Positions 1 to 64,000 of a DNA stretch of 64,000 nucleotides are shown in pieces. The position numbers and the translations under genes were made by a program. This stretch comes from Amoebidium appalachense. Taxonomy: Eukaryota; Protista; Ichthyosporea. The notes under the pieces were generated by a model. It had not been told where the DNA came from, made no database searches, and saw nothing but the letters and a program-made list of their open reading frames with translations. The stretch covers positions 12,952,328 to 13,016,327 of the forward strand of contig CAVNZM010000002.1 of assembly GCA_963693365.1 (NCBI GenBank), read 5' to 3'. Within the stretch, counting starts at the first letter, position 1; every line of letters begins with the position of its first letter.

Positions 1-174
1 CCCCACACACACATACAAACACAACAATAGCAAATAAACATCCTCACTGCCGCTATGTAAGCAGGCGTACTACACAACGTTTTCCACGGCATATCTTTGA
101 GCTTCGTGCACTCACCAAACCCCCCCCCCCCCTCCTCCCTCATCAACCATTAGACACACACACACACGCACAAG

Positions 175-218
<44 letters not shown>

Positions 219-322
219 TGAACGTGTGTAAATGTTTGTGCGTGTGCGTGCGACGCACGTGCGGTGTGTGCGTGCACTCGCGTGTGTGCGTGTATGTGTG
301 CGTATCTTCGGACATACATTTG

Positions 323-701
<379 letters not shown>

Positions 702-727
702 ATACATCTATCACTGCATGCACGCAC

Positions 728-2534
728 CAGCAGATTCACGACTATAGCCGATCTCCTAGCCAGAATGGCTGGCTGCTGGTTGTAGAACTCAAGCAGCCGC
801 AGGTCACGTGACTGAAGCCGCATGCGTGCCGCTGTTGTCTTGTCAAAACCTGCAACATAAGCAACACTGTTAGTGCGGGGCAAGTATAACTAACGATACT
901 AAAATAATATTTTAACAACCTAAAACGATCTTTGAGAAGAAAATAAAGAATGAATGAAAAATGGCATATAAATGTCTAACTAAGGCATGTGTGATTCCTA
1001 ACTTATCTATCTAAAGGATACCAAAATGATCTTGATATTTTTTAAATAATAAAAAGATAGAAACAACCATGGTATTTATTTTACGATTCAAAATGATTTA
1101 GGCAAACTATCAAACTCTGGCTAGCGAGCCCGTGCCTGTTCAGATCCGTAATTTCCACGAGATCGACAACTAGTCAACTGACATCGACATGAGTCAGTTT
1201 GTGCTCTACTCTGAACATGAAGTTGATAGGAACTAGCCAAATAAAAGTTGCACGAAATTAGAATATACACTTATCCTTCGTCTTATGCAAAAAAAAATGA
1301 ACTTTACTCTAATAACGATACCTTGTATATGGTGTAACTAGAAAGGGTGCTTGCCGGCTTGACGAGTTTAATGTCGACATCGAAATGTGTCAATGCAATC
1401 TTCTGATTGGACCATTCTGAAAATGGCTCCGAATAGGAAAACATAATTGGCCGGCTCAGTCAACATTCGATGGCAACTCCAAGAGTTTGAGAAAATCTCG
1501 AAAGTCACTTCAGAAACAGATATAAACGTATACGAATTAATGATATTTTCCATAAATCATCTTAGTAACGTATGTAGGTAAGACATGTATCTGTCGGCAT
1601 ATGCAATTATTTTGAGCTTTTTCTATCGATTTTGAGCCGCAATAGAGTTGTTTAGGCCTTGGACGGGACCCGTCCAGATCAATTAGTCCGGGCCTCAAGA
1701 GGTTAAACAAACAAACAAACAAACAAAAAAAACTGGCTAGCGTTAAAACACAAGATAGAGAGAGCGGAAAAACAAACGGGTAAACACAAACGGACATCTA
1801 TGTTGGTTCGTGTCTAGGCATGTTGGACCCCCCCCCCCCCCCCCCCTCCCCCTCCCACACAAACACCCCTTTTCTTTTCTTTCACCTCAGGGTGGTGACT
1901 TGACCCCCCCCCCCCCCCCCCTCTCTTTACTCCCTTCCTCCCCCCCCCCCCCCCTCTCCCACCCTTCTTCACTTCCGCCCCCCCCCCCCCCCCCCCCCCC
2001 CCCCCCCTGCCCCCTCCACCCCTCCTCCTTCCCAACCCCTTGCCTACCACCACGGCCACCTGCCCACACACCATCCGCATAACCCTGGCCACCTTAACTT
2101 AACAACATAAGAACCCACCCACCTGTCTCCGTGATCTCTCCCTGGGAATCAACCAAATACTGTGGAGGAGCCAACTGTGAGTTGAAAGTGCCTCCCCCCC
2201 CCCCTCCCCCCCCCCCCCCCCCCCCCCCCCTTCCCCCACCCACCCACCCACTCACTCAGGGAAGGAGAAAAAAAAAAAAAAACGCTCCCCATCACCACTA
2301 TCTCCACACATGCCACTATACCTCCTTACAAAAATCCCAATCATTAAGCCAAAAAAAAAAAAAAAAAAAGAAGAAAGAAAAAAATGAAAACAGCCAGGTA
2401 GGGGAAAAGTGGATGCGTCTCTGTGTGTGTAGGTGTCTATGCGTGTTACTTCATGCATTACTTCATGCAAGCCAACAACTGCGTGCCTAAAAAAGGAAAG
2501 AAAGGAGGGAGGGCAGGGCGCGGTGTGTGTGTGT

Positions 2535-2565
<31 letters not shown>

Positions 2566-2866
2566 GGGGGGGGGAGGGTGGGGAGGGTATTCTCACCACT
2601 TTCCGTAGAGGTGATTTTATCACCACATGTTGTTTGGGGATCACTGGTGAAGCAGTCACACTTGCATATCCGGCCAAAGGGCAAACTAGCCGGCCCAGAT
2701 ACATAGTGGCAGTGCACCATCGCGGTAGAACATGACCTGTGTGTGTGTACGTGCGTATATGTTTAGAGGGCAAACGCGTGAAGGGGGGGGGGGGGGGGGG
2801 GAAGGGGGGAGGGGGGGAGAAAGGCGGAGGGCGAGCGGCGGTGCGGCTGCAGCTATGGGTGGTGGT

Positions 2867-2948
<82 letters not shown>

Positions 2949-3476
2949 GAGGGGGGGGGGGGAGGGGGGGATGAGAGAATTGCCCCGGTACGGTCCAAAG
3001 CACTAACACGGAAAAGGGGAACTGAGCCCCATATGGGTGTAACACAACTGGAACAAACTAACAGATGGCACCAGACATGCATATAACCATTATAGTAAAA
3101 GGGAAACAACTCAGCAGCATACCTTCCCAGCCCAACAACAACCAACAAGTTGCCGAACAGTACACATACGTGCTATATTTCAACCCCAAGGACATGAACG
3201 TGAGGCACAAACCGATGAAATTGAACACACAAACACCATACTAACACGTGCTCTCTTAGAAAAATAAAATAATAGGTGATTAAACCTTGGCCACACATGA
3301 AGCGATCCCCACTGCCCCCCCCCAAACCCTCCCCCCCCCCTCCTCCCTCCTCTCCACCAAAACACGCAAACAAGTAGCTCAGCCACCAGCCATCTAAAAC
3401 CACACAACACAAGAATCTGATAATAAAACATCAGAGAGAGAGAGGGGGCCACACCTGCTTTTGCAAATAGCGACAT
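728..3476 (-). CDS. MRS2: MRS2/CorA-family mitochondrial magnesium transporter, 5' exons (gene continues past window start)
   Basis: Phase-consistent GT-AG exons 3476-3455, 2736-2597, 2174-2123 and 849-728 give MSLFAKAGHVLPRW...LAPPQYLVDSQGEITETGFDKTTAARMRLQSRDLRLLEFYNQQPAILARRSAIVVNLL. This matches the MRS2 N-terminal pattern (D-x-x-G...L-x-x-RDLR...P-x-I...AIVINL). The N-terminus is basic and presequence-like. Confidence 0.8.
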
Positions 3477-3764
3477 CTGTGTAGTCGACCAACAGATCCT
3501 GGCGCCTTCTTGAATATGTCGTCTGTCATGGCCAGAACTACAGCAACATGATCAGTAAAGTCCCCAGTATTCTGCTTGGGACCTTATAAATTTTCTCAGT
3601 CCAACCTCTGGTGGCTTCCTCTCTCTCCACGTGTATTCAGCCCAAGAGGAATGTAGCAGAAGGCGAGGGGGAGGGGGGGGGCAGGGGGCCGGGGTGGAGG
3701 AGGGTGTGTGTGTGAGTGTGAGTGTGAGTGTGAGTGTGAGTGTGTGAGTGTGTGTGTGTGTTTG

Positions 3765-3865
<101 letters not shown>

Positions 3866-4041
3866 TTGTGCGCGTATGTGCATTGTGTGTGCGTGTGCAT
3901 ACGTGTGTGTGTGTCTGTGTGTGTGGATGCGTGCGTGTGTGCGTGCATGCACGTGTGCGTTCATGCGTGCGAACGTGCGTGCGTGTGTGTTGCGTGTTGT
4001 GTGTGTGTGTGCGTGTGTGCGTGTGTGTGTGCGTGTGTGCT

Positions 4042-4072
<31 letters not shown>

Positions 4073-4128
4073 TGTGCACGTGTGTGTCCGTGTGCGTGCT
4101 TGCACACTCCTCCAGTTTGCCGTAGGTC

Positions 4129-4402
4129 CAGCGTACTTGTCCATGCACTTGTTTCTACTGGCACACTTAAAACTCTAACGCACGCCATGCACACGTTTGT
4201 TTTTAGCCCTCCCTCCCTCACTCTCGTCTTCGGGATTCTCTGTGAATAGATCATGCAGGCAAGTGCAGCGTACTTGTCCATGCACTTGTTTCTACTGGCA
4301 CACTTAAAACTCTAACGCACGCCATGCACACGTTTGTTTTCAGCCCTCCCTCCCTCACTCTCGTCTTCGGGATTCTCTGTGAATAGATCATGCAGGCAAG
4401 TG
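4129..4402. repeat. 137-bp tandem duplication (2 copies)
   Basis: 4129-4265 and 4266-4402 are identical except one substitution (tttag/ttcag). Confidence 0.95.
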
Positions 4403-5705
4403 CACGACCCGACATCGATTTCGAATGGAATGCGATCGGATCTTATGGTTCAACACTCCCACCCAGAAAACCTTTTACCTCTTCTTCGTGTAATTACGCA
4501 ACTTTTTACTGTCAAGCTACATACGCTCTCACAAACAGCAGAGGGAAACAAGTGTGCGCGGCTGTGTGCACACCTAATATTGTTGTTGTAATATTGGAGC
4601 AGTGGATGTTTGCCTCATGATAGTCTGCGCCTATTTAACGTCACATAATTTAGTTTAGGCCCCTTTCGACTGCCGAAATATTACTTGAGAGGTATAATCG
4701 TAGACTAAATCCAACTCCCAGATGTCGTAATCCTTCCGGCCCAGTAGATCTGGTCCAAGCCTCCAAGACCTTCGAACCGTGCATTATATATAATTATGCA
4801 ACCTGGAAAAGAAAACATGGGCAAGAAAAGGCACGTGATTACGGAGCTTCCAAAATGTTGGCTTTGGGACTCTTGACTTGAGCTGCCTCGTAAAGTAGCT
4901 GCAGTGATGGTGTCATGTTAAGTTGGCGTCCTACCATCGTGCACGTGCCTGTTTAGAATTCAATTCCACACGTATGCCCCTCCCCCTCCCCCCCTCCCCC
5001 CCCTAATGGGCGTTGTATATATGTATGAAACCTTCATGCACACCACGCGTACGAACACACATGTAAGCATACAATCGGTTTCATATGCACAGCCACATAT
5101 GTACACTAGTGTCAGCCTGTACCACAAAAACTGTGCACTTGTATGCACTAGATTATCAAAGCTGCTAATCGTTCTTAGCAGATGTTCTTTTATTCGTGAG
5201 GGGCAGCTTCAAGTACAACTGCCGGACATCATTTGAGGCTGAGTGAGCCCCCTCGGAGAGGAGCGGCTGAATTCTCCAGTCGTATATAAGAATTTTTTCG
5301 CAGAAAGGTGATCAATAAGTATCAAGTGCAGTGTTCGTAAACCCGGATTATGATACCAACCTAAAGCAAACGCTATCTTTCGTGGGCGCATACATACGTG
5401 GTTGCCACAGCAACGACTTCAGCCTTCTTCGGAATACAAGAGTGATTCGCAAGAACAACAGGCCCAGCGGAGCAATCAACAACATGTTGTTTTAAAGGTC
5501 TTATCCTGCGTTAACTAATTAATACTAATATGCAAATGCCGACAGTTTTACTAATAACAAATTCCCTTGGAGCTTTCGAATTCTAGTTTGCAAGTGTACA
5601 GGAACAAAATTCGAAAGTCAAGAATCGTCTCACAGTCTTTTCTTTCCACTTCTATTTGCGGGCGCGTGCGTGTATGTGTGTAAGTGTGTTGTCTGTGTTT
5701 GGGTG

Positions 5706-6764
5706 TTACAGACATTCATGCTGCCTATGACTCTCACACATGGTAGCCCCACACACACACTTAACACCCCAAGACCCTAAGTGCACCTGGCAGCAATGAC
5801 AAAATATCCCCACAGCCGGCGCCTTTTTCACGCCACTCTTTCCCGTCTTTGTGCCAAAATCACACTCCGAACTGTCGTTTTTCGTCTTGTCCCTCTTTTT
5901 GCGCAATTTTGCTTGGAGCTCCTTCAACTTTAACTTCGTCTTTGTGTTCTCTTCAGCCCGCTGCCTCCACCAAGCTCTCCCACGCTCTTCGTTCTGCTTC
6001 AATCTGTCGCGTGTGCGTGAACTAGATGATGATTTTGACGGATACAACGGTCTCTCCTCCGCATGCCGCGCGTTAACAACGAGATATTTCAACCTTTCCT
6101 GTCCCGTTACTACCGACAGATGCTTTTCCCACTCGCCGGGAGCAGCAGTCAAAAACAGTTGTATCTGTTGCTCTGTGAGTTCCGCCTGTTCCTGTATATT
6201 CAAGCTAATCAGACCCGAACGCGCAACAGGAACAAGCGTCAATGTCGAACCGTCTCTAACACCGCCTTGTGAAAGTGTGTTGATATCCATTAACCGGGTC
6301 TCACCCAAGAGCAGGTGACAGTCCCAATGTGGCCCCAGATTCATCTGCAAGCCGATTAGTAGCTTGACGTCCCTAACCGTTAGGTTTGGGTTGACTTCGA
6401 GTGCCCTTGCCTCTCCCAGCGCGTTCTTGACGCTTATTTTCAAAGCCGTGGTGTCTTCATCCGTGTCCGAAAACTCGCATAGATCTAGAGTACGTGGGGG
6501 GTCAGTCCTTGTAAGGGTTAAAGAATCCTCCCACCGTTGCTTTTTCGTGCATTCTAAATCTTGTTGTAAGAGACTGATGCTTAAAGATTCCCGGACAACG
6601 GTGGGTCCCGCGCTTAAAGGTTCGCAGGAAGAGGGTTGTGGGCTTGGGCTGCGGCTCAAGGCTTCGCGGCTTTGCGTACGTTGGGCATTGTGCTCCATGT
6701 GATTTGGGTGACTTCCGTTAATATTTAGATTTTCCGACATGGTGAAACCATAAACCATATTCAT
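5706..6764 (-). CDS. Intronless ubiquitin-like domain protein with midnolin-like segments and a C-terminal AN1-type zinc finger (midnolin/ZFAND4-like)
   Basis: 352-aa ORF. UBL domain (LKISVKNALG...TVRDVKLLI...TLSQGGVRDGSTLTLVP), then LTEQQIQLFL, a basic helix EENTKTKLKLKELQAKLRKKR, and a terminal CxxC-x9-CxC-x4-CxxH-x2-HxC. Confidence 0.8.
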   Translation of the reverse strand: MNMVYGFTMSENLNINGSHPNHMEHNAQRTQSREALSRSPSPQPSSCEPLSAGPTVVRESLSISLLQQDLECTKKQRWEDSLTLTRTDPPRTLDLCEFSDTDEDTTALKISVKNALGEARALEVNPNLTVRDVKLLIGLQMNLGPHWDCHLLLGETRLMDINTLSQGGVRDGSTLTLVPVARSGLISLNIQEQAELTEQQIQLFLTAAPGEWEKHLSVVTGQERLKYLVVNARHAEERPLYPSKSSSSSRTRDRLKQNEERGRAWWRQRAEENTKTKLKLKELQAKLRKKRDKTKNDSSECDFGTKTGKSGVKKAPAVGIFCHCCQVHLGSWGVKCVCGATMCESHRQHECL

Positions 6765-7203
6765 GTAATGAGCAGAACTAAAAGTGCCACCTCTTCGGCT
6801 TATTTAAGGCATAATGCAACAGCGAAAGGTGCACACGTGAATTCGAAAAGCAGAGAGAAAAGTGTGTATGTAGCTGTTGGTATAAAAGCCTTTGAGGCAC
6901 ACTCTTTGAAGTCAGACTCGTCGGATGTGTAGCGTTTTGTATACAGAAAACCTTGTATGGGAAGAATGAGAAATAGCTTTATGAGTGCCTTACTTGTTAC
7001 TATGACGAGCTTGAGTGTTTGCTTTGTCTAATAATATTAGACTCAACACACCATGGGACCAAGGAGCAAACTACCAGCCTGTGGCACCAGCTCAAAAACT
7101 TACTGATGCGAAAAAACGTATGGGTACAAGCACAAGCGAACTGTGCACAATGAGGTTCTCTAGAAGGTAAGGGGTGAATAAATGAGAAAAACTAAAACAC
7201 AGG

Positions 7204-7246
7204 TACATTATTTGCGAGTAAACAGCGTAAACCCCTACATTATTTG
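7204..7246 (+). mobile_element. 21-bp extreme 5'-truncated non-LTR insertion with 11-bp TSD
   Basis: tacattatttg (7204-7214) + cgagtaaacagcgtaaacccc (7215-7235) + tacattatttg (7236-7246). The insert is identical to 57407-57427, downstream of the non-LTR RT. Confidence 0.8.
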
Positions 7247-8091
7247 TTTTGCTTTGTTTGTTCGGTTGTCTTATCATCTCAAGCTTGAAGCGCGCAACTC
7301 TCGAAGCTCCAGCGAAACGAAGGTACTTTACGTAAGTTGATTTTTAGGGGGCTCCAAGAACCAAAATAACCATCTAAATAGGGGTGCTTTTGCAATAATT
7401 CCTGTTTGGTTAAAATGATATCCGATAAATCTAGAGAAGAAATTCGAAGAAAATCCATTCGATTGGACAGCTCAAATACCGAACTTTTGTAGGCTTGAGA
7501 AAAGGATGATAAATACCCAATTGTTGGGGCCCGTGTGCTGCGTCAACGGAGTGCGGACCGCACGTGCACGCACCTGCAGGTAACCATCACTTGCATGCAT
7601 ACGTGAGGAGTCACGCGGCTGAGAAGAAAGACCATAACACACATGTGGCACGCCAGCGCATTGATTCGATTACGTTGATAATAAAGTTAACATTTCCTCT
7701 TTATGCCTATGGGTTCGCGAACGGATCGATCAACGTTGCAATTGGCGCTGGTTATGCAGCCGCATCGATGATGCCGGAGGCCGGGGCACTGGAAGAGTAA
7801 AGCCAAGGAGGGGAAGGGGTATGTGTACGGTATTATAACAATACGAATGCCGTAGATTGTTATGGCATAGTCCAGGAGCTGAAGCAACCCAAATATATAA
7901 CTCATTCCAGCACAATGGGAGAATTTTTCTGCGACATGGCACAGCACTTTGGGCCGTTTGGCAAAAAGCCATGCATCTGCCGCACGGTGCGTTCCTATCC
8001 AATCAACCGCACGTTGCAAATTTTGAGACATTCGCACGCAACTCATCCGTTCATCGTCGCCTGCAGGCTGCGGCATGTCCTCAAATTTTAG

Positions 8092-8367
8092 TGTACGTTT
8101 CATATGCGCAGCAGATGAAAGATGTTTCACGGATCACTTCGGGCGCAGGCAGCCGGGCGGCCCATGACGTCACGGGCCGCGGCGCCAGGCGCAGCCGCAG
8201 CGGCGGCTGACATCGGTCTGGCGCAGCGCCTGACGTCAGGCGCCACCAGCGCCGGTATTTCCGGCGCAGCACACTGCAGATGCAGGCCACCTTCGTTTTC
8301 GCCGTGTGCTGCACGTACGGTTTTTGTTAGCACGATTGCGTTTTCGGTGGCTAGCACACGGCGGCTC
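8092..8367 (+). repeat. Split direct repeat A1 (276 bp)
   Basis: Appears identical to 16833-17108 (offset 8741) and ends 4 nt before the gag ATG. Confidence 0.95.
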
Positions 8368-8371
8368 AAGT

Positions 8372-8444
8372 ATGGAAGTAGACCCAACAGACAATGGCCC
8401 TGCAGCACAGGCAGGGCAGGCGGCGCGCCCTCCTGTGCAGGACG

Positions 8445-8507
<63 letters not shown>

Positions 8508-9574
8508 TTGCCCTGACCCCTGAGCTGGCAGCGACCATTCGCATGTTTGCTTCTGAGGTGGCCAACGCGACCCGTCAGGCCCTGCAGGCCAGCCCGGCCC
8601 CCCCTTCCCAGCAAGATCTTCTCCTGCGCGCCTTCCCCCACCTCGTCAACCTTGGCGGGGGCGGAACCGGTAGGAACCCCCCTGTCACGGGGCCCCCTGC
8701 CGCTGCGGCGGGGGCCGTGGATGCTGTAGAGCAACCCCCCGGCAACGCCAACAAGCGCCCCCGTGAGGAGGACCCTCAGGGCGGCGACATGCACCAGCTG
8801 CCTCCGCCGCCCAATGCCCTGCAACTGGCCGTTTGGGGGGCCAGCCAGCGCAGCCAGTCGAACCCACCCTGCCCCCACCTGTCCCCGGAGGTCCGGGGGG
8901 CTGCCATCTTCGAGCCTATGCAGCATTTCGCTTTACTCGACCTGCTGCCGCCCACGGGCTCTTCTGTCCACACGCAGCGCCAGCCGGTTTCCCTGCCTGG
9001 CCTGCCTGCTGGCACGGTTGTGCTGCAGACGCCTGGCACCCAGCGCCAGCCCGCCCTGTGCCCGGACCTGCAGACCTACCTGCGCTGCATCTTGCAGCTG
9101 CTACGCCTACGCATCAACGCCGACGCCCCCGTCACGGCCCTGCTGGCCCACGCCGAGTTTGTGGCCACTGAGTTGGCACCCGAGTACCAGTGGGCTGCCA
9201 TCATGCGCTGGGAGGATGCACACCGCCGGTCGTGCGCTGCCTCTGGCCGCCCACTCGACGCACCCGACGCTGTGCAGCTGGCCGTCACGGTGTCCCTGTC
9301 TGGTGCCCGCCTGCACCAGGCACCCACCGCTCCCCGCACACCCCGGCAGCCTGCCTCTGGGGGGGCCACAGCCAGCCCTCGCGCCAGCCCGGCCCCTGCT
9401 GCGGATGAGATATGCCGGGGCTTCAACACGGCCAAGGGCTGCACCAGGAAGGGACCCAACCCTTGCCGCTACAAGCACGCCTGCCTGAAGTGCGGCTCAG
9501 CGGCGCACGGCGCACACGCCTGCCCTCCCAACCCAGCCAACGGGGCGGGGGAAGGGGGGGCCAACCCGGCTTAG
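8372..9574 (+). CDS. Gag-like ORF1 of the YR retrotransposon
   Basis: ATG at 8372 (MEVDP...), a CAG-encoded polyQ (19 Q), and a C-terminal tandem zinc finger CRGFNTAKGCTRKGPNPCRYKHACLKCGSAAHGAHAC (CCCH + CCHC) of the type seen in Ngaro ORF1. Confidence 0.85.
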
Positions 9575-11294
9575 GGGGCCCAGCCCCCTTTCGGGCAGGG
9601 GCTGACGTCCGCGCTGGGCCTGCCCTCTCCGTTGCCCTGCGGGGCCCATGGTCGCCCCCCCCAGCGGCACCACCACAGACCGTATCCGTCCCCAACTTCC
9701 GCCGTTTGTTTGAGTTGTTTCCGCACCCCGACAGTGCGTTTCAGCAGGCTCTGCTCCGCGACTTAGAGCTGGGCTTCTCGGTCGGTTACTTCGGCGAGCG
9801 GGTCACCCGGGTGGGCCGAAACCACCCGTCCGCGCTGGCGGCCCGTGAGCAGCTTGCAGCCGACATTGCGAAGGAAGTGGCATGCGGCCACATCCTGGGC
9901 CCCTTCACCCGCGACGAGATGGTGGCCCTTTATCCTTATTTTGTATCCTCGCCCCTCGGGGCAGTTCCCAAAAAGGGCGGCACGGGCGTCCGCCGCATCC
10001 ACGACCTTTCCTTCCCGCGTGGCTCCAGTATCAACGATGGGGTCGATTACCCGGATCAGCTGGAGTACATCACCATCCGCACGGTGATGCAAACAGTAGC
10101 TCGGCTCGGCCAGGGCTGCTTCCTCGGGGCATACGACGTGAAGGGTGCCTTTCGTCACGGCCCGGTGCACCCAGACGACCAGCCACTGCTGTCGTTCCAG
10201 CTGCTAGGCGCGTTCTATGTGGAGACCCGCCTACCGTTTGGCTTGCGGTCCAGCCCAGCGTTCTGGGAACGCATAGCTCAGGCCCTGCAGCACTTCGCCC
10301 ACGCCCTCAACGCCACAGAGACACAGCATTTTGTGGACGACTTCTTTTTCGGCGGCCGTACGCTGCAAGAGTGCGCCTTCAACATGCTGGTGTTTCGGTG
10401 GGTGTGCTCGAAGGTGGGTGTTACGCTTGCCGACGACAAAGTGCAGCTGCCCTCTCACACGCTCATCTACTCTGGGCTCGAGTGGGACACTCTGCGCATG
10501 GAGGCCCGCTTACCTGCCATCAAGCTGACCGAGCTCCGGGCCCTGCTAGCCGATTGGCGGGGTCGCACCAAGGCCACTGTTCGAGACCTACGGTCCCTGT
10601 GCGGCAAGCTCATGTGGTGTGCTCAGGTTGTGGCGCTGGGGCGTGCCCGTGCCTTTCTTCAACGCTTGCTTCATCTGCTGGCGGAGGCTGAGAGGGCCGG
10701 CCTAGGGCCCCACCACCACATCCGTGTCTGCGCCGACGCACGAGCCGACGTTGTGCTGTGGTCGGAGTTCCTCCCCGAGTGGAACGGCATACGTGTGCTT
10801 ACCCCCCCCGTGCATCACATGTTCACCACAGATGCGGCCGGCAGCATAGGATGCGGTGGTAGTACTGGGGTCAAGCGTGGTTTCACCTAGCATGGACGGA
10901 CCATTGGCGCACGGTCATTGCTGGCGGAGATGTGTGGGCTTCCGTGCTGTTTGAGCTGGCTGGCATTGCCGTGGCCCTGGCCTGTTGGGGTCCCAGCTGT
11001 CGCAACAGCCACATACGCGTGCTCACCGATAACGACGGTGCAGTATCTACGATCGCGTCCCGTCACTCCCCCGTCCCTGCCATTGCCCGGGTGCTGCGTC
11101 TCATCACGCTGATGGAAATGCGCTACACGGTGCTGGTCTCGGCCAAGCACATCCCTGGCGTGGAAAACTCGATTGCGGATGCCATCTCGCGAGCACAGTG
11201 GGCCACTTTCGACCGGCTGCACCCGTGGCACGCACCAGTCCCAACACCCGTGCCTGAGTGGCTAGCGGGGTGGTTTGCTGCCCCTCTCTCGTGA
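9412..11294 (+). pseudogene. Reverse transcriptase / RNase H ORF (overlaps gag), frameshifted in RNase H
   Basis: RT motifs RRIHDLS, YDVKGAF, RLPFGLRSSP and HFVDD. RNase H begins FTTDAAGSIGCGG, shifts frame at ~10861 and continues YWGQAWF...FELAGIAVAL..WG...LTDN...HIPGVENSIADAISR to a stop at 11294. Confidence 0.9.
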
Positions 11295-11586
11295 TGGGGC
11301 TGGGCCGAGCCCCCTCCCCTGTTCCTTTGCCTTCGTATTGGGCTTGGCGTGTGGGCTGTGGGGGGCACCGACACCCCCCCTTCCCCCCTTCCCACTTTGT
11401 ATATCGCACGAGTCATGTTCTGCAGTGGCGGCCGGGGCCGGCCCCCCCCCCACTACACGAATTCGCTCGGATTCCCTCACTCACCCGGTGGAGTGTTTGG
11501 GACAATACATTACGGTCTTACGGTGTACACACGGTGTGCCTCTTTGTTCTGTGCTGGCCCGCAGTGCCAACTGCTTGTGGCGTGTC

Positions 11587-11618
<32 letters not shown>

Positions 11619-11855
11619 TCCTTCCCTCCCCCCCAACCCCCCCAACCCCACCCTGCCACCCCCTCCACCCGCCCCTTCGATCGTGCATGCTTAACCTCGG
11701 TGTTACACACACATGCTCATACACACCCACACACTAGCGCACACACACGCACGCCTACACCGCGGCTTGTGCGCGCATGTGACAGCGCATACCCCCCCTC
11801 CCCTTCCCCCGCCCTCCCTGCCAGCGCTGCATGCATCCTCTGCCCTTTAGCTACG

Positions 11856-11891
<36 letters not shown>

Positions 11892-12247
11892 TTGTCTGCC
11901 TGCCTGTGCACCCGCTTGCCTGCCGCCCACCCCGCTCGTTGCCTTTACCCCCCCCCCCCCCCCTGGGACTCTTAGACTAGGCATGATGCTCACACAGCTC
12001 TGTCCCTGCAGGTGGCTTCAATCTCCCCTTTGGTGGCGACCATGGTAGGCTTGCCCAGTGGTTCACCCCCGAGGTTTTGGCCCGTGTCCCGGAGGTGGCC
12101 CGCACCATCACTCGGCTGTCAGTGGGCGACAGCGCGGAGTCCTCCTACTCGTCCTACCAGCGCCAGTTTATCGACTTCATCTACGCAATGGACTGCCGCA
12201 ATCCTGATGGTGGTTACCTGCCAGCCTGCCCAGCCCAAGTGCAGCTG

Positions 12248-12727
12248 TGTAAACAGTTGGACTAGTTAGGATAAGGCAGAGTACAACTGAATCAAAATAA
12301 AGACAGAGAACGGGTAGAAAGGCACACGCGGCCAGGTTGCTTTTACTATGGGCCGACTCAGTCTGTCTCAGACTTCACTGATGTGATCCCCGTACTGGGA
12401 CGGCTTTCTTATATAGCCCCCAGGTTTCGGATCAAGGCCCAGGATTGGTTCATCCGCGGCCAGCGCGGGTGGCAACATGCCATTCGTGATTCTGGTGCGG
12501 TCCGAGCCAGTCAGACCTTTGTCCTATTTATGCAAACCTCTTATTGGTTCACTTCGTTTATGTGGTATGCAGCTGAAGAACCATATATGGTTCAATTCTT
12601 AGGTCAGAGTGAGTCCTATTGGTGCGGACATAATATTTATGTGATATTCATGACAAAGCACGAATCGTGTGCTAGTAGATCACATTCTTTAGTAAACATG
12701 TACAGTTCATGTGTACAGTTGTTTACA
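12248..12727 (-). repeat. 3' LTR (480 bp)
   Basis: Appears identical to 15321-15800. Preceded on the minus strand by the polypurine tract GACAAGGGGGGGAG (12728-12741). Confidence 0.95.
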
Positions 12728-15305
12728 CTCCCCCCCTTGTCGGGAGCCTGGTGGTGTCGTTAGACAAGCAAACCACCAGGCTGAGAGGCGATAAACAACC
12801 TTCAGCGAGAATTCTTGTGTGTGCCGAGCTGCTGGACAGAACAGAGCAAGGACGGTGGAATAGAGTTGTGCACGTCTATGAGCACTTCTTCATTTGCCAA
12901 AACGTAAATTCATGCAGCATTCTTCTGTGATTTCATTTTCGTGGCGAAGATTGTTGCAGAGTGTGCGTGCGAATAATTCGCTAAGCCTTCGTCTCTGTGC
13001 TTGGCTTTTCTGTAGAAGTAGTATTTTCCTTTTTGGGAATTTTTCCTTTTTAGGATACTCCCGCAGATTCGTTTTCAATTGCGAGTAATTTGGTTGTGTG
13101 GATGAATGATCATACCAAACATTCGATAATGAATATAACTCGAGCCTTAGGTCACTTCGTAGCTCAGGTAGTGGTGGATAGCTTCAAGGCTTAGCCACTG
13201 CTCCTTATCCCGGTTCTACCATAAGACTGTAAGGCGAGTCACCATGGCCGGAAAAGCCACTTCTTTCATGAACAAAGAGCACTTCTTTCCTTTCAGCTTT
13301 AACCCTGCATCATCGGAGCTGGGAAAAACAGAATAAAAATGCCCAAGTGTTCTTCGTTGGGCGACATAAAGAAATATATCACCCGTCAGAACCAGTAAAA
13401 GCCCGGTTCATAATTCATAAGAAGAGGGTAGGCAAAGCAAGCCTCCTTCAGAAAACACATGCTTCCATTCGTGAGCAGTTTTCGTATCCCATTTGCCAGC
13501 CATTTTCGTTGAGCAGGGGGATTCCAGGCATAATACATTCTTCTGGAGGCTTGGCCTAAAAAGAAAAGTCGTCGGAGTCGCCCTTTCTTTTGTAAGCAAC
13601 TTCGTGAGCGCGCTTCGTGTTTTCATATTCTCCAGTGCAGGTCTGGATGGTGCCCCATCCTCTGCTTCATTTGTAGGTGGCCCTACTGTAGGTTCTGTTC
13701 GTTGTGTGGAATACCAAAACCATTCGTATTCGTGGAACTGCTTTGTGCTGTGCTTTCTTTCGTGTTGGTGTTCATGAAGTTACCCCGTTCACACACCCTA
13801 CTTCTTACATACATTAGATGTAAGTAGCTGCCTGGTGAGTGTGTGGTTCGTGTTCGTGGCATTCTTCTGTTCCTTCGTGAGAAGAATATTCGTTTTAGCA
13901 GAGGTGCCCAATAAGGCAGCTTGTGGGGTTGTCTCCCGCATGTGCCCATTGGTGGGGTATGCACGTGCTAAATTGTTACAGTGTCATCATATTGCAAGGG
14001 AATAACATGGTCACCTCCGTACCAGGGCCTAGTAGGTACACATGATGGTCCGATGTGTTAGTCAACAACACCTTGCATTCGTATTCGTATTTGTCTTCCA
14101 CGTCACTTTCTTCAGTAGTGAAGGAGGGTATTCGTAATTCGAAACTGAAAGGCTTCCAGCCAAAATACTGACACTGTATGATGGGGTTGTGAGGGAGCGG
14201 TGCCCATACCACATTCTTTTGTTCTGGTGGGGGTGTGCCGGCAGCTAGTGCAAGGCTTGACAGTGTAATTGGTATGTTACACAGTATTGCCACAGACGGG
14301 CATTCACCTTAAAATTCGTACCCAACACCTTCTTTGTTTTTCACATGCATGAACAAAAGTTCTGCATCGACTTTATTACATGCCTTTTGTGCACCAAGAG
14401 TGCAAATTCGTTAGGGCGTGGCACCAGGAAGGGCCGCCATACATGAGTCAGGCATATGTTCGTAATGTGTTTAGGCATGCCAGCATACATTCATGCGCAT
14501 GTTGTGCATCCTGGGCGCTAAACTATGGGGCATGCTGTATTCGAGAACAGCAAGGGATTCGAAGCATGCATGCAACACTACTTTCATAAGATCTTAGGTC
14601 CTACATGCTATAGCAACAGCGACTATCTTCTTCGTTAAGTGCATTTGTGCTGAAAGTGGCCGTGCATCTGGCTTGCGAGTGTGGACGTGCATGCGGTGGC
14701 ATGGACACGATGGCAGTGTGCAATAGGGCAATGCACGCAAGGGCAACGGTTTTATTTTCTTCCTAACATAGAGGGGGCTGTGTGCATTGCAACCCAAGCA
14801 GTGTTGTGCATTTGTCCTTTCATTTTCGTATTTCCAGTTCATTTTGCTTTCGTTTTTCGTTTTTTGTCGTTTGATAACTTCGTTACTTCGTTTTGTTTTC
14901 GTGTTGCATTCATTTCGTATTTCCTCTATGCAATCGTTTGTCGTTAATTCTTTATTTCATTGTGTATTCGTGATGGTTCGTTTTTCGTTGGTTCATTGCT
15001 TCGTTAGCAATTCTTTATTCGTTTGTTCGTGTATTCGTTGTTTCGTTGTGTATTCGTTTTTCTTCACATTTTTGATGTGTCGTAGCAAAAGAAGTTTTAC
15101 ATGCTTTCAATTCTTTCCGTGTAGGTGGGCTGGCCACTTCAAACTTGTAGGTGTATATATTCTAAGCCGGACAAGGAAAGATGTGCCTATCATCGGGGTA
15201 AAAAGGATTGTGATCGGCCATGGGAGATTCTTGAGCTGATTGAAAGATGTGAGATTCTTGAACTGATTGAAAGATGTGAGATTCGAAGGATGCGAGATTC
15301 TTGAA

Positions 15306-15319
15306 CTGCGCGGTCGCCA
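15306..15319 (-). promoter_or_regulatory. Primer binding site, probably tRNA-Arg(UCG)-like
   Basis: Minus-strand TGGCGACCGCGCAG lies 1 nt after the 5' LTR and is complementary to a tRNA 3' end ...CGCGGUCGCCA. The tRNA identity is recalled from eukaryotic tRNA-Arg(UCG) acceptor stems (GACCGCG) and is not verified. Confidence 0.7.
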
Positions 15320-15320
15320 A

Positions 15321-15800
15321 TGTAAACAGTTGGACTAGTTAGGATAAGGCAGAGTACAACTGAATCAAAATAAAGACAGAGAACGGGTAGAAAGGCACAC
15401 GCGGCCAGGTTGCTTTTACTATGGGCCGACTCAGTCTGTCTCAGACTTCACTGATGTGATCCCCGTACTGGGACGGCTTTCTTATATAGCCCCCAGGTTT
15501 CGGATCAAGGCCCAGGATTGGTTCATCCGCGGCCAGCGCGGGTGGCAACATGCCATTCGTGATTCTGGTGCGGTCCGAGCCAGTCAGACCTTTGTCCTAT
15601 TTATGCAAACCTCTTATTGGTTCACTTCGTTTATGTGGTATGCAGCTGAAGAACCATATATGGTTCAATTCTTAGGTCAGAGTGAGTCCTATTGGTGCGG
15701 ACATAATATTTATGTGATATTCATGACAAAGCACGAATCGTGTGCTAGTAGATCACATTCTTTAGTAAACATGTACAGTTCATGTGTACAGTTGTTTACA
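15321..15800 (-). repeat. 5' LTR (480 bp)
   Basis: TG...CA termini with an 8-bp inverted repeat. TATATAA on the minus strand at ~15482-15488. Confidence 0.95.
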
Positions 15801-16700
15801 AGCTGTTCCTTGCCTGGTGCGCCATGCGTGCGGTGCAAGCCCGGACCATGCCCAGCATCGTCTCCGCCGTCAACAGCCTGCACCGCAGCTTGGGCATGGC
15901 ACCACCAGCGGGCTCCGGCCAGCAGAGCCTTCAGTGGTTTATCCGCGGGGCTGGCCGCTTCCTGCTGCTGGAAGGCAGCCACCGGCCCAAATGAGTGCTC
16001 GAGCCCCTCCTCCCAGCCGACCTCCGCGCCCTCCTCCCAGTCATCCAACCGGGCTCTTCATTGGAAGCCCTGCGTCTGTGGGCTGCCCTGCTGCTTGGCA
16101 GCTCGTGCCTCCTGCGCTCGGGCGAGTTCACGTCCAAATCTGCGGCCAAGTTCAACCCCCTCCTTCACGCCAAGCGTCGCGACGTCCAGCTCCTATGGCA
16201 GGATGGCCGCCTGATTGGGGCAACAGTCTTCCTGCCGACATCTAAGACCGACCCCACGGGCAAGGGTGTTACCATCCGGGTGCCCGCCTTCCCGGAGGAG
16301 CCTTCCTTCTGCCCAGCAGCCAATCTAGCCCTCTTCCTGGGGGTCTCGTCAACCAGGGCAGGCATCCACCCAGATGCACCCCTGTTCAGCGTCGACGGCA
16401 GCCCTTACCTCAAGAGCACCTTCATCGCCGGTTTCCGCACAGCTCTACACCATGCGGGCTACGGCCCCGACCGGTACGCCGGCCACAGCCTGCGCATAGG
16501 GGGGGCCACTGCAGCTGAGAGAGCGGGCCTACCTGACGCCACCATCAAAGCCCTTGGCCGCTGGGCATCAGACGCATTCATGGTCTACATCCGGCTGCCC
16601 CACCGCGACGTGCAAGCCTCCATTGCCACCGTCTGGTCACACCAGGGCCTCGCCACGGGACCTTGGGGCGGACCCCCTACATCGCAGTAGGGGGGCCTTG

Positions 16701-17355
16701 TGGTGCGGGGGGGGCTCATGGCATGGACCCCCCCTGGCGGCCCCCGCCTCGGCCGCCCCTTGGGTGCAGGCACGACGGCCTGCACTCCACGGACACGGGG
16801 GGCATGAGGCAAGCACGAGTGAGTGATGTGAATGTACGTTTCATATGCGCAGCAGATGAAAGATGTTTCACGGATCACTTCGGGCGCAGGCAGCCGGGCG
16901 GCCCATGACGTCACGGGCCGCGGCGCCAGGCGCAGCCGCAGCGGCGGCTGACATCGGTCTGGCGCAGCGCCTGACGTCAGGCGCCACCAGCGCCGGTATT
17001 TCCGGCGCAGCACACTGCAGATGCAGGCCACCTTCGTTTTCGCCGTGTGCTGCACGTACGGTTTTTGTTAGCACGATTGCGTTTTCGGTGGCTAGCACAC
17101 GGCGGCTCCCACCCACCCACCTCTCAGTCTGTATACATGACGGTGTACGTATGCGACTGTGACTGGCTCACAGCCCGATTGCAGCGGCAATAAAGCATGT
17201 CGAGGCGGGGCCCAGCCCCGGCTGGTGCGGGGGGGGCTCATGGCATGGACCCCCCCTGGCAGCCCCCGCCTCGGCCAGCCCCTTGGGTGCAGGCACGACG
17301 GCCTGCACTCCACGGACACGGGGGGCATGAGGCAAGCACGAGTGAGTGATGTGAA
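16701..17355 (+). repeat. Split direct repeats B1-A2-(114-bp spacer)-B2
   Basis: B1 (16701-16832) and B2 (17223-17355) differ by one substitution and one 1-nt indel. The B1/A2 junction gtgaa|tgtacg reproduces the expected circle junction. AATAAA lies in the spacer at 17189-17194. Confidence 0.93.
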
Positions 17356-18885
17356 ACAAGGCCACTCCACGGTCATCTAGAAACACCGACAAGGCCTTTG
17401 TTCCAGGCCCGGGTCGAGATAAGGAGGCCGCGGTTGGTGCAAGAGCAGGGCTGGATACAAGCCAGTGTATGGTCACACGTGTACATGCTGCGCAGGCACA
17501 GTGCCTCTGACCCTGCGGACTCGGCAGTGAGGTTGAGATGCCTGCACACACGTATACACATATCATATCCAACCGACACCGTGACGATCGGCATAAATGG
17601 AAAACTGTACGCCCACGCACGTACGGACACGCAATCAGCACACAAGCACACGCACGAACACACTTGGAGACCCGGCACGTACCGTGACACACCCACGTGC
17701 AGCACTGGCACATCCACAATGTTCCACACACGGTGCCACACACGCACAAGCACACACCCTGTCACGCGCGCGCGCACGATCACACGCACACATACAAGCA
17801 CGTACATACACAGACACTCACACGCACCCACCCACCCACATATACATACACATACATATACAGACACTCACACGCACCCACCTACCCACACGCACGTATA
17901 CCTTCTGAGTCGACTCCGTGCAAAGTAAGGCACGTGCAACGGTTAAAAACAAACCATCCGACAGGGATAAAGGGGTTTCTGGGCAGACGTTTCTGAAGTT
18001 GAAAGTTTCAAAAAATGGACAGGTTGTCGTGAGAAAGAAGGGGTCACGGTGTGATCATGATGGTCGGGTATGAAGTGGGCCTAGCCTGGGCATTGCGGGA
18101 AAGCATTTGGGTGGAGGGTACCGTCCGAAACACACCCGCGGCAAGGGGGGAGACAAAGAGAGAGGCCGGGGAAGAAAATAGGGATAAGCAGAGAAGGGTA
18201 ACGGGGAAGGAAAGGGGGGTAGGGAGGGTGGAGGGGGGGTAGGAGAGAGAGAGCAAGAGAGGAGAGTGTGTGAGAGAGGGACTTGAGAGTGAGTGAGATG
18301 GGGGAGAGGGGAAGACGAACCTGAGAGTGGGCCCGGGGGGAGTTCAAGGTGGAGAGATAGAGCACGCACGCACGAGAGAGGGAGGGGGAGAGAGAGAGAG
18401 AGTGTGTGTGTGTGTGAGTATGTGCACGTGTGTGTGTCGGTGAGTTGAAGATGGCTCTGACAGACAGAGAGGAAGACGTGTGCACGTCCCCTTTCTCTCT
18501 TGCTTGCTCCTTCTTTGTGGGTGCCTACTGACCCATCCGGTTGCACTATCCACGTGCTATGAGTTTATTTCAATCCTCCTGTGCTTCAGGATGACAATCA
18601 CTGACACCAGCAACTTGGATGTTGGCGTTATCATATAAATAACGAGAGACTTCTCAAAAGTAGTTACCTGATAAATATGAAAGATGACGAGCAATGTTGC
18701 CGTGGTTTGCCTTACAATATTTACATTCCTGCATTTACTAAAGAAGGGACATTCAGTCGTTTATATACTCTCCTTGCTCAACCTTCCCCACCCCCCCCCC
18801 CCCCCCCCCCCTCCCCCAAAAAAAAATAAAAAAAAGAAAAGAAAAAAAGGAAAAAGAAAAATCAACATGATCAAACACCACCACA

Positions 18886-18918
<33 letters not shown>

Positions 18919-18977
18919 ACGTGCGCTTTGTCTCTCTATCTCTCTCTTCACACCCACACACACACCTCGTGCTCCGT

Positions 18978-19190
18978 TCAGTGCACGTCTCTCTCCTGCA
19001 TCTCCATGACCGAAAAGTTGAGTTCGTCCAGCAAGATATCCAGCTCTGTTTTCAAAAAGTCTACGTAGCTGCCGTTGATGAAGATCATGTCTGGTGTTTC
19101 GGCCATAGTGTCGATAATGAGATCTTTCTTGGTCTCTGCTTTCTTTAAAACGAATTGTTTCATGGCTGGATCACTGTGAGGGAATGAAAT

Positions 19191-19221
<31 letters not shown>

Positions 19222-20176
19222 GTGTGTTTCGGGGGGAGGGGGTGGGTGGGTGGGGGGGTGGGTGGGGGGGGGGGGGGGGGGGGGTGATTTATGCGTTAGA
19301 GGGTTGGAAATATGGAGGAGACAACAAAGAGCAACAACAAAGCGTCACAAAGGTGGGATTTCCAAAATCAAACAATTTAAAAGGGGGGGGGGGGAGGGAC
19401 CGAGGGAGGTATGTAAGTTCATGTACACTCGTTTGCTTTTGCACACCTGCCAAGGTGTACTGTGAGGAGGCAAAGGGGGGGACAGGAAAAGAGGGAGATT
19501 GGGGGGGGGGGGGGGATATTCAGGTGCTCAAAGGAAGAGTCCAAAAAATAAACAGCAAGAGTGACAGAGTGGGGGCACGTGTGCAGATAGTGTGTGGTTG
19601 TGGTAGGAAGTGTGCGGGGCCAAGGAGAACACTTCACGTGAGGTAGTGTGTGTCCACACGTCAAATTTTAGGGTACACGCAGGCAGGGGGAGGCCGGGGG
19701 AGACAGGGAGGGTTGGGGGGAGAGGGGACAGTTTCTGTACTATGAGCCGATGCAGGGAATCTAGTTAATAGGGTGGCCACACGGGGGACAGAGAGAGAGG
19801 GGGGGGGGGGGGGGGGGGAGGGGGGGTAGTACGTGTGTGTTGTGGTAATTTAGGGGATTGGGGGGGGGGGGAGGCGGGGAAGGGCGGTCCAGAAGGTGAA
19901 GAATTTGGCCACACACACACACACACTATCTTTCTCTCTCTCTCTCTCTACCCCCCCCCCTCCCCCCCCCTCCCCCTCCCCCCCTCCCCCCTCTATTCCC
20001 CTCTCCCACCCCTCCGCCCTTTCGCTCTCTCTCTCCCTCTCACTCGCACTCCCCCAAATTTCCAATATATACACACACACACCTTTAATCCACAGTCCTC
20101 TCTTCTCACATTCCCAACCACAGAAGAAGAAAAAAGAGCGTATAGGCTAAAGGGATAGAAAGATGGGGAGGTGTGT

Positions 20177-20259
<83 letters not shown>

Positions 20260-20469
20260 GGAGGGGAGGGAAATTGAATGGGAGGAGCTTTGGGTGGTAA
20301 ATTCTCAAGTGACAAGGTGCAAAGGAGGGAGAGTCAGGTTGCCCAAAATTTTTTTTTAAAGCACGTGTTGGTATATGTGTGTGTGCCTGGACGGGGGGCC
20401 GGAGGGTTGGGGCAGGGAGACCCTCCGGGGGCAAGGGGTGCCGGGGGGGGGGGGGGGGGGGGGGGGGTG

Positions 20470-20528
<59 letters not shown>

Positions 20529-21010
20529 ACGGGTGTGTGCTTCTGTGTGCCGGGTGTCTTTGTCACTCGGTCGTTAAAAAATGGAGGAGGAGGTGGAGTA
20601 TGCAAAGTTCACAAGCAACATGAATAATGCATGGAGGTGAGGTAAAGCCAGACTACAATAGTGAGTATGGTTAGCGGAGGGAGTTGACCAGACGTGAAGG
20701 CCCTCCTCCCCCCCCCCCCCACCCCCCCTCTCTCCCTCTTTCCCCCACCCACCCACCCACCCAAGTTTCCCCCCTTCCCATTCAGACAATCATGCAGAGA
20801 AACGCCGGCGTAAAGGCTGATAATCGAGCAAACCAAATAAATCGAAGTGTAACAAGGCACAACAGTGCGTCTGCAAGGCCCCAACAAGCCAACAGGAATC
20901 AAGATGGGAAAAAACAAAAAGAAAGGAAAGTCACCACAAAAAGGAAACAGCGCAAAAACCTACCACTTGACCAGCATGCCGTGAAACGCCCGTGGGCCCT
21001 CTTTGCTCAT
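18978..21010 (-). CDS. GTF2H5: TFIIH subunit p8 (TTDA/Tfb5)
   Basis: Exons 21010-20964 and 19173-18978 (phase-2 GT-AG intron in the Cys codon) give MSKEGPRAFHGMLVKCDPAMKQFVL...ELDILLDELNFS..., 80 aa. The G-x-L-x-x-CDPAMKQF motif is characteristic of Tfb5. Confidence 0.92.
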
Positions 21011-22667
21011 TTTTGTCTCTTGCACCATTAAGGAAACGAAGTATATGCACCACGGGAGTGGTTTACGTTCGAATTCCCACGAGGTTGGTTGTGTAAGATT
21101 GTGTCTTCCGCGATCCAGTACCAGTATGATTACTTTCTGTCTCCGTTCGAACCATAACCTAAATCATTGAAGAAGCTTAATGAAGAGCTGTTGTAAGTGC
21201 GGTGTGTGTGCGGTAAGTTGAAAAAGAAAATGCCGAGAGAGAGAGAGAAAAAAAAAAGGAATTTCTTTGCGGCCTCGGTCGCTCGTCACAGTGACGTAAG
21301 CTGTTCAATCAGATCCGCAATGACGGGGACTGGTGCAAAATGTTTGATCAGATCAGCTGACAGCTGCAGTACTAGATCTGGTGTTACCAAAAACACGTGA
21401 GGCATAAAAAACCGCAAACAGGAATTTCAAGAAACCCAAAAAAATAACATACAAACATTATACTTCAAAATAAACTACAAATATTGGGGCACTCTATACG
21501 TTGTTATTATTTTTCTTATTTTTTGATTAATTCTAGGTATAGGTCTTATGATCAGATTGATCATGTTTTGCTATAGCATTGCGAGCTCAGAAGAAAAAAA
21601 TCTCGCTCGCTCTCCTTTCTGCAGAAATTTTAAACAGGGATTGCAGTCAACTAAAAATATTTGCTAAAAATGTCAGTTTTAATGCACCAACCAGAACCGT
21701 GTATTTTTCTATAAGCCTTGAGTAACCCTATGTACTTGAAACCTAACGGTTGCTTTTGGTTGCCTCTTGCCGCTCCAAGTCACGCAAGCTTCAGATCCCG
21801 TAGATCAGGGTTCGAATCGGATCGCCTCGTGGAACCCTGAGCCGCGGCGCCGCTTCAAATTACCCAAGAGCTATTTTTCTTTTTCTTTTTAGCTACATTC
21901 GTACCTAAGATATTATTATCTTCTTATATGCATCTTTATGTAATTAATGATTAAGCTAAAGTACTGTATAATAAAACCTTTCGCTAGCAAGCTTTTGAGG
22001 GTTGACAATAATAATAGCTATACTTGTTTTCCGGTATAAAGTAGAAAAAGTAGAAACAATTAGGAAATCAACTATATCCCAGTCCCAAATGATTTATTCA
22101 ACCGAGCGTTTGTTGGCCAATCGCGTATCACACTTTGTGCTTTAATGCGCTTTTTAATTTTATAATCTGGAGATTTTTGCCGAAGTCTAATTAGGCGGCT
22201 GGCGTCCGTTGCGGGACCCTATAATAATAGATGCCCACTGTGCGTGGAGCTTCGTTCCAATCAACTTTCGGCCTGTTCAAAATGAATCATGACAGTGGCT
22301 AAGTGTGGCTTCCGTCTAAGCTTTATATACTCGTAGTCTAAAGTATGTATCCGCGCTTTTTTCTCCATCTGAAACTTATCTATTAAGTCACACAGTTGAG
22401 TGCATTTGTGTTTGCGCCATCAATAATGCCACATGCATCTTCGCCTCCCATGATCAAGTAAACTGGCCACTTCAAACATAGTCTAGCGAATGGAGAAAGC
22501 AATACCGTCGGAACTTAGAACCTTTATATGGCGTATTAGCGGGAGCATACCGTGCACCGTGGTACAGAAGTTAGGTTCGGGCGAAGAGGGGTAGCAAGGG
22601 CTGCGACAAACCTTTGGGGGCACAGTTTTGAGTATAATCTCAGGCACATCCTGCCTGCACCGTAAAC

Positions 22668-37129
<14,462 letters not shown>

Positions 37130-37462
37130 GTAGGTGGAAGGGGAAAAGGGTACAAAGATTGGCAAAACACTAAAAAAAGGCTAAATGTAGTCGACATTTC
37201 CATACGGGTTTCCTTGAAAGAAGACCATTGCATTTTTTTATTTTTGTTGTTTTGAAAAAGAGGGAGATATACCAGATCGTGCCATTTTTAGGCAAAGCCA
37301 ATCAGTCAGTGTGGCTTTTGTTCGACATATAATAGAGTCATATTGACGTCTGGTCGAGAAATGTCGACTTGGGATTTTTTTGTTTTCCATCTTTGGTTTC
37401 TGCCCCCCCCCCCCCCCTCCCCCCCCTCCCCCCCTCCCCCCCCCCCCCCCCCCTTTTTTTTT

Positions 37463-37497
<35 letters not shown>

Positions 37498-38132
37498 CGT
37501 GCGTGCGTGTGTGCGTGTGTGGTGTGCGTGTGCATGTGCATGTTCGTGTTCGTGTGTATGTGTGTGTTGGGGGGGGGCCCCGGGGGGAGGGGGGGGGAGG
37601 GGGGGGGGGGGGAGGAGGAGGGCTACAGCGCTGACATAGGCAGACAAACACAGCCCGCTTATCATGCGTATCAGTAACTAATAGTTATTATTCCACAAAT
37701 GGACCGTTGGAGTGCGCAAACATGCATTAACCTATTTGATAGTGTGCAAAAAAACTGTGTTCTTCTAACAGTGGTCACCTCTCCCCTCAGGGAACCAAGT
37801 CTATCGCCCCCTCGTGATTTTCCACCCAATAAAGGTGGGCTACCGAGTACCACCACCACCACCGATTGGATCGTTCTGGCACATGCACGTATGTTCACCC
37901 TTTGCTTCGGTAGCATGAATGGTTTGGCGATATTCTATATTTTTCCTTGTTTTTTTTGTTTTTTTTTTAAAGGAAGTAGCCTTAAGCGTACCTGTTTGTT
38001 ACTATTAAGGTTGAAATCTCCCTCCAGGTTGGCCACTATTAATCTTGAAGGGGTAGCCAAAGAAAATCTTTTGCCAAGGGTTTGAAGGAAGGCGGGGAGA
38101 GAAAGGGCTAATTTAGGGGAAATGGTTACATG

Positions 38133-38169
<37 letters not shown>

Positions 38170-38412
38170 GATGACCCGCTCCCGGCCAGTAATGGTAGGT
38201 TAAAAACACCACAGCAGATGCCATGATACATGTCATATACCGGTTATGGTGATATGACCGTGACATAAGTGTACCCGTGTTGATAGTTGTAAACAGAAGG
38301 GCTCGATAACCCTCCATGTCAAATTTAATTACTCTATGTTCCATGAACGTTGGTTCATGGAACATAGAGTAATCACCCTAATGTTAGCATGCCAATTGAA
38401 TTTCCCAAGTAG

Positions 38413-38449
<37 letters not shown>

Positions 38450-38625
38450 TGATGACTTGGGCCCTCCCTGAGGATGGGCTCTGCTTATGATGCATACTGT
38501 GCGCATTGCTGCTATTGCATACTTGAATGTTTGCCTTTGCATGTGTCCTGCACCATGCTTCTCATCGTGTATGCGTACTTCGCACCGTGTTCCGCATTCA
38601 ACCCCCCCCCCCCCCCCCCCCTTTT

Positions 38626-38676
<51 letters not shown>

Positions 38677-38941
38677 GGGGGGGATCAAGGCCTCCTGGGA
38701 GATTAGGAGGCCTTGGGAGGGATACGTTGAGACACATGTACAGGTACACGGGAAGAACAAAAAAGCGAAAAGCAACCCCCCCCCCCCCCCCCTCCCCGGG
38801 TGGAAGGATTTTGTCGAAGCTTGGAACTAAGGAGGTTACCCAACCTGGACCCAGCCAGTCAGAGACTACTTAAGACTACCTTAGTCTAGAGTCAGGTTCG
38901 TCTTGGGGATTTCCCCCCCCCCCCCCCCCCCTTTTTTTTTT

Positions 38942-39003
<62 letters not shown>

Positions 39004-39064
39004 GTGGGGGGGGGGGGGGGGGGGGGGGGGGGAGGTTCATGACGCCGTATGATGTTTGTTTGTG

Positions 39065-39096
<32 letters not shown>

Positions 39097-42000
39097 ACAC
39101 GTGTGTGCGTGTGTATATGTACAAGTGTGTGCATGTGGCACGCGCGTGCGTGAAAAAAAAGAGGCCTGGGGATTGGGGGGGAAGGATTTCACTTGAAAGC
39201 TTTTTTTTATTTTTTGTTTGTTTAATTGTTTTTTAGACAGCCTCCGAATTGGAGTCGGTGTCACGCCCATGCACGCGGGCGGATTTGCCCCGTGCACGTG
39301 TTTACGTTCCCAGTGACGGAAATATAGTGATGACGCAAGCAAGCAGCCTGGGTCTTACGAGAACTGTCGACATGATTCGCAGTTTCGCACCCCACCGACC
39401 AATCACGCGCCGGCCTGATGATCCGATAATGATTGTATATCACATCTGACCTGTTTTGATATATTGTTTTGTTCCATGAAAATAGCATAAGAAATAAGAA
39501 AACAATTTTTTCCCAACATAAACTCATTCCCATTTCAATGTATCCTTCTCTTTTCTGTCTCTTCTCGCAGACACTTATTAGAGTCTTAACGTAGACTACA
39601 AGTCTCGCGAGACATATTCCCGGGCTGGGTTTCTCCGCAACGTCGGTTGATCAGGGCTTTTTTTGATTGGCTTGTCGCTAGATAAGGCAAAATTGCGGTT
39701 TGTTTACTGCGCTTGGATTGGTTGAGCTCTGGTTTATTTTGTTTTAACACAAGCTACTCCCAACGTAGCTCTTTTTTTGTTTCTTTTTTGGGTCTGTACT
39801 CAAGCAACCAGTAACACCCGCCCTCCTTACACCCTCCTTTTACACCTGCCATTATACAAATAATGTACATGAGAATGAGTGTTCAAATCCTGGGAGCTTT
39901 GCCGTCGGCCACGCACATACGTCACGCCCCCACAACATTGAGTTTAGGGTGATCCTTACGTAAGTTACACCCGCAACCGTCAGCGTCTCCTATTGGCTGA
40001 AAAATCATGCAATTTTTGCTTTGCTTTTGCACCCCCTCGGAAAGTGAGCCATGGTGTTCGCTACCATTTGACACGTATAAAAAGGAGCGGCCTGCTCACT
40101 TTATGTGTAAATAAAGACTGTGATCTCTTGAAACGCGGTTCCGTTTTACGAAAGGAAAACCTCTTCAACCGCCCTTACCGTAAAGGTGAAAGACATAAAC
40201 TAGCGTAATGCGTGCAAGCACGTTCTTTGCTTTTGTGTCTCTTTTGGTGGTGTCAGTGTGTGGGCACACTGAAGCTTTGTTCCCTTCCTTTGACATAGCC
40301 GACTTGGGAAACCCCCTCGGCGCCAGGTACCCCAGTGAGATAACCAAGAAACAACGTTGGTTGGATCCCTCACAAGGAAACAACGCTATATCCTAACACC
40401 AAAGCAACCGTGCGTTCGTGCGTATTCATCGCCCCAACCGGGCCTCTACTGCTTGTTTGCGAACTCTTTCTTTTGAGGCGACCGTGGCATCGTCGGGCAC
40501 TTTAGTCACGATGAAGTGCCTTCAGAAAGCCTCTGCTTGTTTGGTTGAGATCTGGCCGCCATAGCTGGAGTCTTATTCCTGGATCCGTTTTGTGTGATGG
40601 TGAAGTTCACCAAGACCATGTCATGCTGTTGGTCTTCTACTAAACGTTGCTTTACCATCAGAACAGGAGAGTTGTGGAATAACTACGTGCGCCAGTGTTA
40701 TATATATGTATATTCCTGATACGTAAATTGTAGGAGTTGCTCGTTTGGCTTGAGTTTGTTGGCACAGGGAGCCACTTACTTCAGCGTGCGGGTTTTAGAC
40801 GAATGTACTCAGCTTTAGCATGTGCGTATTTGTCGTGTAGCTGCCACATGGAATTTCTATATAATAAAATATACATCCTCCTACCACGAAAGTGGGTGAG
40901 GACTGGATCTACGTAGTGGAAGATGCAAATAGAATAAGAATGCATGTCACGGTATCCCATCCAGCTTGGCCACGTGACACTGTATTGTTCAAGCTCTGGT
41001 AGGTTCTATTCTGTTGCACCACAACTCCGGATTTATAATGTTTGCAATACACTGGGGCCCCTCGGGTGGTTTGAAAGAAAGTTACCTCTTGGCCCCTAAA
41101 ACAGAATAGGCCGACGGTAGTGGTAGCAATCAAACTGAACAGCATTCTAAAAGGGCTAGCCGGTGGGAGAGCAGTATATCCACTGCGACGAATCGTCATT
41201 CAAGTTACCACATACACTCGGCACGGAGCAGAGTTATATATATAAAGACGTGTTTGTATACTACAATGTCTTGTGGACGGTAGGTACAACAATGGGGCCT
41301 TCCCCACATTCTTGCAGCAAAGGCAGTGTACACGTGCACCAGGCAGTACACCTACGTCATTGCTTTATGTGTGCAACAATGTCTATCCATCAATGCACAC
41401 GCAGAGCAACGATGATGTGTGGACAGCAATTTCTGCTCGACCCTGTTACATCAACAAACCTCTAGCCCGGCGGCGCACGAAGCCCCTCCTCGGTGGTGCT
41501 ATATGTGTTTACAACACGTGTAAAGCGTGTAAAAGTGTCATAACGAAGTGGGCGGTGTGCTTCTTAGCCCCTAGGTATGCAACGGGAGCACTGCAGTGAT
41601 CACTATAGCTACAACACAAGCCATGTGGACGAACCGGTACCGAGGACTTACTAAGATCATTAGTGTGTTGTTAAGCTGTATATTGTTAGCCCTCGGTTCG
41701 TTCACTTCTACAGATATATCGATCAGAATCTGGCCGCACCTTCCCATAATATTAGACATCCTTACATATAGCCTGATGCATGCTTGCACTACGTATAGTG
41801 TCGTACGTATACGTACAGTATATTCGTTTCAGTAAAATCTTCCGCTGACCCTGCAGTTGTAACCCCCCCCCACCCCGGGCCTCACTCTCCCTCCCTGCCC
41901 CCCCCCCCCCCTCCCCGAGGCCTCGAGCCTCCCCCCTCCCCCTCCCCCCTTTCCTTCAAGCCTTCCCCCCCTCCCCCCTCCCCTCCCTTTCTCCCCTACG

Positions 42001-42588
42001 TGTACACACATTTAGTCTATGCCGGCCCATGATCATCATCAGATCTGGACAGAAACTAACAGAGGAATGTACTCTGAACTTGAGTATCAGGGGCCAGGGG
42101 AAACAAGCAATTGTGCGTGTAGTGAGCAAAGGTCTAGAGCAGCACATGTGCAGTCTAGGCGGGTAAGGCAAAAGGCCACACACAAAAAAATGTGCGCACA
42201 CCGCGCGCGCTCACATGCACAAACACGACACAGACACACACTCGTACACAACTCTAGAAACTAATAAGAGGCCGGCCAATGTGCATTCACACAAAAATAA
42301 TTTATTGACATTCGCGCATATAAATCACACCTACGATCTACAGTTGTAATTCCTGACAATCGCCAACCAATAACACACTAGACAAAAACCAGACAAGTGC
42401 GCCCAGCGTGCGTGCACGTGCGGCACAGAAACAAAAACCACGCCATGCACATCCTTTGACAGCTCATAAACAATATATGCTTATATAAATCGAATACACT
42501 ACCGACATTAATTTTCAAACCATGAATTGACTCCGTTAATACAACATTGGCTCCGCATCCACGTTAAAATTATAATTTTTAAACTAAT

Positions 42589-43024
42589 CTACGTCGTTGT
42601 TTTTGCCTGCGCACACAGCCACTTATCCTCCCCGCCGCTGACTATCAAATTGCTCTCCAGCTGTGCCGGTGTGGGGGGTATGTGCCATTTCGACCCATCC
42701 TCACTGTGTTGCACAACGTAATCGTGCACCTGCGGGCTGTGAAGTACTGCCCGCTTGTGTTTCAAGTCGTAGTGAAATCGCACCTGTGAGTAAAAGGGAG
42801 GAATATTCATTAGCAGCTGCACTGAACGTGTTCGTACAGTGTTCGAACAAACACACAAATGTGTACTGAACACGTACAAAGCACTCAGCCCACATGCACG
42901 CTCATACATCTATGCATTAGCATACCCGCCTCATGCACGAGGAGGTTTGTGTGTCTGTCTGTCTGTGCGTGTGTATGTGGGTGGGTGGGTGGGTGGGTGG
43001 GTGGGTGGGGATGGATCGGGGAGG

Positions 43025-43058
<34 letters not shown>

Positions 43059-43995
43059 ACCTGACAGCTCCGTTGCCATTTCAAAAAGTCTTCCAGACTG
43101 TGTTTCTCCACCTGTGACCCAAATCGAGTTAGCTAGGTGGGGAATATCGACAGCTGTACAATCTCACTTTAAAAACTGAGACTTAAACACAAAAACAACG
43201 GAGAAAAAATCCCAACAATTCCAGGCGCTCCCGACTACATGCAGCGGCAGGTGGCTTTAAATCAGGTCAGTGGCAATGGGCTTAGAAACGATAACAAAAT
43301 TCTCCTTAGATTTTGCGGCCCAAACACGGTTGCATGGGCGTGGGGTGGGGAGGGACAAAATAAAAATTAAAAAAAAAGAAGCCAATTCGTGGCGCAAAAG
43401 GCTCAAAATACGGAGATTTAAACATTCCTTATTTTTGTCGTCCAATGGGCTTGAAGCACAAAAGGTTTATAAACCTACCGTCAATTTGTGGTCTCTCATG
43501 AGGTCGTTTGTGACCACCCCAGCTCGCAGGTTGCTGTTGAGGGCACCGTGTAGGAAGTACAAATCGTCGGGGGTACCATCTGCCACTGTGTGCATTTGTG
43601 AGTGCTACTGTGCAATGAGGTAATCAACAACTGTGTGCACATGTGAGTGACTACTGTGCGCATATGAGAAAAGGGGAGGGGAAAGGGGGGAGGGGGGGGG
43701 AATTGAATGCGTCATAAAGTACGAAGTACACATGAACAACGGATAACACGATGTAGAATGCAAACCGTATGCATAATAAGCAGAGCCCATCCTCAGGGGG
43801 CGCCAACTTCATCCACAGTACCCGAGTTTCGAACCATTCACTTCATCGACGAAACCAAACTCAGATACTGTTTCACTTGAACATGGGTGGGTCACCCGTC
43901 TTGATCAGAGACGAGCTGGGTTACTTATGCAGGCGAGGGCAGTGGGAAAGGCCGGGGGTTTAAGTTGCTGCAGTAGGCAGAAGCAGGGGAGAAGA

Positions 43996-44036
<41 letters not shown>

Positions 44037-44205
44037 TAAGTGGAGCATGGCGCACCATAGAAGAGTCTTCCAGCAGCCTCCAGAGACTGCAGCCTGTCCC
44101 AGCCCCTATTCTTCATGTCTTGAGAGGGCCACCTGGCTATGTGGTTGCGCAGGAGAACAAGTGGCCGTACTCCCTGGGCTTGAAGCTGATTGGCTAGATC
44201 CACAA

Positions 44206-44270
<65 letters not shown>

Positions 44271-44482
44271 GTGTGTGGTTTGTGCACGCGCGTGCTCGTG
44301 TACGTGTGCACGTGTGTGCATAGGCCTGAACGGGGAAGGAGAGGAGAAGAGAGGGAGAATGAAAACTGTAACGCAAAGCAGACGCCAATAGGCAACAGGA
44401 AAATTGAACTCACGGCAAGCAGGCATGGAGGAACTGGTGGGGGGGAAAGAGGGGGAGGAAGGAGGCGGCGGGGGGAAGGGGG

Positions 44483-44516
<34 letters not shown>

Positions 44517-44724
44517 GAAGGGGGAAGGGGGGAGGGGGGGGGAGGGGGATACGTACGGCATCACAATTAAAAGACCTCTGGGGCCCACGCTTTGTGGCCT
44601 TCTGGGGGGCGCACCAACAGCCCACATTCATTCCATCCACTATCAGATCAAAGGGGCCATAGTCCGCAAGATAGCGCTCAAACACCGCTAGTTCTTTCTG
44701 ATGGGCTGTTTTTTTTTTTTTTTT

Positions 44725-44793
<69 letters not shown>

Positions 44794-44981
44794 TAGGTTA
44801 GAAGAATGTTGCGGTGAGAGATTAGGGATTAAAAGGGGTGTGATGAAGAGGGAAAGGAGAGAAATTGGCGGAGAGGAGGGGGCGGGGAACGGGGGTCGGA
44901 GGGGGGGATGGGAAAGGGAGTTTGAACACTATAAAGAGTACGAAATAGGACGCGGAAGGGGAAAAGAGAGGGGGGGAAAGA

Positions 44982-45021
<40 letters not shown>

Positions 45022-45832
45022 AAAAAAACGTGTGTAACCATGCAATATGTATGTGAGAATGTGTGCACGATTTGAATCCATGCATTCAGTTCTTGCATAC
45101 ATGGAGGGGCACACAAACACAAACACTTGTTTGTGCTGATTGCCTTTTTATTTTATTTTTTATTTTAGGTCGTTTGCACAAACTACACTAACAAGAACAT
45201 AACACTGGCCGCCCATTGACGATTGACCAGCCCCTTTGTTACCCTAAATATATGTATCGGGGGGGCAGAATACGATTGGGTAAATCGTCTTCTTGATGTC
45301 TCCGGTACGTAAGATTTCAAGTTCTACACATCAAACGAGCATCCATCAATAAATATATAAACACTCACCATGCAATTAACGTGCAACATGCATCAAGATC
45401 ATGCAACATAATGAAATTTCGGTCGATCAATCACGTACCTATCCCGCGGCGGTGCACCAACTCTTTGATCTCATTGGCTAACCGGGTAAGCCTATCAGAT
45501 GGCAGCAGAAGTTCTTCTAGCTTCTGCCCACAGCACTTGCACTGCCCACTGTGTGCAGCTGTCAGTATTTGTTCTTGAAAATTGTTAAGGTTTTCTTTGG
45601 GCCATATGTGTTGGGGTGAGTGTTTCAGGCCACTTCATTCGCGCTAAAAGTTGCCCATTCGGCCAAAAACAATTCTGAAGTTTCATTTCAATCGTGTTAA
45701 AAGTTCCCCGTTCGATCACGTAGCTTCTCTAAACACTAGATTTACCGCTCGTCCTTGCTGAATAGGTTAACATTCATTCATTGCAGACATGTGTGATTGA
45801 CGCTAAGCCTCCAAAAAAAAGAAAAGAGGGAG

Positions 45833-45877
<45 letters not shown>

Positions 45878-46541
45878 GAAGAATGTGTCACAGAAAACGA
45901 AGTACATATTCATCACGAACAACACATTGCAGAGTACAAACCACAAAAAAAGGTTACGCAAATCGAGCAGAGCCCATTCTCAGAAAATAAGGGGGGGGGG
46001 GGGGGGGGGGGGGGATTGGTTACCTTTCGCTAATTGTTGACTGTTCTACCTTCCACTCCACTCCCATCGGCTTACTGCAAACAGCCATTTGATTAAACCA
46101 CATGCTCGCATTTTAATCGATTTACTTAAAATCATGCTCTATGACAAAACCTTAAATGGCATTGGTCAACCCCGCCAATTCCCTTAAAATCTCTTCAGCA
46201 CTTCCACGAGAATACAGATACACAAAAGAACACTGCATGCAATAACACGCATCCGCACACGTGCATTACTGCAAAGGTGCGTGTACGTGCACGTTACAGG
46301 GACATGGGTACAAAGATATGCCCAATGCAACAGGCACACATGCAGTTGCACATGCTTCTTTAGAACGAGCCTATGTCGTATCCGCACCCCCTACATCCGT
46401 TTCTCCCACTCTTCCACTCTCTCATCTCCCTCTCTCTCTTTTCCGCTCATTCTCTCATCCCTCTCCCTCTCCCTCTTTCTCTCTCACACACTCTCTTTCT
46501 CTCCTCCCCCCCTCCCCCCTCCCTCCCTCCCTCCCTCCCTC

Positions 46542-46572
<31 letters not shown>

Positions 46573-46591
46573 GCCTCTCCCTCCCTCTCTC

Positions 46592-46636
<45 letters not shown>

Positions 46637-46703
46637 ATGTGTGTGTGTGTGTGTGCGCGCGCTCGAGCGCGCGCCTGTTAGTACCTGCGGAAGTTCGTCC
46701 CTG

Positions 46704-46743
<40 letters not shown>

Positions 46744-48178
46744 CCTGTGCAAGTGGGAGTGGATGGGCATTTGCGTTTCAGAATGCAGACTGACAAGCAG
46801 AAGGGGGGAACTGGGTGCCGCGGGAGGGTGGGTGGGTGGGGGGGGGGGGGGGGGGGGGGGGGCCAATGACCGTGAGAGCGAGGGCGGAGGGGAAGCAGGC
46901 AGAGTGAGAAATGGGGATAATTGTACAAGGGGAGAGGGCCAAAGAGCATTAAGGGAGGCGGGGAGCGGGGGGGGGGGGGGGGGGGGGGAAGGGGAAAAGG
47001 GGGGATATAGTGCACGTACGTGCGTGTGAACCAATCAGTGATGCTCTGCATGTCTTTGGGGGCCACCATCACCCCCCTCTGTCTCATTTCCCAGAGCACG
47101 GCAAATCCCTTGGCCCGGTTAGAGGGCTCCTGGGCTCGTGTGCACGCTTCAAACATGGGCGCAAATGTGGCGCTATCTGGGAGAACCTGGGTGGAAGGAG
47201 GGAATTAAGAATTAAAAGAAAAGTTAAAATATGGAATGAGGGGAATAAAAGGTAAGATTAAGTCAATAAATATGAATGGGAGATGGGAGGAAAAAAATGA
47301 TGTGATATCGGGCTATGTGATGATATGGTGGGAGGGAAAGGAAACTAAAATAAAGCTAAAATAATATAAGGGGAGGAACAAAAGGTGACGTAACGTTAAT
47401 ATATATGAATAGGGAATAATAACGATGTGATATCTCGGGCTATGTGATGATACGGGGTGAGGGATGGGGGGGGGTTTGAATGCGTCAAAAAGTACGAAGT
47501 ACACAAGAACAAACGGATAACACGATGCAGAATGCAAGCCATACATAAAGAGTATGCATAATAAGCAGAGCTCATCCTCAGGGGGGGCCCACGTCATCCA
47601 CAGTACCCGAGTTTCGACCTATTCACCTCGTTAACGAAACACACGTCAGATACTGTTTCACTTGAACATGGGTAGGTCACCCGTCTTGATCAGAGACGAG
47701 CAGGGTTGCTTGTGCAGGCAAGGGCAGTGGGAAAGGCCGGGGGATTAAGTTGCAGCAGTAAGCAGAAGCAAGAAAAATATAGATAGGAACTCAGGAGACG
47801 GGGCTTCTAGGAAGCTCCCCCGTCGCTACCTAAGTCGATACTTCCCTGGCTAACATACTACACCAGCTGAAAAGAATTAAGTCCCGAAGGCTGCAGAATT
47901 CGCAATCAGAGGGGAAGATATGAGATTTGACCCATGCCGCAGGGTAGTAACACGCTTACTAGGGCGGAACTTTATCGTCTTCGAACGGAAAGCTATGCCC
48001 CCGGATGTCAGCCGGAAATATGGTATCACCCATTGCTTTGGGCTTGAAAAAAAGCCAAATCGATAGTCCGAGTTATGTTACGCCGGCGGGTAACATGCCG
48101 CATGGGTTCCAAGGGAGCTGTCGCCAACAGAGCGGTGTGTGCATGCGTGCGCGTAACGCAATGTGTGAAGTGTGGGGA

Positions 48179-48216
<38 letters not shown>

Positions 48217-48681
48217 GGTAAAAAGGAGTACACGAGGCACTGTCTGGGAGAGCCTGGGTGGACGGACAGATTTAGAAGAAAAATGGAGTTAAAAAAAAAA
48301 GGGGGGGTAACAAAAAGTGATATCGGGCTATGGGATGATACAGGGTGAGCGAAGGGGAATAAAAGAAGAAGAAAAAAGAAAATAAATTGAATGCAAATAA
48401 GAAAAATGGGAGTGTGTGTGCATGGGGACACAAACATAGACACACACACTTTCCGACACACGTACACTAACACACATTCGCACACACACACAAATATTCG
48501 CACGTGCACATTCACACACGTACAAGCATGCAAGTACACACCTACACTTTCAAAAAGCAACATGCACGCACACAGACTTGACACACTTAATTACGTGAGA
48601 TATCACGAAGGCATCGTGTTCTCTCTCTCTCCCTCCCCCCCCCCCCCCCCCCCCAAAAAAAAAAAAAAAAAAAAAAAAAAC

Positions 48682-48737
<56 letters not shown>

Positions 48738-49061
48738 ACCCACACCCACACACCCACACACACACACACCCACCCACCCACCCATTCACCCACACACACC
48801 TCCACCCTTCTCCCTTCCTCCCCACCCCCCCCCCCCCCCCCCCCCCCCCCACCCCCTCACCTTTCCCCGTTCCATAACCCGACCATGCACAAGTGATGGC
48901 CTCCTGCTATGAAATTTCTTCTCGATTTACTTAACTATCCCCCTCCCCTCTCGATTTACTTAACTATCCCCCTCCCCTCATCCCCCCGCCTCCCCCCCCC
49001 CCCCCCCCCAAAAAAAAAAGTCTCCAAAACTCCTCAAATCCCCCCCCCCCCCCCCCCCAAC

Positions 49062-49102
<41 letters not shown>

Positions 49103-49429
49103 ACATCACCAGCACCACCATCACAGCCATCCCCAAACCCATGCATTCACTCATTCAATCAACTAAAGAAATGAGGAACAGAGCAGGACCAAATTGAACA
49201 AAAAACAAAAAAAGATAAAGTAATATAGAATAAAATACAACTAAAATATAAATAGAAACGCTCACCGACTGTTTGTCCATATCCCCCAAGAGTTGCAATG
49301 CTGATCTGATGCCGTCCGGCCCAGACACAAGTGCTGTATTACCCCCCCCCCCCCCCCAAAAAAAAAAAAAAAAAAAAAAAAAGACGCTCATAGTTAGCAT
49401 CACGATTTCCATACAATTCATCATTCTTC

Positions 49430-49460
<31 letters not shown>

Positions 49461-50123
49461 AAAAAAAAAAAAAAAAACTTCCCGCCATCCCCCCTCCCTA
49501 CGGCAGTTCTTTTTCTTCCCTCTTTGTTTCCACCACTCTTCCCTTTTTCCCCAATCCCAATTGGTGGTCTAACCCATGCCCACACACACACACAAACAAA
49601 TAAAGAACAGACATGCAGCAAGTAGAAATGAAAGGGGGGTTTCGCGGCACATAACAAACAAAGACGGAGGTGAGCAGCTTAGAACGTGATGGAGGGGTGG
49701 GTGTGGGTGTGTGTGTATGTGAGTGTGAAGGGGGGGGGGGGAGAACACCGTCACACTGGCACTTGCACACACACGATTACACGAGCACACAAACGCTTCA
49801 AGAAAGAAACTGGCGGGTGGAGCGCCCCCCCGGGCATCCGGGGTGTGTGGTGTCTACTGTACGTGTGTGTGTGTGTGTGTGTGTACATCTGTGTGTGTAT
49901 TGGGGGGGGGGGGGGGAGGGGGGGGGGGAGGGGGGGGGGGGGGGGGGCTAGCATGCCTGGCATTACTGAATTGTAGGCCCTTAACCTCAAGTCAATGTCT
50001 TTGTCTTTCATTTGGCCCATCACTTGGAATGCTTGCTCCTGTGAACATCTGTGGTTAGAATTCGGTCCCTAATATTCTCTCCCCCTTCCCCCCCCCCCCT
50101 CCCCTCCCGCACACACACACACA

Positions 50124-50189
<66 letters not shown>

Positions 50190-51261
50190 ATAATAAACCC
50201 ATGAGACAGCCACTCTAATTATCGCACTTAAAAAACATCCACAAAATACGGCTTGATATCAGGCACGCCAACTAGCGCGTGTGCACAAACAAACACAAGT
50301 CCAAATTGCTGACTGATTTTAATACCTAGCTATCCTCTCCCACCCTTCTCCGTATGCACGTATGCACGTATGCACGCACGCACGTACGCACACAGACACC
50401 ACCACCACAACCACCACCAAAAACCGTGTGTGTGTGTGCGCGTGCGTGTGTGCGTGCTTTCACTTGTGCATGCCGTGCACACGCCTGCCTCCCCAAGCCG
50501 GTCTCCATACATTTATGTGCCGAGGCTTCCAGGTGTATGTGCCGTGTATGTGTGCATGTATGTGTGCATGCATGTTTGCATGTGTGTGCAGCTGTATATG
50601 TGCACATACGTGTGTGCACGTGCAGCCCCACCCACCAGCATGCCCGAAGCTGCATATGCCTGCATCAACATTATGTATCTGTTCTCGGGAACTTTCGGCC
50701 GGATGGACTCCAACATCTTGAACGTAGACTCGGATTCAGCCAACCTGCAAGGTGAAAAAAAAAAGAAAGAGGCAGCACTCCATGATTAGTCGCACAACTT
50801 GAAAAATAAAGTGGAGTTATGATTGGGTGTGCGGATACTTTAAAGAATATTGGTAGATCTTACGAGTCGGCGTGTAAATCAATATACACGTCTAAGTAGA
50901 GTAGCAATTAGGTGTGCAGTACACGATGTATGACACTACAAGAAACAACCAGAATTAACAATTTGTGTGATACACTATGTAATACAATACCAAAATAAGT
51001 AGAGAAATAACTAGGTGTAATACACTATGTATTACATTACCCACAAATTAGTAGAGTAATCACTAGCTGTAAGACACTATGTAATACACTAGATAAAAAC
51101 AAATAGAGTAATAACTAGGTGTGTAAAAAAAGCTTGAGATACAATGTGCTGTGATAGGTTCGAAACATTAAAAAGCGTGCGAGGAAGTAACTAGTGCAAA
51201 CGGGGCTCGGCCAATGTGTGTGTTTGAGTGTGTGGCTGTGTGACAGCGTTTCTGCCCATTT

Positions 51262-51336
<75 letters not shown>

Positions 51337-51938
51337 AGAGAGAGAGAGAGAGAGTGTGTGTGTGTGTGTGTGTGTGTGCGTGTGTGCACCTACTTGGGTA
51401 AATGTGTGCATGTGTCCAGTGCTTAGATGGGGATGAGTGTGTGTGTGTGATGTCTGTGTGTGCGCGGGCGCGCACGCGAGTGTGCCTGCGCGTTATGCGT
51501 GTTTGTGCGCGGGCGCGCGCCCGCGTGTGTGCCTGTGTGTGCGTGTGTGCGCACGTTTGCGTGTGCGAGCATGTTTGCGTGTTCGCGTGTGTATTTGTGT
51601 GCTGCGTGCATGCGTCCGTGTGTGTGTGTTTTTGTGTGTGCGTACACACACCATCTAACAAGCCTACCACGCAGAACCGGTCATTCAAATACTAGCGCGC
51701 ATTCACAATTCCCACACACTCTTCCCCCACAACTCCATATATCCCTCACCCATCCCCCGAACTTCCATATATGTGCACCCACCTTCCATTTTTGGAATAC
51801 AGATAGAGCATTCTTTCGTGTGCAGATTCGCTTAGTTCAAGTCCGGCTGCTTTTATCTCCTCCAGAATCTCCAATCCTTGGGCAAGCTGTTTTATGGGGA
51901 AAGAGGTGGGTTAAAAAGAAAAAAACGGGAGAGGGCGG

Positions 51939-51979
<41 letters not shown>

Positions 51980-52764
51980 GTGAGTGAGAGAAAGGTTGTG
52001 GTTGTGTGCCTGTGTGCTCGCGGATAGGTTTATCTGTGTGTGTGTCTGTGCCTCGAAAGGCGTCAGCGCCAGAGTGTTTGAAGGGAGGAGAGAAGACATG
52101 GGCTGTTTTTTTTTGTGGGGTGGGGTGGGACGGGGGGGGGGGGGGGGGGGGGGGTTGAACTTGGTAGGGTTAGTCAAAAAAAAAAAAAAGAGAAATGCAA
52201 TGAAGGGTTTAACTGTGGGCAGACTTAGTGTCGAGGGGGAGGAAATGCTTAATGCCCGTACAAACCGGCAAAGGGGGGAGCGGGAGGGGAGGGGGGAAAG
52301 AGAAGTGGGGGAGAGAGGTGGAGGGGAGGAGGGAGGGGGGAAGGAGGGGGGGTGAAGGGAGGGGGGAGGAGGAAGTCGGGCGGGGGGGGGGGAGGGGGGG
52401 GGGGGGGGGGGGGAGGGGGGGGGGGGGGGGGAGGATGTTGCTGTTTGTATAAGGTGGTGGGAAAGGGACGGACTGAGCACAGAATATGGTGGTGGTGATG
52501 GTAATGGTTGGGGACTGGGTGGGTTTGTGGGTGGGTAGGTTGTGTGTGTGTGTGTGTGTGTTGGGGGGGGAAAGGGAGGGGGGGGGGGGGGGGGGGGGTG
52601 ACTGGGTGGGTTGGGTAGACGAGCGCCCAGCACGTGAACGAAATAACATCTCTATTTCCCCCCCTCCCTCCCTCCCCCCTCCTCCCCCCCCCCCCTCCCC
52701 CCACCCCACCGACCCACCCACGTGATGTTTTTTCTGCCTCGTTACTCTCAATCACACCCCCAGC

Positions 52765-52800
<36 letters not shown>

Positions 52801-53596
52801 AAGAAGAAGGAGGAGGAGGAGGAGGAGGAGGAGGAGGAGGAGGAGGAGGAGGAGGAGGAGGAGGAGGAGGAGGAGGAGGAGGAGGAGGAGGAGGAGGAGG
52901 AGGAGGAGGAGGAGGAGGAGGGAAGGAGGAGGAGGAGGAAGAAGAACCCACACACACACAGACACACACAAAATGGAGAAACCTCCACACGCACAAAAGA
53001 AGTGGACATGATTTTCCCCTCACCGACTGCCTTGTCTTTTAGCCTCAGCGTCCCCCTTCCCCCTCCCTCCCCCCCCCCCCTCCTCCTCTCCCCCTCACCC
53101 CTCTCCCCCACCCCCTCCCACCCCGTCCCCCACAGAAAAATTAGCACACACAGCAGGTACTCACATCGTTCACTTTGCATGCCATGTTGAGCTTAAACAA
53201 AAGCTCCCCCTGAATCGACTTCTCCCTCTTCCCTCTCCTCTTCTTTGTATCCGCATTCTTTGGCTGTCCCCCTCTCTCCCCTTGCGAGAAAGCGGCCGAC
53301 TGGAAACTTCTGGAAGCCCATGCTGCACACAGTACCTACTGTCAGCCATTAAAAACGGCAGAGACCCTCAGAGAAAGCTGGGGAAGAGTGGGGGGGGGGG
53401 GGGGGGGGGGGGGGAGGGGGGGGGGGGGGGGGGGGGGGGGGAGGGGGGGATGGGATGATGAAAGCGGATGAAAAAGGTGATGGGGTAACTACGCTGGTTG
53501 AAAGCACTGAGGGAGGGAGAGTAGAGGTGAGGATGACAGCAACGGGTTTGGGGGCTGGGAAAAGGGTCGGGGTTGTGAAACGGGGCGGGTGGAGGG

Positions 53597-53649
<53 letters not shown>

Positions 53650-54071
53650 CGGGGCTGTGGGGGTGGAAAACGGGGAAGAAGGACCATGCCTGATGATAAA
53701 CCCCTCACACGAATCTCCCCATCCTCTCCTTTCCGTCCCTCCCCCTACCCTCCCCCCAGCCCCCTACTTCCTCTCCACTCCGCCCCTTCTCGCACACTGC
53801 CACCCAGGCACCCCACCTACCAACCCATTAACCTTTGGATCCAACATGTGCACGCAAGTATGCACGCACACACACACACACGCACGCCCACACCCACGCA
53901 CACACACATTTTCCTCTTTCCCCTAATATCATAGCCAAACCCACCTTTCCCACTCCATGCCCATGGTCTCGTGCTCGCAGCAGCCAAAAGACCCCCAGTG
54001 GCAGCTGTTTGCGCAAACGCAGCCACGCCTGGTGCAGCGGCGCGGAACACGCGTAACAGCGGTGTTGCCAT
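42589..54071 (-). CDS. PRORP: Protein-only RNase P (PPR + zinc + NYN nuclease), probably mitochondrial
   Basis: Spliced exons give a presequence-like [14 protein letters not shown]..., then [25 protein letters not shown]-like helices ([13 protein letters not shown]; [13 protein letters not shown]) and CKCC. NYN motifs [18 protein letters not shown] and [10 protein letters not shown] follow, then KWQRSCQ, and C-terminal WHIP...WLC with a stop at 42589. Confidence 0.93.
47475..48165 (-). mobile_element. Longest copy of the poly(C)-terminated repeat, with a possible 5' extension
   Basis: 47475-47785 aligns to 24716-25025. A further ~380 bp of unique, stop-interrupted sequence extends toward a G-run (C-run on the minus strand) at ~48180. 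Confidence 0.7.
52808..52939. repeat. (GGA)n trinucleotide microsatellite in a PRORP intron
   Basis: A run of over 35 GGA units. Confidence 0.95.
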
Positions 54072-54587
54072 ATTGGGCAGTTTGTACCACAGCTACTTCT
54101 AATCTACCAGCACCACTGGAACATCTACACGTCGAGAAGATCTATTGTTGTTACTACCTTAAGTTCATGCGATCAGTATGTCAAGCTATTCCTTTCTATT
54201 ATTGGAAGTGTCTAGCCCCCGTGTCATGAACAAACACGTGTCCAAAAGTGCAGTATAGTTACTAATATGACCATAAATTGGTTTGATGCTGCAGGTCGGG
54301 GCTCGTTGGGGGTTGCTGTGAAAATGATCGGGGGTCAAGTGAATGTGGGTAGGTAAGATGCTCTGCCGCAGCTGCGAGCTCCGCAAGTCACGAGTGGTTT
54401 TGGAGAGCACAGCCGATACCGGACCCTACTTTCGAGCATGCAGTCTGCTGGTCACCCGCGGATATATGGTCCCAACTCGTGAAGTTTACGCCAGCTCTCA
54501 CCGTTACCGTGGCACACTGCCAGCAAACGCGGTGCACGCTTGTGGCGACTGTACGTGTGCCAACTACCACCTACTGAGGCGGTGTCT

Positions 54588-54622
<35 letters not shown>

Positions 54623-54835
54623 AAAAGGGACCTGAGTAGATGTTAAAACGTCGCACGTGCGGCAACACGTCAGTACGTGTTAGGTGTGCCAAGGCCTCCT
54701 AGATACAACTATTTAGAAGGCCTTGACGTGTGCAGTGTGCACGACTGTGTGCACGTGGTTTGGCGGGTGAGCCGCATGATGACGTCATACTCATGGCAGG
54801 GACCGGTGGCATCGATGATCCCGGACCCTCAAGAC

Positions 54836-54884
<49 letters not shown>

Positions 54885-54948
54885 CCCCTGTCTACCTCCG
54901 AATCTAGAGATCGATCTCGGCTCTTCTCCCTCCCTCCCTCTCTCGCTC

Positions 54949-55001
<53 letters not shown>

Positions 55002-55223
55002 CTACCGGGTCCTACCCATCCCTGGCCCCTAGACTCTTTTTCTTTTTAAGATTCTCTCTCGACTCCCTCAGAGTCTAGCTGTCTCTCTTGCTCTCCCTCT
55101 TTCACTCTGCCCCTCATCGACTGCCCAACATTTTATAATGAGATAAATTGTGTTAAAACCTTCACGTATACAGTGGCAACTCAAAAAGCTTTGGATTATT
55201 AAGGTGATATTTGAAGCTACTTT

Positions 55224-57427
55224 ATGTCGCCTGGGAAAAGATTTGCCAATAAAGGACACGCGTGCACAGCACTGAAAATAATGCAATATAGCTCTAGTAA
55301 GTCTTATAGCTCTAGTAAGTCTTATAGCTCTAGTAAGTCTTGTGGACCGGATGGACTTCCTGCTGGGTTTTTTAAAATCCTTGTTCCCTCCTACCCACAA
55401 AAGGAAAGTGATCGTGCTATTAAACCTGATCTTACTATTATGTTAAACTCTCTCTTTTCTTGGTGGTGTGTTAAATGTGGACATGTCCCGTCATCTTGGT
55501 TAGATACCTTAGTGATCCCCATAGTTAAGAAGGACTCTGAGGGCCCCATATCATCTTTTCGCCCCATCACACTAACCCAGGTTGTTCGTAGATTCTTTGA
55601 AGCTTGCTTACTTCACATACACCCATGCCAATCTGCTTTTCGTAAGAACAATTCATGTTATGTTAAAATAATGGCACTGCACGATTCTATGCAAGTTGGT
55701 GCACGATATGTTGGCTTTATTGATTGGAAAACTGCTTACGATTCTGTCTCCCCTGGTCTCCTATGGGAAAAGCTTGCTGCACGGGGTGTACCACACTGCA
55801 TTGGTGTTCTGTTAGAAGCACTTTTGTCTCAAACCTATGGTAGAGCTGTGGTTAATGGGCATCTTTCATATGGTTTTGCTCGTACTAGAGGTCTCTTGCA
55901 GGGTTCATTGCTTAGCCCCTTTTTGTTTAACCTATTTATAGATGATTTGGCTGTCAAGATTTATGCCGAAAATGATGACCCTATTATTAACTTTCCGCCT
56001 ACACTTCTCTATGCTGATGATCTGTCCCTCCTTGCCCGTACCCCTAGACGCCTGCAAAGATTGTTCGATGTAGTGTCAAGAGTGGTGCAAGGCAAACCTT
56101 ATGATCCTTAACATAGACAAATGTGGTGTTCTTGTACCTGATATAGCTAACAATTTACACACATTTACATTATCATCTAAAACTGTACCTATAGTTCCAG
56201 CATACAAATATCTTGGTGTTCCGGTTATTTCTGTTGGTGTTATGTTTTCCCATATGGTCGGAAAGAGGGTAGAGTTGGTAAGCGGTTAGCTTTCTTCTCG
56301 GCTAGTATTTTTAAAGACCCACCCCTCCATCCTTCTATTAGACTTACATTTATTCGCACTTTTGTCTTCTCGGCATGTGAATATGGTTTACCCCTTCTCG
56401 CCGCTTGGATCAAGAAAGAGAGAACTAGAGCGCTTAAACCCTTGGCAAATTTCCTTGAAGCAGAAGTTGCCTCCTTTCTATCTAACAACTGTTGTAAACC
56501 TGGGCCTGTAACGCTCTCGATATATGGTCTGGTCCCAATAGCAGCTGTAGAGTACATATCCCATCTCGCGCTGAAATTCAATAAGCACATAAGCCGATTA
56601 AAGAAGTATTTGCCCTCCCACCCTCTCTCCTCTATCCGACCTGTCCCCTCCTCACCTCTCCCCTCTTTCCTTCCCTCTCTCTCTCCGTCTCCCCCGGGCA
56701 CAAATACAAATAAACCCCGCGAAAGTGTGCGTGTGACTTTGGACTGCCACTTACTTGTTAAGAGGCTTAAACATGTACACAATCACAAGATAATCACGCA
56801 ATATAACAAATGGAAAAAGATACCACACGACACTAGACCCGATGAAAGCAGACACCTTGAAAAACTAAGCCTTATGTCTCGTTTTATACATAATGACCGC
56901 CTTAACCATATTGCCAAATATGGCACTCGCAAATGTAAAACACCTAAATACATATTACCTTCCTGTAGAACTGGTCTTTCTCTAGCTGTTTACGGTATTA
57001 TTGATCAATTACCACGCTTTTACTGTACACGTGCTATACAGTGGAGATCTAATAAGTATAAGGTGGCATCGTTTGCATGCCCAAACAACACACACACACA
57101 CCAGTTTAAACGGTCATGTATCGCCAAATGTAGTTTGATAGACCACATAATACGTGCACACACACGTCACATTCACAACAGACACCCAGAAAGATAGCCT
57201 ACCTGTAAATTACAACATCCTTGATTTTATACTAAACGCGCGTACTTAATTAATTGATTTTTTCTCAGTCTTTATGGTGTCTCGTAGAGAAAGTAAACCC
57301 TGATATATAGTCATCACCTGACATCTATGTACGTGATCATGATATACCGCTGAGGGGATATTCCGAGCAAAACCCCCCCATACCTGAGACTGGTCTCTCT
57401 TTGCCTCGAGTAAACAGCGTAAACCCC
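55224..57427 (+). mobile_element. Decayed non-LTR (LINE-type) retrotransposon: RT domain plus C-terminal region and 3' UTR
   Basis: Motifs KSCGPDGLP, IPIVKK, FRPITL, QSAFR, FIDWKTAYDSV, GLLQGSLLSPFLFN and LYADD. Frameshifted continuation LNIDKC...YKYLGV, then a Cys/His-rich tail. No endonuclease is recognisable. An 18-bp tandem repeat x3 lies at ~55286-55340. Confidence 0.9.
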
Positions 57428-57761
57428 AAAGCTATTTAATTTCTCGACATGCATAAGCCCAGGGTCCAGCCTGAGGTGCCCAGCGCAGCGCATACGTCCG
57501 AACTAAAATAACTAAAATTTAAATCATAAAGATCATTGGCAACTGCAATATTGTGCTATATATTTCGTAACTCCAAGAACATGACTCGATCAGGGGAACG
57601 CAAAATGTCAAGAGATTGCAACACGGGAGTCATAGTGATATGCTAGGAGAAAAATAGGGCCTAAACTAGATATTGCTGCTGCAACTTAGGTATTTAGGTA
57701 GTGTTTGGAAATATATTTCTACCCATAGCTATCTCTTACAAACCATCAATCCCATCCCCCC

Positions 57762-57797
<36 letters not shown>

Positions 57798-57799
57798 AC

Positions 57800-57835
<36 letters not shown>

Positions 57836-58135
57836 GGAAAGAAAGAAAAAAAAAAAAAAAAGGAAAAAAAAAAAAAAAAGAGGAAATAAATAAAATAAAA
57901 AAAACCATCCACACACACACACCACACGCACAAAAGCACGCAAACACCTCTCTCTTTCCAAGAAAATCCTCAACACATACATGGGCAGACACGCTCCTCA
58001 AGAGCCCACAAACCACCCCAAACCACCCAGATTCGTTACATCGATTACAATCCCCACAGGCTTTCGCAAGCCTACACATATTAAAATCTAAATTTTAACA
58101 TGGTAGGCTATAAATATCCCACACAGTACATAGGA

Positions 58136-63803
<5,668 letters not shown>

Positions 63804-64000
63804 CTACAACCCCACAAATACAAATCAGCAATATGTTCATGTGGGATATATACCTGGACACGATCTTTACGAAAAATACACTCTGATCAGGCAAAGAACC
63901 AGTGTGTCTGCCCTCTAAAGCAACTCAGTAATTAATCCATGTGGGATACCTTGACATGATGATAAAGAAGCAAAAAACACTAATCACACAAAGGGAGAAA

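Follow-up and report, generated by a model that had tools for sequence, protein, structure and literature searches.

The midnolin (MIDN; Stuxnet in Drosophila) pathway has been described as metazoan, and its discoverers asked whether other proteins share the mechanism (bioRxiv 10.1101/2025.02.22.639686, accessible text). Phe280 of the GxFxG zipper lies in Catch2, and the two Catch halves of midnolin bind in trans (PMC10617673, accessible sections). In the accessible parts of the published accounts, the midnolin Catch is semi-symmetrical and its zipper grips the best substrates of midnolin. P100 and A104 of the ubiquitin-like domain (UBL) are buried in Rpn11 and are required for function, and P100 is required for stimulation. 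Similarly, mutations of K391, L395, and L399 impair midnolin. The midnolin contacts stimulate peptidase activity, while the isolated helix binds without stimulating.

The function of ZFAND4 is given as 'N/A' in a 2025 review, as far as its accessible text goes (PMC11799193). For ZFAND5, the CTR and the AN1 finger are described as binding and activating the proteasome, and the CTR acts as a degron (bioRxiv 10.64898/2026.06.05.730379, accessible text). In the accessible parts of the literature searched, which included PMC12088389, PMC5035049, and PMC13031973 and excluded subscription papers and supplementary orthologue figures, neither a link between ZFAND4 and midnolin nor a placement of midnolin outside animals was found. 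The likely ZFAND4-midnolin kinship, which is exposed by the mosaic protein described here, is apparently unpublished.

Herein, a gene within a window of 64,000 nucleotides (the window is the whole stretch of DNA that was analysed) is compared with these systems. We lean, if only slightly, toward reading its product as a compact but diverged protein of the ZFAND4 type, with an ancestry in common with midnolin, that docks on the proteasome at two points and acts as a modulator rather than a substrate catcher. The features of the gene are as follows.

5706..6764, minus strand: intron-free open reading frame (ORF), 352 amino acids from the first ATG
6444..6764, minus strand: N-terminal extension, residues 1-107, low-complexity, with an acidic end as in crustacean ZFAND4
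6210..6443, minus strand: ubiquitin-like domain, residues 108-185, identified by Pfam, fold, and ZFAND4 UBL profile
6210..6233, minus strand: UBL tail, residues 178-185, aligned to the Rpn11-contact residues of midnolin, without di-glycine
6027..6209, minus strand: helix and beta-hairpin module, residues 186-246, in the place of the conserved ZFAND4 module and of midnolin Catch1
5880..5969, minus strand: basic helix, residues 266-295, corresponding to the ZFAND4 helix and to midnolin alphaHelix-C 379-404 (offset +112)
5712..5801, minus strand: eroded AN1 finger, residues 322-351, with 8 ligands and H-x2-H, without a C-terminal tail
5182..7178, minus strand (as for the ORF): probable transcript, unspliced and about 2 kb long, from contigs guessed to be RNA

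The gene was read as a single open frame of 352 codons, and all four motifs quoted in the original prediction are present in its translation. In the contigs of a related organism (run X13), a 1-base insertion is found behind 6761, just past the first ATG. Because this insertion leaves Met3 (6758) and Met9 (6740) as the shared starts, one of these two is likely the working start rather than the first ATG. The frame of the related organism is intact where it is covered, with 6473-6581 uncovered. From codon 9 onward, 6 amino-acid-changing and 4 silent differences were counted, and these tiny counts give a dN/dS of about 0.4. One change, Q222P, falls at the predicted hairpin turn. Since this dN/dS is joined by a divergence beyond that of any animal ZFAND4, selection on the gene is possibly relaxed. 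The N-terminal extension is presumably disordered.

Contigs from two runs of one sample that were guessed to be RNA (X8 and X10) run uninterrupted by any joint over 5182-7178 and 5174-7107 and then end, and the contig of DNA run X2 extends over 4544-8119, past both transcript ends. The contig ends hint weakly that the ORF lies on an unspliced transcript of 2 kb. None of the runs recorded as RNA contains the ORF stretch. A word-indexed homologue search with the whole protein gave 0 of 3257 candidates at E <=0.001, and the exact look-up of 4 start variants in the protein collection gave no identical entry. Similarly, 0 of the 227 pattern matches in a metagenome scan with the window protein were confirmed. 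A viral origin was also considered and found to be unsupported, with viral contigs showing no pattern match and BFVD giving only generic ubiquitin folds.

The window is eukaryotic, and its introns are rich in CA repeats and C/G runs. Two tandem 137-nt copies, 99% alike, are located at 4126-4399. Beyond the gene, the following features were identified.

8085-17355: tyrosine-recombinase retrotransposon, with a gag-like ORF at 8372-9574, a reverse transcriptase at 9412-10890, and a recombinase at 15995-16690
12248-15620: 3.4-kb insert with identical 300-nt direct repeats, nested in the tyrosine-recombinase retrotransposon
18981-19193, minus strand: exon of the TFIIH subunit Tfb5 (Pfam E 3e-7)
about 22600-37300, plus strand: many-exon DEAH-box RNA helicase, recognised by motifs, the tested exon pieces having no convincing Pfam match
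about 44000-47200, minus strand: exons of protein-only RNase P (PRORP; Pfam E 2e-4 and 2e-3)
55215-57197, plus strand: broken non-LTR-type reverse transcriptase (Pfam RVT_1 E 5e-23)
about 59700-63500, minus strand: many-exon RasGEF gene with RasGEF_N and RasGEF domains

The retrotransposon carries split direct repeats (8085-8367/16826-17108 and 16728-16832/17251-17355), a layout that we take to be of the Ngaro/PAT type. The X13 contig departs from the window at 8091, suggesting that the retrotransposon site near this position is empty in the related organism. The nested insert, in which no long ORF of a known family was noted, is possibly a non-autonomous LTR element. The helicase is presumably DHX33-like, judging by its motifs. 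The CpG observed/expected ratio of the ORF is 0.94, compared with about 0.3-0.6 in most intron-rich gene bodies of the window; the transposons of the window show 0.7-1.0. This contrast of the gene bodies with the transposons and the ORF may reflect gene-body methylation. PRORP is described in animals and their unicellular relatives (PMC4558845, accessible text). Its presence would suit a holozoan host, but equally other protists or an animal. The style of the genome may be like that of ichthyosporeans.

The original prediction had described the protein as a midnolin-like protein fused to an AN1 finger. The UBL, the module, the helix, and the AN1 finger in this order and with this spacing are the ordinary plan of animal ZFAND4, so the supposed fusion is the usual ZFAND4 layout without its long linker. 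When 1.84 billion representatives were scanned in full with HMMER, 205 matches were obtained, and the best 150 of the 205 were ubiquitin repeats by their pattern, with one exception. This match aligned in a single stretch over the UBL, the module, and the helix, and was a shrimp ZFAND4 (BLAST 32%, 193 columns). Follow-up searches gave 14 and 24 ZFAND4 proteins. A metagenome scan with the ZFAND4 module confirmed at least 26 of 596 loci; the readable ones were typical animal ZFAND4s, and none was window-like. ZFAND4s were found in crustaceans, birds, and fish and, via cluster members, in ctenophores, an octocoral, a snail, and a copepod. They share a UBL, a helix, an R-x-G-D hairpin, a Pro-Leu pair, and an E-N..T..K...L helix, followed by a long linker and the finger.

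The distance from the UBL end to the helix is 88 residues in the window protein versus 87-109 in the 22 animal ZFAND4s, and is 279 in human midnolin (G105 to E384). The region after the UBL was aligned to ZFAND4 by hhalign with a probability of 94 and an E of 1.3e-7. The identity of the window protein to animal ZFAND4s is about 25-30%, and it is more diverged than any animal ZFAND4. In the tree, which contained no midnolin or non-animal rows, the window protein is placed on a very long branch, and 13 of the 21 inner branches are open. As the ZFAND4 hairpin is nearly unchanged from ctenophores to birds, this divergence fits a non-animal or a fast-evolving copy. The helix-hairpin-helix region after the UBL of animal ZFAND4s is strongly conserved with no Pfam family listed, and it merits a family model of its own.

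The Pfam ubiquitin family was matched at residues 110-178 with an E of 0.0011, which is short of the curated cut-off. The AlphaFold2 model of the UBL shows block pLDDT values mostly above 90 and resembles ubiquitin with Z 13-14 and an rmsd of 1.2-1.6. Against a profile of animal-only ZFAND4 UBLs, the window UBL scored 22.7 bits, with 0 of 1000 shuffles as high, and 20-30 of its 77 positions are identical to those of full-length ZFAND4 UBLs. In the tail, V178, P179, A181, S183, and G184 align in sequence with midnolin V99, P100, V102, A104, and G105; V178, P179, and G184 are identical, and A181 and S183 are small substitutes. The P179 state is found in 0 of 18 ZFAND4s. The window tail carries Pro and Ser-Gly-Leu where all 18 of the ZFAND4s carry Leu/Ile and Gly-Gly-Pro. 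When residues 149-210 were used as the PDB query, midnolin was the top match (E 0.008), above ubiquitin. The UBL tail identities are 13/20 to midnolin versus 8-12 to ZFAND4s. The UBL end is midnolin-like, as had been proposed; it resembles midnolin more closely than ubiquitin and, by count, more closely than ZFAND4. The midnolin UBL residues T38, T41, and Y43 are lost in the window protein.

The module that follows was predicted by AlphaFold2 as a helix and a hairpin with a pLDDT of only 40-50. Against the local ZFAND4 HMM it scored -0.7 bits, and 597 of 1000 shuffles were as high; against a glocal profile of 25 animal ZFAND4s the match was weak, with 7/300 and 8/500 shuffles as high (p about 0.02). 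By eye, residues 196-205 agree with midnolin 124-133 at 6 of 10 positions versus 0-2 of 10 for ZFAND4s, and the phmmer alignment to midnolin extends into this register. Similarly, R, G, D, and F of the ZFAND4 hairpin are in register with midnolin 144-151 by eye. A profile that included the UBL tail reached midnolin 89-147 with an E of 0.15, and a Foldseek match to midnolin 9wbg_f, in which the UBL and Catch are resolved, covered 142 columns, past the UBL, at an rmsd of 15.7.

Midnolin was not listed in module-only profile searches of the PDB or with a 10-row ZFAND4 post-UBL profile, and it was absent from fold searches with the ZFAND4 module model, which had a mean pLDDT of 60; these searches reached at best a Foldseek E of 0.34 and a Z of 4.5. 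A search of the ESM Atlas with residues 186-300 gave no usable match. An SdeA match of the module profile (E 0.004) was taken as chance. A homodimer prediction for residues 183-249, run without an alignment and with the fold uncertain, scored 0.00. The Catch domain itself was not returned by any of the profile or fold searches. The GxFxG zipper is absent from the ORF and from the 22 ZFAND4s, no space for Catch2 is present between the hairpin and the helix, and no joint is present in the probable transcript. The protein has one Catch-like half only, as the original prediction had stated, with Catch2 and the zipper missing.

The basic helix was predicted at high confidence (ORF residues 251-300, model residues 154-203). 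It scored 15.1 bits against an animal-only ZFAND4 helix profile, with 0/1000 shuffles as high. When a 30-position helix profile of the window protein and 6 ZFAND4s was used, 6 midnolin constructs were ranked 1-6 of 177,635 PDB sequences. These matches fall at midnolin residues 379-404 with E 0.31-0.59 (per-sequence about 4e-6), which is weak in absolute terms. When the six ZFAND4 helices were used without the window row, midnolin was the second protein (E 1.2-2.4), behind an unrelated WD-repeat protein. Outside the UBL, none of the midnolin matches would be significant in a blind search, and charged helices match easily. The weak helix E-values count because the target and the register were named beforehand (per-sequence about 4e-6 to 1e-5). 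A search of the PDB with residues 189-300 alone did not list midnolin at E <=10.

Midnolin K391, L395, and L399 correspond to K279, L283, and L287 of the window protein, and the ZFAND4 columns at these positions are mostly K/R, L/I, and M (n=18). Three of the four core positions (V392, L395, L398, L399) are hydrophobic in the window protein; L398 is replaced by Lys, as in 7 of the 18 ZFAND4s. By eye, one of the five midnolin arginines at 405, 406, 409, 410, and 413 is matched by a basic residue in register, and the basic run of the window protein, at 288-295, lies about 5 residues ahead of the arginine NLS of midnolin. The claim of a midnolin-type C-terminal helix is borne out weakly, at the level of sequence: the helix matches midnolin outside the UBL and in the predicted register. 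The human midnolin motifs given in the original prediction also agree with the sequence printed in the accessible part of PMC10617673. The midnolin comparisons consist of PDB searches and by-eye counts on this printed sequence.

All 8 Cys/His ligands of the AN1 finger are kept at residues 322-351. A phmmer comparison with solved AN1 fingers gave E 0.001-0.012, Pfam zf-AN1 gave no match, and the match to the ZFAND4 finger profile was weak, with 17/1000 shuffles as high. The window finger has H-x2-H, Met in place of the conserved Phe, and a 1-residue tail, versus H-x5-H, Phe, and 27 residues in animal ZFAND4s (20/20 complete proteins; 22 examined, 2 of them partial). The predicted 'compact AN1 finger' is therefore a finger with its 8 ligands, but eroded in spacing, Phe, and tail rather than merely compact. 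Because these three traits are non-canonical, the protein was filed as a ZFAND4-type variant.

The residues of the window protein form a mosaic. H150, V229, P239-L240, K286, the spacing, and the hairpin end are ZFAND4-type states, and R157, P179, S183, and L185 are midnolin-type states that are absent from the 18 ZFAND4s. The UBL tail and the 196-205 helix are midnolin-like, and the layout, the spacing, and the finger are ZFAND4-like. Such a mosaic could be seen in a gene that predates the duplication, in one on the midnolin stem, or in a ZFAND4 that evolves fast.

The gene might be a proto-midnolin in a unicellular animal relative, either from before the duplication or from the midnolin stem. 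Ubiquitin-free degradation would then be performed by a homodimeric half-Catch or with a separate Catch2 partner, and midnolin would be a ZFAND4-like gene plus Catch2 and minus AN1. The four midnolin-type residues, the 6/10 agreement of the first helix, the Foldseek match beyond the UBL, the semi-symmetrical Catch with halves that bind in trans, and the eroding finger agree with this. However, the protein has no GxFxG zipper, no Catch2, and no Catch profile match, it keeps the ZFAND4-type states, and the tree fails to place it; we regard this reading as unlikely. An ordinary, fast-evolving ZFAND4 would share only the UBL with midnolin, and the remaining likeness would be chance or convergence, with a tail that drifted from di-glycine and a generic basic helix or NLS. 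The ZFAND4 order and spacing, the midnolin E-values of 0.3 or worse outside the UBL, and the absence of midnolin from the ZFAND4-module fold searches are consistent with it. Against this, midnolin had been specified in advance as the target, and it came first or second among 177,635 sequences in the register that had been predicted. ZFAND4s also conserve the E-N..T..K...L pattern, which includes the tested contact residues of midnolin, and separate likenesses (tail, first helix, C-helix) occur in the same order. We consider this second reading unlikely.

In a third reading, which we judge quite unlikely, an intact ZFAND4 with introns would lie elsewhere in the genome, and the gene would be a copy made by retroposition or duplication that evolves under relaxed selection and has little or no function. 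The gene is intron-free while the other genes of the window are split by repeat-rich introns, its CpG ratio exceeds that of most gene bodies, it adjoins a retrotransposon, and it combines an eroded finger and a very long branch with a dN/dS of about 0.4. However, the 352-codon frame is open and is intact where covered in the related organism, all 8 zinc ligands have been retained along with the UBL fold and the helix pattern despite an identity of about 25-30% to animal ZFAND4s, and the probable 2-kb transcript covers the ORF. A wider and doubtful proposal is that midnolin is a remodelled ZFAND4. Both would derive from a pre-animal factor with a UBL, a half-Catch, a helix, and an AN1 finger, and the gene would be a surviving intermediate in a unicellular animal relative, its product combining an Rpn11 tail of the midnolin type with an AN1 finger in decay. 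In that case human ZFAND4 would be, unrecognised so far, the second protein to use the Rpn1 M site and Rpn11, and it might bring substrates to the proteasome without ubiquitin through a Catch that is dimeric or completed by a partner.

For the slightly favoured reading, that of a diverged ZFAND4-type modulator, a mechanism can be outlined. The protein has the architecture and spacing of animal ZFAND4, and the family helix matches midnolin alphaHelix-C by profile, weakly. By analogy with the midnolin-26S structures, two-point docking is predicted, with the helix on Rpn1 and the UBL tail on Rpn11, and proteasome docking in the manner of midnolin is likely for the window protein and for ZFAND4 itself. 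The helix would sit on the M site of Rpn1/PSMD2 via L280, L283, and L287. The basic end of the helix may also serve as an NLS. The UBL would bind Rpn11, where its tail without di-glycine would stay uncut, and the proteasome would be shifted to a substrate-engaged state. The module, probably a Catch1 relative, might lie over the ATPase pore. Without Catch2 there is no FG zipper, and strand capture would need a partner; proteasome tuning or activation is likelier for the same reason. The tail-less AN1 finger would probably lack ZFAND5-type docking and activation.

This reading leads to a residue-level test, in which a ZFAND4-family helix would bind Rpn1 at the midnolin site and require the Leu equivalent to L395. 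If the helix binds, ZFAND4 could compete with midnolin, and the compact protein would offer structural studies a minimal version and serve as a marker of the age of the pathway. Without such binding, the gene is no more than an unusual ZFAND4.

Among the known systems, some likenesses were found by feature comparison, and all of these clusters fall below the 0.9 mark. The closest of them, a cluster in the ESM Atlas (63 members, mostly nematode, 360 amino acids), has a UBL, with AN1 in 14% and a feature similarity of 0.89, and it may show a parallel erosion of the finger. Short fungal UBL-AN1 clusters (146-231 amino acids, features 0.82-0.85) would be too short for the module and the helix. ZFAND5/6 share the C-terminal AN1 finger; in contrast to them, the window protein has no A20 domain and no CTR tail. 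The likeness to ZFAND4/ANUBL1 extends over the N-terminal UBL, a weakly matched module that closes with Pro-Leu at equal spacing, the E-N..T..K...L helix, and the C-terminal AN1 finger. The window protein differs from ZFAND4 in its 352 amino acids without the long linker, compared with 364-934 in complete ZFAND4s, and in the conserved R-x-G-D hairpin, which is mostly lost. From midnolin it differs by the missing Catch2 and GxFxG, by Lys at L398, by the presence of the AN1 finger, and by a helix placed 88 rather than 279 residues after the UBL, with the basic cluster about 5 residues earlier. The likeness to midnolin lies in the C-terminal half and tail of the UBL, for which midnolin is the best PDB match, in the Catch1-like helix and hairpin seen by eye directly after the UBL, and in the basic helix, which resembles alphaHelix-C and keeps the equivalents of K391, L395, and L399.
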